Source of the DNA: Candidatus Vogelbacteria bacterium RIFOXYD1_FULL_44_32
GTDB taxonomy: Bacteria; Patescibacteriota; Minisyncoccia; Phycocordibacterales; XYD1-FULL-46-19
Assembly (NCBI GenBank): GCA_001823065.1
Contig: MHTJ01000002.1
Span: 8,318 to 51,531, forward strand
Length of the DNA stretch: 43,214 nucleotides
Direction of reading: 5' to 3'
Shown: positions 1 through 43,214 of the stretch, in pieces
Numbering within the stretch: position 1 is the stretch's first letter
How the letters are laid out: the number at the start of each line of letters is the position of its first letter
Translations under genes and position numbers: made by a program
Notes under the pieces: model-generated
Seen by the model: only the letters and a program-made list of their open reading frames with translations
What the model was told of the DNA's origin: nothing
Database searches by the model: none

Positions 1-4
1 TCAA

Positions 5-784
5 CTATTGCCCCAAAATTATCCTCGTCAAAAACACCTGCATCGCCTCCCAGGCTGACGCCAGTTGCATCCTGCCCCGCATAAAAGCCGATGGAGTCGC
101 CACATTAAAATTGGTACTTACCCCTTTAACTGAATCATCTTTGTATTTGCGTACCACCGCATAGCTCTGGCCCACCTTGACGGTGCTTGGCATTTTTACC
201 ACTTCCGAACCATCATTGGCTGTTTTGTTGGCCACTTGCACACACACCACTGGAGTCTTGCTACAAATCAAAATATCTATTTCTCCCGTGCCAAGGGCAA
301 GCCATGTCACCGCTTTTTCCGTGCCAACCCGCCAGATGCTCCCGCTATCAAGACCAACTACTTTTACATATTTAACCAAGGTGGGAGACAAAGGGGCCAC
401 CGCTGGTGAAGTAGCGGTTTTATTAACCGTAAAACTAACTGAATTACTTTGTAATTTGGTCGCTGAATCAAAAACGGATAAGCTATGACTACCAGCCGCC
501 AAGTCTTGGACGCGATATTTTACCTCCTTACCTAAAACATCACTGAAAATAAGGTTGGCTAGTGGTACTTTCTTGCCATCCACAAAAATTTGGGTCCGGC
601 TTAAATTGGCACCCAATATAGAAACCCAGGTTCCTGGGGTGGTGCTAGCCGAGCTAAGCTTGGTAATAGCTGGGGCTGGTGTCGTGGTGGCAGAAGTGAC
701 GGTTTGGGCCTCGGCGACCGAAATCACCCCGCCTCCACAAACCAAAACTAAAGCTAGAATTAAAATTAAATTACGGCTGGCCAT
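5..784 (-). CDS. Secreted surface protein with a Thr/Ser-rich linker and beta-sandwich modules
   Basis: The 259-aa ORF has an N-terminal signal peptide (MASRNLILILALVLVCGGGVISVAEA|Q). A TTTPAP linker and IPT/TIG-like segments follow. The C-terminal part resembles the module repeated in the two neighbouring giant proteins. Confidence 0.6.
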   Translation of the reverse strand: MASRNLILILALVLVCGGGVISVAEAQTVTSATTTPAPAITKLSSASTTPGTWVSILGANLSRTQIFVDGKKVPLANLIFSDVLGKEVKYRVQDLAAGSHSLSVFDSATKLQSNSVSFTVNKTATSPAVAPLSPTLVKYVKVVGLDSGSIWRVGTEKAVTWLALGTGEIDILICSKTPVVCVQVANKTANDGSEVVKMPSTVKVGQSYAVVRKYKDDSVKGVSTNFNVATPSAFMRGRMQLASAWEAMQVFLTRIILGQ

Positions 785-850
785 CGGCTTGAAAAATAAA
801 GTTGATAATAATTACTTTTAAGTATAGAGTAAGTCAGCAAATTGTAAACT

Positions 851-1666
851 ATGCGGAAATTAAAGATTATCGGGCAAATTATTGTCATCCTCTTCGCCGG
901 CGCTGGCGCTTTTTTCATTTTCGGTTGGATTGCGGTCAATTTAGGCCTCACTAATACTCCGGGAATAAGGGGTAATCGACTAAATGTCGACCAGCCCGCG
1001 CCGACCCAGTACGGCGCGGGCTCTTCAGTTTGGCACGAGGGTGAAGAATGGGATTCATTAGAAACAGCCATTAAAAAAGATGCTGAGCTAATTAATCGCG
1101 TGGCCCAGGAAACCAATGTCCCCGCCCGCGCCATTGTCGCCCAACTCGTCGTCGAACAACTCCGTCTCTTTCATACCGAGCGCGCCGCTTTTAAAGAAAT
1201 TCTGTCTCCCTTGAGAATTTTGGGCAACCAAGTGCTGTTTTCTTGGGGTGTTATGGGAATGAAAGAACAGACAGCAATTGAGATTGAAAAACACCTCCAA
1301 AATCCTGATTCACTATTCTATCCCGGCCCAAAATATGAACATCTGCTAGATTTTAAGACCACCGACCACAACAAAGAACGGTTTGACCGTATTGCCAACG
1401 AAAAGAACCATTACTATGCTTACCTGTATGCTGGATTGTATTTAAAGGAGGTGCAGACCCAGTGGCAAAAAGCCGGCTACGATATCACAAGTGAGATCGG
1501 GATTTGGAGTACTTTATACAACATTGGCTTTGTTCATTCTGAACCAAAACCAAACCCGGCGGTGGGTGGGGCGGCCATCTTGATTGGTGATACCACTTGG
1601 AGCTTTGGCGGCCTCGCACAGGAATTTTACGAAAGTGATAAACTTTTAGCAGAATTCCCAAGATAA
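851..1666 (+). CDS. N-terminally membrane-anchored hypothetical protein
   Basis: The 271-aa ORF has one hydrophobic helix near the N-terminus (IIGQIIVILFAGAGAFFIFGWIAV). I recognise no family. The hairpin at 1672-1706 and a strong terminator follow it. Confidence 0.6.
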   Translation: MRKLKIIGQIIVILFAGAGAFFIFGWIAVNLGLTNTPGIRGNRLNVDQPAPTQYGAGSSVWHEGEEWDSLETAIKKDAELINRVAQETNVPARAIVAQLVVEQLRLFHTERAAFKEILSPLRILGNQVLFSWGVMGMKEQTAIEIEKHLQNPDSLFYPGPKYEHLLDFKTTDHNKERFDRIANEKNHYYAYLYAGLYLKEVQTQWQKAGYDITSEIGIWSTLYNIGFVHSEPKPNPAVGGAAILIGDTTWSFGGLAQEFYESDKLLAEFPR

Positions 1667-1671
1667 TTACT

Positions 1672-1706
1672 GCCAACTATTGGACACCGAGTGTTCAATA
1701 GTTGGC
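1672..1706 (+). repeat. REP-like palindromic hairpin, copy 1
   Basis: The sequence is gccaactattgGaca-ccgag-tgtTcaatagttggc. It forms a 15-bp stem with one G.T pair that is a valid wobble only in plus-strand RNA. It lies 6 nt after the stop of the plus-strand gene. A second copy is at 6179-6207. Confidence 0.6.
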
Positions 1707-1711
1707 AAATC

Positions 1712-1750
1712 AAAAACTCCCCCGCCGGCTCTGCCGGCGGGGGAGTTTTT
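1712..1750. terminator. Bidirectional intrinsic terminator between convergent genes
   Basis: The sequence aaaaactcccccgccggc-tct-gccggcgggggagttttt forms a perfect 13-bp GC stem flanked by an A-run and a T-run. Confidence 0.8.
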
Positions 1751-1759
1751 CATCTATAT

Positions 1760-3664
1760 TTACAATAACCAATCCACAAACTTCTCCCACAAAGATTTTG
1801 AAGCTCCAGTAGTATTAGCCAACTGGTTTTCAGTATCAGCTGAAGCGGTTGTGTTTGGTATAATCTGGAACCGATTGGCCGACCGAGCTTCAATCGACGC
1901 TCCATTTACACGATATACTGTGCCATCAGGATTCATTACTTTAGCCACAACATAATATTCTTTGTTTAAGAGATTGGCGTCAAGAATATTAGGATAGATA
2001 TTTACTCTAAAACCCCCTGAGGTACTAATCGTAGTACGATCATTTGCCGGAGGAATATTAGTAGTATTGCCATTATTAAGATCGGACTTGAAATACAGTT
2101 GGATAACTTTACCACGAGGTAGCCCCTCGTAGGTAACAGTCACAGGATTGGCAGCTACTCTATTTGTCCAAACTAGAGGGAAGTCCTCGACTACTACCGA
2201 AGTAATTTTTGGCACCGTTGGAGCACTTTGAGCAGGACCAGTCACAGTAAAATTCCAACTGCCTGTCATACCAGCAAACTGGAAGGAATAATTACCTGGG
2301 ACCAAACTAGTCGTCGGTATATTAAGCCTAACCGCGCCCTCGTTACCTCCTAAATTTATATAGGTTGGGGTAATAGCAGGTGTGACCCCAGATATAGCGA
2401 GAGCTCGGTCACGTAGACCAATACCATCAACGACAAAAGTCTGCCCCTTAAGTACAGTAGCGGTAAATGGCCAGACTGTTGGTGTTGCCAGATTTATATT
2501 TCCACTAATTGCTAGGTTTGTCGTCTGATTATTTAACACTAGCCCATCTATTTGACCAACTCTAATAGAATTAATAGCTGCTGAATATTGTCCAGGATTG
2601 GGAAGTTTGTCTTTTCTAAAAGTTAATCTGACATGAAATTTTTCGGTCGTCCCAGCTTTGATTACATAGACAGCAAAACCATCGGTATCCCAACGAACAA
2701 ACTGACTAACCGAGGAAGAAGTTGAATCGACTCCATTTATCCGGAGAAGACCAATTTTAGTAGATTCCGAACTTGATATAGAAACAACTTGATTGGCGTT
2801 ATTTTTTACAACAATACCTGTTCCATTGGGATGAATATATACATCACCATCGGTAGCCCTGACAGATATTACAGCGTCAACTCTTGCTGTCTCAACACCA
2901 GAAGCACCTTTAAACATTTCAGTTTGAGTAGTAAAAGAAGAACTATCAAACGTAGCGGTTGCTACCCCACGTCTTTTAATCGTAAATGGTTGTGACCCGG
3001 CTCTAGCCTGGATAATTGCACCATTAATTTGATACTCGTTATAATTTGCATCAACTAAAACAACTCTCTCAACAAGAGGCTTGTCTATATTGGACAGATT
3101 TGTAGTACCTGCAGTTTGGTAGCCAGTCCCAGTACCACTAGCTTGAGTAACTGCCATATGAGCAAAATTCACCCACCGATTGTCCACATTATTCCAGGCT
3201 CCATATCTAAACTTTAGATTTCTGTCAGTGGGAATACCTGAATATGACCAAGTTATATTTTTGGCTGTTTCTTGATAAATCCAAACCGGCTGATTGTCTT
3301 GAATATTTACAGCCGAAATAGTTGCCGGCACAACTGGATTTACTGTGACTGTCTTTGTTGAGGAATTTGACCCAGTAGAATCACTTGCTGTAAAAGTAAG
3401 GGTAAAAGTACCAGCGCGACTAAACGAATAAGTCGAAGTATTAGTACTCTGGTTTGATTTGTTGCCTGTACCATCACCTGGATTGAAAGAATAACCCGTT
3501 ATACCACCTGAAGCCTGACTAGTGGCGACAACGGTCCACGTCCCAGACTGGCCCACATTTAGAACACTCGGACCTGTAACACTATTTATTGTTGGTGCGG
3601 CCAAAACATAACCAGGCGCTACCACCAAAACTGCCAAAACCAAAAACCGCAAAAGATATTTCAT
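1760..3664 (-). CDS. Secreted PKD-domain surface protein (634 aa)
   Basis: It has a signal peptide (MKYLLRFLVLAVLVVAPGYVLA). A PKD-like domain lies near the N-terminus (GPSVLNVGQSGTWTVVATS...YSFNPGDGTG...YSFSRAGTFTLTFTASDSTG). Two copies of a ~115-aa module are also found in the 777-aa neighbour. Confidence 0.75.
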   Translation of the reverse strand: MKYLLRFLVLAVLVVAPGYVLAAPTINSVTGPSVLNVGQSGTWTVVATSQASGGITGYSFNPGDGTGNKSNQSTNTSTYSFSRAGTFTLTFTASDSTGSNSSTKTVTVNPVVPATISAVNIQDNQPVWIYQETAKNITWSYSGIPTDRNLKFRYGAWNNVDNRWVNFAHMAVTQASGTGTGYQTAGTTNLSNIDKPLVERVVLVDANYNEYQINGAIIQARAGSQPFTIKRRGVATATFDSSSFTTQTEMFKGASGVETARVDAVISVRATDGDVYIHPNGTGIVVKNNANQVVSISSSESTKIGLLRINGVDSTSSSVSQFVRWDTDGFAVYVIKAGTTEKFHVRLTFRKDKLPNPGQYSAAINSIRVGQIDGLVLNNQTTNLAISGNINLATPTVWPFTATVLKGQTFVVDGIGLRDRALAISGVTPAITPTYINLGGNEGAVRLNIPTTSLVPGNYSFQFAGMTGSWNFTVTGPAQSAPTVPKITSVVVEDFPLVWTNRVAANPVTVTYEGLPRGKVIQLYFKSDLNNGNTTNIPPANDRTTISTSGGFRVNIYPNILDANLLNKEYYVVAKVMNPDGTVYRVNGASIEARSANRFQIIPNTTASADTENQLANTTGASKSLWEKFVDWLL

Positions 3665-3761
3665 TTTTATAAACTTAATATTAATAAAACATTTTTATAA
3701 CTAAGACTAATCTGGCCTTATTATACGCCCCCGCAACCTAACTTCAAAAAACTTATGCACA

Positions 3762-3800
3762 AGCCCCCGCCGAGCTTTGCTCGGCGGGGGCTTTGTTTTT
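3762..3800 (-). terminator. GC-rich hairpin immediately downstream of the 760-aa surface protein gene
   Basis: The hairpin agcccccgccgagc-tttg-ctcggcgggggct lies 2 nt after the stop codon on the minus strand. The downstream U-tract on the minus strand is interrupted. Confidence 0.55.
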
Positions 3801-3801
3801 A

Positions 3802-6084
3802 TTAGTGGGGGCTAACAACACCAATTCGTTTTCCACTAGCATCAAGATAAACTTTGACAACCTTATCATAACTATAAATTTCTCCCCGCTTCCAAATTTC
3901 GCTAGCAATGAGACAATCGGCAGTACTGCCAACCTTTGAGCAATAGTCAGTCATCTCACTATTAACAATCCGCTTGTCGGTATTAATATCTGCTGGATGA
4001 TAAGTGGTAACTGAATCATCGGCGACAACCTCAAAAGTCTGGGCTGATATAGCCTCAATCCGCCGACCCTGGGGCCGATAATCAGTTCCATCGGCATTGA
4101 CCAACCTCACCCTGATATAGTTTTTGACATTAAACCACGGTCGGCCCACCTTGGCGGTGATTACCGCGCTTTGGGTGCCAGCAGTGCTATTGACCGCAAC
4201 CGAAGTGCTGTTACCCCACATCCCACCATTTAAATCAGAATAAAGACCGACCTTAAATCTAAGAGCATTCCCCTTGTTAAGGGGCACATTATTATAATTC
4301 CAAGTGATAGTTTTTCTGGTTTGTTGATTAAACCATTGAGGTTGATTGCCGACAATCTGGACATTATCGATAACAGAAACTGAGACATTTAAGCGGTCAG
4401 AAATTAATTGAGCGTCAGCGGGGGTAACCCGACCATCATTATTTACATCCGCTGCTTTATAAGAACAACTTGTCACCCTAACTGTGCCAGTGTATATATT
4501 ATTAGCCATAACCGCATCGGCTGTAGTCAGTCTTCCATCCTGATTGGCATCTCCCCAAACATTAGTACAAGAAGAATTACCACCGTCGTTGACCGTAAAA
4601 TATACTGTATTGCTTTTACCCCAAGACAGATGCTGAATATAGAGTGAATGACGACCAGACCGCAAATTAGGGAGAGGGGCTGTGATCCAAACCGTACCAT
4701 TGTCCTGTATCCGACCACCGTCCAATAATTTACCATCGATATATAGCTGATTCAATTCAAGATCAAGTCTCTCGCCAAAGATTGTCATCTCCTCATTTGA
4801 TGAAACCGGTGTTTCCACTCGTGAAATATACGGCGCTCTCTCACCGACAATTGCGAGCTTGTTGCCAAGTGCGATATTTGATTGAACCAGAGAGACTCCA
4901 GACTGATCTTTTAAATTATTGTCAAAGTAAATCCCTCTTACCCGACCGTTATATACACCGCCAAACAAAACTGCTGTGTCATAACGGGTTTCAACTCTCA
5001 CCGACATAGTCTCTCCTGCTTTAAGATGATAGTATTTTTTTCCCTTGCTGTCGGTCACGGTCTCGATATCACCAGAAACATGATTGCCTTGCATAACCTT
5101 CGCTGAACCAGCGGCTGGTAAACCATCTCTGTCTAGACTGAGAGCAATGGGCTGTTCAGCCCAGATATAACTATCTTTATTTTCCGGCGCGGCAATTTCC
5201 GCGGTAAAAGAAATATCAAGGAAAGGTATTTGGGGCTTAGCTGGGTTATAACTTGTTTCAATCTGGTCATCGTCAATGTCAACAATACTTGGGGTGCCTG
5301 CAATTGGATTATCCTCTCCCACCCTCACATTAATCCCCGCCTCGGCCGTATCACCGGAACTATTTGTCACTCTAGCAATTATTTTATAAATCCCAGCCTG
5401 TGAATAAGCATGGGAAAAAGTTGCCGTCTGAACAAAATCGGTCGGCTCGATAAATTGGGCACAAACCTTACCAGTTGGGCAAATACCTTCATCTCCCCAA
5501 TTTATAGAATAAGACAAACTTTCATTGTCAGAGTCAGTCGCTTTTATTTTCCAAGTACCTTTTTTCCCAACAGCTATCGATGTCGGCCCACTAATACCTT
5601 TTATAACTGGAGCTTCTGTTTCAACTGGGTGTTCACAATCAGCCGTCACCAACCGGGCATTGATATGGGCACGAGTAATTTCACCAAGGTAACCACTAGC
5701 TGGATTAATGCCGTTATCAGACTGATAGCGGGCTAAAGCACTAACTACACTTGGATCAAATATCGCCTTATCTAACTTTATAGGGGTATAACCAGGAGTA
5801 TTGGCATACACCCGATTTAGGTAATTTTGTAAAATTAACACCTCTCTATTTTCAATCGGACTAAAACCCCAATTCTTTTTAATTGTACATTTGAACGCAA
5901 TAGACTCTTCACTGTCGCTACTTTGACCACCAAGTTGCTGTTGTAGAACCGCCACCTGTTTCAACAGAGCCTCAATTTGGGCCTGAAGTTCAACCACACT
6001 AACTGCCTGCACTTTTGTGGGCAAAACCAGAACTGGCGTTAAAATAAACGCCACTGCCACCAACGATATGATTATTTTTTTCAT
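3802..6084 (-). CDS. Secreted multidomain surface protein with PG-binding-like, PKD and dockerin-like repeats
   Basis: The ORF runs to 6135, but the signal peptide starts at the internal MKKIIISLVAVAFILTPVLVLPTKVQA (ATG at 6084). Recognisable segments include:
- a coiled-coil linker;
- a PG_binding_1-like segment (LQNYLNRVY...ALARYQSDNGINPASGYLGEITRAHI);
- a PKD domain (SGPTSIAVGKKGTWKIKATDSDNESLSYSINWGDEG...YKIIARVTNSSGDTAEA);
- paired dockerin-like Ca-binding repeats (GDANQDGRLTTADA / ADVNNDGRVTPADA);
- the shared ~117-aa module at 4024-4374. Confidence 0.75.
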   Translation of the reverse strand: MKKIIISLVAVAFILTPVLVLPTKVQAVSVVELQAQIEALLKQVAVLQQQLGGQSSDSEESIAFKCTIKKNWGFSPIENREVLILQNYLNRVYANTPGYTPIKLDKAIFDPSVVSALARYQSDNGINPASGYLGEITRAHINARLVTADCEHPVETEAPVIKGISGPTSIAVGKKGTWKIKATDSDNESLSYSINWGDEGICPTGKVCAQFIEPTDFVQTATFSHAYSQAGIYKIIARVTNSSGDTAEAGINVRVGEDNPIAGTPSIVDIDDDQIETSYNPAKPQIPFLDISFTAEIAAPENKDSYIWAEQPIALSLDRDGLPAAGSAKVMQGNHVSGDIETVTDSKGKKYYHLKAGETMSVRVETRYDTAVLFGGVYNGRVRGIYFDNNLKDQSGVSLVQSNIALGNKLAIVGERAPYISRVETPVSSNEEMTIFGERLDLELNQLYIDGKLLDGGRIQDNGTVWITAPLPNLRSGRHSLYIQHLSWGKSNTVYFTVNDGGNSSCTNVWGDANQDGRLTTADAVMANNIYTGTVRVTSCSYKAADVNNDGRVTPADAQLISDRLNVSVSVIDNVQIVGNQPQWFNQQTRKTITWNYNNVPLNKGNALRFKVGLYSDLNGGMWGNSTSVAVNSTAGTQSAVITAKVGRPWFNVKNYIRVRLVNADGTDYRPQGRRIEAISAQTFEVVADDSVTTYHPADINTDKRIVNSEMTDYCSKVGSTADCLIASEIWKRGEIYSYDKVVKVYLDASGKRIGVVSPH

Positions 6085-6178
6085 CTTAAAATAAGATAAT
6101 AATAAACTAGGATTAATCTGGACAACAGTATACAAGAAAAATCAGTGCTCGTACAGGGGGGTGGATAGAGTAATTTTT

Positions 6179-6207
6179 AACTATTGAACACCGAGTGTCC
6201 AATAGTT
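6179..6207 (-). repeat. REP-like palindromic hairpin, copy 2
   Basis: The sequence aactattgAaca-ccgag-tgtCcaatagtt is identical to 1675-1703 except at the two paired positions. The pair is A/C on the plus strand but G.U in minus-strand RNA. It lies downstream of the minus-strand gene 6309-7466. Confidence 0.6.
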
Positions 6208-6308
6208 TGATAATTAAAACAATCAGATAACAAAAAACCGCCCCGCGCGCTCCCAGCATTTTATTGCTAAAAGTCGCACGAGGCGGGTTACTTCAAAACA
6301 GGAACAGA

Positions 6309-7466
6309 TTAGCCGATGCCTCCTTCGCCGTAGGCGAAGATGGCGTCAAAGGCACCGTCTGAGTCTTCGTTGCCGAAGACCGTGACAATCACCTTGGCTG
6401 GACCGGCCGGGATGCTCAGAACAGACCAGTCACTGGGTCCACCAGCCTTGGCCACCGGACCACGCGACTCCTCGATTTCCGCCTCAAGATCGGCAATTTC
6501 CGCCACCTCTTGTTGCGAACTCGAAACCGCTAGTGGCAGATTGGGCATCTCGCCGGACTGGCGATACTCCCAAGCCTGCACTTGGCCCTGGAAATCTCCG
6601 AGAAACAATACCGTGGGCGAGTACTCGTCTCGCTCCACAATGAAAGTCTTGGAGACGACACGTTCACCACCCAGATCCGACTGGCCGGTGAAGGTCTGAG
6701 CCGGATGGTCAGAGTACCACTGGTCCTGCTCCGGATCGAGCATCACGGATGTGATGCCGTCGATGTACGTCAAGTTCAGGTGATGCCCTTCATCCGTCGC
6801 AGGGACAGACACCGGACTCACCGTCCCACTGGCCAGCACTTCGCCGGTGGAGGCATCATAGATTTGATAATCCTGCTCGCCATCGAGCGGGTTACACCAA
6901 ACCCGGAAGCCCCCGAGGTTCTGATTGTACTCGGCAACCTCTCCACCCTCCGTCCGCAGACGCAAGTTTTCGGGGTCCACGCCGGCTGGCGGTTCATATG
7001 CAACAAACTCTACCTGCCAATCGGGGCGAAGCATAATGGTAATGGCCTCGCCCGGCTCGTAGTAGCCGTTGTTGGCGTACCCATACATCACGGTATCGCC
7101 GTTCACGAGCGCTGACAGGCTGATGGAAAAATCGCTGACGGCGACGATTGGACTCGGCAGGGTCGGAAGCGGGTTCGACGGATCGTCGTGAATGACCACC
7201 CCGTCGATTTCCACATAGACAACCTGTTTGTCCGCGTCCAAGCGGAACTCGCCATCCACATAGTGACTCCGGCTGACACCGATCGTTTCGGCCGGACGCT
7301 CGTGACTAAACCAACCTCGATACTCGTTGGGCTGGAAGCCGGCCAAGAGTTGCGCCAACATTTCGGACGTCGCCCCGCGCTCGGGGTCAACACTTGGCCC
7401 GGCGCCAAACGCCGAAACTTGGGCCACCACAAGCGCCAAAACCAGGGACAGGATGTGCTTCTTCAT
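6309..7466 (-). CDS. Secreted acidic hypothetical protein in a GC-rich island
   Basis: The ORF runs 6309-7472 with a signal peptide (MKKHILSLVLALVVAQVSAFGA). AGGAG at 7475-7479 is 8 nt from the ATG at 7466 and only 2 nt from the ATG at 7472. Hand counts give about 60-62% GC (lines 6361 and 7021). I recognise no family. Confidence 0.65.
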   Translation of the reverse strand: MKKHILSLVLALVVAQVSAFGAGPSVDPERGATSEMLAQLLAGFQPNEYRGWFSHERPAETIGVSRSHYVDGEFRLDADKQVVYVEIDGVVIHDDPSNPLPTLPSPIVAVSDFSISLSALVNGDTVMYGYANNGYYEPGEAITIMLRPDWQVEFVAYEPPAGVDPENLRLRTEGGEVAEYNQNLGGFRVWCNPLDGEQDYQIYDASTGEVLASGTVSPVSVPATDEGHHLNLTYIDGITSVMLDPEQDQWYSDHPAQTFTGQSDLGGERVVSKTFIVERDEYSPTVLFLGDFQGQVQAWEYRQSGEMPNLPLAVSSSQQEVAEIADLEAEIEESRGPVAKAGGPSDWSVLSIPAGPAKVIVTVFGNEDSDGAFDAIFAYGEGGIG

Positions 7467-7505
7467 CGTCATTTCTCCTTCGTTCGTTCGTTTTCGTTTC
7501 GTTTT

Positions 7506-7883
7506 CTACTTCACGCGAACTTCGAGCTGCATGGGCGGCTCGAAGCTATAGCCAACAGAATTTGCCTTCAGCTCCTCGGCCGATACCAGCTTCGCCGGTT
7601 CGGCTTCAGAGCGGACGGTTGCCGACTGGTTTAGCCGAACAACTGGCTCCGCCGAACGGCTAGTGGCCGGCCGGCTTATTTGCTGGGACTGCTGGGGGTG
7701 GAAAGGGTCACTCAAGACCCCACCCCGAATCCCGATTACCACCAAAATAGCGGTAACCAGAACCCCTACAAACAGCACCGCCCCGAAAAACTGCTTTGGG
7801 TTCAATGTGTTTTTCCTTCCTGCCCGGCAAAAAACCGGTATTTTGACAAGTTCCAAGCATAAATAGCCCTTAACATAGGCCAT
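7506..7883 (-). CDS. Small membrane-anchored hypothetical protein in the GC-rich island
   Basis: The 125-aa ORF has one TM helix (FFGAVLFVGVLVTAILVVIGI). The start is uncertain: either the ATG at 7883, 13 nt after a -10 box, or an internal TTG preceded by AGGAAGG. It is co-oriented with and upstream of 6309-7466. Confidence 0.45.
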   Translation of the reverse strand: MAYVKGYLCLELVKIPVFCRAGRKNTLNPKQFFGAVLFVGVLVTAILVVIGIRGGVLSDPFHPQQSQQISRPATSRSAEPVVRLNQSATVRSEAEPAKLVSAEELKANSVGYSFEPPMQLEVRVK

Positions 7884-7896
7884 TTTTCTATCGACT

Positions 7897-7927
7897 ATTG
7901 TATCATATTTATTGACAATTTGTCAAT
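7897..7927 (-). promoter_or_regulatory. Sigma70-like promoter with a palindrome over the -35 box
   Basis: On the minus strand, TTGACA (7921-7926) is followed by an 18-nt spacer and TACAAT (7897-7902), 13 nt upstream of the ATG at 7883. A perfect inverted repeat attgacaa-t-ttgtcaat (7911-7927) overlaps the -35 box. Confidence 0.4.
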
Positions 7928-7947
7928 AGCTGTGATTTTGTGAGGTT

Positions 7948-7968
7948 TTTGTCCGCCCTCCACGAATC
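7948..7968 (-). repeat. Direct duplicate of the tRNA 3' end plus trailer (att-like)
   Basis: The 18-nt sequence tttgtccgccctccacga at 7948-7965 is identical to 8077-8094, which covers the tRNA T-arm/acceptor 3' strand plus 4 trailer nt. The match is 20 of 21 nt when extended. An inverted 15-nt copy of the T-arm region is at 8043-8057. Confidence 0.7.
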
Positions 7969-8080
7969 TCACCCCTGGGAAACCCTCGGTTTTCCCAATC
8001 CTTCCTCCACGGGGAAACTACAGTTTCCCCGACCCCCTTCGAGTTCGAATCGTGGAGCTCCTCCAAATACTCCGTATTTG

Positions 8081-8154
8081 TCCGCCCTCCACGATTCGAA
8101 CGTGGGACCCCAGAGGTATAAGCTCTGTGCTCTAACCAACTGAGCTAAGGGCGG
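8081..8154 (-). tRNA. tRNA with genomic anticodon TAT (tRNA-Ile-UAU type); CCA is not encoded
   Basis: The reverse complement folds as a cloverleaf:
- acceptor CCGCCCT/AGGGCGG;
- D-arm GCTC-AGTTGGTTA-GAGC;
- anticodon stem CAGAG/CTCTG with loop CT-TAT-AC;
- variable loop GGGTC;
- T-arm CCACG-TTCGAAT-CGTGG;
- discriminator A. Confidence 0.85.
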
Positions 8155-8189
8155 AAATATATTGATACTATAAGAGAAAGTGGGCCGAG

Positions 8190-8900
8190 TTACAAGACAA
8201 TCGAGTCGGTAATTGAATACTCTCCCACCTTAGTTCGCTTTATTTTATAAGCCAGCGCCGGTACATTTAAAACTTTGCCCAACTCTTCGGCCAAGACTCG
8301 CATATAGGTGCCAGATGAGGCCGAGATTGTTATCTTAACAACTGGAAACATTTGGTTATTATCAGCTAACCACTTTTGCCAACCAGTGGTGATTTTCGCT
8401 TGGCGAAAATCACCGATTACCTCCCCCACTCTTTTTTCAATATCAAGCAACAAATCAGGGGCCGAAATTTCAGTTTGGTCCGCAACTTGGACTGTAAAAA
8501 CTTCCACCTCTTTGGTAAATTCTTTGCCATCAATACCGGGGGCCGAATAGCGCGGGGCAGTTTGCCAGCGCCGGCTGACTAGGCCGGCGCTGGCTTTTTT
8601 GACTTCAGTTAAATCAATTTTCCCCAACTTAAACTCATTTACTAACCCAAGCACATCACCCGTATCAGTACCAACCCCCAACAAAATATCTACCTCATAA
8701 GTTTTAGGTAAATTTAAAAATTGTTCTTTACGCGCAATATCCTCCCCTGTCACCACCAACATCACTCCTTCGGCCAGCGGGTCCAGTCGACCAGCATAAG
8801 TCATTTTTTCTCTAATCAATTCCGCTTTACTAGTACGCAATTTTTCTAGTACCTCCAGTGGAGTGAGACCAGCTGGTTTGTAAATGTTAAAGATGGGCAT
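8190..8900 (-). CDS. truB: tRNA pseudouridine(55) synthase
   Basis: The 236-aa translation has the TruB-type catalytic motif (YAGRLDPLAEGVMLVV) and the typical N-terminal G.....KP.G.T pattern. Confidence 0.85.
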   Translation of the reverse strand: MPIFNIYKPAGLTPLEVLEKLRTSKAELIREKMTYAGRLDPLAEGVMLVVTGEDIARKEQFLNLPKTYEVDILLGVGTDTGDVLGLVNEFKLGKIDLTEVKKASAGLVSRRWQTAPRYSAPGIDGKEFTKEVEVFTVQVADQTEISAPDLLLDIEKRVGEVIGDFRQAKITTGWQKWLADNNQMFPVVKITISASSGTYMRVLAEELGKVLNVPALAYKIKRTKVGEYSITDSIVL

Positions 8901-8908
8901 AATTTAGA

Positions 8909-9020
8909 ACCACCGCATCAGCTTTGTGGAGACTAGGGAGCGCGACGGCGCGAGCTCGAGGAATCGCCACACCTCGCGAAGTGTGGCGATATCCGTATTT
9001 CACAAAGCTGATGCGGTGGT
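8909..9020 (-). repeat. Structured intergenic element E, a long hairpin filling the ftsH-truB gap
   Basis: A perfect 20-bp outer stem accaccgcatcagctttgtg / cacaaagctgatgcggtggt starts 2 nt after the ftsH stop and ends 8 nt before the truB ATG. The inner hairpin atcgccacac-N8-gtgtggcgat (8963-8990) has the same stem sequence as the hairpin in element C (38059-38086). Confidence 0.6.
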
Positions 9021-9022
9021 GA

Positions 9023-10966
9023 CTAGACAATAAGTTTTTTTTCAGTTACCACCTCCTCCGCTATCCTTTTATCTACTTTCGGTTCAATCCCATTGGCCTT
9101 TAGTAAAACTTCAAATTCTGCTCGTTCCAAAGTTTCGGTTCGCACCAATTCTTTAGACAAGGAATCCAGTGCCGCGCGATAGTTAGTTAAAACTTCCTGT
9201 GCCCGTGCCAAACCATTTTTCATCAGCGCCGACACCTCCTCGTCTATAATAGCCCAAGTCGCTTCCGAGGCACTTTTTTCCGCTAGTGGCACTTCCCCAA
9301 TATGGGAAACCGTGCCCACCCCAAAATCGATCGGCCCCACTTTTTCACTCATCCCATAGCGAGTAACCATGGCGCGAGCCAGCGATGTCGCCACTTGAAT
9401 ATCATTGGAAGCACCCGTCGTAATATCACCAAAAATCATCTGTTCCACGGCATAGCCACCGAGCGACACCGCAATATCATCCAAAAATTCATTTTTAGAA
9501 TTTAATTTTTTATCTTCAATCGGCAGTTTCAAAGTGTAACCAGCGGCATGGCCCCGCGAAATAATGGACACTTTGTGCACTGGGTCCGCGTGCGGCAAGA
9601 CCGAAGCGATCAGGGCATGGCCAATTTCGTGGTAAGCGGTAATTTCTTTTTCCTTCTCCGACAAAATATGACTCTTTCTTTCCGGCCCCAGCATTACCTT
9701 TTCCACACTCCGCACCAAGTCATATTGGCCAACAGTTTTGCGGTCTTCGCGCGCCGCCAAAATAGCCGCTTCATTCATCAGGTTAGCTAGGTCCGCCCCC
9801 GAAAAACCCGGGGTACGCTGGGCAATGACCCGGATATTTACATCTTCAGCCAGTGGCTTTTTGGTGGCGTGAATTTTTAAAATCGCTTCGCGGTCGTTTA
9901 TATCGGGTGCATCCAAAATAACCCGCCGGTCAAACCGCCCGGGACGCAAAAGCGCTTTATCTAAAACATCGGGCCGATTGGTCGCGGCCATCACTATCAA
10001 TTTCTCGGTTGGCTCAAAACCATCCATCTCCACCAAAATTTGATTCAAAGTTTGCTCTCGTTCATCATTGCCCCCACCCATCCCCGAGCCACGATGACGA
10101 CCAATGGCATCTATTTCATCAATAAAAATAATGGCGGGAGCGGCATTTTTCGCCATTTTAAACAAATCACGCACACGCGAGGCCCCCACCCCGACAAACA
10201 TTTCCACAAATTCCGAACCAGACAAATAGAAAAATGGCACATGAGCCTCACCGGCGACAGCTCGCGCTAACAAAGTTTTCCCCGTCCCCGGCGCCCCCAT
10301 TAGAAGTGCCCCTTTGGGAATGCGCGCCCCGATTTCTAAAAACTTTTTCGGGTTTTTCAAAAAATCGACAATTTCTAAAAGCTCTTCTTTGGCCTCGCGG
10401 TTGCCAGCGACATCTTTAAACATTACTTTTTGACTACTGTCGTTGGGGTCAATAATCCGCGCCCGCGATTGGCCAAAAGTAAAAGCCTGCATCGAAGCGC
10501 CTTTCATTTGGCGAGAAATCAACCATAAAAATAAAAGGAGAAAAAGAATTGGAATAACAAAAGGCAACAAATTTAAAATCCAATAGCCCCAACCGGTATT
10601 ATTGGCAATTTCAACCCGAGTGGCCGTAATTTTTTCAGGTTTGACGCCATAATCTAGCAAGGCCGCCACCAGAGAACTTTCACTTTCTTTTTTAGATTTA
10701 ACAATAGTTTTATCCTTTAAAACAACTTCCAACTTATCCCCCACCACTTTGACACTTTCCACTTGCCCCCCTTGAATTTTATTAGCCAAATCTGAAAAAG
10801 GAATTTCTATAGTTTCTTTTTTATTTTCCACCAATGCCGAATAGCCGGCGACCAAAAGCACGAGAAAAAACAAAGCAATCATAATTTGCCCTAAAAACTG
10901 ACCCGAGGCCCCGAGGCGGAAGCGACCCTTAGTCTCCTTTTTTGGTTTTTGACCCTTATTTTTCAT
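9023..10966 (-). CDS. ftsH: ATP-dependent zinc metalloprotease FtsH
   Basis: The 647-aa ORF has an N-terminal TM pair, an AAA+ Walker A ([18 protein letters not shown]), Walker B (IIFIDEIDA), a second region of homology and an HEIGHA zinc site. Confidence 0.95.
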
Positions 10967-10995
10967 AAAGTTCGTTCATTATAACCAAAGTCGGC

Positions 10996-11030
10996 CAAAA
11001 AGAAAGGCGTCCGCTCGGGCGCCTTTCTCT
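10996..11030 (-). terminator. Intrinsic terminator downstream of the small membrane protein gene
   Basis: The minus strand reads agaaaggcgcccgagcggacgcctttct followed by ttttt. Confidence 0.7.
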
Positions 11031-11043
11031 GACCAAATTTGGC

Positions 11044-11265
11044 CTAATTTAGCTTTACCCCTTCGCCTGGTATGGGAATTGCAGGAGTATAGTCGGCCTC
11101 TTCACTAGTATTGGTTACCTCTTGTCCCTCACCCAAGAAGTCATTGCTAGCCACCTCGGGTAAACCAATCATAAAAATAATCACTGCCACAAACACTGCA
11201 ATAATCACCCCAATCGCTACCCCCACCGGATAGTCCCCCTCACCTGAAAATTTTGATGTTTCCAT
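11044..11265 (-). CDS. Small single-pass membrane protein
   Basis: The ORF runs 11044-11283, with a likely start at the internal METSKF (ATG at 11265). It has one TM helix (VGVAIGVIIAVFVAVIIFMIGL) and an acidic C-terminal tail. I recognise no family. Confidence 0.45.
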   Translation of the reverse strand: METSKFSGEGDYPVGVAIGVIIAVFVAVIIFMIGLPEVASNDFLGEGQEVTNTSEEADYTPAIPIPGEGVKLN

Positions 11266-11338
11266 ATGTATATTTAGATTCAAATTTTGTCCTTCCGACC
11301 TTTTACTATCTTACCAGTATTATTCATTTTAGCCCAGA

Positions 11339-11381
11339 AAAAACAAAAAAAGAGGCAGTGGGCTTGGGGGCCCACCACCTC
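11339..11381 (-). terminator. Intrinsic terminator downstream of the DoxX-like gene
   Basis: The minus strand reads gaggtggtgggc-ccccaa-gcccactgcctc followed by tttttttgtttttt. Confidence 0.75.
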
Positions 11382-11449
11382 CGCGGAAGGAGAAACGCCA
11401 CAAGGGCGCTCATCTATATAAATATCATATCCTAATATTTAAGTCAAAT

Positions 11450-11986
11450 TTAATTTTTCCTCCGCCAAGGTACCCCCAGCTTGGGTAAAAGATATTTATC
11501 TACTCCCCAGTAGCCCGCTACCCGCCATGCCAACACCAATAAAATACTAAGGGCAAATAAAATCGGGTTTATACTAAGCGCACCCGCCAGCATAAAATTC
11601 ATATTCATAAAGAGACCAACAAAAGCCGAGATACCAGTAAAAAGTCCAATGATTAGCGCCCCACCTACCAGCACTTCGCCCCACGCCACCAGGTGGGCCC
11701 AAGTCCCGACATAAGGCAAAACCATATTTTGTAAAAAATCCGCATACCAACCCGAAACATCAGGGTGGGCCCCGGCAGTTTTAGCTAAAGCACCATTAAT
11801 AAATCCAGCGAGGGCGGTGCCCGCCTCATCACCGACCCATTTGGGATTGACTATTTTCCCCAACCCAGCCGAAAGCCAGGCCCAGCCGACATACAGCCGG
11901 ACCGCTAGCCACAGCGGTGCCATTACGGTATTGGAAAATAAAAATCGAGCTAAAGGCGATTCGGAAATTGAAATATATTTAGACAT
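11450..11986 (-). CDS. DoxX/DoxD-like integral membrane protein
   Basis: The 178-aa ORF has about four TM helices. The N-terminal pattern (LAVRLYVGWAWLSAGLGKI) is typical of the DoxX family. Confidence 0.6.
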   Translation of the reverse strand: MSKYISISESPLARFLFSNTVMAPLWLAVRLYVGWAWLSAGLGKIVNPKWVGDEAGTALAGFINGALAKTAGAHPDVSGWYADFLQNMVLPYVGTWAHLVAWGEVLVGGALIIGLFTGISAFVGLFMNMNFMLAGALSINPILFALSILLVLAWRVAGYWGVDKYLLPKLGVPWRRKN

Positions 11987-12020
11987 AAATATATTCTAAC
12001 AAGATAAAAACTTTTACCAA

Positions 12021-12062
12021 AGAAAAAGCCCAGGCAAATGTGGGGAGACACATTTGCCTGGG
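12021..12062 (-). terminator. Orphan intrinsic terminator (minus strand) with no annotated gene upstream of it
   Basis: The hairpin cccaggcaaatgtg-tctccc-cacatttgcctggg has a 14-bp stem and is followed on the minus strand by ctttttctt. On the minus strand it lies downstream of the 180-nt ORF-poor segment 12063-12243. Confidence 0.6.
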
Positions 12063-12243
12063 ACAACTTGGGGTTGAGGAGCGGTTATAAAATTTTATTT
12101 ATTCATATCTCTGTCCTCCCGCTAAAGCCATATATCGCCCATTCGAGCGATTTCTAATATCTATTCAATACTTACTGAAACCAAAATGCAAGCACTGAAG
12201 CAACTGGTACCCAAGTGGTGAAATTCATTGTAATATTAGTTGT

Positions 12244-12687
12244 ATGGAGGGAATAAAAAACAAAAAGGCATTTTTCAATTATGAAATCACCGAGAAATAC
12301 ACCGCCGGCGTCGAGCTTTTAGGTTTGGAAGTAAAATCGGTCAAAAATGGCCATGGCTCACTGGAGGGGGCATATGTCATTCTCCGCGGGGGTGAAGCCT
12401 TTCTTACCGGTGCGACTATTCCTCCCTACCAGCCAAGCAATAGCCCCGATGACTATGACCCGATGCGGGTCCGCCGGCTGTTGTTACAGAAAAAAGAGCT
12501 AAAGGAGCTGGAGGAAGCCAGCCAGACCGCTGGCTTGACAATAGTACCTTTGGGGATGTATAATAAGGGGAGATATGTGAAAGTGGATATTGCCATTGGT
12601 CGCGGTAAAAAGAAATTTGATAAACGGGAAACGATAAAAAAACGGGACACCGACCGTGATATCCGTCGCACTTTGAAAAGAAAATAA
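12244..12687 (+). CDS. smpB: SsrA-binding protein SmpB
   Basis: The 147-aa translation reads KNKKAFFNYEI...EAGVELLGLEVKS...GAYV, with a C-terminal basic tail. It sits immediately upstream of the tmRNA gene. Confidence 0.95.
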   Translation: MEGIKNKKAFFNYEITEKYTAGVELLGLEVKSVKNGHGSLEGAYVILRGGEAFLTGATIPPYQPSNSPDDYDPMRVRRLLLQKKELKELEEASQTAGLTIVPLGMYNKGRYVKVDIAIGRGKKKFDKRETIKKRDTDRDIRRTLKRK

Positions 12688-12758
12688 AAAGCCCGGTCCT
12701 TCGCCTAAAGCCTGTTTACATTTGTTCGCCCGAACAAATTTTACTAAATGTGTTTTAG

Positions 12759-13137
12759 GGGGATGATCGGCCTAGACATTGATGCTCGCTTACTCGTGCG
12801 TTCCGAGGATGTTTGTTGCCTCGTAAATCACGCAAACAAAACTTAAGTGTAAAAAACACTGGGTCGGTGGCAACACCGTACTTTACTCCAGCTTTCGCTT
12901 TAGCGTAATGGCTGGTGTCCAGCCGTAGCCGCGCCTTGCCGTGCGGCCTGGGCATAATATCTGCAAGGATAGGTCCCGTGGTCTGTTTCGCCACCCGACC
13001 GAACTAATAGAAACTTTGATTGGCTAAGATTTGGACTGTTTTATACTTAGCCCGTCGAGAACCTAAAGCAGTCTACGACCGTAGACGCGTTTAAGCATCA
13101 TCTCTGCACCCGGGTTCGATTCCCGGCATCTCCACCA
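12759..13137 (+). ncRNA. ssrA: tmRNA (transfer-messenger RNA)
   Basis: The 5' GGGGATG pairs with the 3' CATCTCC-A-CCA, including the G3.U70 alanine identity pair. A T-arm GGGTTCGATTCCC is present. The candidate tag frame is GCA ACA CCG TAC TTT ACT CCA GCT TTC GCT TTA GCG TAA (12870-12908), giving ATPYFTPAFALA*. The gene is adjacent to smpB. Confidence 0.93.
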
Positions 13138-13149
13138 AATTTGACACAA

Positions 13150-13183
13150 AAACTCCAGAAGATGTTCTGGAGTTTTTGTTTTT
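13150..13183 (+). terminator. Intrinsic terminator of ssrA
   Basis: The hairpin actccagaa-gatg-ttctggagt is followed by ttttgttttt. Confidence 0.75.
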
Positions 13184-13271
13184 ACTCAAATAGGAGTAAT
13201 ATACCGCCTAGAGCTATTCCCTATCAGGAGCAGACATTACGGTGCTTAGCACCAGAAAGTCGAGGTCTATC

Positions 13272-13655
13272 ATGGCGGCAAAAGTGAGTCTGAATTTTGG
13301 GGATGACCACGATAAGATCCCCATCGACAAGTCGTCCGATTTCTTTCAAGGCTGTGTTGACGCTTTTAAAGACATGGGGCTGGAAAAGACCCGGTTTAAA
13401 AAGCTAGTTGATCTTGTGAACGTCGTTCGTATCTACCCAAACCAAGGAGGAATGTCGAACGGACAAATCGTCATCGACGTCATCGTGGGGTGGCAGGGCA
13501 ATAAGAAGAACGAGAGCTTCATTGTGCACCTGGACAGCGAGGACATCCGAAAAAAAGTAAGCGCCGGTATCGTCCAGCTTACAAAAAAGCTGGCCAAGAG
13601 CATCCGAGACGAACTTAAGGAGCAGGTTGAAGAATTCTCCACCAGGCTGACTTGA
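13272..13655 (+). CDS. Hypothetical protein (SD-led, GC-rich cassette)
   Basis: The ORF starts at GTG 13242, but the ATG at 13272 is preceded by GAGGT at 5-nt spacing. A hand count of line 13441 gives 34/60 GC. It has no TM segment and I recognise no family. Confidence 0.5.
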   Translation: MAAKVSLNFGDDHDKIPIDKSSDFFQGCVDAFKDMGLEKTRFKKLVDLVNVVRIYPNQGGMSNGQIVIDVIVGWQGNKKNESFIVHLDSEDIRKKVSAGIVQLTKKLAKSIRDELKEQVEEFSTRLT

Positions 13656-13669
13656 TCAACAAATTCCCC

Positions 13670-13715
13670 GCCCCGACCGAAGAGCCCCGCTCTTCCGAGT
13701 CGGGGCTTTTTTTTT
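13670..13715 (+). terminator. Intrinsic terminator T1
   Basis: The sequence gccccgac-cgaagagccccgctcttccga-gtcggggc is followed by ttttttttt. It shares CGAAGAGCC...GAGTCGGGGCTTTT with terminator T2 at 14119-14151. Confidence 0.8.
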
Positions 13716-13817
13716 GTCTAATTAAACTCCCCCCAAATTTTTTTAGTTTATATTTTGACTAAATACAGACTAAGTGTTAGTTTCAGGTGAGTCTTGAACA
13801 CTAACAGGAGAAATCTG

Positions 13818-14096
13818 ATGCCTAAAGATAGTGCTATGCCCCAACCCAGTTTCGTCGACTGGGCCACACAGATATTCATTGATGATGCAGAGGCAGACGG
13901 ACACATGCCTCTTCTCCTGGAAACCCTGGAGAAGGAGAGCGAAAGCCAGTGGGTCAAAAGAGTTTCTCCTGTCATGGAGGGTCTCCACTTGAACTATGTC
14001 TTCAAAGTTGGCAGCCTCTCCATCTACAACACAAACGAAGTCGCCATCGAAATTTTCAACGCACTCAAGGCGCGATTATTAGTAGTCACTCCCTGA
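13818..14096 (+). CDS. Hypothetical protein (SD-led cassette)
   Basis: The ORF starts at 13794, but the ATG at 13818 is preceded by CAGGAG at 7-nt spacing. The 92-aa product is acidic and I recognise no family. Confidence 0.5.
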   Translation: MPKDSAMPQPSFVDWATQIFIDDAEADGHMPLLLETLEKESESQWVKRVSPVMEGLHLNYVFKVGSLSIYNTNEVAIEIFNALKARLLVVTP

Positions 14097-14118
14097 CTCA
14101 CTATATGTCGCCCGAAGA

Positions 14119-14151
14119 GCCTCGACTCTCGAGTCGGGGCTTTTCTTTTTT
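14119..14151 (+). terminator. Intrinsic terminator T2
   Basis: The hairpin gcctcgact-ctcg-agtcggggc is followed by ttttctttttt. It is homologous to T1. Confidence 0.75.
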
Positions 14152-14186
14152 ATATATTCCGAAGCCCTAGTACTGCTATAATACTA

Positions 14187-15110
14187 ATGATGAAAAAATA
14201 TATTAGCCTGGTTATTGTTTTACTCGTTGTCCTAATTTTAGTTATCTTTTTCTTTCCCGCTCATATTACTGCCAAAATATTAAACCAAACCGCCAGCGTC
14301 TTTTTTATAGACAGTGTCACCACCAAGAATCTGCGCCAAAAATATGAAGACGAAAAACCAATCAAGATTTTAGTGGTGCCTGGCCACGACCCATCTTCCT
14401 ACGGCACAATTGACCAGGGGGTGCGTGAGCTAGACCTCAATCTCGAGCTTGGGCGGTATTTAGCCGAGCGCCTCGAGCGCGACGAGCGCTTCGAGGTGAC
14501 GCTCGCCCAGACCAAAGACGGCTTTCTCCCCGCCCTAGCTGAATATTTTGAACAAGAGAAAAATTTGATTTGGCAATTTAGACAAAAGAAGGCCGAGATT
14601 ATGAATGCCCTGGTCGGTGAAGGCAAAGTGACCAGAGAAAGTGTCGTCGACCATATTTCCGCTTCTAATGACACAGCCTTGAAACTTTATGGCATCAATC
14701 ATTGGGCCAATGAAAATAAGATTGACCTGGTGATTCATATTCACTTCAACGACTATCCCGGGCGCAGACAAGATGTGGTCCCAAAATACACTGGCTATGC
14801 CATCTATTTACCCGAACATCAATACTCTAATTCAAAAGCTAGTTGGGACATCGGCCAAGATATTGCCGACCGCCTGAGCACCAAATTCCCCTCGAGCAAC
14901 CACCCAAAAGAAACGGCGGTCCTCATCCCCGACCAAGAGCTGATTGCCATTGGGGCTTTTAACACCCTTGACGCCACTTCGGTCCTGGTCGAATACGGCT
15001 ATATCTACGAACCAAGCTATGCCCCCGCGACCCCGGCCGACCGTAGCCAAAACCTGAAGCAACTAGCCCGCCTAACCGCCAGCGGCGTCGAAGATTTTTT
15101 TAAAGACTAG
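14187..15110 (+). CDS. Membrane-anchored N-acetylmuramoyl-L-alanine amidase-like protein (Amidase_3-like)
   Basis: It has an N-terminal TM helix. The pattern ILVVPGHDPSSYG...E.DLNLELGRYL...DLVIHIHFND...YAIYLP...SVLVEYGYI fits the zinc amidase fold. TATAAT at 14177-14182 lies only 4-7 nt from the tandem ATGs, suggesting a leaderless mRNA. Confidence 0.55.
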   Translation: MMKKYISLVIVLLVVLILVIFFFPAHITAKILNQTASVFFIDSVTTKNLRQKYEDEKPIKILVVPGHDPSSYGTIDQGVRELDLNLELGRYLAERLERDERFEVTLAQTKDGFLPALAEYFEQEKNLIWQFRQKKAEIMNALVGEGKVTRESVVDHISASNDTALKLYGINHWANENKIDLVIHIHFNDYPGRRQDVVPKYTGYAIYLPEHQYSNSKASWDIGQDIADRLSTKFPSSNHPKETAVLIPDQELIAIGAFNTLDATSVLVEYGYIYEPSYAPATPADRSQNLKQLARLTASGVEDFFKD

Positions 15111-15148
15111 CCTGATGGTGCCAAAGGCCCAGGTGTGACAATTTTGAG

Positions 15149-15793
15149 TTGACTTCCCCTCCATTTTCCGTTACTATTACCCCCGTATCTAGCAAACCGC
15201 TAGATGTTAATTTAAAACCTTTTTTGAGCAAATTTGTCCGTCTAAATCACCAAATCACCGCTTCTGAGCTCCGCGTTATCGACGTAGAGGGGCAGGCGCT
15301 GGGGGTTATTTCCAAAGAAGAGGCCCTAAAAAAAGCGGAGGAAGTTGGCTTTGATTTGATTGAAATATCACCCAATGCCAACCCGCCCGTGGCCAAGATA
15401 ATGGACTACGGCAAGTGGCAGTATGAGGAAAACCGCAAGGCCAAAGTGGCTAAGGCGGGCTCTAAAGCCACCGAGACCAAGTCCCTGCAGGTGAAGATTG
15501 GGACTGGTGACCATGATCTAGAGCTCAAAGCAAAAAAAGCCGGCGAGTGGCTAAAAGACGGTCACCGGGTGAAAATCGAGCTTTTCGTTTCCGGCCGAGC
15601 CAAATACTTTGACCCCAAATTTCTCGAAGAGCGACTCGACCGTATCCTCCGCCTTATCCCCGAGGATTACAAAGTGGCCGAGCCCACCAAACGCGGACCA
15701 AAGGGACCATATCTAGTGGTAGAAAGAAATAAAGCTGCTAAAAAAGAAACGGAACCTGAAACCCAAGAACCAAAACAAAATGAAAACCAATAA
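15149..15793 (+). CDS. infC: Translation initiation factor IF-3
   Basis: The translation contains LNHQITASELRVIDVEGQALGVISKEEALKKAEEVGFDLIEISPNANPPVAKIMDYGKWQYE, and the gene is followed by rpmI-rplT. The true start is uncertain: there is no ATG, and candidates are TTG at 15149, ATT at 15176 and TTG at 15224. IF-3 genes classically use unusual start codons. Confidence 0.88.
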   Translation: MTSPPFSVTITPVSSKPLDVNLKPFLSKFVRLNHQITASELRVIDVEGQALGVISKEEALKKAEEVGFDLIEISPNANPPVAKIMDYGKWQYEENRKAKVAKAGSKATETKSLQVKIGTGDHDLELKAKKAGEWLKDGHRVKIELFVSGRAKYFDPKFLEERLDRILRLIPEDYKVAEPTKRGPKGPYLVVERNKAAKKETEPETQEPKQNENQ

Positions 15794-15977
15794 ATCATAT
15801 TCCAAGCGAATTAAAATGACCAAGACTGGAAAACTGGTCGCTAGAAAACCGGGCAAAAATCATTTCAATGCCAAAGAAAGCCGGTCTTCGCAATTGGCTG
15901 GTAAGCGGAGCCAGACTATTAATATGGTGGCTAAAACTTCCAGTCGAATGTTCCCAGGACGCAAGACAAGTAATTAA
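15780..15977 (+). CDS. rpmI: 50S ribosomal protein L35
   Basis: The 65-aa basic protein begins MKTNKSYSKRIKMTKTGKLVARKPGKNH. It overlaps the infC stop by 14 nt. Confidence 0.9.
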   Translation: MKTNKSYSKRIKMTKTGKLVARKPGKNHFNAKESRSSQLAGKRSQTINMVAKTSSRMFPGRKTSN

Positions 15978-15997
15978 TATTTTTAAAAGATACTACT

Positions 15998-16342
15998 ATG
16001 CCTAGAGTCAAAGGAGGAAAAACTACCCTAAAACGTCGTAAAAATCTGCTCGCCCGAGTCAAAGGGTTTCGCTTTGGTCGTGGAACTAAAAAACGGGAGG
16101 CCAAAACTGCCTTCCTGCATGCTGGCGCCCACGCTTTTGCACACCGTAAAGACAAGAAAAATGATTTTCGCCGTCTTTTCAATATTAAAATTGGCGCCGC
16201 TTCTAAAGCGCTGGGTGTTTCCTACAGTAAGTTGATAAACCTCCTCAAGGTAAAAAATGTTGAGCTCGACCGCAAAATCCTCGCTGACCTCGCGGAAAAT
16301 AATCCGGAAACTTTCAAGCAGGTGGTAGAATTTGTAAAATAA
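15998..16342 (+). CDS. rplT: 50S ribosomal protein L20
   Basis: The translation begins MPRVKGGKTTLKRRKNLLARVKGFRFGR, and the gene occupies the last position of the infC operon. Confidence 0.95.
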   Translation: MPRVKGGKTTLKRRKNLLARVKGFRFGRGTKKREAKTAFLHAGAHAFAHRKDKKNDFRRLFNIKIGAASKALGVSYSKLINLLKVKNVELDRKILADLAENNPETFKQVVEFVK

Positions 16343-16413
16343 ACCAGTCCGCCCGTCGCTCCCTGTGATCAAGCCGACAGGATATACGCGGGCGGCAACG
16401 GGGCTGGTTTTTT
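16343..16413 (+). terminator. Long bulged hairpin plus T-run ending the infC-rpmI-rplT operon
   Basis: It starts 1 nt after the stop codon. The structure is accag-t-ccgcccg...cgggcgg-caacgggg-ctggt followed by tttttt. Confidence 0.6.
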
Positions 16414-16501
16414 GGAAGAGGAAACGGCTCCGCCGTTACAATTGTTAATGCCTCTTACCCCGTAGCAGAGCTACGTGGTCCAGCATACCAATAAGATAAA
16501 G

Positions 16502-16535
16502 AAAAAAGCGGTCGCCTTCGGCGACCGCTTTTTTC
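16502..16535. terminator. Bidirectional intrinsic terminator
   Basis: The sequence aaaaaagcggtcgcc-ttcg-ggcgaccgcttttttc abuts the stop codon of the minus-strand gene 16537-17916. Confidence 0.8.
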
Positions 16536-16536
16536 T

Positions 16537-17916
16537 TTATAGATTGATTTCTATCTTCTCCCCCGCCACCGGGGCCACCGCATCTACTCCGACATAGTCC
16601 CGCAAACGTTGGACCAAAAATAAAGACGACTTGGGCTCACCCATAGCCACAAATACTTTTTTGACCGTGCCGGCGGTATCCTCGACAAACTCTACCAAGT
16701 GGTCAGAATCCTTGTGGCCCGAATAACCAGTCACCACCGCTACTTTGGCCCGCACCGCCACATTTTCACCCATAATTCGCACATGTTTGGCTCCGTCTTG
16801 GATTATCCGGCCCAATGTCCCAGCCACTTGGTAACCCGCTAAAAGTAAAGTGCTGTGAGGATCGGGCAAATTGGCTTTTTCGTGATGTAAAATCCGCCCC
16901 CCGTTGGACATGCCACTACCAGCAATCACAATCTTTCTGGCCCCACTATGGGTTATCGCTTTTGACTCTTCCGTGGTTTTAGTAAATTGTAATTGCGGAA
17001 ATTTAAAAATAGCGCCATCACTCTCACGCACCGTGGCCGCTACATCTTTTTTAAAGTAATCATTATATTTTTTATAGACTTCCGTCACCTGGATCGCTAG
17101 TGGTGAATCAACAAACACCGGCACCAAAGGTATTTCCGAGTGCTCCATCATATTTTCAATTTCAAAAAGTAATTCCTGGGTCCGTTCCACCGAAAAAGCT
17201 GGTATCATCAATGTTCCCCCAGCTTGCATTGTATCTTTAATTATCCCTTTCATTATTTCCGACCGCTCTGATCTTTTTTCGTGATTGCGGTCACCATAAA
17301 CTGATTCCATAAGCAGATAATCAATATCGGTAATTTTTTCGGTGTCCGGCAAAAGGGGCATCGGTGAGTTACCAATATCTCCTGTAAACAAAATCTTTTT
17401 CCCGGCCAAGGTAAATTCGATCATGGCCGAACCTAAAATATGACCGGCATCACGAAATACGGCCTGCAAATTGCCTAGTCGCAACACATCGTGATAACCA
17501 AAGGTCTGCCACTGCTTCATGGCTTGTTCCACATCAGCTGGCTCATATAGGGGCGGCAAATCGGTCCCCCGACGCTCTTTTTCCATCACCCCCAAGCTGT
17601 CGAGCATAATCAGCTCAGCAATGCCTTTGGTTGGTGGGGTGGAATATATTTTGCCGGTAAAACCATCCTTGACCAATTTACCAATCCGCCCCACATGGTC
17701 GAGGTGACCATGGGTCACAAACAAGGCCTCAATCGAGCGCGGGTCATAGGCAAAGGGAGCAAAGTTTTCTGGGGGGCAAATCCGCCCGCTCTGCTCTAAA
17801 CCGCAATCAATCAAGACGCGGTGTTTCTCTCCCCCTTCCTCGGTTTCTAAAAGAAAATTAGCGCCCGTGACGCTACCTGTTCCCCCATAAAAAGTAATAC
17901 TAAATTTATTAGCCAT
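16537..17916 (-). CDS. MBL-fold beta-CASP family ribonuclease-like hydrolase
   Basis: The 459-aa ORF has the metallo-beta-lactamase signature (VTHGHLDHVGRIG). The beta-CASP-type layout and C-terminal motifs (AGYQVAGTLGR, GYSGHKD) fit RNA-metabolising MBL proteins. Confidence 0.8.
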   Translation of the reverse strand: MANKFSITFYGGTGSVTGANFLLETEEGGEKHRVLIDCGLEQSGRICPPENFAPFAYDPRSIEALFVTHGHLDHVGRIGKLVKDGFTGKIYSTPPTKGIAELIMLDSLGVMEKERRGTDLPPLYEPADVEQAMKQWQTFGYHDVLRLGNLQAVFRDAGHILGSAMIEFTLAGKKILFTGDIGNSPMPLLPDTEKITDIDYLLMESVYGDRNHEKRSERSEIMKGIIKDTMQAGGTLMIPAFSVERTQELLFEIENMMEHSEIPLVPVFVDSPLAIQVTEVYKKYNDYFKKDVAATVRESDGAIFKFPQLQFTKTTEESKAITHSGARKIVIAGSGMSNGGRILHHEKANLPDPHSTLLLAGYQVAGTLGRIIQDGAKHVRIMGENVAVRAKVAVVTGYSGHKDSDHLVEFVEDTAGTVKKVFVAMGEPKSSLFLVQRLRDYVGVDAVAPVAGEKIEINL

Positions 17917-17925
17917 TAGTTTTAA

Positions 17926-18453
17926 TTATAACTCATCATTAGGATTTTCGGTAAAAACTGATTTGAAAATGCGCGCGGATACTAAGGCCCCCAGCAAATC
18001 GGCCAATAAATCAAAAACAGAATCGCCAAAACCAATTTCAATCATCGCTAGTTGCTTCACGGCAATCGTGGCCGACCAATATTTATCAATACTAAATTCA
18101 AATAGTTCCCAAATAAAGCCGAGAGCAAAAATCGAGGTGACAGCCGCCAGTAGCACCTCCGACCAGTTGGGAGCAATGGGCTGTCCCTTATGGCGCGCCA
18201 CCATGAAATAGACTGTTAGAAAAACCAGCCCCGCCGCCGTACCCGAGATAAAGTGCAGGACATTGTCAAACCACCACAACCGCCAAAACCAAAAGTTTTG
18301 ATAGGCCATCACCGATAAAGTAACCGAAATAGCCACTAGTCCAGCCGTCAGGCCAAGCAAAACCCGATTAGATGTAAGTATTTTCACCTCTATATTGTAA
18401 CCGAAAGATGATTTATAGACAAAACAAAACCCTTCCGCAGGGAAGAGTTTCAT
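17926..18453 (-). CDS. Polytopic membrane protein, hypothetical
   Basis: The 175-aa ORF has about four hydrophobic helices. I recognise no family, and the start is uncertain. Confidence 0.5.
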   Translation of the reverse strand: MKLFPAEGFCFVYKSSFGYNIEVKILTSNRVLLGLTAGLVAISVTLSVMAYQNFWFWRLWWFDNVLHFISGTAAGLVFLTVYFMVARHKGQPIAPNWSEVLLAAVTSIFALGFIWELFEFSIDKYWSATIAVKQLAMIEIGFGDSVFDLLADLLGALVSARIFKSVFTENPNDEL

Positions 18454-18704
18454 TTTAGGTTATTTGAGAGTATTAACCCTAGAAGAAGTGTTTCTACGTG
18501 GGTGCTCGCAAGATTAGACCAAGGTCTAAAGTATATAAAGCTCCCTAGGGTTTATTTGATCTAGATAATACCCCAAATAACCTAATTTCATTATAGCCCC
18601 CTAACCAAAGTGGTCAACCAAGACAAAGTGCATACCAAATGAACCATATAATACCTAGCTAGATTATATTTTTTAGTAATCAAGTTTTTTGCTTACCGTG
18701 CTCC

Positions 18705-18814
18705 AACCCAGCGAACCGAGCACCACCAGGAGACTTCGCAGGCGGGTAGCCGAGACTGCAGATATAAGTAACCAGACTTTTATTCGTGCTCCTGGTGGTG
18801 CTTCGGTGAGCGCC
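18705..18814 (-). repeat. Structured intergenic element D, abutting the ndk stop codon
   Basis: It has the same plus-strand termini as elements A and B (aacccagcga on the left, gagcgcc on the right) but a different core. That core has a 17-18-bp stem ccgagcaccaccaggag / ctcctggtggtgcttcgg. It ends at the base preceding the ndk TAG. Confidence 0.6.
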
Positions 18815-19291
18815 CTATTTGAACCCTTCATCAGCATAAATATACAACTCGGCGGGTTTAGAATAGTCAAAAAGTTCGTCGGCAGTGAAAAAACGTTTAA
18901 TCTCTGCCTCGGCGGTATCTTTGCTATCAGAAGCATGAACAATATTAGACTGACCACTCAGAGAAAAATCTCCCCTAATGCTCCCCGCATCAGCTTCATG
19001 TCCCCTAGTCGGCCCAACCAACAACCGCACCGCCGAAATGGCATTTATCCCAGACAAAACCATCACAATCGCCGGCGCAGATTTCATAAAATTTTTAAGG
19101 GAATTAAAAAATGGCTTATCTTTATGATGAGCATAATGTTCGTCAATAAGAATATCCCCCATTTGAATCATCTTTAGACCTACCACCTGTAAACCCTTGT
19201 GTTCAAAGCGACGAATTATTTCGCCCAACAAATTTCTCTGCAAGGCATCTGGTTTTAAAATCACCAATGTTCTTTCAAATTTTTCTTTCAT
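18815..19291 (-). CDS. ndk: Nucleoside diphosphate kinase
   Basis: The translation contains ERTLVILKPDALQRNLLGEIIRRFEHKGLQVVGLKM and NIVHASDS, which includes the catalytic His. Confidence 0.9.
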   Translation of the reverse strand: MKEKFERTLVILKPDALQRNLLGEIIRRFEHKGLQVVGLKMIQMGDILIDEHYAHHKDKPFFNSLKNFMKSAPAIVMVLSGINAISAVRLLVGPTRGHEADAGSIRGDFSLSGQSNIVHASDSKDTAEAEIKRFFTADELFDYSKPAELYIYADEGFK

Positions 19292-19294
19292 AAT

Positions 19295-20062
19295 CTAATT
19301 TAGTTCTGTTAATATTTCCGGCTTTTTTTCCGTAACCACTATTGTATGTTCAAAATGAGCGCTGTTTTTCTTATCAGCAGTGATAAAGGTAAAACCATCA
19401 GCCAAAATTTTGGTGTCCTCACTCCCCACTACCACCATCGGCTCGATCGCAATGACCAGCCCAGGAACAAGTTTTTCCCCTTCGCCTGCACGTCCATAAT
19501 TGGGCACCTCGGGGTCTTCGTGCACCGCAAAACCTACTCCGTGGCCAGAAAGATCGCGGACCAAACCAAAACCCTCGCCCAAAACATATTTTTCAATCGC
19601 TTGACCAATATGGCCGGTCGTTCTCCCCGGCAAAGCGGCTTCTATGCCAATCCGTAGGGCCTCTTTGGTCACATTTAAAAGTTTTTGGTCTTCGGTGGCA
19701 ATCTGCCCCACCCCCACAGTAATCGCCGAATCGGTAAACATCCCCTCGTGAACTATCCCCAAATCAAGAGTGACTAAATCGCCTTCTTTTATCACGCGCT
19801 TGCTAGGGATACCATGGACAATTTCTTCATTAATAGACACACACAGAGTCGCTGGGTAAGCCAAGCGGGAACCGCGTGGTCGATAATTTAAAAAAGCGGG
19901 AGTATCACCATTTTTAGTTATCAGCTCACGGGCATAGTCGTCTAATTCGACGGTGGTTAGCCCTGGTTTTACCATGACAGCTAACTGAGACAAAATCTTG
20001 GCTTGGCGCTGGCCACCGATTTTTAGAGTCGCTATATCGGCATCTGATTTTAATCTAATCAT
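19295..20062 (-). CDS. map: Type I methionine aminopeptidase
   Basis: The 255-aa ORF has metal-ligand motifs in order (VHGIP, DLGI, GHGVG, IEPM, EHT). It lies downstream of adk, and the start and stop overlap as ATGA. Confidence 0.93.
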   Translation of the reverse strand: MIRLKSDADIATLKIGGQRQAKILSQLAVMVKPGLTTVELDDYARELITKNGDTPAFLNYRPRGSRLAYPATLCVSINEEIVHGIPSKRVIKEGDLVTLDLGIVHEGMFTDSAITVGVGQIATEDQKLLNVTKEALRIGIEAALPGRTTGHIGQAIEKYVLGEGFGLVRDLSGHGVGFAVHEDPEVPNYGRAGEGEKLVPGLVIAIEPMVVVGSEDTKILADGFTFITADKKNSAHFEHTIVVTEKKPEILTELN

Positions 20063-20652
20063 ATATAATCCAAAATATCCTGCTGAATTATTTCAATTGA
20101 TCTTTCACCGTTTATATCCAAAAACTGAAATCGTTCATCATTACGGAAAAATTCAATCGCCGGTGCAACCTCTTTATCAAACCAATCTAAACGTTTTTCA
20201 ATATCGGCAATATCAATATCATCTGCCCTGCCTCGTGACATTAGACGTTCTCTCGCCCAATCCCTAGTTACATTTAGATGAATAACTATTGGCTTTGCCC
20301 GGCCATAAAAAGACAAAGCCGAAGCCAAAGCCGTGGCTTCGTTTAGCTTTCTAGGTGAACCGTCTATTACCAAATGCTCGCGACCAGTCATTTTTTCGAT
20401 CAATTCATTGGCCCACATCCAAGTAGCCAAAAAAGAAGGTTGTAGTGCTCCCATGTCCATAATTTCTCGTGACCGCATACTAGAAAAAGACGGACCCTCA
20501 ATAAAGTCCCGAAAACGCTGACCTGTTTCTAAGTACAACACTGGAGCTTCACCCTCCTCCTCTAATTTGTGGACCAGTAGGTTGGCTTGGGTGCCCTTGC
20601 CACACCCCGACCGCCCAATCAGGATTATTGTTTTTAAGTTTGAGTTTTCCAT
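20059..20652 (-). CDS. adk: Adenylate kinase (short, no zinc lid)
   Basis: It has a P-loop (ILIGRSGCGKGTQANLL) and occupies the conserved secY-adk-map position. Confidence 0.85.
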   Translation of the reverse strand: MENSNLKTIILIGRSGCGKGTQANLLVHKLEEEGEAPVLYLETGQRFRDFIEGPSFSSMRSREIMDMGALQPSFLATWMWANELIEKMTGREHLVIDGSPRKLNEATALASALSFYGRAKPIVIHLNVTRDWARERLMSRGRADDIDIADIEKRLDWFDKEVAPAIEFFRNDERFQFLDINGERSIEIIQQDILDYI

Positions 20653-20691
20653 CGCCCTGAGTATAACGCAAAAATAAAGCTAAAACCACTA

Positions 20692-20865
20692 AACCCAGCG
20701 AGCCTAGTTCCTTTTCCAAACCTTGCGGAGGTGTCGGCCGGCAGGGTTTTGGCCTTACTGTATTTTGTGCCAGCAGGCACGAGGCCAAACGGCCCCGCTG
20801 GAGCAGAAGAAAACCCCTCGCTGGAGGGGTTGGCTGTGTTTGGAAAGGGAAGCTAGGCGAGCGCC
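20692..20865 (-). repeat. Structured intergenic element A (~174 nt), a candidate cis-acting RNA or MITE-like repeat
   Basis: It aligns end to end with 24847-25020 and with the reverse complement of 38028-38203. It has a long outer stem and two inner hairpins with compensatory changes. Its last base is the first base of the secY stop codon on the plus strand. Confidence 0.7.
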
Positions 20866-22136
20866 TAATATTCCCGCATCGTCACCTGCGCATCAATCTT
20901 TTTAATCAAATCCAGAATCACGGACACCACGATGAGCAAACTAGTCCCGCCAATCGCCAAAGTCTGAATCCCCGTGATTTCCTGCATCACTAGTGGCAGT
21001 AAGGCCACGACACCCAAGAAAAGTGCTCCAAAGAAAGTCAGCCGAGAGAGCATCCGGCCAATATACATCTCGGTCGGATCGCCTGGTCGCACGCCCGGGA
21101 TAAACGCCCCACCTTTTTGCAGATTACCGGCAATTTGGTGTGGATCAAAAGTTACTGCCGAATAAAAATAAGTAAAACCAAAAACTAAAATAAAATAGAA
21201 CAGGCCATAAATCCACGCGTTTTCCAAAAATGAAGTAATCACTCGCGAAATATCCTGCACCGCCAAATTTTGCACCCGCGCCAAAAAATTAACAATCATT
21301 TGCGGGAAAAGCAAAATAGACAACGCAAAAATAATTGGCATCACTCCGGCATTGTTGACCCGAATCGGTAAGTAAGTCGAAGTCCCCCCATAAACTTTCA
21401 TCCCTCGCACCCGTTTGGCATAAGTGACCGGTATTGGTCGTTCCCCTTCGGTAATAATTACCACCCCACCAATAATCACAATCGCCAAAACAATAAAACC
21501 AATATAGGTTGGGATCATACTGGCATCATAAGTGGTCACCAGTTGAGATAAACTACCCGGTAGACTCGACACAATACCCGCAAAAATAATCATTGACACC
21601 CCATTACCAATCCCATATTCATTGATCAATTCACCCAACCACATTAGGAAAATAGAACCAGCTGTTACCACCAAAATACTAAGCGCTTGGTCAAACCAAG
21701 TCAGATTATTAATAATCCCTTGTTGACTCAAGATGACGTGCAAACCAAAACCCTGAAAAACCGCCAAGGGCACGGCCAAAAGACGCGAATATTGGGACAT
21801 TTTACGTCGCCCCGCTTCGCCTTGCTCTTGATACATATCCTTGAGTTGCGGAAAAACTAGAGTCAAAAGCTGAATGATAATCGAACCAGTGATAAAGGGC
21901 GAAACCCCCAACATCACAATCGACAAGTTAGACATCCCCCCGCCCGAGAAAATATTTAATAAACCAAAAAACTGATTATTAGTGAAAAATTGAGCCAGGG
22001 CCGCTTGGTCCACACTGGGAATTGGAATCGCCGCCGTGGCGCGGAAAATAGCTAAAATACCAAGCACAAACATAATCCGCCGGACCAATCCCCGATCGGC
22101 CAGCACTAGTTTGATTTTTTGTAATAAATTATCCAT
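20865..22136 (-). CDS. secY: Preprotein translocase subunit SecY
   Basis: The 423-aa ORF has 10 TM segments, and the spc-operon position after rplO is conserved. Confidence 0.95.
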   Translation of the reverse strand: MDNLLQKIKLVLADRGLVRRIMFVLGILAIFRATAAIPIPSVDQAALAQFFTNNQFFGLLNIFSGGGMSNLSIVMLGVSPFITGSIIIQLLTLVFPQLKDMYQEQGEAGRRKMSQYSRLLAVPLAVFQGFGLHVILSQQGIINNLTWFDQALSILVVTAGSIFLMWLGELINEYGIGNGVSMIIFAGIVSSLPGSLSQLVTTYDASMIPTYIGFIVLAIVIIGGVVIITEGERPIPVTYAKRVRGMKVYGGTSTYLPIRVNNAGVMPIIFALSILLFPQMIVNFLARVQNLAVQDISRVITSFLENAWIYGLFYFILVFGFTYFYSAVTFDPHQIAGNLQKGGAFIPGVRPGDPTEMYIGRMLSRLTFFGALFLGVVALLPLVMQEITGIQTLAIGGTSLLIVVSVILDLIKKIDAQVTMREY

Positions 22137-22187
22137 AGCAACTCGATACTAATTTACGAAATTATATTCGTTTCATTCGTATCGTCC

Positions 22188-22628
22188 TTAGTTAAGAGAC
22201 CCGCCAGCGGCAATAATTTTCTCTTTGGCTACCACCGACACCACACATTTTTTAATGATTAGAGCAATAGCTAAATCACCCGTGCCAAGAATTTTGACCA
22301 AAGGCACTCGGCCATTTACCCGCCGAATAATTTTCTTGTCGGCCAAAATTTTAGGGGTCACCGTCTCACCAGCAACAAAACCAGTATTAAGAGCGGAAAC
22401 ATTGACCGAAACCACTGGTACCCCAACTGGCTTATTGGTATTTATCCCCCGACCACGCAACTTGGGCAACTTCTTAATCATATCACGAATTTCCGGACGC
22501 AATTTGCGGCCCGAACGAGCCTTCTGACCCTTGGTTCCCCGGCCCGAAGTTTTACCCCGTTTGCCACCCCGTCCAACTTGGCGGTGTTTAGTGCGTTTAT
22601 TTTTTCGTTTTAAATCGTGCATCTGCAT
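22188..22628 (-). CDS. rplO: 50S ribosomal protein L15
   Basis: It has a basic Gly-rich N-terminus (GRGGKRGKTSGRGTKGQKARSG). It follows rpsE directly, with no L30 gene between them. Confidence 0.92.
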   Translation of the reverse strand: MQMHDLKRKNKRTKHRQVGRGGKRGKTSGRGTKGQKARSGRKLRPEIRDMIKKLPKLRGRGINTNKPVGVPVVSVNVSALNTGFVAGETVTPKILADKKIIRRVNGRVPLVKILGTGDLAIALIIKKCVVSVVAKEKIIAAGGSLN

Positions 22629-22638
22629 ATTAGTGGGA

Positions 22639-23187
22639 TTAAACGGTTCGCAATTTCTTTAACGCTATAATCGCAGCCCGGGCATTGTTTAATTTATTTT
22701 TACTGCGAGACAAAATTTTAGCGCTAATATCTTTGACCCCAGCCAAATCAAGGACGGTCCGGACCGAACTTCCCGCCACCAAACCTTTACCCTTGGCGGG
22801 TTTTAAAATAAGTTGGGAAGAGCCAAACTTGGCCTCGACTTCGTGGCGAATAGAGTGCCCTTCGGTGCGTGACACTAAAATCATCCTTTTTTTGGCATCA
22901 TTCATCGCTTTGTCGATCGCGAGCGCGGTGTCACCGGCTTTACCAATACCAACCCCTACTCGGCCCTTTTTATCGCCTGCGACCAGTACCACCGAAAAAC
23001 TAAACCGGCGACCACCGGCCATCACACGCGTCACCCGCCGTACATCTACCACTTTGTGGGCAAATTCTGGCTTGGCTCGCTCAGGCCGACCAGGGCGACC
23101 ACCTGGGCGACGGGGGCCACGAGAACGGTTGTCTCCTCCTCTCCCTCCGGCTCCTCCTTTATTATTTTGGGTTGTTGGTGTAGGCAT
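22639..23187 (-). CDS. rpsE: 30S ribosomal protein S5
   Basis: The translation contains VVDVRRVTRVMAGGRRFSFSVVLVAGDKKGRVGVGIGKA. It has an Arg/Gly-rich N-terminal extension. Confidence 0.93.
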   Translation of the reverse strand: MPTPTTQNNKGGAGGRGGDNRSRGPRRPGGRPGRPERAKPEFAHKVVDVRRVTRVMAGGRRFSFSVVLVAGDKKGRVGVGIGKAGDTALAIDKAMNDAKKRMILVSRTEGHSIRHEVEAKFGSSQLILKPAKGKGLVAGSSVRTVLDLAGVKDISAKILSRSKNKLNNARAAIIALKKLRTV

Positions 23188-23202
23188 ATTGATGATTAAA
23201 AA

Positions 23203-23574
23203 CTAAAATTCCAAACCGCCAGCGCGCGCTCCATCGGCCACAGCTTTAACCCGACCAGTGTAGCGGTTACCCCCACGGTCAAAAACCACCTTAGTGATTT
23301 TTTTATCTTTAGCTAATTTGGCAATTTCCACTCCTAGGGCCTGGGCCAAAACTACTTTGGAAAACTCGCTGTCCTTAGGCGCTTTGGCACCTTTGGTATT
23401 AGCCGCGAGTAGAGTATGGCCAAGATTATCGTCTACCAAAGCAACCTGCGTATAGCGATTTGACTTAGCCACCACCAAACGAGGTCGGGTAGCGGTTCCA
23501 GACAGGCGGGTCCGGATCCGGCGGTGGCGACGTTCTTTAGAAGCATTTTTCTTTTTTTGGATGTTTCCAATCAT
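23203..23574 (-). CDS. rplR: 50S ribosomal protein L18
   Basis: The translation contains RHRRIRTRLSGTATRPRLVVAKSNRYTQVALVDD, and the operon position fits. Confidence 0.93.
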   Translation of the reverse strand: MIGNIQKKKNASKERRHRRIRTRLSGTATRPRLVVAKSNRYTQVALVDDNLGHTLLAANTKGAKAPKDSEFSKVVLAQALGVEIAKLAKDKKITKVVFDRGGNRYTGRVKAVADGARAGGLEF

Positions 23575-23585
23575 ATATTTAGTGC

Positions 23586-24122
23586 TTAAGCAGCAGTTTT
23601 CTTACCTTGTTTCCGTCGAACCTGCTCACCCTCATAGCGGATACCTTTACCTTTGTAGGGTTCAGTCTTCTTGTGAGACCGGACTGTGGCCGAAAACTGA
23701 CCAACCAATTCTTTATCAAAACCAGTCACCGTAATATTACCTTTTTCTACCGTCACCGTCACCCCAGACGGAATTTTTTCTTCTACCGTATGAGAAAAAC
23801 CAATATCAAGAATGAGCTTATCACCCTGCACATTGGCTTTGTAGCCCACTCCCTCAATAATCATTTTTTTAGTGAAACCTGTGGTCACCCCCTCGATCAT
23901 ATTGGCGATATGTGAACCATAAGTTCCCCACAAGGCTTTAGCAAAAATAGTCTCCTTAACTGGTAGTAAAGTAATTTCCGCCCCATCGATTTTAATTGCG
24001 ACATCATCCTTAAATGGTCGGGCTAAAGTCCCCTTGGGCCCTTTTACTTCAAACATACCACCGTCTAGAGAAACGGTGACCCCAGCTGGAATATTTATAA
24101 TGCGTTTACCGATACGAGACAT
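23586..24122 (-). CDS. rplF: 50S ribosomal protein L6
   Basis: The family-typical start MSRIGKRIINIPAGV is at ATG 24122. The longer ORF to 24164 would overlap rpsH. Confidence 0.92.
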   Translation of the reverse strand: MSRIGKRIINIPAGVTVSLDGGMFEVKGPKGTLARPFKDDVAIKIDGAEITLLPVKETIFAKALWGTYGSHIANMIEGVTTGFTKKMIIEGVGYKANVQGDKLILDIGFSHTVEEKIPSGVTVTVEKGNITVTGFDKELVGQFSATVRSHKKTEPYKGKGIRYEGEQVRRKQGKKTAA

Positions 24123-24157
24123 GATTGAAAAATTATGGAAATGAATATATTTTTTTA

Positions 24158-24553
24158 TTACCAAATACGAAGCATCACTTCGCCCCCCACTTTTTCTTTG
24201 CGCGCTTGCCGATCGGTCATTACCCCTTTGGGGGTGGAAATGACGGCGATGCCCAAACCTTGACGCACCGATTTAATGGCGGTTGCTTTTTCATAAACCC
24301 GGCGTGATGGCTTGGAAATGCGCTGGACCTTGGTTAGAGCCGGCTGGCCATCTTCGGCATAAGCAATATCCAAATAAAGATAATTGTGATTACGTTTAGC
24401 CCGTTTGGCCACCCCAGCCAAATAACCCTCTTGTTTTAAAACCGTCGCTACCGCCAATTTGGCATTGGAATAATCCACGCAGACTTGCGGTTTATTTATC
24501 TTGCCCGCGTTTAGCACGCGGTTCAACATATCAGATATCGGATCGGTTACCAT
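24158..24553 (-). CDS. rpsH: 30S ribosomal protein S8
   Basis: The translation begins [18 protein letters not shown], and the operon position fits. Confidence 0.93.
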
Positions 24554-24732
24554 GATGATTTTTTGACGCCGGGAATTTTGCCGTCATTGGCCGCCTCGCG
24601 AAAGCAGATACGACACATATCAAAATCGCGCATATAGCCCCGCTTGCGACCACAGCGGAAACAACGTCGCACTACGCGAGATGCAAATTTTGGAGTCTTT
24701 AAACTGCGGGCAATGACTGATTTCTTGGCCAT
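24547..24732 (-). CDS. rpsN: 30S ribosomal protein S14, zinc-binding short form (type Z, 61 aa)
   Basis: The translation [46 protein letters not shown] contains CxxC...CxxC. The longer ORF to 24795 is an upstream artefact. Confidence 0.92.
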
Positions 24733-24766
24733 AATTAAAAGTAAAGCCCTAAACGGGCTAGGTACA

Positions 24767-24795
24767 AGCTTATCAACAAAAGAGGGGTATGTCAA
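24767..24795 (-). promoter_or_regulatory. Possible internal promoter between element B and rpsN
   Basis: On the minus strand, TTGACA (24790-24795) is followed by a 17-nt spacer and TAAGCT (24767-24772). This is about 35 nt upstream of the rpsN ATG. The -10 box is weak. Confidence 0.3.
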
Positions 24796-24846
24796 ACCAA
24801 ACCTAAACTATGAGATTTGTTGTTTTTAAAAAATAACCTATTCCCC

Positions 24847-25020
24847 AACCCAGCGAGCCTAGTTCCGTTTCAAAACCTTGCGGAGCTGTCGGCCGGCATG
24901 GTTTTGGCCTTTGGCGAAGCCGGTTGCGTAGCAACGAGGCCAAACGGCCCCGGCGGAGCAGAAGAAAACCACTCGCTGGAGTGGTTGGCTGTGTTTTGAA
25001 ACGGAAGCTAGGCGAGCGCC
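24847..25020 (-). repeat. Structured intergenic element B (~174 nt), overlapping the rplE 3' end
   Basis: It belongs to the same family as A and C. The outer stem pairs 24857-24876 with 24993-25013. The rplE stop codon (25008-25010) lies inside the element's CTAG. Confidence 0.7.
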
Positions 25021-25553
25021 TTTTTGAACGGAAACCCAATCTGCTTGAAAAACTCAAGTGCCTGTTTTTTGTCCGTAGCGGTCGTAACAATAGTCACCGA
25101 CATTCCAAACACATCTTTAATTTCCTCATCAGTCGTCTCGGGAAAAACAATGTGCTCGCGAATACCAATCGTCAGATTGCCCATATCGTCGATACTGGTT
25201 TCAGTGTAACCTTTGAAATCCCGCATTCGAGGCATAGCAATATTGAAAAGTTTGTCGAGAAATTTGTACATCCGGGGACCACGCAAAGTGGAAGCCACCC
25301 CAATAATATCCCCTTGGCGTAGTTTAAAGGTGGCAATCGATTGTTTGGCCCCGCGTAAAGCGGCTTTTTGACCAGTGATTTTAGACAAGCGGTCGGCCAC
25401 TAGCTCGTTGCGCTTCTTATCCTTGGCTTTGCCAGTCCCCGATGAAACCACCACTTTGACCAAGCGGGGTAAGGCATTGTTGTTTTTAACCCCCAGCGCT
25501 TTTTTGAGCTCGGGCTTTAGCTTTTCAATTTTATCTTTAAGCGAAATAATCAT
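25008..25553 (-). CDS. rplE: 50S ribosomal protein L5
   Basis: The 181-aa ORF has L5 family motifs. The C-terminus reads ...IGFPFKK-ALA*, and the last three codons and the stop lie within element B. Confidence 0.93.
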   Translation of the reverse strand: MIISLKDKIEKLKPELKKALGVKNNNALPRLVKVVVSSGTGKAKDKKRNELVADRLSKITGQKAALRGAKQSIATFKLRQGDIIGVASTLRGPRMYKFLDKLFNIAMPRMRDFKGYTETSIDDMGNLTIGIREHIVFPETTDEEIKDVFGMSVTIVTTATDKKQALEFFKQIGFPFKKALA

Positions 25554-25561
25554 AAGCGTCT

Positions 25562-25831
25562 TTATTTTTTAGCAATTTTAGTCTTAACAGTTTTCTTGGC
25601 CAGCTTGGTCGCTAACTTCACATTGGAAGCATGAATCGGGGCCGATATTTTGACGGTTTGGCCAGTATCTTTGTTGGTACGAGCCCGGACCCGACGGTTT
25701 TTTAGGTTAAGACCTTCAACAATAACCAGCTGGCGCACCGGTAAAGCCCGCACAATTTTGCCAGTTTTGCCTTTGTCCTTACCGGTAACCACGGTCACCA
25801 TATCGCCCTTTTTTACGTGTAATGTGTTCAT
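25562..25831 (-). CDS. rplX: 50S ribosomal protein L24
   Basis: The KOW motif HVKKGDMVTVVTGKDKGKTGKI is present, and the operon position fits. Confidence 0.92.
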   Translation of the reverse strand: MNTLHVKKGDMVTVVTGKDKGKTGKIVRALPVRQLVIVEGLNLKNRRVRARTNKDTGQTVKISAPIHASNVKLATKLAKKTVKTKIAKK

Positions 25832-25840
25832 AAATAAAAA

Positions 25841-26212
25841 TTAAACAACTTCCGGCGCCAATGAAGCGATTTTTTGATAACCTTTTTCTTGAATTTCACG
25901 CGGAATCGGTCCGAAAATACGTCCCCCTTTAGGGTCTTGTTTGCCTTTTTCAATAATCACCACTGCGTTTTCATCAAACCGAACATAGGAACCATCTTTA
26001 CGACGGAAAGGTTTAGTTTGGCGAACAACCACCGCCTGGACGACATCTTTTTTCTTCACCGCCTTGCGTGGCTCAGCGGTTTGAATAGACATAACCACCA
26101 AATCACCAATTTCCGCATACCGCTTTTTTGATCCACCAAGCACCTTGAACACCCGGCCGATTTTGGCCCCGGTATTGTCGGCTATTTTTACGATGGACTG
26201 TGGTTGAATCAT
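25841..26212 (-). CDS. rplN: 50S ribosomal protein L14
   Basis: The translation begins [17 protein letters not shown], is 123 aa long, and the operon position fits. Confidence 0.95.
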
Positions 26213-26218
26213 ATTAGT

Positions 26219-26470
26219 TTAGCTTATTACCACAAAATGTTTATCCTTGGACATCGGTTTAACTTCCTTGATCGTCACTGTGTCCCCCACCTTGTAGGCA
26301 TTGGTTTCATCGTGTGCCTTAAACTTTTTGTGTTTAGTTTGAAATTTACCGTATTTGGCGTGCTGTTTGAAAGTCGCCACTTCTACCACCACGGTTTTAT
26401 TCATCTTGTCCGAGACAACTTTACCCTTGAAAATTTTGCCTTCGATTTTTTTGTTAGTAGTATCAGTCAT
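26219..26470 (-). CDS. rpsQ: 30S ribosomal protein S17
   Basis: The 83-aa translation contains GKVVSDKMNKTVVVEV...HKKFKAHDE. Confidence 0.92.
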   Translation of the reverse strand: MTDTTNKKIEGKIFKGKVVSDKMNKTVVVEVATFKQHAKYGKFQTKHKKFKAHDETNAYKVGDTVTIKEVKPMSKDKHFVVIS

Positions 26471-26479
26471 AAAACAATG

Positions 26480-26686
26480 TTATACCTTAGCTTTTTTTTG
26501 GCTCTCGCGCAAGATGGTCAAAATTCGCGCCACCACTTTACGAGTATTTCGACCTTCCTTGACGTCTTTAGTTTTAGCCCCGGCGACCCCAAAACGAAAG
26601 GCTAACAAGGCCTCTCTTTTGGTCTGTAAAAGTTTTTTTAGGTCTACTTCACTTTTTTTACGTAAATCTTTAGTGTCCATAGTCAT
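26480..26686 (-). CDS. rpmC: 50S ribosomal protein L29
   Basis: The 68-aa translation contains DLRKKSEVDLKKLLQTKREALLAFRF. Confidence 0.9.
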   Translation of the reverse strand: MTMDTKDLRKKSEVDLKKLLQTKREALLAFRFGVAGAKTKDVKEGRNTRKVVARILTILRESQKKAKV

Positions 26687-26689
26687 TTA

Positions 26690-27109
26690 TTAGCGGGCAA
26701 CAATCCTAGTCTTGACTGGTAGCTTGGCCCCCGCTTTACGTAAAGCCTCACGCGAGGTCACCTCATCTAAACCATCAAGCTCAAAAATAAGCCGACCTGG
26801 TAAAACCTCCACTTCATAGCCCTGCGGGTCACCCTTACCCTTACCCATACCAACTTCCGCGGCTTTAGCGGTAAATGGTCGGTCGGGGAAAATTCTAATC
26901 CAGAGCTTACCTTTTTTCTGCATTTGACGCGTGATAGTCTTACGCGCCGCTTCAATCTGGTTGGAGCGAATGCGGGCCACACCATCGGCTTTGAGGCCAA
27001 AAGAGCCAAACGCCATCTTAATACCGCGTGTTGCTACCCGCTTCTTGTCTGGGTTGACCCGCCCGGTCTGCCATTTGCGGTGTTTAACTTTTTTAGGAAA
27101 GAGAGACAT
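26690..27109 (-). CDS. rplP: 50S ribosomal protein L16
   Basis: The 139-aa translation contains PKKVKHRKWQTGR...FGSFGLKA...IEAARK. Confidence 0.94.
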   Translation of the reverse strand: MSLFPKKVKHRKWQTGRVNPDKKRVATRGIKMAFGSFGLKADGVARIRSNQIEAARKTITRQMQKKGKLWIRIFPDRPFTAKAAEVGMGKGKGDPQGYEVEVLPGRLIFELDGLDEVTSREALRKAGAKLPVKTRIVAR

Positions 27110-27112
27110 AAT

Positions 27113-27772
27113 TTATTTATTATCAAATATCTCACCACGGTAAATCCACACCTTGACCCCAATCACACCATAAGGCAAATAAGCTTTTTCCCGGGCAAAG
27201 TCCACGTCGGCCCGCAAGGTCTGCAGGGGCACCCGGCCCGCTTTCTGTGATTCACGTCGGCCCATTTCTGCCCCACCTAAGCGACCGGACAAATTTATTT
27301 TAACCCCCTCGACATTGCGTTGGGCCATCACCTTTTCAATTGTCTGCTTCATAATCCGGCGGAAGGGCATCCGCTTTTCCAAAGCTTCAGCAATCATATA
27401 ACCCACAATCGCGGCATGGGCTTCAGCATCTTTAATTTCCTCGACATCAACTTTTACTTCTTTGGGAATAGAATTACCAATCCGCTTCATCTCTTTTAGG
27501 ATATCAACTTTTAGTTTAGTTGAACCTTCACCCGAGCGCCCAATAACCATACCTGGGCGAGAGGTCTTGATAATAATCCGGTAAACATTTTCACTGCGCT
27601 CAATTTCCACCACATCGACATATAAACCACGTAAACGTTTGGTCAAATATTCCCGCAACAGGATATCCGTCTTTAAATATTCTTGATATTTACCACGCGC
27701 ACCAAACCAGCGAGACTTCCAGTCTCTAATAATTCCTAAGCGATGTGAATATGGATGAACGCTGTGTGTCAT
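27113..27772 (-). CDS. rpsC: 30S ribosomal protein S3
   Basis: The 219-aa ORF has KH-domain motifs. It contains HPYSHRLGIIRDWKSRWF and GRLGGAEMGRRE. Confidence 0.94.
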   Translation of the reverse strand: MTHSVHPYSHRLGIIRDWKSRWFGARGKYQEYLKTDILLREYLTKRLRGLYVDVVEIERSENVYRIIIKTSRPGMVIGRSGEGSTKLKVDILKEMKRIGNSIPKEVKVDVEEIKDAEAHAAIVGYMIAEALEKRMPFRRIMKQTIEKVMAQRNVEGVKINLSGRLGGAEMGRRESQKAGRVPLQTLRADVDFAREKAYLPYGVIGVKVWIYRGEIFDNK

Positions 27773-27775
27773 AAT

Positions 27776-28162
27776 TTATTTTTTAGTCACTTTAGCGGTG
27801 GTTTTTTTCTCTGCTTTAGCAATTTTTACTACCTCTGCCTTGACCCCTAAGACGACATTGATATGACTAGTACGGTGACGGAGGGGGGTGGCTCGGCCCC
27901 TGGCCCGCGGTAGAAATCGCTTCATGACTACTCCTTTATCAACCCGAATTTCTTTAATAAAAAGGTCTTCTAGTTTAGCTTTAAAATTATTCTCGGCATT
28001 GGCCACCGCTGAGTCAATCAGTTTTTTCATCGGCACGGCCGCTCGTTTGTCGGCAAAGCCAAGTTCGATCAAAGCGGAACGAACACTTTTACCCCGCACC
28101 AAATCGGCCAGTAATCTAACTTTGCGGGGAGCTTGGCGATAATTGGACAGTGAGGCTTTCAT
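27776..28162 (-). CDS. rplV: 50S ribosomal protein L22
   Basis: The 128-aa translation contains YRQAPRKVRLLADLVRGKSV. Confidence 0.92.
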   Translation of the reverse strand: MKASLSNYRQAPRKVRLLADLVRGKSVRSALIELGFADKRAAVPMKKLIDSAVANAENNFKAKLEDLFIKEIRVDKGVVMKRFLPRARGRATPLRHRTSHINVVLGVKAEVVKIAKAEKKTTAKVTKK

Positions 28163-28168
28163 CCCAGA

Positions 28169-28510
28169 TTATTTTTTAGTATCAGACGGAGTCTTAGCCG
28201 CTTTGGCCGCCACAATTTCCGCCTCCTTCTTTTTTTGTTCTAATTCCTTCTGCATCTTACCGCCATGGCGATAAAACTTTTTAGTCGGAGAAAATTCACC
28301 CAAACGATGGCCAACCATTTCTTCCGACACAAAAACCTCAATATGATCTTTGCCATTATGAACACCAAAAGTAAACCCAACCATTTCTGGGGCAATTTGA
28401 CTGCGGCGGGCCCAGGTCTTGATCGTTCCACCAGCACCGGGCTTCTTGTCCGCAATTTTTTTCATTAACTTTTCGTCCAAAAATGGACCTTTTTTAAGTG
28501 ATCGAGGCAT
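28169..28510 (-). CDS. rpsS: 30S ribosomal protein S19 with a Lys-rich C-terminal extension
   Basis: The translation contains [19 protein letters not shown]...[10 protein letters not shown]. An extra ~20-aa basic tail is present. Confidence 0.92.
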
Positions 28511-28586
28511 ATTTCAAAAAAAATCGGGCGGCAGATCACCCGACCGTAAGCACGGGAATATATTAGCAGATAAAGGGATAATGTCA

Positions 28587-28619
28587 AACCCCCAGTTTGG
28601 CTTGGCCAAACTGGGGGTT
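28587..28619 (-). other. GC-rich perfect hairpin in the rplB-rpsS spacer
   Basis: The hairpin aacccccagtttggc-ttg-gccaaactgggggtt has a 15-bp stem. No long U-run follows it on the transcribed strand. The 130-nt spacer is unusually long for this gene junction. Confidence 0.5.
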
Positions 28620-28640
28620 GATTTTGTTACTGATTGATAT

Positions 28641-29477
28641 TTATCTCTTGGTCTTACGTCTTGTTACAATAAATTTGTTGGAATATTTCTTGGACCGGCG
28701 AGTGCGCACACCGTAGGCCTGCTTACCTTCACGGGTCTTAGGACCACGGCGTAGGCCAATCCCCTGACGACCTTCACCACCACCGTGGGGGTGATCAACC
28801 GGGTTCATCGCTGAACCACGAACAGTCGGCCGAATACCCTTCCAGCGACTTTTACCAGCCTTGCCAAAATTAGCCAATTTATATTCCTCATTCGAAACCG
28901 CCCCAACGGAGGCCCAGGCATTTTCATTGATCCGGCGGACTTCGCCTGAAGGCATTTTTACACTAGTATAGCCAATGTCATTGGCGAGGACCTCGGCATA
29001 TGAGCCAGCCGAACGAACCAATCTAGCTCCTCCGTCTGGTTTTAATTCAATATTATAAACAAAAGTACCCGAAGCAATTTTTTTAAGGGGCAAGCGATTG
29101 CCGATTTTTACATCCGCCCCAGCGTCCACAACAAAAGTATCCCCCACTTTCATATTTTGAGGCACCACAATATAGCGATATTCACCGTCCTTATAGCAAA
29201 CCAGGGCAATAAAAGCCGAACGATTTGGGTCATATTCCACTGATTTTATAATAGCGGGAATAGCTCGTTTGTCGTATTTAAAATCAATTAGACGCAAAGT
29301 CCGCTTGTGACCACCACCCTTGTGGCGAACAGTAATCCGCCCTTGGTTATTGCGTCCCGAACCACGTTTTTTACCTTTAGTTAAGGATTTTTTGGGCTTG
29401 TTGGTCGTCAAAACCCCTTTATAGGTAACAACGGACATTTGCCGTCGTGATGGAGTTGTTGGTGAAAAAGTTTTCAT
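28641..29477 (-). CDS. rplB: 50S ribosomal protein L2
   Basis: The 278-aa translation contains GRNNQGRITVRHKGGGHKR and NPVDHPHGGGEGR. Confidence 0.95.
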   Translation of the reverse strand: MKTFSPTTPSRRQMSVVTYKGVLTTNKPKKSLTKGKKRGSGRNNQGRITVRHKGGGHKRTLRLIDFKYDKRAIPAIIKSVEYDPNRSAFIALVCYKDGEYRYIVVPQNMKVGDTFVVDAGADVKIGNRLPLKKIASGTFVYNIELKPDGGARLVRSAGSYAEVLANDIGYTSVKMPSGEVRRINENAWASVGAVSNEEYKLANFGKAGKSRWKGIRPTVRGSAMNPVDHPHGGGEGRQGIGLRRGPKTREGKQAYGVRTRRSKKYSNKFIVTRRKTKR

Positions 29478-29486
29478 ATTTGTAGA

Positions 29487-29786
29487 CTAAATAAAATCAA
29501 TTTTACTGCCTTTAGCCAAATAAACCAGCGCTTTTTTTACCCCCGCCGTGACCCCTTTTTTGCCCCGAACAACCACTTTTTTACGAGGTAGATTAACAAT
29601 ATTTACCTTGAGAGGTGTGACCCCATACTTTTCCTTGATTGCACGCGCAATGGCTATTTTACCAGCTCCGGCGGCCACTTCAAAAGTATAAACAGGCTCT
29701 ATTCTTTCAGTCAAAGCCGATGCCTTTTCGGTAATCCGCGGACGGGTCAAGATAACTGCTCCAGTTGTAAGTTGTTGTTTAGCCAT
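29487..29786 (-). CDS. rplW: 50S ribosomal protein L23
   Basis: The 99-aa translation contains ILTRPRITEKAS...YTFEV, and the operon position fits. Confidence 0.9.
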   Translation of the reverse strand: MAKQQLTTGAVILTRPRITEKASALTERIEPVYTFEVAAGAGKIAIARAIKEKYGVTPLKVNIVNLPRKKVVVRGKKGVTAGVKKALVYLAKGSKIDFI

Positions 29787-29791
29787 ATAAT

Positions 29792-30454
29792 TTATTTAAC
29801 TCGACCCACCAAAGTCTGAAGTGAATCTTTCGGCGAAACAACGACAATATATTTATAATTCATTAAATCAAGGGGGTTAGCATTACGCGCCTCCTCCACT
29901 TTAATACTTTTAAAATTACGAAAACTTAACAGCGTATTATCATTTTTCTCGGGCAAAGCAACATAAGCTCGCTTGCCAGTTTTGTAGGAAATTTTCTCCA
30001 AACCCTTTATCCCTGCTAGTGAATTAACAGCCTTTTGAGCTTCACTGGCTTTAGGAGTAGCAAAAGATAAGTCCGCCACAAAAACCAATTCGCCATCACG
30101 TAATTTCCGCGACAAAATAGTAAACAGGGCTTTGGTTTTCATTTTTTTATTGATTTTGCAGGCAAATTCACGTTCATTACGTGGACCATGAGCCACACCA
30201 CCACCCACCCAGATAGGTGACCGAGTAGAGCCATGGCGGGCACGCCCCGTCCCTTTTTGGCGCCAAGGTTTTTTGCCACCCCCCGACACCTCACCTCGAC
30301 TTTTAGTATGAGCCACATTGACACGAGCATTGTTTTGCATACTCGTTATAACTTGGTGCACTAAATCTGCGTTCCACTTCAAACCAAAAAGCTTATCGTC
30401 GAGCGAAATCTTTCCTTCTTCCTGACCACTTTTATTATAAATTTTTGCCTCCAT
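29792..30454 (-). CDS. rplD: 50S ribosomal protein L4
   Basis: The likely start is the ATG at 30454 ([10 protein letters not shown]); the ORF track begins at an upstream TTG. The translation contains [19 protein letters not shown]. Confidence 0.92.
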
Positions 30455-30477
30455 AATATTAATTTGCAATAGACAAT

Positions 30478-31104
30478 TTAACCGCGAATTTCCACCACTG
30501 TACCACGCCGACCAGGGATTGAACCAGAAACAAAAAGTTTATTACTATCTTTATCAATCTTAACGATCTTTATGGTCTTTTGCGTAACCAAATCACTACC
30601 CATTCGACCGGCCATCCGCTTGCCTTTAAAAACTCGTTGCATACCACCCGCCCCGATCGAACCAGGCTCTCGCTCCGAATGTTTTTGACCATGAGAGCGG
30701 GGGCCCCCATGAAAACCATGGCGCTTGACCACGCCCTGAAAACCTTTACCCTTAGACACCCCAGACACCGTGACATCATCCCCCTCAGTAAAAACTGAAG
30801 TATCAAGAGTGTCCCCAACTTTTACCTCACCCAGACCGGCTTCTACTCGATATTCACGGATAAGCTCAAAACCCATGCCCTCACTTGGCTTAGTGGCCTT
30901 GATATGACCTTGAACCGATTTGGACAAACGGGCAATTTTACGTTCACCAAAACCAAATTGAACTGCTTCATAACCATCCTGGTCATTGGTTCTTACCTGG
31001 GTCACAGTCAAGGGACCAACCGCAATAATCGTACCAGCAATAACCCGACCATCGTCAGTGAAAATTTGGGTCATTTGTTCTTTTTTACCTAAAAGAAATT
31101 TCAT
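30478..31104 (-). CDS. rplC: 50S ribosomal protein L3
   Basis: The 208-aa translation contains LGKKEQMTQIF...GVSKGKGFQGVVKRHGF. Confidence 0.94.
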   Translation of the reverse strand: MKFLLGKKEQMTQIFTDDGRVIAGTIIAVGPLTVTQVRTNDQDGYEAVQFGFGERKIARLSKSVQGHIKATKPSEGMGFELIREYRVEAGLGEVKVGDTLDTSVFTEGDDVTVSGVSKGKGFQGVVKRHGFHGGPRSHGQKHSEREPGSIGAGGMQRVFKGKRMAGRMGSDLVTQKTIKIVKIDKDSNKLFVSGSIPGRRGTVVEIRG

Positions 31105-31164
31105 TGTTGTTGTCGTAAAGTTGTCAGGTTAATATCTATCACGAAATTCGATCCGTGTCTAATT

Positions 31165-31196
31165 CTGACACCGCCCGGCTAGCCGGGCGGTGTCAG
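31165..31196 (-). other. Perfect 32-nt GC-rich palindrome in the rpsJ-rplC spacer
   Basis: The sequence is ctgacaccgcccggct|agccgggcggtgtcag. It lies 20 nt after the rpsJ stop. No U-run follows it on the transcribed strand. Confidence 0.5.
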
Positions 31197-31216
31197 TCAA
31201 GACATATATCTTCTAC

Positions 31217-31576
31217 CTAAACCATTTTGACATCAATATTGACGCCACTGGGTAAGTTCAAGTTTGTTAGACTTTCAATGATTTTCGGCGATGGGCTCAA
31301 GATATCAATTAGACGTTTGTGAACTCTCATTTCAAATTGTTCACGCGAATTCTTGTCAATAAAGCTTGAGCGATTGACCGTATATTTTTTGATTTCAGTC
31401 GGCAGTGGAATAGGACCATGGATAGTAGCATCATAACGAATAGCCGTATCAATAATCTGTTTTACACTGGCGTCTAGTACCTTGTTTTCATAAGCTGAAA
31501 CTCGGATACGAAGTTTACCGGTATCGGCGTCGTTACCTTTTTTTACCTTTTTCGATTTGAGAGTAGCTGTGGCCAT
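31217..31576 (-). CDS. rpsJ: 30S ribosomal protein S10 with an N-terminal extension
   Basis: The translation contains LRIRVSAYENKVLDASVKQIIDTAIRYDATIHGPIPLPT...FEMRVHKRLIDI. Confidence 0.93.
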   Translation of the reverse strand: MATATLKSKKVKKGNDADTGKLRIRVSAYENKVLDASVKQIIDTAIRYDATIHGPIPLPTEIKKYTVNRSSFIDKNSREQFEMRVHKRLIDILSPSPKIIESLTNLNLPSGVNIDVKMV

Positions 31577-31603
31577 TTTTAATCAATAAACAAACAGGAT
31601 AAT

Positions 31604-32803
31604 TTAAGCGTTGATTTTAGTCACCACTCCAGCTCCCACAGTGCGACCGCCTTCGCGAATAGCAAAACGAGTCTGGTCTTCCATGGCGACCGGTGCCACT
31701 AGTTTAACTTTAAACTTCACAGTATCACCCGGCATAACCATTTTAACATCGTCGGCTAAAGTTACTTCCCCAGTAACATCAGTGGTCCGAATATAAAACT
31801 GGGGTTTATAACCAGTAAAGAACGGTGTATGACGACCTCCTTCTTCTTTGTTTAGGATGTAAACCTCGGCTTCAAAATCAGTATGGGGAGTCACTGAACC
31901 TGGTTTGGCTAGAACTTGTCCCCGAGTAATATCTTCCTTCTTAGAACCGCGAAGCAAAATACCAGCATTGTCGCCAGCTCGCCCCTCGTCCAAAGATTTG
32001 TTAAACATTTCAATCCCAGTCACGGTCGTCTTTTTAGTATCACCAAGGCCAATGATTTCGATTTCCTCACCAACTTTGACAATACCGCGTTCGATCCGAC
32101 CAGTGACCACCGTCCCTCGGCCTTCAATCGAGAAAATATCTTCAACCGGCATTAGAAATGGTTTGTCGGTTTCGCGAACTGGCTCTGGAATATACTCATC
32201 AACTGTATCCATGAGTTCCAATACCTTCTTGGCATTTTCATCATCAGCCGATGTAGCCGCTAAAGCTTTTAGACCAGACCCTCGGATAACCGGAGCGTCT
32301 TTGTCAAAACCTTGTTTAGCGAGTAATTCGCGGATTTCTTCCTCCACCATGTCGATCATGTCTGGGTCATCTACCATATCGCACTTGTTGAGAAAGACGA
32401 CTATTTTAGGTACGCCCACTTGCCTTGCAAGCAAAATGTGTTCGCGAGTCTGAGGCATAGCGCCATCAGTAGCGGCGACTACCAAGATTGCACCGTCCAT
32501 CTGGGCGGCCCCGGTAATCATGTTTTTGATATAGTCAGCGTGGCCCGGAGCATCAATGTGAGCATAGTGACGCTTTGGGGTCCAGTACTCTGAGTGGTGA
32601 AGCGCAATGGTTATCCCGCGGGCTTTTTCTTCAGGGGCGTTGTCAATACCATCAACACCCTCTACTCGCGCCCCATAACCCTTGTCCTTATTCATATCCA
32701 GGACATGGAGAATAGAAGCGGTCAAAGTAGTCTTGCCGTGGTCAACGTGACCAATAGTGCCGATGTTTAAATGCGGCTTGGAACGATCAAATGCATCTGC
32801 CAT
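31604..32803 (-). CDS. tuf: Elongation factor Tu
   Basis: The family-typical start [27 protein letters not shown] is at ATG 32803. The ORF track begins 13 codons upstream. G1-G4 motifs are present. Confidence 0.96.
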
Positions 32804-32974
32804 AACTTTATTGATTAAATAATTTTTATAATAAACAAACAATTTTCGTGCTCAAGCTGAATTTTGAACTGTCCAAAAACCAGATTGAGCACGCAAACAC
32901 ACTAATAAAAAGCACGCGCAAGGCGTGGATATATGATAGCAGAGAAGAGACTAATGTCAAATTAGACCAAATTA

Positions 32975-33008
32975 AATGACGTTGGGGGCATTCGCCCCCA
33001 ACGTCATT
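32975..33008 (-). terminator. Hairpin terminator of the ORF inserted between fusA and tuf
   Basis: The hairpin aatgacgttggggg-cattc-gcccccaacgtcatt lies 5 nt after the stop codon. It is followed on the minus strand by the U-rich ttaatttggtctaattt. Confidence 0.6.
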
Positions 33009-33013
33009 GATCC

Positions 33014-33514
33014 CTAGGGCATCCGTTGCTCGGCTTTTACCATGTCGAGCAGTATCCCAACCTTGATTTGGAAAGACCCAAATCCATACGTATCGTCAAG
33101 CGTCAATCGACTCTTCATTTCTTGAGCCAAAAACCGGCGCGCCCTCATGATAGACTCCCTCTTATCGTCGGAACATGGACTAGGGAGCACCTCCGGGAAA
33201 AGAATATCGCCGTTTTCATCCTTTGGCCACTTGATGTGAGCCAAAAGTAGGTCTGGATGATTCTCGTGGGGCGATAGATACCGCCTCAACGCAGACTCAT
33301 AGTGAGTCTTTAAAACCCCGACATCAAAGAAATCTGGCACCTGGTCCAGACTTTCCAGCCGGAAAAAGTGAACGTGCTGGCACAGGGCCGAGAGTATCGC
33401 TACCCTCTTGAGCCAGACAACACTCGCTCTGACCGGTTCGCCCTTAAATTCTTGGAAAAGGGCTTCCTTGAAGGTCGGGTCCCCATGACTATCCACCTCT
33501 AGTGGAAAACTCAC
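33014..33514 (-). CDS. Hypothetical cytoplasmic protein inserted in the str operon (SD-led)
   Basis: The ORF runs 33014-33523. GGAGG at 33524-33528 favours the GTG at 33514 (9-nt spacing). The product is about 166 aa with no TM segment or signal peptide, and I recognise no family. A hand count of line 33361 gives 33/60 GC. Confidence 0.55.
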   Translation of the reverse strand: MSFPLEVDSHGDPTFKEALFQEFKGEPVRASVVWLKRVAILSALCQHVHFFRLESLDQVPDFFDVGVLKTHYESALRRYLSPHENHPDLLLAHIKWPKDENGDILFPEVLPSPCSDDKRESIMRARRFLAQEMKSRLTLDDTYGFGSFQIKVGILLDMVKAEQRMP

Positions 33515-33584
33515 AACAATCACCTCCTCTCGGTGTAGTTTTGGTTGCGATTAGAACAAGACTAGCCTATTTTTAGCACAACTT

Positions 33585-33619
33585 AATTCCCCCCGCCAGC
33601 GGAGCTGGCGGGGGGAATT
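33585..33619 (-). terminator. GC-rich hairpin downstream of fusA
   Basis: The hairpin aattccccccgccag-cggag-ctggcggggggaatt lies about 45 nt after the fusA stop. The U-tract on the transcribed strand is weak. Confidence 0.5.
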
Positions 33620-33664
33620 AAATTTTTACTATTGATTTTTTGCTTTCAGTTTTGCCTTTCCTGC

Positions 33665-35809
33665 CTATTTCTTCCTCCCTTCAATAATCGCCGTTGCCAC
33701 ATTTTGTGGAATAATCGCATATTCCGAAAATTCCATCACATAGGACCCACGGCCCTCGGTCATCGAACGCAAAGTAGTGATATAACCAAACATTTCCGCT
33801 AGTGGCACCTTGGCGCGAATTGCTTTTAGGTTGCCCCGGTCTTCCATTTCTTCGATTTGACCACGTTTAGACGAAATATGCCCTGTAATATCACCCATAA
33901 ACTTATCGGGCACTACCACCTCCACCTTCATTACTGGCTCTAGAAGCACTGGTTTGGCCTTTCTAGCGGCATCTTGGAAAGCCATCGAGCCGGCCAGTTT
34001 GAAAGCCATTTCCGACGAGTCTACTTCGTGATACGAACCATCATAAAGCTCGACTGATACATCCACCACCTCAAAGCCGGCCTGAATACCACGACTCATT
34101 CCCTCGCGAATACCTTTTTCGACTGGATTAATATATTCCTGAGGAATAACACCACCTTTAATCGAGTTAATAAATTCAAAATTAGATTCTCGAACCACAT
34201 TTTTAGGGGCGTCTTCTGGTTTAAGGGTTTTATCAAGTGGTTTAATGCGCAAACGGACATGACCATATTGACCCTTACCGCCCGACTGTTTAACATATTT
34301 ACATTCGGCCTCCGCTTGCATAGTAATAGTCTCTTTATAGGCTACTTGGGGAGCGCCCACATTGGCTTCAACATTAAATTCACGCTTCATGCGGTCCACA
34401 ATAATATCCAGATGGAGCTCGCCCATACCAGCAATAATTGTTTCCATGGTTTCTGGGTCAGACTGCACTTTAAAGGTTGGGTCCTCGTCTGACAGTTTTT
34501 TGAGAGCCATACCCATCTTTTCTTGGTCGGCTTTCGTTTTTGGTTCAATGCGGAGACGGACCACTGGTTCCGGGAAATCAATCTGGTCCAAAATAATCGG
34601 GCTATTTTCATCACAAAGAGTATCCGATGTTCTGGTGCTTTTCAGACCAACAATCGCGGCAATCTCCCCCGCATAAACCTCTTTTACCTCTTCCCGGTGG
34701 TTGGCGTGCATCCGGACAATTCGACCAATTCGTTCTTTTTCGCCATTGGTTGAGTTATAAACATAAGAACCGGCCGTCAAAACACCAGAATAGATACGAA
34801 TATATGAGAGTTGCCCCACAAATGGATCGCTTTGCAATTTGAAGACGAGACCAGCCAGTGGTGCCGTATCACTAGATTCTCGAGTGGCATCATCACCAGT
34901 GTTAGCGTCTTTACCATGCACCGGTGGAATATCAAGGGGACTCGGCAAATAATCAATCACCCCATCGAGCACCAACTGCACCCCTTTGTTTTTTAAAGCC
35001 GAGCCACAAAAAACCGGCACCAACTTGTTGGCGATTACCGCTTTACGCAAAACTTTCTTAATTTCAGCAATACTTGGCTCTTTACCCTCAAGGTAAGCAC
35101 CCATCATCTCATCGTCGTGTTCAACAACTTTTTCAATTAATTCCGCTCGATATTTCAGTGCGTTGGCTTTTAGATTATCAGGAATTTCAATTTCTTTGAT
35201 TTCAATACCCATATTACCCTCAAATAAATAACCCTTTTGAGTGAGCAGATCAATAACTCCTTCGTGGGCGTCATCTTCACCAATCGGAATTTGCACGCGC
35301 ACCGCATTTTTAGTCAGCCGGTCAATAATAGTATTAAAAGAATGGTCAAAATTTGCCCCCATCCGATCGAGCTTATTGATAAAACAAATGCGGGGCACTT
35401 TATATTTATCCGCTTGGCGCCATACTGTTTCCGACTGGGGTTCCACCCCAGCCACACCATCAAAAACCACCACCCCACCATCGAGCACTTTGAGCGAACG
35501 TTCGACTTCGGCTGTGAAATCGACGTGGCCTGGGGTATCAATAATATTTAAGCGATGTTTTCGATCGGGATTTTTAGCATCATAAGTTGGGGTCCAAAAA
35601 GCCGTGGTCGCCGCTGAGGTAATAGTAATGCCTCGTTCGCGTTCTTGTTCCATCCAATCCATAGTCGCCGCCCCCTCGTGCACTTCACCAATTTTATGCG
35701 AAACACCAGTATAAAACAAAACGCGCTCGGTTGAGGTAGTCTTACCAGCGTCAATGTGAGCAATAATACCAATATTACGAACCTTCTCTAATGGATAGTC
35801 GCGAGACAT
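33665..35809 (-). CDS. fusA: Elongation factor G
   Basis: The 714-aa translation contains [28 protein letters not shown] and NKLDR. Confidence 0.96.
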
Positions 35810-35874
35810 ATATATACAAAATAAAACTTACTATTAATAAAATAACCTCAGAAAACTTTGTCAGCTAACAGGTT

Positions 35875-36354
35875 TTACTTGCGACGAGCAACAGCAAAGT
35901 GAGCAAAGGCGCGATTGGCTTCGGCCATCTTGTGCACATTTTCTTTCTTCTTAACAGCATCACCTTCATTTTTGGAAGCATTTACTATTTCATCGGCCAA
36001 CCGATCAATCATTGGTCGGCCAGACTTGGCTTTAGCTGAATCAATAATCCAACGCAGACCTAAAGACAGGCGACGTTCTGGGCGAACTTCGTGAGGCACT
36101 TGGTAGTTGGCCCCACCAACCCGCCGTGAACGAACTTCCATTTGAGGGCCAACATTATTAATTGCTTGTTCAAAAATTTCGATTGGTTCAGCTTTCATTT
36201 TTTCTTTTACCACTTCCAAAGCGCCATAAACAATTTTACGGGCGGTATTTTTCTTGCCTCTTTCCATCACATAGTTAATAAGCTTCTCTACCTTTAAATT
36301 TTGGTAGATAAGATCAGGGGTGAGACGAGAGGTTGGTTTGTGCTTACGACGCAT
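35875..36354 (-). CDS. rpsG: 30S ribosomal protein S7
   Basis: The 159-aa translation contains GKKNTARKIVYGALE...VEVRSRRVGGANYQVP. Confidence 0.94.
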   Translation of the reverse strand: MRRKHKPTSRLTPDLIYQNLKVEKLINYVMERGKKNTARKIVYGALEVVKEKMKAEPIEIFEQAINNVGPQMEVRSRRVGGANYQVPHEVRPERRLSLGLRWIIDSAKAKSGRPMIDRLADEIVNASKNEGDAVKKKENVHKMAEANRAFAHFAVARRK

Positions 36355-36375
36355 AGTTGATTAAAAAATTTAAAA

Positions 36376-36792
36376 TTATTTAGCTTTTGGCCGTTTATTA
36401 CCATATTTCGAACGACCCTTGCGGCGCTTTTCTACTCCAGCCGTATCCAAAACACCACGGACAATATGATAACGAACCCCAGGCAAGTCTTTCACTCGAC
36501 CACCACGAATAATCACTACCGAGTGTTCCTGCAAATTGTGCCCCATTCCTGGAATATAAGCGGTAACTTCCATTCCATTGGTTAGTCGTACTCGAGCGAT
36601 TTTACGCAAAGCCGAGTTTGGTTTTTTCGGAGTGGTAGTTTTAACCTGCAGACAAACCCCTCGCTTAAAAGGTGAATTGTAATAAACTGGATGATTTTTA
36701 CGCGTATTAAAACCCATCGCGAGCGCGACTGATTTAGACCGTTTAACTATCTTTTTTCGACTCTGGCGAACCAGCTGATTTATTGTTGGCAT
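36376..36792 (-). CDS. rpsL: 30S ribosomal protein S12
   Basis: The translation contains [13 protein letters not shown]...[19 protein letters not shown]...[13 protein letters not shown]. Confidence 0.96.
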
Positions 36793-36854
36793 AAACAGGG
36801 AACACTTTAATACAGACTGAACAAAAATGCAAGAAAATATAGATTAATTAGAGA

Positions 36855-36885
36855 GGCCCCGGGCACGCTTTGCGTGCCCGGGGCC
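36855..36885 (-). terminator. GC-rich hairpin after the Cys-rich small ORF
   Basis: The hairpin ggccccgggcacgc-ttt-gcgtgcccggggcc has a 14-bp stem and lies 8 nt after the stop codon. Confidence 0.6.
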
Positions 36886-36892
36886 ATAACAC

Positions 36893-37108
36893 CTACTCTG
36901 CTCCACCTTTTCTGGAGCGTAATCCAGCCAGGTCATAGGGGTAACTTAACCCCGCGTCCTCGTGCTCCCTTGGATAATCCATAGCTGTCCAAGGGACAGA
37001 AAGTGGCCGGCACTGGGAGCAATAACACTCATCCCCACCATCACTTTCGACTAGGCGCGCACTACACTCGGCGTGTCGCCCAGCGACACAAGCTTGGCAA
37101 ATTTTCAT
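36893..37108 (-). CDS. Small Cys-rich (putative zinc-binding) protein, SD-led and GC-rich
   Basis: The 71-aa translation reads MKICQACVAGRHAECS...DECYCSQCRP. AGGAGG lies 8 nt upstream of the ATG. A hand count of line 36961 gives 35/60 GC. Confidence 0.5.
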   Translation of the reverse strand: MKICQACVAGRHAECSARLVESDGGDECYCSQCRPLSVPWTAMDYPREHEDAGLSYPYDLAGLRSRKGGAE

Positions 37109-37140
37109 CTCAAATTCCTCCTTCTACTTCCAGCTTATCG

Positions 37141-37752
37141 CTATATCCCCGCCCCCGTCAATAGTTTGAAAATAAACATCACGACCGGCGACACTAAATT
37201 GGAAATAAATAAAATAGCCAAAAGTATTAACACCAGCTGGTACTGCTCCATAATTTGCTCAATTTTTCGCCAGCGGTAAGGAATAAGTGCAAAAAGTATT
37301 TTAGAACCGTCAAGTGGTGGCACTGGTATCAGATTAAAGGCGGCCAACCACAAATTAACCAAAATTATAAGCGTAACCAGCTCGAGGAAAGACCCAGACA
37401 AACTAAGCCAAGGGGCCGACCGTAAGATTAGGGCGAAAAACCCCACTATTAATAGATTAGATAAAGGGCCAGCCAGACCAACCAGCGCTGGTCCCCACTT
37501 GCCCGCCGATAGATTGTAAGGGTTAAAAGGCACTGGTTTAGCCCAACCAAAAGGCATACCTAAAATACTGGTGATAATGGGCACCACCAAAGAACCAATT
37601 GGATCAATATGAGCGATGGGGTTTAGAGTCAGGCGACCAGCGTGTTTAGCGGTCGAATCGCCTAAAATATAGGCCATATAACCATGCGCCACCTCGTGCA
37701 CCACAACAGAGATAATTAGAATAGCAACAAAAAATATTATTTCGGGCCCCAT
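37141..37752 (-). CDS. M50-family (site-2 protease-like) membrane zinc metalloprotease
   Basis: The 203-aa polytopic protein has an HExxH in TM1 (VVHEVAHGYMA) and LNPIAHIDPIGS. A downstream NLIPVPPLDGSK motif is also present. Confidence 0.8.
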   Translation of the reverse strand: MGPEIIFFVAILIISVVVHEVAHGYMAYILGDSTAKHAGRLTLNPIAHIDPIGSLVVPIITSILGMPFGWAKPVPFNPYNLSAGKWGPALVGLAGPLSNLLIVGFFALILRSAPWLSLSGSFLELVTLIILVNLWLAAFNLIPVPPLDGSKILFALIPYRWRKIEQIMEQYQLVLILLAILFISNLVSPVVMFIFKLLTGAGI

Positions 37753-37813
37753 ATTCTTTAGTGTTTACAAGCTAATTTAGTTATGATAACATAATCCAGT
37801 CTAATTTAAACAT

Positions 37814-38026
37814 ATGAAAGCTTGCCCAATCTGCGCCAAGACCAGCCAAATGGTCGGAGGTTACTCCAACCGAGTGCGTGCCACCAAATTTAATCCCATC
37901 GCCCAGTCTCGCAAACAACCCAATCTCCAGTGGGCCACTTTGCCAGCCCAAGCCGGTGGCGGTCGAATCAAAATCTGCACTTCCTGTCTAAAGAAAAACA
38001 AACACCTAGAGATAAAGATGATTTAA
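37814..38026 (+). CDS. rpmB: 50S ribosomal protein L28 (Zn-ribbon form)
   Basis: The 70-aa translation reads MKACPICAKTSQMVGGYSNRVRATKFNPIAQSRKQPNLQ...ICTSCLKK, which fits the L28 pattern with two CxxC pairs. Confidence 0.8.
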   Translation: MKACPICAKTSQMVGGYSNRVRATKFNPIAQSRKQPNLQWATLPAQAGGGRIKICTSCLKKNKHLEIKMI

Positions 38027-38027
38027 A

Positions 38028-38203
38028 GGTCACTCGCCTAGCTTCCGTTTCAAAACACATCGCCACACCTCTAGAGGTGTGGCGATTCTGCTCCAGTGGG
38101 GCCGTTTGGCCTCGCGGCTACTGCCGCAAAATTTTCCAAAGGCCAAAACCCTGCCGACCTACACCTCCGCAAGGTTTTGAAAGGGAACTAGGCTCACTCG
38201 GAC
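38028..38203 (+). repeat. Structured intergenic element C (~176 nt)
   Basis: It is the reverse complement of elements A and B and begins 1-2 nt after the rpmB stop. The outer stem pairs 38036-38056 with 38174-38193. Inner hairpins are at 38059-38086 and 38114-38127. Confidence 0.7.
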
Positions 38204-38216
38204 TAGGCTATAGCAA

Positions 38217-38254
38217 CAAAAAACCGAGGCGCGCTCGCGCCTCGGGGGTTTTCA
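38217..38254. terminator. Bidirectional intrinsic terminator between rpmB/element C and the Zn-ribbon gene
   Basis: The sequence is aaaaaaccgaggcgcg-ctc-gcgcctcgggggtttt. Confidence 0.8.
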
Positions 38255-38258
38255 GACT

Positions 38259-38654
38259 TTACGGACTACGCAAACAAATTATCTCTATACCGGGGATACT
38301 TCTCAACTTTTCGAGGAGCTCTCGGGCTTGGCTCTCTTGTTGTTTTCTGTACTCTTCCCTGTCTTCCTCCTGTTCTTTAATCCAAAGTTCAAGAGAATAC
38401 AGAGCACAACATTTTGGACACTTCACCTCTGGGACTTCCCGATAGATAGGAGTTTCTGAGTAGCCAGAGCCACCGAAAATCGGGTCTTGGACATTACACA
38501 CAAACTCCAAACGGTTTTGATAGACCAAGGTTTCAGCACAATGTGGACACGTCGCCCTCATCGGGTAGGGTTTAGTGTCCGCATTCCTTCGCGAGACAGC
38601 CCCCGCACCTTGATAGGGGTAATCTTCTTCGACTTGCTTGGGTTCATCCGCCAC
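38259..38654 (-). CDS. Zn-ribbon protein with an acidic coiled-coil tail (SD-led)
   Basis: The ORF runs to 38783, but AAGGAGGTGA followed by 5 nt and then the GTG at 38654 gives a 131-aa product (MADEPKQVEEDYPYQ...). It has CPHC...CPKC motifs. The shorter start removes the overlap with the upstream gene. A hand count of line 38521 gives 32/60 GC. Confidence 0.55.
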   Translation of the reverse strand: MADEPKQVEEDYPYQGAGAVSRRNADTKPYPMRATCPHCAETLVYQNRLEFVCNVQDPIFGGSGYSETPIYREVPEVKCPKCCALYSLELWIKEQEEDREEYRKQQESQARELLEKLRSIPGIEIICLRSP

Positions 38655-38697
38655 TACTATCACCTCCTTTCTATTAAAGAAAGTATCATAAATATTT

Positions 38698-39432
38698 CTA
38701 AAGTACAGATACGCATTTTTTACAAGCAATATTATGGCCATCTGAAACAAATTCAATTGTTCCTTGTATAGCGGTGCTAACAAACGGGATTTTCATTTCT
38801 TTAAGTCGCGCTAAAACATCTTGGTGGGGGTGGCCATAGCGATTGTCTTGACCAGCCGAGATAACTGCATATTGTGGTTTGACGGCCGACAAAAAATAGG
38901 CCGAGCTAGAAGTATGGGAACCATGATGGCCCAATTTTAAAACATCGGCCTTTAAAGCTGACCCATATTTACCAATTAAATAACTTTCTATTTCAAGCGG
39001 AGCGTCGCCAGTCAAAAGAAATTCGGTTTCACCATAGACCAAGCGCGCCACAATCGAAGCCCGATTGGTTTCCAAGCCCTGCATATCTCTCTCAGGAAAG
39101 ATAATTTCTAAAACTGCGCCGGCACCTAAATCGATGGTTTGACCCGCGCGCGCCGAGAGGCGCGCGCGGGTTTCTTTTTTAGCTTTCTGGTCAAATAAAA
39201 TAAAATCATCCCCCGCTTCGGTCTGTCCATTATCCATCACCCCCAACACCTGGTAACGATCCAAAACAAAAGGCAGACCGCCAATATGGTCAGCATCAGG
39301 GTGAGTAGCTATTACTAAATCTATTTCATGGTCATAAAAAGGTAGGGTGTGGCCCAAAGCGCGCAATATTTGTCGACCCGAACCGCCATCAATCAAGACT
39401 TGATTGCCATTTGGTGCCTCAATGAAAACGTT
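38698..39432 (-). pseudogene. comEC: 3' fragment of a ComEC/Rec2-type gene (metallo-beta-lactamase domain only)
   Basis: The translation has ATHPDADHIGG, LKLGHHGSHTSS and DNRYGHPH. In-frame similarity (VFIEAPNGNQVLIDGG) continues upstream of the first start codon to about 39432. It then stops at the AT-rich recombinase element. The N-terminal membrane domain is absent. Confidence 0.6.
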
Positions 39433-41182
39433 GGTTACACAATACCGTATTTGTAAGCTGAGATTGCTCTATTTTATTATGGGGTGATGTGTAATCTCCG
39501 TTAGCACGTTGCTTACACAATCCATCCGTTTCAGAATCTTTAATTACATCCGAAAAAGAAAAGTGACTAGGGCCTTGAACTTTCAGTTGAACATCTGCAA
39601 TAGTTTTATCTTTACTTATTATAATTCTTTCTACGACCAAATGTATTATCGCCGCTTTTTGTTCGTATGTGGCGACTCCAAAACCTACAGATATTTTTTT
39701 ATATACTTCAACTAAATCTTTTTTAGCTTTTTCTACATCAACCTTGTCTTTATTTAGTTCTTTTTCGAAAACCAATATTTCTTTTTTAAGTGAGTGCTCC
39801 TCATCTTTAATTATTAACCTTTTTTTGTTGTATTCCTCACGACTTTTGAACAATGTCCCATTTACATACACTTCATCTATCCTCTGTAGTTTTTTTTGAA
39901 CTTGAACAAGTCTAGCTTTTTTTACTTGAATCAATGTATATATTTGGCTAATTGTTTTGCCAGACTTTTTAACAGCAGCCTGTAAGTTACCAACAACGTA
40001 ATCTGGATTATTAAACAGTCCGCCTAAAGCGTCCCAAATTTTATTAAGTTTTGTCTCGGCAATCTGTCCACAAGACTTACAACGGTTGTCTACTTCTAAC
40101 ACCTCTCTCCACTTTGCCTTCCTTGCTCCGTGGTAAAACTTAAATGGATTTTGCGTGTCCTTCTTTGCGTTTTTGGTTGAAGCAAACATCTTCTTGTTAC
40201 AACCCCCGCAAATAACTAGTTTGTTATAAAGATAGTCATTCTTAATATTTCGAGCAGCAAACTCTCTATTTTTTAACAACTGTCTCTGACAAGCCTCGAA
40301 CAACTCGTCACTGACAACCTTTTCTGTCTTAAACTCTACCCAGTCGTCCTTATCATTTTGAACACTTTCATCGAGTAAACTAGTCAAACCTAAAAACTGT
40401 TTCTTAAATCGAAAGAAATATGTTGTGCCTGTAAATATTGGATTAGAGATAATCTTCGCTATCGTTTTTTTATGCCAGTAACCAGACAACTTTTTGCTCT
40501 TACTTTTTCGCTTTCTTTTTGTATAGCAAGGTACTCCCATTTCGTTCGCTCGCTTCTGAACAGAAGTTAAAGTCATACCCTCATCCACTATCCATTCCAT
40601 AAACTTTACAACCCATTTCGCTTCTTTTTTAACCACAATTAGTTTTTTTGTATCGGGGTCTATATCATAACCATAAGGCGGAGTCCCCCAAATCCATTTA
40701 TTCTCTCTAGCTGCCATCCTCCTTCCACTCGATGTCCTCTCTTTTATTGTCTCGCGCTCTAATTCTGCTAAAGCAGCTAGTGACTGCATTACATACCTAC
40801 CGTGAGGGGTTGCAGTATTAAATGGCTCAGTAATGGAGCAAAAATCAACAGCATTATCAGTAAGCCTCTCCACACCTCGAATTGTTTCATAAATCTTTCT
40901 AGCGAAACGGTCTAACCGATAAACTAAAACGATATCGAATCCCCCTCTCTCCGCAGCTTCAAATAGTTTACAAAGTGCTGGGCGCTTCTCTATGGGCAGC
41001 GCCCCCGAGAAACCCTCATCTACGTACATATGTTTTTCTTGGTCAAAGTCATATCCCTGAAACTGCGAATAGAGAATAACCTTTTCTTTTTGATAAGGTA
41101 GACCATACCCCTTTATTTGTTCGTCCGTTGAGACTCTTAGATATGCAGCAGCCCTAATAACTTTTTCTTCTTTTTTTTCCAT
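39419..41182 (-). CDS. Large serine recombinase (phage-integrase type)
   Basis: The 587-aa ORF has an N-terminal resolvase catalytic domain (AAYLRVSTDEQ, VYRLDRFAR). A recombinase domain follows, then a Cys-rich zinc-ribbon segment (CGGCNKKM...CKSCG) and a long coiled-coil region. Confidence 0.88.
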   Translation of the reverse strand: MEKKEEKVIRAAAYLRVSTDEQIKGYGLPYQKEKVILYSQFQGYDFDQEKHMYVDEGFSGALPIEKRPALCKLFEAAERGGFDIVLVYRLDRFARKIYETIRGVERLTDNAVDFCSITEPFNTATPHGRYVMQSLAALAELERETIKERTSSGRRMAARENKWIWGTPPYGYDIDPDTKKLIVVKKEAKWVVKFMEWIVDEGMTLTSVQKRANEMGVPCYTKRKRKSKSKKLSGYWHKKTIAKIISNPIFTGTTYFFRFKKQFLGLTSLLDESVQNDKDDWVEFKTEKVVSDELFEACQRQLLKNREFAARNIKNDYLYNKLVICGGCNKKMFASTKNAKKDTQNPFKFYHGARKAKWREVLEVDNRCKSCGQIAETKLNKIWDALGGLFNNPDYVVGNLQAAVKKSGKTISQIYTLIQVKKARLVQVQKKLQRIDEVYVNGTLFKSREEYNKKRLIIKDEEHSLKKEILVFEKELNKDKVDVEKAKKDLVEVYKKISVGFGVATYEQKAAIIHLVVERIIISKDKTIADVQLKVQGPSHFSFSDVIKDSETDGLCKQRANGDYTSPHNKIEQSQLTNTVLCNQRFH

Positions 41183-41874
41183 ATTATTTTAAGTTACATT
41201 TTCTAATACCTTATTAATTCTTTTTTGTCCCTTTTAATAATTAAAGGACAAAATAACCTGCAGCAATACTCGACTTCTACCTTTGAATAGCCCAAAGGTA
41301 GTAAAACTTAGCTGATGTGACGAGGGTAATGAGTAGTCGTATTTTGGCACCTTTAGGAAGAAGACCTTAAAGCTCATAACAATCTTCCGACATAGCCTCA
41401 ACACCACCCTGAAGTACTGCGGTGCTTATCAGAGGCAGGGTGAGAAGTCGAACACTCATTTTCCCTGCTTTCGCATAAACACCTCAGAACTCCTTTTTAT
41501 TTCCAGAAAGCGGCACGCTTCAATGCTCACTAGCTGTTTTGACAGAGAATCTTTTACTTCGTTTTCCCTGAATTTGAAGGTTCCCCTCGATTTGACTGCG
41601 TGAGCAAATCTTTACAATGAGATATCCAATATCTCCAAAAGACGCAAAAACAATTCAGAGTCCGAAGATTTATCTCCCGACAAAAACTTAAGTTCAACCT
41701 GAATGTCGTTGTTGCATTTAGACTTACTCATATAAAACAAATTGAGCCTCCAGGCGGTGACATCCTGAAGGCTCAATGCGTGTCACCGCTAACCACTGAA
41801 GGTTATGATGACAGTAACAATCTATTTTATTTTGCTATACCTCTTTTACTGATAGTAATAAATGTCACAAAAAA
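41183..41874. other. ~690-nt region without ORFs of 60 aa or more, rich in hairpins, upstream of the recombinase gene
   Basis: Apart from 41780-42010 (+), which only enters the right edge of the region at 41780-41874 and which I reject as antisense to the real gene 41875-42618, no ORF of 60 aa or more occurs here in any frame. The structures I could trace:
- hairpin at 41226-41252;
- hairpin at 41277-41301 (9-bp stem);
- mutually exclusive stems 41405-41411/41436-41442 versus 41435-41440/41463-41468;
- 9-bp long-range pairing 41270-41278/41443-41451;
- a terminator-like hairpin at 41744-41775. Confidence 0.5.
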
Positions 41875-42618
41875 TTATTTTTGCTTATATCTCGACATAA
41901 TCTGCCTGACGTTATCTACTGATACTTTATCTCCATATAAAAATCGCATTAATTCAGCAATAATCGCATTTTTGGACATCCTAATAAGCCGTTTTTCACT
42001 GCTTAAATAACTTCTTAATACATCCTTAGACTTTCTAGACAAAGAAGCGACTCGTTCGTCTCGTAGTCTGTTTACCTTCATCCTAATTCTTTTTTTAACT
42101 TTTTGGTTATTTTTTTCACCCAACGGCACACTTATAATTTCCTCAATCTGGTCCCAATTATATTCAACATATTTTTTTACGTCCGATACTTTGGCTCCCT
42201 CGTGTATCAACAAAGAAACATACTTTTTCCCACTAGCCCTCCAGATAGGTTCTGATGATTTGTAGGTTCCTTTATTGGACGGATTTTCAATTGAGCATCC
42301 ATAAAACATATGACCTTCAGCAATAGCAACCTCTGGAGTAAGTCCATCAACTATGTAAGACGATGCCACGTCGTGAGCGGAAGGTGGTAAGTCATATCTC
42401 TTAAGAAACTCAGCAAGTTTAACTTCGGCTTTAAGTTTTCTTTCAGGGTCTTTCCACTTGGTATCCAGTATCTTCATAGGGTCGTCAGCGAACCCGTTTT
42501 CTGGTATCTCATTATTCTTCCTAAATTTGATAACGTCATTTACAAACTTCTTACTCCGTAGTAAGTCCAGAAAAACTTCATACGTCTTCTCTGTCACTTT
42601 TTTTGATTTTTTAACCAT
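41875..42618 (-). CDS. Hypothetical protein of the integrative element
   Basis: The 247-aa ORF is Lys-rich and AT-rich. The C-terminal segment (SKNAIIAELMRFLYGDKVSVDNVRQIMSRY) could be a helix-turn-helix. I recognise no family. Confidence 0.55.
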   Translation of the reverse strand: MVKKSKKVTEKTYEVFLDLLRSKKFVNDVIKFRKNNEIPENGFADDPMKILDTKWKDPERKLKAEVKLAEFLKRYDLPPSAHDVASSYIVDGLTPEVAIAEGHMFYGCSIENPSNKGTYKSSEPIWRASGKKYVSLLIHEGAKVSDVKKYVEYNWDQIEEIISVPLGEKNNQKVKKRIRMKVNRLRDERVASLSRKSKDVLRSYLSSEKRLIRMSKNAIIAELMRFLYGDKVSVDNVRQIMSRYKQK

Positions 42619-42724
42619 AATTTATTTACTAGAAGAGTAGCCCAGCTCAGTTTCAGTCCAACATTCTAAAAACAATCTAGACTATTGGCCATAAGGACTC
42701 TATTTACTTCCGTCAAATAAAAAA

Positions 42725-43024
42725 CTAATTTGTCCTAAATTTTGCACTTAGAATCAGAAATAAAATTGCTGCAATTACATCAATAATAACCCAGGTTCCC
42801 TTAGCAAAAGTGACGGCAGAAATAGGATTAAAGATGATTGCCAAGATTATCATAATGACACTCCAGCCTACAAGATTTTCCTTGTAAGCTCTGTGGGCAT
42901 TGATTACTCCAGTCAAAGATACAACCCAGCGTAGCACTTGATAGTAGCCGTACGGCCAAATTGAAGGCACAGCCAGCAGAAGCATTATCCCAGATATAAT
43001 TGAGAGGGTTTTAGCTATTTTCAT
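42725..43024 (-). CDS. Small three-TM membrane protein of the integrative element
   Basis: The 99-aa ORF is strongly hydrophobic, and I recognise no family. Confidence 0.5.
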   Translation of the reverse strand: MKIAKTLSIISGIMLLLAVPSIWPYGYYQVLRWVVSLTGVINAHRAYKENLVGWSVIMIILAIIFNPISAVTFAKGTWVIIDVIAAILFLILSAKFRTN

Positions 43025-43214
43025 TTTTGTAACATTGACCAGTCGAGATAAAAGCGTCTGTCAATAGCGTGACGACTTCTACATAGCTACTATCTAGATA
43101 GGAACTTTTAAACAACATCCCGTGGGGCTCTTTTGTGGTTACTGTGACAACTTCTCCTGACTCCTCTAAATTTGAGGGGTAAATGTCACAGGGCTTACTA
43201 TCACATCTACCTAA

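Follow-up and report, generated by a model that had tools for sequence, protein, structure and literature searches.

Structured palindromes docked at stop codons form a mosaic superfamily in Candidatus Vogelbacteria

CPR genomes are small and tightly packed, and here about one spacer per 7-10 kb holds a long structured palindrome, which raises the question of what these palindromes are, how they come to lie at the ends of genes, and whether they act as DNA or as RNA. The stretch analysed (the window, 43,214 nucleotides) belongs to Candidatus Vogelbacteria RIFOXYD1_FULL_44_32 (Parcubacteria, CPR). An earlier note on this DNA had proposed a structured repeat family with three copies, A, B and C, of equal polarity relative to the upstream gene, and all three were located in the window with that polarity:

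20686-20867, minus strand: type-I copy A including stop codon and 3' tail, between secY and adk; it opens with the secY TAG stop (20865-20867)
20838-20858 and 20702-20721, minus strand: outer-stem arms of copy A
20812-20832, minus strand: P2 hairpin of copy A
20725-20798, minus strand: P3 rod of copy A
ending at about 20692, minus strand: 3' end motif of copy A, GGCTCGCTGGGTT
24843-25022, minus strand: type-I copy B including stop region and 3' tail, between rplE and rpsN
38024-38206, plus strand: type-I copy C including stop codon and 3' tail, after a 70-aa ORF; it starts with the TAA stop (38024-38026) of this ORF

Pfam assigns the flanking genes of copy A (SecY and Adk) and of copy B (L5 and S14), and the ORF that precedes copy C is weakly L28-like (TIGR00009, E=5e-5, under the curated cut-off). 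The mean column identity of the A/B/C alignment is 84%. Copy C is the most divergent copy, with 70-81% identity to the others, and its P2 hairpin (38059-38086) has been swapped for a hairpin that is also found at 8961-8990 and in locus L053.

Fold and composition of the elements

The architecture described in the earlier note was reproduced when each copy was folded: A, B and C all form a singly bulged outer stem of about 22 bp, an inner stem UUUGGCCU/AGGCCAAA and two terminal hairpins. The folds are far more stable than those of shuffled sequences (z = -3.9, -3.6 and -7.0 for A, B and C, respectively), and none of 200 shuffles folds as well. The compensatory changes listed in that note are all present in the three copies, and the covariation holds in an alignment of 12 full type-I copies from 5 genomes. 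In these copies, 21 of the 56 base pairs carry compensatory changes on both sides, 95.0% of cells are paired, compared with 35-55% after displacement of the partners by 1-3 columns, and the observed covariation score was reached by 0 of 500 shuffles. The proposal of a structured repeat family with covariation is thus upheld, with both the shuffle and the slide control passed.

That the family results from an assembly artefact or from chance similarity is a notion of practically negligible probability, given that these controls are decisive, that the type-I copies score 186-213 bits with the covariance model, and that assemblies made independently (ENA, JGI, NCBI and Logan) contain these copies. 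Two additional public assemblies, from ENA and JGI, have copy A or B beside an identical SecY, and the argS copy of the window's genome was found in three assemblies.

Type I comprises about 180 nt in three helical domains, with two features in its interior: P2, a hairpin with a U-rich run behind it, and P3, a bulged rod that hardly varies between copies. In general, the interior cores are nearly invariant and the long stems, of which the outer one measures 22-26 bp across elements, vary by compensation. Whole type-I copies diverge by 5-30% while the P3 core remains near-invariant; the spacers that neighbour the elements are unalignable, and the host proteins are 71-91% identical.

The inventory of the earlier note was incomplete, because a fourth related element, of type II, had been missed; a further palindrome also lies in the window:

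18703-18817, minus strand: type-II element with a different interior and the same termini (TAG GGCGCTCACC ... GGTTCGCTGGGTTGG); its start is the ndk TAG stop (18815-18817)
8907-9025, minus strand: another palindromic element, from the ftsH TAG stop (9023-9025) to before truB

The latter is devoid of GCTCGC termini and has a hairpin, ATCGCCACACCTC..GAGGTGTGGCGAT, in common with copy C. The common termini enclose at least four unrelated interiors, and type I is a subtype within this mosaic superfamily. The first bases of a member are T-A-G/A and then GG(n)CGCTC(G/A)CC, and its last ones are GG(C/T)TCGCTGGGTTGG and a short G/A-rich tail (common termini: 5' (stop)GGnCGCTCrCC, 3' GGyTCGCTGGGTTGG). 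The two ends pair with one another, save an invariant 2x2 mismatch, which reads UC/UC in the mRNA strand and GA/GA in its complement, and close a long stem that is specific for the type. The pair adjoining the mismatch is either G-C or A-U, with covariation of its two sides, while the mismatch itself remains UC/UC throughout. The extreme ends are not inverted copies of one another (5' GGnCGCTCGCC versus 3' GGCTCGCTGGGTTGG), and GCTCGC is common to them in direct orientation.

Elements of types other than I are 100-190 nt long, and types I and IV have the core UCUGCUC...GGGCCG...GCAAGG in common. Interiors II and IV also recur in genomes that are more distant, where the outer stems differ greatly. 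Such a pattern resembles a functional RNA or single-stranded DNA under constraint more than it does inverted repeats bound by a transposase.

Stop codons, orientation and turnover of sites

An element begins (TAG/TAA + GG·CGCTCGCC) either on the stop codon of the upstream gene or right beside it. Among the 24 catalogued elements with shared termini, 22 abut the stop codon of a co-oriented gene, at 12 distinct sites. A TAG, TAA or TGA is found directly 5' of the paired region in 24/24 elements and is the stop codon of a gene in 22/24, and the stop is TAG at 8 of the 12 sites, compared with a background of 29% (p = 0.008). The G that precedes the TAG tag is not conserved. Placement directly after stop codons, as originally proposed, is therefore correct as to position and has to be amended in one respect, since the first bases are themselves the stop (as in the secY TAG, 20865-20867). 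The proposed link with ribosomal operons has to be abandoned, because copies also follow argS, gyrB, eno, ndk, rnc, fic and dnaE.

It should be noted that the elements rewrite the ends of genes, both by supplying stop codons and, in rplE, by adding four residues. The rplE gene has lost its own stop and reads four codons into copy B, to an internal TAG (25008-25010); its frame enters the copy as AAG GCG CTC GCC TAG, and L5 terminates in ...FKKALA. The same rplE junction in the relative L044 reads ...FKK-TAG.

The orientation of the elements follows the gene rather than the direction of replication, because the GC skew of the window is uniform and yet copy C is inverted relative to A and B, and because locus L053 carries elements in both orientations. 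One exceptional site, which is distal to gyrB in L053 and L056, is some 190 nt downstream of the stop codon, behind a terminator. No target-site duplication was discernible: in 10 of 23 cases the stop triplet is repeated no more than 16 nt away from the 3' motif, with 9.8 expected by permutation (p = 0.58), and no TA or CTCG duplication is consistent across the copies.

The sites turn over among close relatives, where they are empty, filled, or occupied by an element with another interior. In the related loci examined, type I is represented by 12 full and 4 partial or interrupted copies in 7 genomes, with at least six copies in the window's own genome, and its host genes are secY, rplE, rpmB, argS, rnc, gyrB, eno, ndk, fic and a gene for a 740-aa protein. 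A comparison of orthologous spacers, of the kind that the earlier note had called for, revealed that the secY, ndk and gyrB sites carry an element in certain relatives and none in others. The secY site carries type I in the window and type IV in L050 (SecY 90% identical); in L044 (83%) a plain terminator is all that it contains, and in L057 (74%) it consists of a spacer of 24 nt. The ndk site of four genomes contains type II, type I, type III, or nothing, and an element occupies the gyrB stop in L003 but not in L053, L054 or L056. Nested, tandem and truncated elements also occur. The copies group neither by genome nor by site, and recent bursts are therefore not evident.

A search of 212 kb with the covariance model returned no more diverged type-I copies. 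A first pattern scan of JGI metagenomes retrieved nothing, and a second one retrieved 28 loci, of which L017 alone was genuine. Two argS contigs that encode an identical ArgS are 99.97% identical up to the 5' end of the element and 89% identical beyond it. This identity break may be a recombination junction; it was not counted as evidence for a cassette exchange, because a junction of inter-strain recombination or a chimera at the end of a contig would explain it equally well.

Of the roles offered in the earlier note, that of a mobile palindromic element tolerated in transcribed spacers fits best with this turnover at orthologous sites. We lean towards the view that A, B and C are type I of a superfamily of non-coding, REP/REPIN/MITE-like mobile palindromes that are co-transcribed as a 3'-UTR or intercistronic stem-loop. 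The elements would move or be exchanged by a strand-specific mechanism that recognizes a folded single strand, and insertion would take place 3' of a TAR trinucleotide, as in IS200/IS605 and RAYT systems. The base after a stop codon would be almost the only harmless target in compact genomes, so that both position and orientation would be fixed. In the mRNA, the outer stem of 22-26 bp would act as a 3' hairpin, and it could be a substrate of RNase III, a block to exonucleases or a termination helper, like Correia, ERIC and REP elements.

A mobilizing enzyme was sought in several ways. The Pfam lists of the loci examined, which cover the genomes in part, contain no Y1/HUH or TnpB gene, and the same loci contain no autonomous parent element with the same ends. 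An approximate IS200 TnpA probe had no match in 386 kb, which is weak evidence for the absence of such an enzyme. The sole transposase seen, of the IS1595 type in L056, was rejected as a parent since its 25-nt inverted repeats are unrelated to the elements. The ORFs within or beside elements (183, 807 and 740 aa) match no Pfam or NCBIfam family, so that they do not encode a recognizable transposase. A conserved antisense ORF was also discarded, because the ORFs called in A and B differ in start and frame.

Possible roles as mobile DNA or as co-transcribed RNA

The position of the elements bears on their possible function in the transcript. Operon-internal copies must, by their position, be transcribed together with the upstream gene, and intrinsic-terminator-like hairpins or promoter-like sequences of the next gene, where present, lie downstream of the element at all sites save one. 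The elements mark the junctions between transcription units. Separate canonical terminators are found downstream of the element at several sites. A further hairpin lies downstream of copy C:

38224-38245, no strand assigned: GC-rich hairpin with flanking A and T runs

This hairpin was scored as terminator-like on the minus strand, and GGGGGTTTTC comes after the palindrome on the plus strand. Should transcription of rpmB end here as well, as may be the case, copy C would be situated inside a transcribed 3' UTR. The outer stem of the elements is without a U tract directly after it. The P2 hairpin with the following UUUUCUUCU was flagged as terminator-like in A and B and not in C, and P2 is the part that is kept by the truncated copy of L044. 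The attenuator role suggested previously is weakly backed, by one internal hairpin with a subsequent U-rich run. The genome contains a gene for RNase III, and one of the copies directly follows that gene.

The second question is which strand is the functional one. The complementary (non-mRNA) strand is more stable in 12/12 copies, the margin being 6-15 kcal/mol under RNA parameters and 1.6-7.8 under DNA parameters. One-sided departures from pairing on the mRNA strand comprise 11 A.C and 4 G.U, an asymmetry that is not significant (p about 0.06, one-sided, with copies that are non-independent) and from which a functional strand was therefore not assigned. The earlier claim of selection on structure stands insofar as the compensatory stems are concerned; selection at the level of RNA does not follow from it, as it is the complementary strand that folds better.

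These observations would fit a purely selfish element of single-stranded DNA, an IS200/IS605-derived PATE or a REPIN-RAYT system, in which the hairpins and the conserved GA/GA internal loop are recognized on the complementary strand, or in single-stranded DNA at large, and the RNA is a by-product, a view that we regard as somewhat unlikely. It could account for the better fold and for the excess of A.C over G.U, for the absence of target-site duplications together with the strict polarity of insertion, and for the unpaired TAG/TAA tag 5' of the hairpin, which is reminiscent of GTAG-REPs. In addition, the invariant 2x2 mismatch corresponds to tandem G.A on the complementary strand, and tandem G.A is a stable and often recognized motif. 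However, the better fold may be expected simply because that strand is G+U-rich, the wobble asymmetry is not significant, no Y1 transposase was seen in the loci examined, and the ends of IS200/IS605 elements are two separate subterminal hairpins rather than ends that pair with one another. Moreover, the near-invariance of P3 amid the divergence of the whole copies would require selection on each copy or constant turnover. If the elements are nevertheless purely selfish, they would point to an unrecognized system of single-strand transposition in CPR bacteria.

The converse view, that the elements are dedicated cis-acting 3'-UTR RNAs under purifying selection and that mobility is secondary, for example by gene conversion between copies sharing ends, appears distinctly improbable. 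Such RNAs could be binding sites for a protein or an RNase, RNase III sites that segment operons, or terminators or attenuators. The contrast between near-invariant cores and unalignable spacers beside host proteins of moderate divergence argues for it, as do stems that evolve by compensation, the persistence of the same interiors in more distant genomes with other outer stems, the location upstream of terminators and, by position, within transcripts, the terminator-like P2 retained in the truncated copy, and the C/A-richness of the unpaired regions of the mRNA strand. Nevertheless, sites are gained, lost and swapped between close relatives, the target genes are functionally unrelated, unrelated interiors replace one another at one site, and nested and truncated copies are tolerated.

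An intermediate between mobility and RNA function is conceivable and is rated as rather unlikely. The termini and the TAG/TAA tag would be the recognition site of a strand-specific recombination or transposition system that docks exchangeable RNA modules onto stop codons ('mobile 3' UTRs'), the cores of which (P3 of type I, and the one common to types I and IV) are selected for an RNA function that benefits the cell or the element. Candidate roles of these RNAs would be RNase III-dependent segmentation of operons, protein binding, or a guide-like function, and termini would be matched to the host lineage while interiors would be common across lineages. If the interiors are indeed functional RNAs, the elements would offer a way to spread a 3'-UTR module through a genome.

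Comparison with known systems

A scan of the whole window with Rfam 15 at the gathering threshold yielded only tmRNA and tRNA, and a scan of copy A at E<=10 yielded matches at chance level, the best with 23 bits compared with a gathering score of 60. Both scans are empty for the element, as the earlier note had supposed, and collections of phages, plasmids and IMG/VR contain no match to it. No description of such repeats in Patescibacteria or Parcubacteria was found in the literature. Thus, none of the three outcomes that had been named as speaking against the family (an Rfam match, a lack of supported covariation, or an assembly artefact) was encountered; instead, no Rfam match was found, covariation is supported, and the assemblies are independent. 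The earlier note knew of no described family with this architecture, which agrees with the databases searched; the kind of element has precedents in GTAG-REPs, Correia and ERIC. With 12 full copies and 21 covarying pairs, the family is ready for an RNA or repeat family model, which would improve the annotation of Parcubacteria, where gene callers now put spurious ORFs in the elements.

The elements resemble GTAG-REPs and REPINs such as those of Stenotrophomonas (SMAG), Pseudomonas and E. coli, which are mobilized by the Y1 enzyme RAYT and are multi-copy extragenic palindromes with compensatory stem variation; the unpaired TAG/TAA tag 5' of the hairpin in the Vogelbacteria elements recalls the GTAG tag in part. 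GTAG-tagged REPs have been reported to supply the TAG stop of flanking ORFs, and REPs are located for the most part behind coding regions, where the neighbouring genes are unidirectional or convergent, and form dimers, clusters and mosaics (PMC3733652). However, REPs are hairpins of 20-40 nt, whereas the units described here have 100-190 nt with multi-branched interiors and a conserved 3' tail of their own, GCTGGGTTGG. The tag has no conserved base before TAG and may also be TAA or TGA, the polarity to the upstream gene is strict, no RAYT was seen in the loci examined, and the host is a CPR bacterium.

The Correia elements (CREE, or NEMIS) of Neisseria and the ERIC (IRU) elements of enterobacteria are similar in that they are non-coding palindromes of 100-170 nt that are co-transcribed with their neighbours (PMC10969869). 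Correia inverted repeats are cleaved by RNase III, and ERIC at the 3' ends of genes alters mRNA stability (PMC10969869; PMC2649163). In contrast, no sequence similarity was apparent, in that Rfam and the phage and plasmid collections returned no match of any kind. A TA target duplication and both orientations are typical of Correia elements, whereas the Vogelbacteria elements showed no duplication and a single orientation relative to the gene. The BOX, RUP and SPRITE elements of pneumococci also constitute several unrelated small repeat families that co-exist, cluster and nest, one of them being terminator-like (PMC10969869), and they insert into each other (PMC10969869; PMC2649163). Their sequences are different, they are without common termini, and docking at stop codons is not reported for them.

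The attC sites of integrons likewise have conserved ends, a variable palindromic centre, a fixed orientation after the stop codon of an ORF and a bottom strand that folds better. The R' core of attC is GTTRRRY, which the element 3' end GTTGGGR resembles, and in L054 gyrB and the element are separated by a mazE-fic module. That the elements are integron-like attC or other cassette-exchange sites marking gene cassettes is, nevertheless, highly improbable, and this reading was rejected on both core sites and gene context: the 5' end has no inverse core RYYYAAC to pair with the 3' end, and thus no R''/R' core pairing exists, the flanking genes are essential housekeeping genes in conserved synteny (S10-spc cluster, argS, gyrB), and no integrase was seen near any copy.

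The IS200/IS605-derived PATEs share strand-specific insertion 3' of a short target and recognition of folded ends, both of which are presumed for the Vogelbacteria family, as well as the absence of a target duplication. They differ in having separate left and right end hairpins, whereas the ends pair mutually here, and no TnpA or TnpB was found in the loci examined. Finally, the presence/absence polymorphism at the secY, ndk and gyrB sites is MITE-like, but the conservation is the reverse of that in classical MITEs, with near-invariant interiors and varying stems. As to terminal inverted repeats, an outer stem of 22-26 bp exists, and yet the extreme ends are not inverted copies. The family itself is undescribed, and its kind is already known from the REP/MITE-type repeats of ordinary bacteria.

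Distribution and fold of the type-I element

The earlier note had placed three structured copies in the window, all with one polarity relative to the upstream gene, and both position and polarity were confirmed: A and B are on the minus strand, as are the genes before them, and C and the gene before it are on the plus strand, so that the polarity relative to the upstream gene is constant. About 180 nt can be aligned, with a mean column identity of 84%.

20686-20867, minus strand: copy A, flanked by SecY and adenylate kinase (Pfam)
24843-25022, minus strand: copy B, flanked by L5 and S14 (Pfam)
38024-38206, plus strand: copy C, preceded by a 70-aa ORF with a weak, full-length L28 match (TIGR00009, E=5e-5, below the curated cut-off)

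The orientation of the element follows the gene and not replication, because the GC skew is uniform across the window although C is inverted relative to A and B, and because L053 (L numbers denote loci fetched from relatives or other assemblies) carries elements in both orientations within 22 kb. The copies are not assembly artefacts: A or B, and also the copy after argS, are present in additional assemblies (ENA, JGI or Logan) in which SecY or ArgS is identical.

The earlier note knew of no RNA family with this architecture, and Rfam contains no match for the element, whether at the gathering threshold or, for copy A, at E<=10. When 185,579 species-representative genomes were scanned for its pattern, it turned up in only two metagenome-assembled genomes (7 contigs), and two JGI metagenome scans yielded one more real copy. 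The surroundings of ArgS, SecY and GyrB homologues were also fetched and searched, both by profile HMM and by a covariance model of 12 copies. The type-I total is 12 full copies and four partial or interrupted ones. In the genome of the window they follow secY, rplE, rpmB, argS and rnc, with one more about 190 nt beyond gyrB, and in relatives the preceding genes are gyrB, eno, argS, ndk, fic and one of 740 aa. It should be noted that the CAZIIR01 contigs (L001, L003-L005, L050) are titled 'uncultured Candidatus Saccharibacteria', but that their SecY, GyrB and ArgS share 80-91% identity with their counterparts in Ca. Vogelbacteria RIFOXYD1_FULL_44_32 (90% for SecY), so that the label appears to be wrong and the source to be a relative of Vogelbacteria.

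Each copy folds into a long outer stem around two hairpin domains, with z-scores against dinucleotide shuffles of -3.9, -3.6 and -7.0 for A, B and C, and all of the compensatory changes listed earlier are present. Covariation was tested on the RNAalifold consensus of the 12-copy type-I alignment.

Helical domains in the 12-copy consensus
P1: outer stem, 22 pairs, one conserved bulge
P2: hairpin, 12 pairs
P3: three-part rod and terminal hairpin

Standard pairs occupy 95.0% of the cells, compared with 35-55% when partners are slid by 1-3 columns; both sides have changed in 21 of the 56 pairs (8.6 +/- 1.6 in shuffles), and the covariation score was matched by none of 500 shuffles. Covariation resides mostly in P1, P2 and the terminal hairpin of P3, whereas the remainder of P3 and much of the adjoining linkers are nearly invariant, which holds also for A, B, C and the copies in L036, L041 and L048, all of them found via neighbouring proteins and not by the P3 search pattern. 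The strand complementary to the mRNA forms the more stable fold in 12/12 copies (by 6-15 kcal/mol under RNA parameters, by 1.6-7.8 under DNA parameters), but this strand is also the one richer in G+U, which may simply explain the difference. One-sided departures from pairing on the mRNA strand comprise 11 A.C and 4 G.U, an asymmetry that is not significant, and either strand may be the one that folds.

Docking on stop codons and neighbouring transcription signals

The copies had been described as lying directly after stop codons. They are indeed located at stops in A, B and C, but the junction is closer than was noticed, in that bases of the element form the stop or are read into. Copy A supplies the stop of secY: its first bases are the TAG at 20865-20867. 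At copy B, rplE has no stop of its own, and its frame enters the element (AAG GCG CTC GCC TAG), giving an L5 that ends in ...FKKALA; at 25008-25022 (minus strand) L5 is thus four residues longer (ALA after the last K) and ends at an element-internal TAG. The same junction in the relative L044 reads ...FKK-TAG-GCGCTCGCC, which indicates that the genome of the window has lost 3 nt including the rplE stop. In copy C, AGGTCACTCGCC stands immediately 3' of TAA.

Of 24 catalogued elements bearing the shared termini, 22 start on, or immediately behind, the stop codon of a gene with the same orientation, at 12 distinct sites. The stop is TAG at 8/12 sites, compared with 29% of the window genes (p = 0.008). 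ArgS (...SEM) and GyrB (...NLDI) appear to have complete C-terminal ends, so that the element docks on the natural stop. At TAA or TGA stops the AGG of the element follows or overlaps the stop (TAA-AGG or TG-AGG), and thus the element's own 5' end contributes the TAG at least in part. Stop docking fails at one place, the gyrB-distal site of L053 and L056, where the element nevertheless starts with TTAGGGCGCTC or TATAAGGCCGCTC.

Canonical terminators, where present, lie downstream of the element, again except at the gyrB-distal site. P2 together with UUUUCUUCU was flagged as terminator-like in A and B, by which the operon-internal attenuator proposed in the earlier note is weakly suggested. Promoter-like sequences for the next gene follow both copies. 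For rpsN, after B, they take the form TTGACA-17-TAAGCT. For adk, a TATACT box stands 7 nt from the ATG in the window and 9-10 nt from it in four relatives, and these are also the distances of a conserved GTTATACT box (20653-20690, minus strand; same place in L044, L047, L048 and L050). adk lacks a Shine-Dalgarno sequence, and the arrangement suggests an own adk promoter and a leaderless or nearly leaderless mRNA.

Shared termini, site turnover and further repeats

A search with the end motifs recovered the same ends on at least four unrelated interiors. Such elements begin with (stop)GG(n)CGCTC(G/A)CC, and at the 3' side they finish in GG(C/T)TCGCTGGGTTGG and a short tail rich in G and A.

Interiors other than type I
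Type II: 18703-18817, minus strand, after ndk in the window (same termini as type I, different interior; overlooked earlier); elsewhere after argS in L040 and distal to gyrB in L056
Type III: after argS in L039, ndk in L044, recG in L002 and dnaE in L053
Type IV: after secY in L050; fragments elsewhere

Pairing between the two ends is broken only by an invariant 2x2 mismatch, which reads UC/UC in the mRNA and GA/GA on the opposite strand, and the pair adjoining the mismatch covaries (GCTCGCC/GGCTCGC versus GCTCACC/GGTTCGC), which keeps pairing and not direct-repeat identity. Interiors II and IV occur also in more distant genomes (L047, L058), with quite different outer stems and without the shared termini; therefore, the termini go with the host lineage, while the interiors are more widely shared.

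Close relatives differ in what stands at orthologous sites.

Occupancy of three sites
secY-adk: occupied by type I in the window and by type IV in L050 (SecY 90%); L044 (83%) has nothing but a plain terminator, L057 (74%) a spacer of 24 nt, and L048 and L047 have other sequences
ndk: type II, type I, type III or nothing, in different genomes
gyrB stop: an element in L003, none in L053, L054 and L056

Pairwise identities are 70-95%, with no clustering by genome or by site. Copies stand in tandem with fragments of other types in L004, L005 and L053. At the rplE site of L044 (6672-7460) a type-I copy is cut after the P2 hairpin by an insert of about 700 bp, which encodes a 183-aa ORF of no Pfam or NCBIfam family. 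Small GCCTGCC...GGCAGGC palindromes have invaded copies in L054 and L047; these 35-45-nt palindromes, CCCGCCTGCC...GGCAGGCGGG (L054 12830-12960, L047 ~11330-11400), are a separate mini-repeat family, and two are nested in one type-I copy.

Target-site duplication is absent: behind the 3' motif the stop triplet recurs in 10 of 23 cases, compared with 9.8 by permutation. No mobilising gene turned up in the fetched loci. An approximate IS200 TnpA probe had no match in 386 kb, and ORFs inserted nearby belonged to no family. The inverted repeats of the IS1595 beside the L056 element are unrelated. The contigs L041 and L040, which encode identical ArgS, agree at 99.97% as far as the element's first bases (position 11736) but at only 89% beyond, with different element interiors; the break exactly at the element is either a recombination junction between strains or a chimeric contig end.

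Several further structured sequences were met.

8907-9025, minus strand: 120-nt palindrome, beginning on the ftsH TAG stop and ending before truB
18454-18620, minus strand: candidate small RNA gene between ndk and a DUF2238 gene
7884-8189: tRNA-Ile(TAT) (8080-8154), then an inverted copy of its 3' part (8043-8070 versus 8074-8101)
1675-1715 and 6179-6219: 29-nt perfect-stem hairpin AACTATTGGACACCGAGTGTTCAATAGTT, each copy adjoining a GC-rich terminator hairpin
L053 12120-12228 and L056 12165-12275: structured stretch (about 130 nt) that separates the gyrB terminator from the distal element

The inner hairpin of the ftsH palindrome (8961-8990) recurs as P2 both in copy C (38059-38086) and in the gyrB-distal copy of L053, so that hairpin modules are common to otherwise different elements. 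The candidate small RNA has a near-consensus promoter (TTGACC-16-TATAAT, 18617-18590) and a structured region of about 140 nt, AAATTAGGTTATTTGGGG...CCCTAGGGAG...CTAGGGTTAATACTCTCAAATAACCTAAA, that is conserved in two relatives, with compensatory changes; it had no Rfam match, and it occurs also at L048 ~6600-6760 and L057 ~4860-4990, in the latter followed by a canonical terminator. The tRNA repeats, together with a GATTCGTGGAGGGCGGACAAA direct repeat about 150 nt away, may be the scar of an insertion event at this tRNA. The 29-nt hairpin is another small repeated palindrome. The gyrB piece, with compensatory differences between L053 and L056 (GCCCCTGCCCAGGCCGAGGGCGGG... versus GCCCCAATTTAGGACTGGTGCGGG...), could be another element type or a small RNA.

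Relation to known palindromic repeats

The family is real, undescribed as an RNA or repeat family, and richer than the earlier note saw, and yet its kind is already known: REP/MITE-like palindromes docking on stop codons. Many dispersed copies, site turnover, mosaic and nested arrangements, the lack of coding capacity and conserved ends place it with REP/REPIN/BIME and MITE-type elements. Strict docking and polarity could result from strand-specific insertion 3' of a TAR trinucleotide combined with purifying selection, since in very compact genomes (the empty secY-adk spacer of L057 is just 24 nt) the base after the stop would be almost the only spot that spares both the gene and the next promoter.

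Unlike in a classical MITE, the interiors are nearly invariant, the stems covary freely and the termini are host-lineage specific, so that there is genuine scope for the single-stranded form to have a function. This form could act as RNA in the 3' UTR or as single-stranded DNA during transposition. The stem of Correia elements is an RNase III substrate (PMC2649163, PMC10969869), and it is plausible that the 22-26-bp stem of the Vogelbacteria elements, when placed in a 3' UTR, would be cut likewise. The closest published parallel to the family as a whole is the GTAG-tagged REP superfamily.

Follow-up and report, generated by a model that had tools for sequence, protein, structure and literature searches.

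A large-serine-recombinase element splits a stand-alone ComEC-type nuclease gene in a Vogelbacteria-like Patescibacterium

Large serine recombinases (LSRs) catalyse recombination of attP with attB, and the attL x attR reaction needs a directionality factor. These enzymes are about 450-700 aa long, with a Recombinase domain followed by a C-terminal Cys4 zinc-ribbon and coiled-coil region. In the att sites of the TP901-1 integrase, a 2-bp core lies between imperfect inverted repeats. Several LSR elements split a gene that is rebuilt by precise excision, namely A118/phi10403S in comK of Listeria, and SPbeta (SprA) in spsM and skin (SpoIVCA) in sigK of Bacillus; for these, programmed excision and its regulators have been shown experimentally. 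The CPR bacteria (Patescibacteria) are believed to rely on DNA and nucleotides taken up from outside, with ComEC among their most widespread systems. Competence genes are strongly enriched among the target genes of LSRs (Durrant et al. 2022, PMC10083194), and Phi1207.3 integrates in streptococcal comEC (PMC4260502).

The results of the current study place a further element in this setting. Within the window, the whole stretch of 43,214 nucleotides analysed here, one end of an LSR element adjoins a truncated gene for a ComEC-type metallo-beta-lactamase (MBL) nuclease. Like Phi1207.3 (Tn1207.3), Phi10394.4 and Tn1207.1 in comEC/celB, it is a serine-recombinase element that sits at a specific dinucleotide within coding sequence (PMC4260502). 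However, the streptococcal elements are 52-59-kb prophages or defective transposons of Firmicutes that use a GA core within a fused comEC (PMC4260502), whereas the present element is 10.9 kb long, has no recognisable phage genes, uses a TT core and, in a CPR host, occupies a separately encoded MBL nuclease gene. The recombinases of the streptococcal elements and of the window are not close, and the best phage match of the latter is TP901-1 Int (26.7% identity). The TP901-1 integrase, at about 27% identity, is also the closest characterised LSR by sequence and has the same resolvase, recombinase and zinc-ribbon architecture; a difference is that the integrase ORF of the window runs at its 3’ end into attP and hence takes its stop codon from host DNA. 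As with the comK, spsM and sigK elements, a gene is split that precise excision would rebuild, but in contrast to them only the integrated form was seen in assembled contigs, and no directionality factor was recognised. Site-specific LSR clusters that share one conserved target gene, as found here, were described by Durrant et al. 2022, whose survey highlights a Mg-chelatase/ATP-dependent protease target and has no occurrence of comEC in its main text (PMC10083194). LSR elements that target competence genes were known already, and this CPR element is a clear new example.

The split nuclease gene and its missing half

The window holds the 3’ fragment of a stand-alone ComEC-type MBL nuclease gene (38698..39426, minus strand), comprising codons 49-290 and the stop codon and colinear with residues 49-290 of relatives of 285-292 aa. 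The ORF called within it (38698-39396, minus strand) encodes 232 aa with the motifs HPDADHIGG and GHHGS, and starts at an internal TTG at 39396. Its Pfam Lactamase_B match begins at profile position 43 of 196, which agrees with the first-pass annotation in marking the product as an N-terminally truncated ComEC-type MBL domain. Upstream of the TTG, the same frame translates as ...CVTNVFIEAPNGNQVLIDGG; this had been read as a continuation of the gene, and the frame is indeed kept, but the residues V, N and T come from the element’s own arm and not from the host. The Phe codon 39424-39426, close to the recombinase stop codon as had been noted, is the point at which homology to intact relatives ends. 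The accompanying fall in GC content is real but milder than the 25-35% at first claimed. The element has 38.1% GC as a whole and 37.4% in its in-window part, against 45.7% in the host part, and 31.6% is reached only in its first 500-nt bin.

The first-pass annotation expected the missing 5’ part, with its GQGD motif, past the far end of the element, in DNA that the window does not include. We found it on L001, a public contig of 14.4 kb from a groundwater run (SRR2090173), which is 100% identical to the window over an overlap of 5,149 nt and holds both element ends. The 5’ piece of the MBL gene, 50 codons encoding a transmembrane (TM) helix and FFDIGQGDAI, lies 10,937 bp away; the element continues for 7,147 bases past the window end, and attL and the 5’ fragment fall at window-equivalent positions of about 50355-50507. 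Rebuilding attB by joining the two flanks across the TT core yields an intact ORF of 290 aa. Its alignment with the 285-292-aa relatives, the three closest of which are 61-69% identical to it, has no gap where the halves meet, and the joined ORF recovers Lactamase_B positions 4-195 of 196. Neither half contains a stop codon or a frameshift. The joined ORF carries HPDADH and GHHGS, the HxHxDH motif and downstream metal ligands of the C-terminal nuclease domain of ComEC/Rec2, and the match of the split gene is to the ComEC C-terminus (PDB 30bt_A residues 501-789, E 6e-36; TIGR00361 positions 418-663, 7e-41, for the joined ORF). The far-end piece and the intact joined ORF bear out the proposal that an LSR element splits the MBL gene.

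The proposal that the split gene is a fused comEC deprived of its channel domain was rejected. The channel (DUF4131 and Competence domains) is encoded by a separate, intact gene of 503 aa, followed by a conserved 79-aa TM gene with its own terminator and then by the stand-alone MBL gene of about 290 aa, and the far end of the element holds just 50 MBL codons. Because the channel is encoded separately, we regard the split gene as a ComEC-type MBL gene and not as comEC proper. The relatives have the same separate-channel layout, and a single polypeptide uniting Competence channel and MBL domain, as in ComEC/Rec2, is not found in this lineage; this agrees with the report that CPR bacteria essentially lack the ComEC-MBL fusion (Meheust 2019, PMC6744442). 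In the three closest relatives (L005, L006 and L007) the order is channel gene, ORF of 77-78 aa, intact MBL gene, M50, small ORF and rpsL, with an extra small ORF between the MBL gene and M50 in two of them and with rpsG and fusA following rpsL in L005 and L007. The suggested comparison with uninterrupted relatives thus gave the same gene order with an MBL gene of 285-292 aa, and no recombinase was present at the MBL locus of these three. Stand-alone MBL proteins with the same N-terminus in relatives devoid of a recombinase had been named as evidence against an insertion. Such relatives exist, but their proteins are about 50 residues longer at the N-terminus and their genes are therefore empty sites rather than a refutation.

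The recombinase, its attachment sites and its relatives

The LSR gene (39419..41182, minus strand) encodes 587 aa with an N-terminal Resolvase domain (PF00239, E 3e-33) and a Recombinase domain (PF07508, E 6e-15), and the protein matches a PHROG integrase family (3.6e-91). Across 28 homologues the catalytic Ser18 (in YLRVSTDEQ) and the four cysteines of the zinc-ribbon region (325, 328, 368 and 371) are invariant and R16 is nearly so, although PF13408 gave no score on the protein despite this Cys4 set. With catalytic and zinc-ribbon residues intact, the LSR looks functional as judged from its sequence. A single-protein search of IMG/VR gave no relative of it, and the exact attP had 0 matches in IMG/VR.

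The attR site (39404..39447, minus strand) consists of a host B’ arm (39404-39424), the crossover dinucleotide TT (39425-39426, minus strand) and the element’s P arm (39427-47), which reads CGGTATTGTGTAACCAACGTT. From there the in-window part of the 10,937-bp integrative element extends over 39427..43214 (minus strand), as delimited by the L001 overlap and GC content. The two hybrid sites are attL = GGCCAAGGGGATGCTATT-TT-AACGTAGGCTACACAATACCG and attR = CGGTATTGTGTAACCAACGTT-TT-CATTGAGGCACC. The rebuilt attP is a 44-bp palindrome around TT in which 19 of 21 pairs match, and the element ends are 21-nt inverted repeats (90% complementary); attB is weakly palindromic. The locus thus has what is typical of serine integrases, with attP and attB of about 40-50 bp, imperfect inverted arms and a 2-bp crossover. 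The P-arm motif is conserved in 11 related attR sites. The last two LSR codons and the TGA stop lie in host DNA, past the crossover. More generally, the host’s conserved ATTGA(A/G), from Ile-Glu codons, supplies the LSR stop codon when the element is integrated, and the ORF of the free circle is 25-46 codons longer; the circular form of the window’s LSR would have 617 aa.

In a tree of LSRs, that of the window falls into a clade of 14 with support of 100/100. Eleven distinct LSRs, including that of the window, adjoin, at the same codon, an MBL 3’ fragment whose first residue is 47/48; ten of the eleven are in the tree (L050 being labelled ‘oth’) and the eleventh, L094, is a partial LSR outside it. 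Two further LSRs (L047 and L049) occupy the same site in reverse orientation, with a TA core, and adjoin the 5’ fragment on the opposite strand. Both ends are present in L009, an element of 8,360 bp, and there, as at the window locus, the interrupted coding sequence is restored to an intact ORF by precise joining of the flanks. A contig of 12.6 kb (L019) has a 36-nt terminal overlap and matches L047 with 100% identity as far as the core, from where it continues into P’; we therefore take it for the free circular form of a clade member with an intact attP. L019 also carries a spare MBL copy. No MBL gene adjoins the LSRs outside the clade. Targeting of the MBL gene is thus a trait of the whole clade, and the same codon has been struck by related integrases in at least 12 other CPR bacteria. 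Of the clade’s 3’ fragments, the nine that are complete have all stayed open (235-243 codons), and HxHxDH is kept in eight of the nine. This fits a recent insertion and selection for restoration equally well.

Integration, its consequences and alternative explanations

We consider it very likely that the 10,937-bp element, which encodes its LSR at one end, used this enzyme to integrate by attP x attB recombination, and that its target was the ComEC-type MBL nuclease gene, stand-alone and membrane-anchored, of this Vogelbacteria-like groundwater Patescibacterium. Both junctions, the restored ORF, the empty sites of the relatives and the target common to the clade were observed. The proposed attB codes for GQGDAI-F-IEAP, the best-conserved N-terminal motif; the crossover would take place at the TT that opens the Phe codon, and the proposed attP is the near-perfect 44-bp palindrome into which the LSR gene runs at its 3’ end. 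What is left of the gene is a 50-codon 5’ stub with promoter, TM anchor and GQGD motif, and a 242-codon 3’ piece. As this 3’ piece has lost the gene’s own promoter and start codon and has no anchor, the ComEC system’s nuclease arm should be inactive for as long as the element stays integrated. The channel gene, encoded apart, remains intact, and precise excision would be expected to rebuild the nuclease gene. A conserved competence gene may offer the LSR clade a safe and widely available landing site, and blocking DNA uptake may also benefit the element. Our results suggest that mobile elements of a recurrent family have their landing pad in the nuclease component of CPR DNA uptake, so that CPR mobile elements follow the logic of competence-gene attack seen in Firmicutes and Proteobacteria. 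Natural populations in which the nuclease arm is presumably knocked out and the channel is intact would constitute a natural experiment on the role of the MBL nuclease. The clade also provides several LSRs for which the attP/attB pairs are precisely defined and which could serve as integration tools in CPR hosts, a group only just becoming genetically tractable.

There is next to no chance that no insertion took place and that a naturally short MBL protein lies beside a recombinase by accident or through a chimeric assembly. In this lineage MBL proteins normally stand alone, but they are 285-292 aa long and include the 50 residues absent here, which sit exactly at the element’s other end; given the intact genes of relatives in the same gene order and this far-end 5’ piece, a short natural protein was rejected. 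A chimera was rejected likewise, as independent assemblies are 100% identical across the junction, which is crossed without a mismatch in a separate JGI assembly as well as by contigs of two runs made on a single sample. Sequencing depth is the same on either side of the junction (20-23x). The state of the element in its population is a further question. At the junction, the Logan contigs of five runs, in which rare variants are dropped, contained no excised circle or empty site for this strain (no joints or loose ends), and the exact joined 290-aa protein is absent from a collection of 15 billion proteins. The truncated form of 232/234 aa occurs on assembled contigs of 354,831, 653,094 and 688,001 nt. 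As only the integrated form was found and the joined protein is absent, the element looks fixed in the sampled population.

It is conceivable, though rather unlikely, that the element is a dead, fixed remnant that cannot excise, with the MBL gene permanently off and the lineage in the course of losing it. Several assemblies with the integrated form only, an LSR as the sole recognisable mobility gene and equal depth of element and flanks are consistent with such a fate; the intact LSR ORF, the two intact att arms with 19 of 21 palindromic pairs and the absence of stop codons and frameshifts from both gene halves argue against it. A programmed regulatory switch (‘active lysogeny’ or a gene-intervening element, like those in sigK, spsM and comK), in which host or element times excision and re-integration and so turns the ComEC nuclease on and off, appears improbable. 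Excision would rebuild the ORF exactly, the LSR is intact, one clade member is known both integrated and circular, and the host promoter would read into the element, whose LSR and called cargo share the direction of the split gene. The undecayed state of both gene halves and of all nine complete 3’ fragments of the clade also fits a switch, but is likewise expected after a recent insertion. Moreover, neither the Logan contigs nor the protein collection gave an excised or empty-site sequence for this strain, no directionality factor was recognised in the element, and the two insertion orientations and unrelated cargo fit opportunistic targeting better than a co-evolved switch. A broader form of this idea, which we regard as similarly doubtful, is that the CPR integrase clade has co-evolved with the stand-alone ComEC nuclease gene into a reversible on/off device, with integrated and free forms of the LSR and with orientation set by the core. 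The two LSR forms could then bias directionality without a classical directionality factor, and whether insertion is directional or goes either way might depend on the host allele having a Phe (TT) or a Tyr (TA) codon.

Cargo of the element

Upstream of the recombinase gene lies an ORF-poor spacer (41183..41874), a possible regulatory region, which contains no ORF of 60 aa or more wholly within it and has no Rfam match; Rfam, promoter and terminator scans of 36.5-43.2 kb gave nothing notable. The in-window cargo comprises a protein of 247 aa (41875..42618, minus strand) with no significant family match, a DUF6804 membrane protein of 99 aa (42725..43024, minus strand; PF20619, E 3.4e-22) and, from the ORF list, the 3’ part of an ORF of 168 aa that runs past the window (43011..43214, minus strand). 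In the element as a whole, PHROGs, Pfam and NCBIfam matches are limited to an M78 protease, Imm_superinfect, Excalibur, DUF350, DUF6804 and the integrase. These three collections gave no virion, packaging or lysis genes, so that the element does not have the gene content of a temperate prophage, and 10.9 kb is too small for a tailed phage. Profile and family searches gave no recognisable directionality-factor, replication, transfer or virion gene in this element. Comparison with the cargo of related elements found nothing in common except DUF6804, and hence no conserved directionality-factor or replication gene can be named.

A cargo protein of 440 aa is a member of a family with over 1,200 representatives and has no Pfam, NCBIfam or PDB-sequence match. 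Its predicted model (pLDDT 92.5) has no significant PDB fold match; the C-terminal part gave weak matches only, to PD-(D/E)xK nuclease folds (HindIII, E 0.04; Hjc, E 0.16). PADLOC gave a weak match for one of 40 aligned family members, which is not the window’s protein. The DUF6804 protein, the sole cargo in common with the related L009 element, is 51% identical to its counterpart there. The LSR gene and all called cargo genes are oriented like the split gene.

Element junctions and attachment sites

We describe a real and precisely resolved integration of a large serine recombinase (LSR) element into a stand-alone ComEC-type nuclease gene. A 232-aa ORF with a TTG start (38698-39396, minus strand) carries the HPDADHIGG and GHHGS motifs of the truncated metallo-beta-lactamase (MBL) gene. 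Its Pfam Lactamase_B match begins only at profile position 43 of 196, so that its fold lacks the first strands, and the in-frame translation upstream of its start reads ...CVTNVFIEAPNGNQVLIDGG. Directly upstream on the same strand lies a 587-aa ORF (39419-41182, minus strand), identified as the LSR by its Pfam Resolvase (3e-33) and Recombinase (6e-15) domains and its match to a PHROG integrase family (3.6e-91). These matches confirm the truncated MBL ORF adjoining a recombinase gene that the first-pass annotation had proposed. The switch in composition that it placed at the junction also stands: GC is 45.7% for the window's host DNA and drops to 38.1% over the entire element (37.4% over its portion within the window). 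The proposed level of about 25-35%, however, is found only in the lowest 500-nt bin (31.6%).

The far end was reached by exact-sequence look-up of an element cargo protein, which led to L001, a Logan contig of 14,375 nt that agrees with the window at 100% identity throughout their 5,149-nt overlap (window = 52441 - L001 coordinate); a JGI contig, L002, is likewise identical. L001 carries, in order, a 503-aa ComEC channel gene (DUF4131 and Competence, 8e-49) and a 79-aa transmembrane (TM) ORF with a hairpin terminator behind it. After these come a 50-codon ORF (MQDSWRWRWSFLFLLASIGLLIWLLVFWSTTGSKLKVSFFDIGQGDAILT*), low-GC cargo over about 10.9 kb, then the LSR gene and, last, the 232-aa MBL fragment. 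The attL junction reads ...GGCCAAGGGGATGCTATT-TT-AACGTAGGCTACACAATACCG... and attR reads ...CGGTATTGTGTAACCAACGTT-TT-CATTGAGGCACC..., the latter with its core at 39425-39426 and its P arm at 39427-39447, and the element measures 10,937 bp. Joining the host flanks over the common TT yields a 290-aa ORF that matches the 285-292-aa proteins of relatives without a gap at the junction (...GQGDAI|FIEAPNGNQ...), is 61-69% identical to those of the three closest, and extends the Lactamase_B coverage to positions 4-195 of 196. The earlier expectations that an LSR element splits the gene, that its 5' part lies beyond the other end and outside the window, and that a rebuilt attB would restore an intact ORF were thus borne out, the 5' part being the 50-codon piece. 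The joined element ends (attP) give a palindrome of 44 bp, in which 19 of 21 positions pair across the non-palindromic TT, and a repeat search independently found the inverted repeat of 21 nt at the element termini.

attP overlaps the LSR ORF at its 3' end. In the integrated state its last two codons and TGA stop are supplied by host ATTGA(A/G), which encodes Ile-Glu in the host gene, and a host-supplied stop of this kind is seen across the clade described below. The free form of the window's element is predicted to encode an LSR of 617 aa versus 587 aa when integrated, 30 codons longer; the corresponding lengths are 577 aa (predicted circular) and 552 aa for L009, a related element with both ends, and the LSR of the probably circular relative L019 has 633 aa. 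In the window's element the LSR stop is on the host side, 6 nt beyond the crossover (window 39419-39426; L001:13013-13022).

Around the junction, the roughly 690 nt between a 247-aa cargo gene and the LSR gene (41183-41874) contain no ORF of at least 60 aa wholly inside and gave no match in an Rfam search; they may form an LSR regulatory region. On the host side, a 174-aa ORF (38259-38783, minus strand) that matched no family extends over the final 86 nt of the MBL gene; in relatives its place is taken by other small ORFs, either of 131 aa or, on the opposite strand, of 70 aa. Many Logan contigs end within 38027-38203, where depth is 2-3 times higher.

Separate channel and nuclease genes

What the joined protein represents is the C-terminal third of ComEC (TIGR00361 positions 418-663, 7e-41; residues 501-789 of the ComEC structure 30bt_A, 6e-36, including the last TM helix), and the 503-aa upstream gene matches the channel part (TIGR00361 positions 21-378, and TIGR00360). 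The channel and the nuclease of ComEC are therefore products of two distinct genes here, and the claim that the channel domain had been cut off from the MBL part was not upheld. Such separation is native to the lineage. Among thousands of MBL-piece homologues, the best 120 without exception stand alone, almost every one at about 280-300 aa, and those named belong to Vogelbacteria, Yonathbacteria and other Patescibacteria. Meheust et al. (2019) have reported that the ComEC-MBL fusion is essentially absent in Patescibacteria (CPR; PMC6744442). That the MBL domain of ComEC acts as a nuclease is established (PMC8579336). In the comparison with uninterrupted relatives proposed at the outset, the closest ones (L005, L006 and L007) share one gene order: the channel gene, a 77-78-aa ORF and an intact MBL gene, then in two of the three a small ORF without a name, and on to M50 protease, a small ORF and rpsL, with L005 and L007 extending to rpsG and fusA. 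No recombinase occurs at the MBL locus of these three, and their loci are empty sites.

The 79-aa single-TM protein between the channel and MBL genes lies outside the window (L001:1640-1879; window-equivalent about 50562-50801). Its identity to the counterparts in relatives is 74-77%, above that of the MBL gene, which makes it a candidate third subunit of this split system.

A recombinase clade and its target codon

LSR homologues sharing 38-49% identity occur commonly in Patescibacteria, and their gene contexts were taken from exact look-ups, GTDB genomes and metagenomes. In a maximum-likelihood tree of 61 LSRs, that of the window falls in a clade of 14 (support 100/100). Eleven distinct LSRs (window/L001, L009, L010, L011, L029, L041, L042, L044, L045, L046 and L050, the last labelled 'oth' in the tree) directly precede an MBL 3' fragment beginning at residue 47/48 of the 290-aa frame; a further one, L094, was left out of the tree because its LSR is partial. 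L047 and L049, on the opposite strand, adjoin MBL 5' fragments (...FLDVGQGDSI* and ...FLDVGQGDAI*) with a TA core. These represent the same site with the element inverted, an arrangement that a palindromic core permits where the host codon is Tyr (TAY) and not Phe (TTY). Joining the flanks of the 8,360-bp element in L009 also yields an intact ORF. The P arm is conserved as TATTGTGT-N-CACCGTn-TT. Among the contexts retrieved, no LSR outside the clade lies beside an MBL gene; the clade is dedicated to one codon of this gene.

L019 (GTDB MAG contig DATDYB010000015.1; 12,616 nt, terminal overlap 36 nt) matches L047 at 100% identity for 5,956 nt, as far as the TA core, beyond which it enters a P' arm; it thus has an intact attP on a probably circular molecule. 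Its cargo comprises a Prim-Pol/AAA_25 replicase, a UvrD-type helicase, an Eco57I-type methylase and its own intact ComEC-type MBL gene (299 aa; 11404-12303, minus strand), whose attB-equivalent has diverged (GCCGTG-TT-CATTCAGTCT). This gene may be a spare copy compensating for the one split by the element; the window's element has no MBL copy of its own. Two tandem attP-like palindromes with cores TA and TT lie within the 3' end of the L019 LSR ORF (L019:5947-6060). The TA site is the one used by its integrated twin L047; with both sites, a single element may be able to enter target alleles with a Tyr codon as well as those with a Phe codon.

State and nature of the insertion

In the Logan contigs of runs containing the strain only the integrated junction is seen, with equal depth on its two sides (20 for host, 23 for element), and they show no joints or loose ends at 39425, although contigs cannot exclude rare excision. 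The exact joined 290-aa protein is absent from a collection of 15 billion proteins, and the truncated form is present on assembled contigs of 354,831, 653,094 and 688,001 nt. The element is thus at or close to fixation in the population sampled. A programmed switch, in which excision and re-integration would turn the MBL gene on and off, could draw on the state of the complete 3' fragments in the clade, since 9/9 are open over their full length (HxHxDH is retained in 8/9), as selection for restoration would allow. Open fragments fit recent insertion equally, however, and with the restored form missing from both contigs and protein collection we regard such a switch as improbable.

Serine recombinases in DNA-uptake genes are known already. 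Phi1207.3, Tn1207.3 and Phi10394.4, which like the window's element carry such recombinases and split a DNA-uptake gene, insert at a GA dinucleotide within streptococcal comEC (PMC4260502), in contrast to the TT core used here, and Durrant et al. (2022) found competence genes strongly enriched among LSR targets (PMC10083194). In our literature searches, no account of CPR elements targeting the stand-alone MBL gene was found.

We class the element as an LSR-mobilised integrative island, in which PHROG and family searches recognised no virion, packaging, lysis, conjugation or replication genes; plasmid-like elements occur among its relatives, as in L019 and L010 (Phage_rep_O). The LSR and all called cargo genes run in the same direction as the split gene. 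Among the cargo, an M78 protease (ImmA/IrrE-like) is paired with a membrane protein; other recognisable products are a T4 Imm-like protein, a secreted protein with an Excalibur domain, DUF350, several TM proteins and DUF6804, the only cargo common to this and other clade members. The cargo also includes a 440-aa protein (L001:5002-6324, outside the window) from a family of more than 1,200 representatives with no Pfam model. Its AlphaFold model is confident (pLDDT 92.5), and the C-terminal part is only weakly similar to PD-(D/E)xK nucleases (HindIII, Hjc, MGME1, McrC) and has an invariant Glu318.
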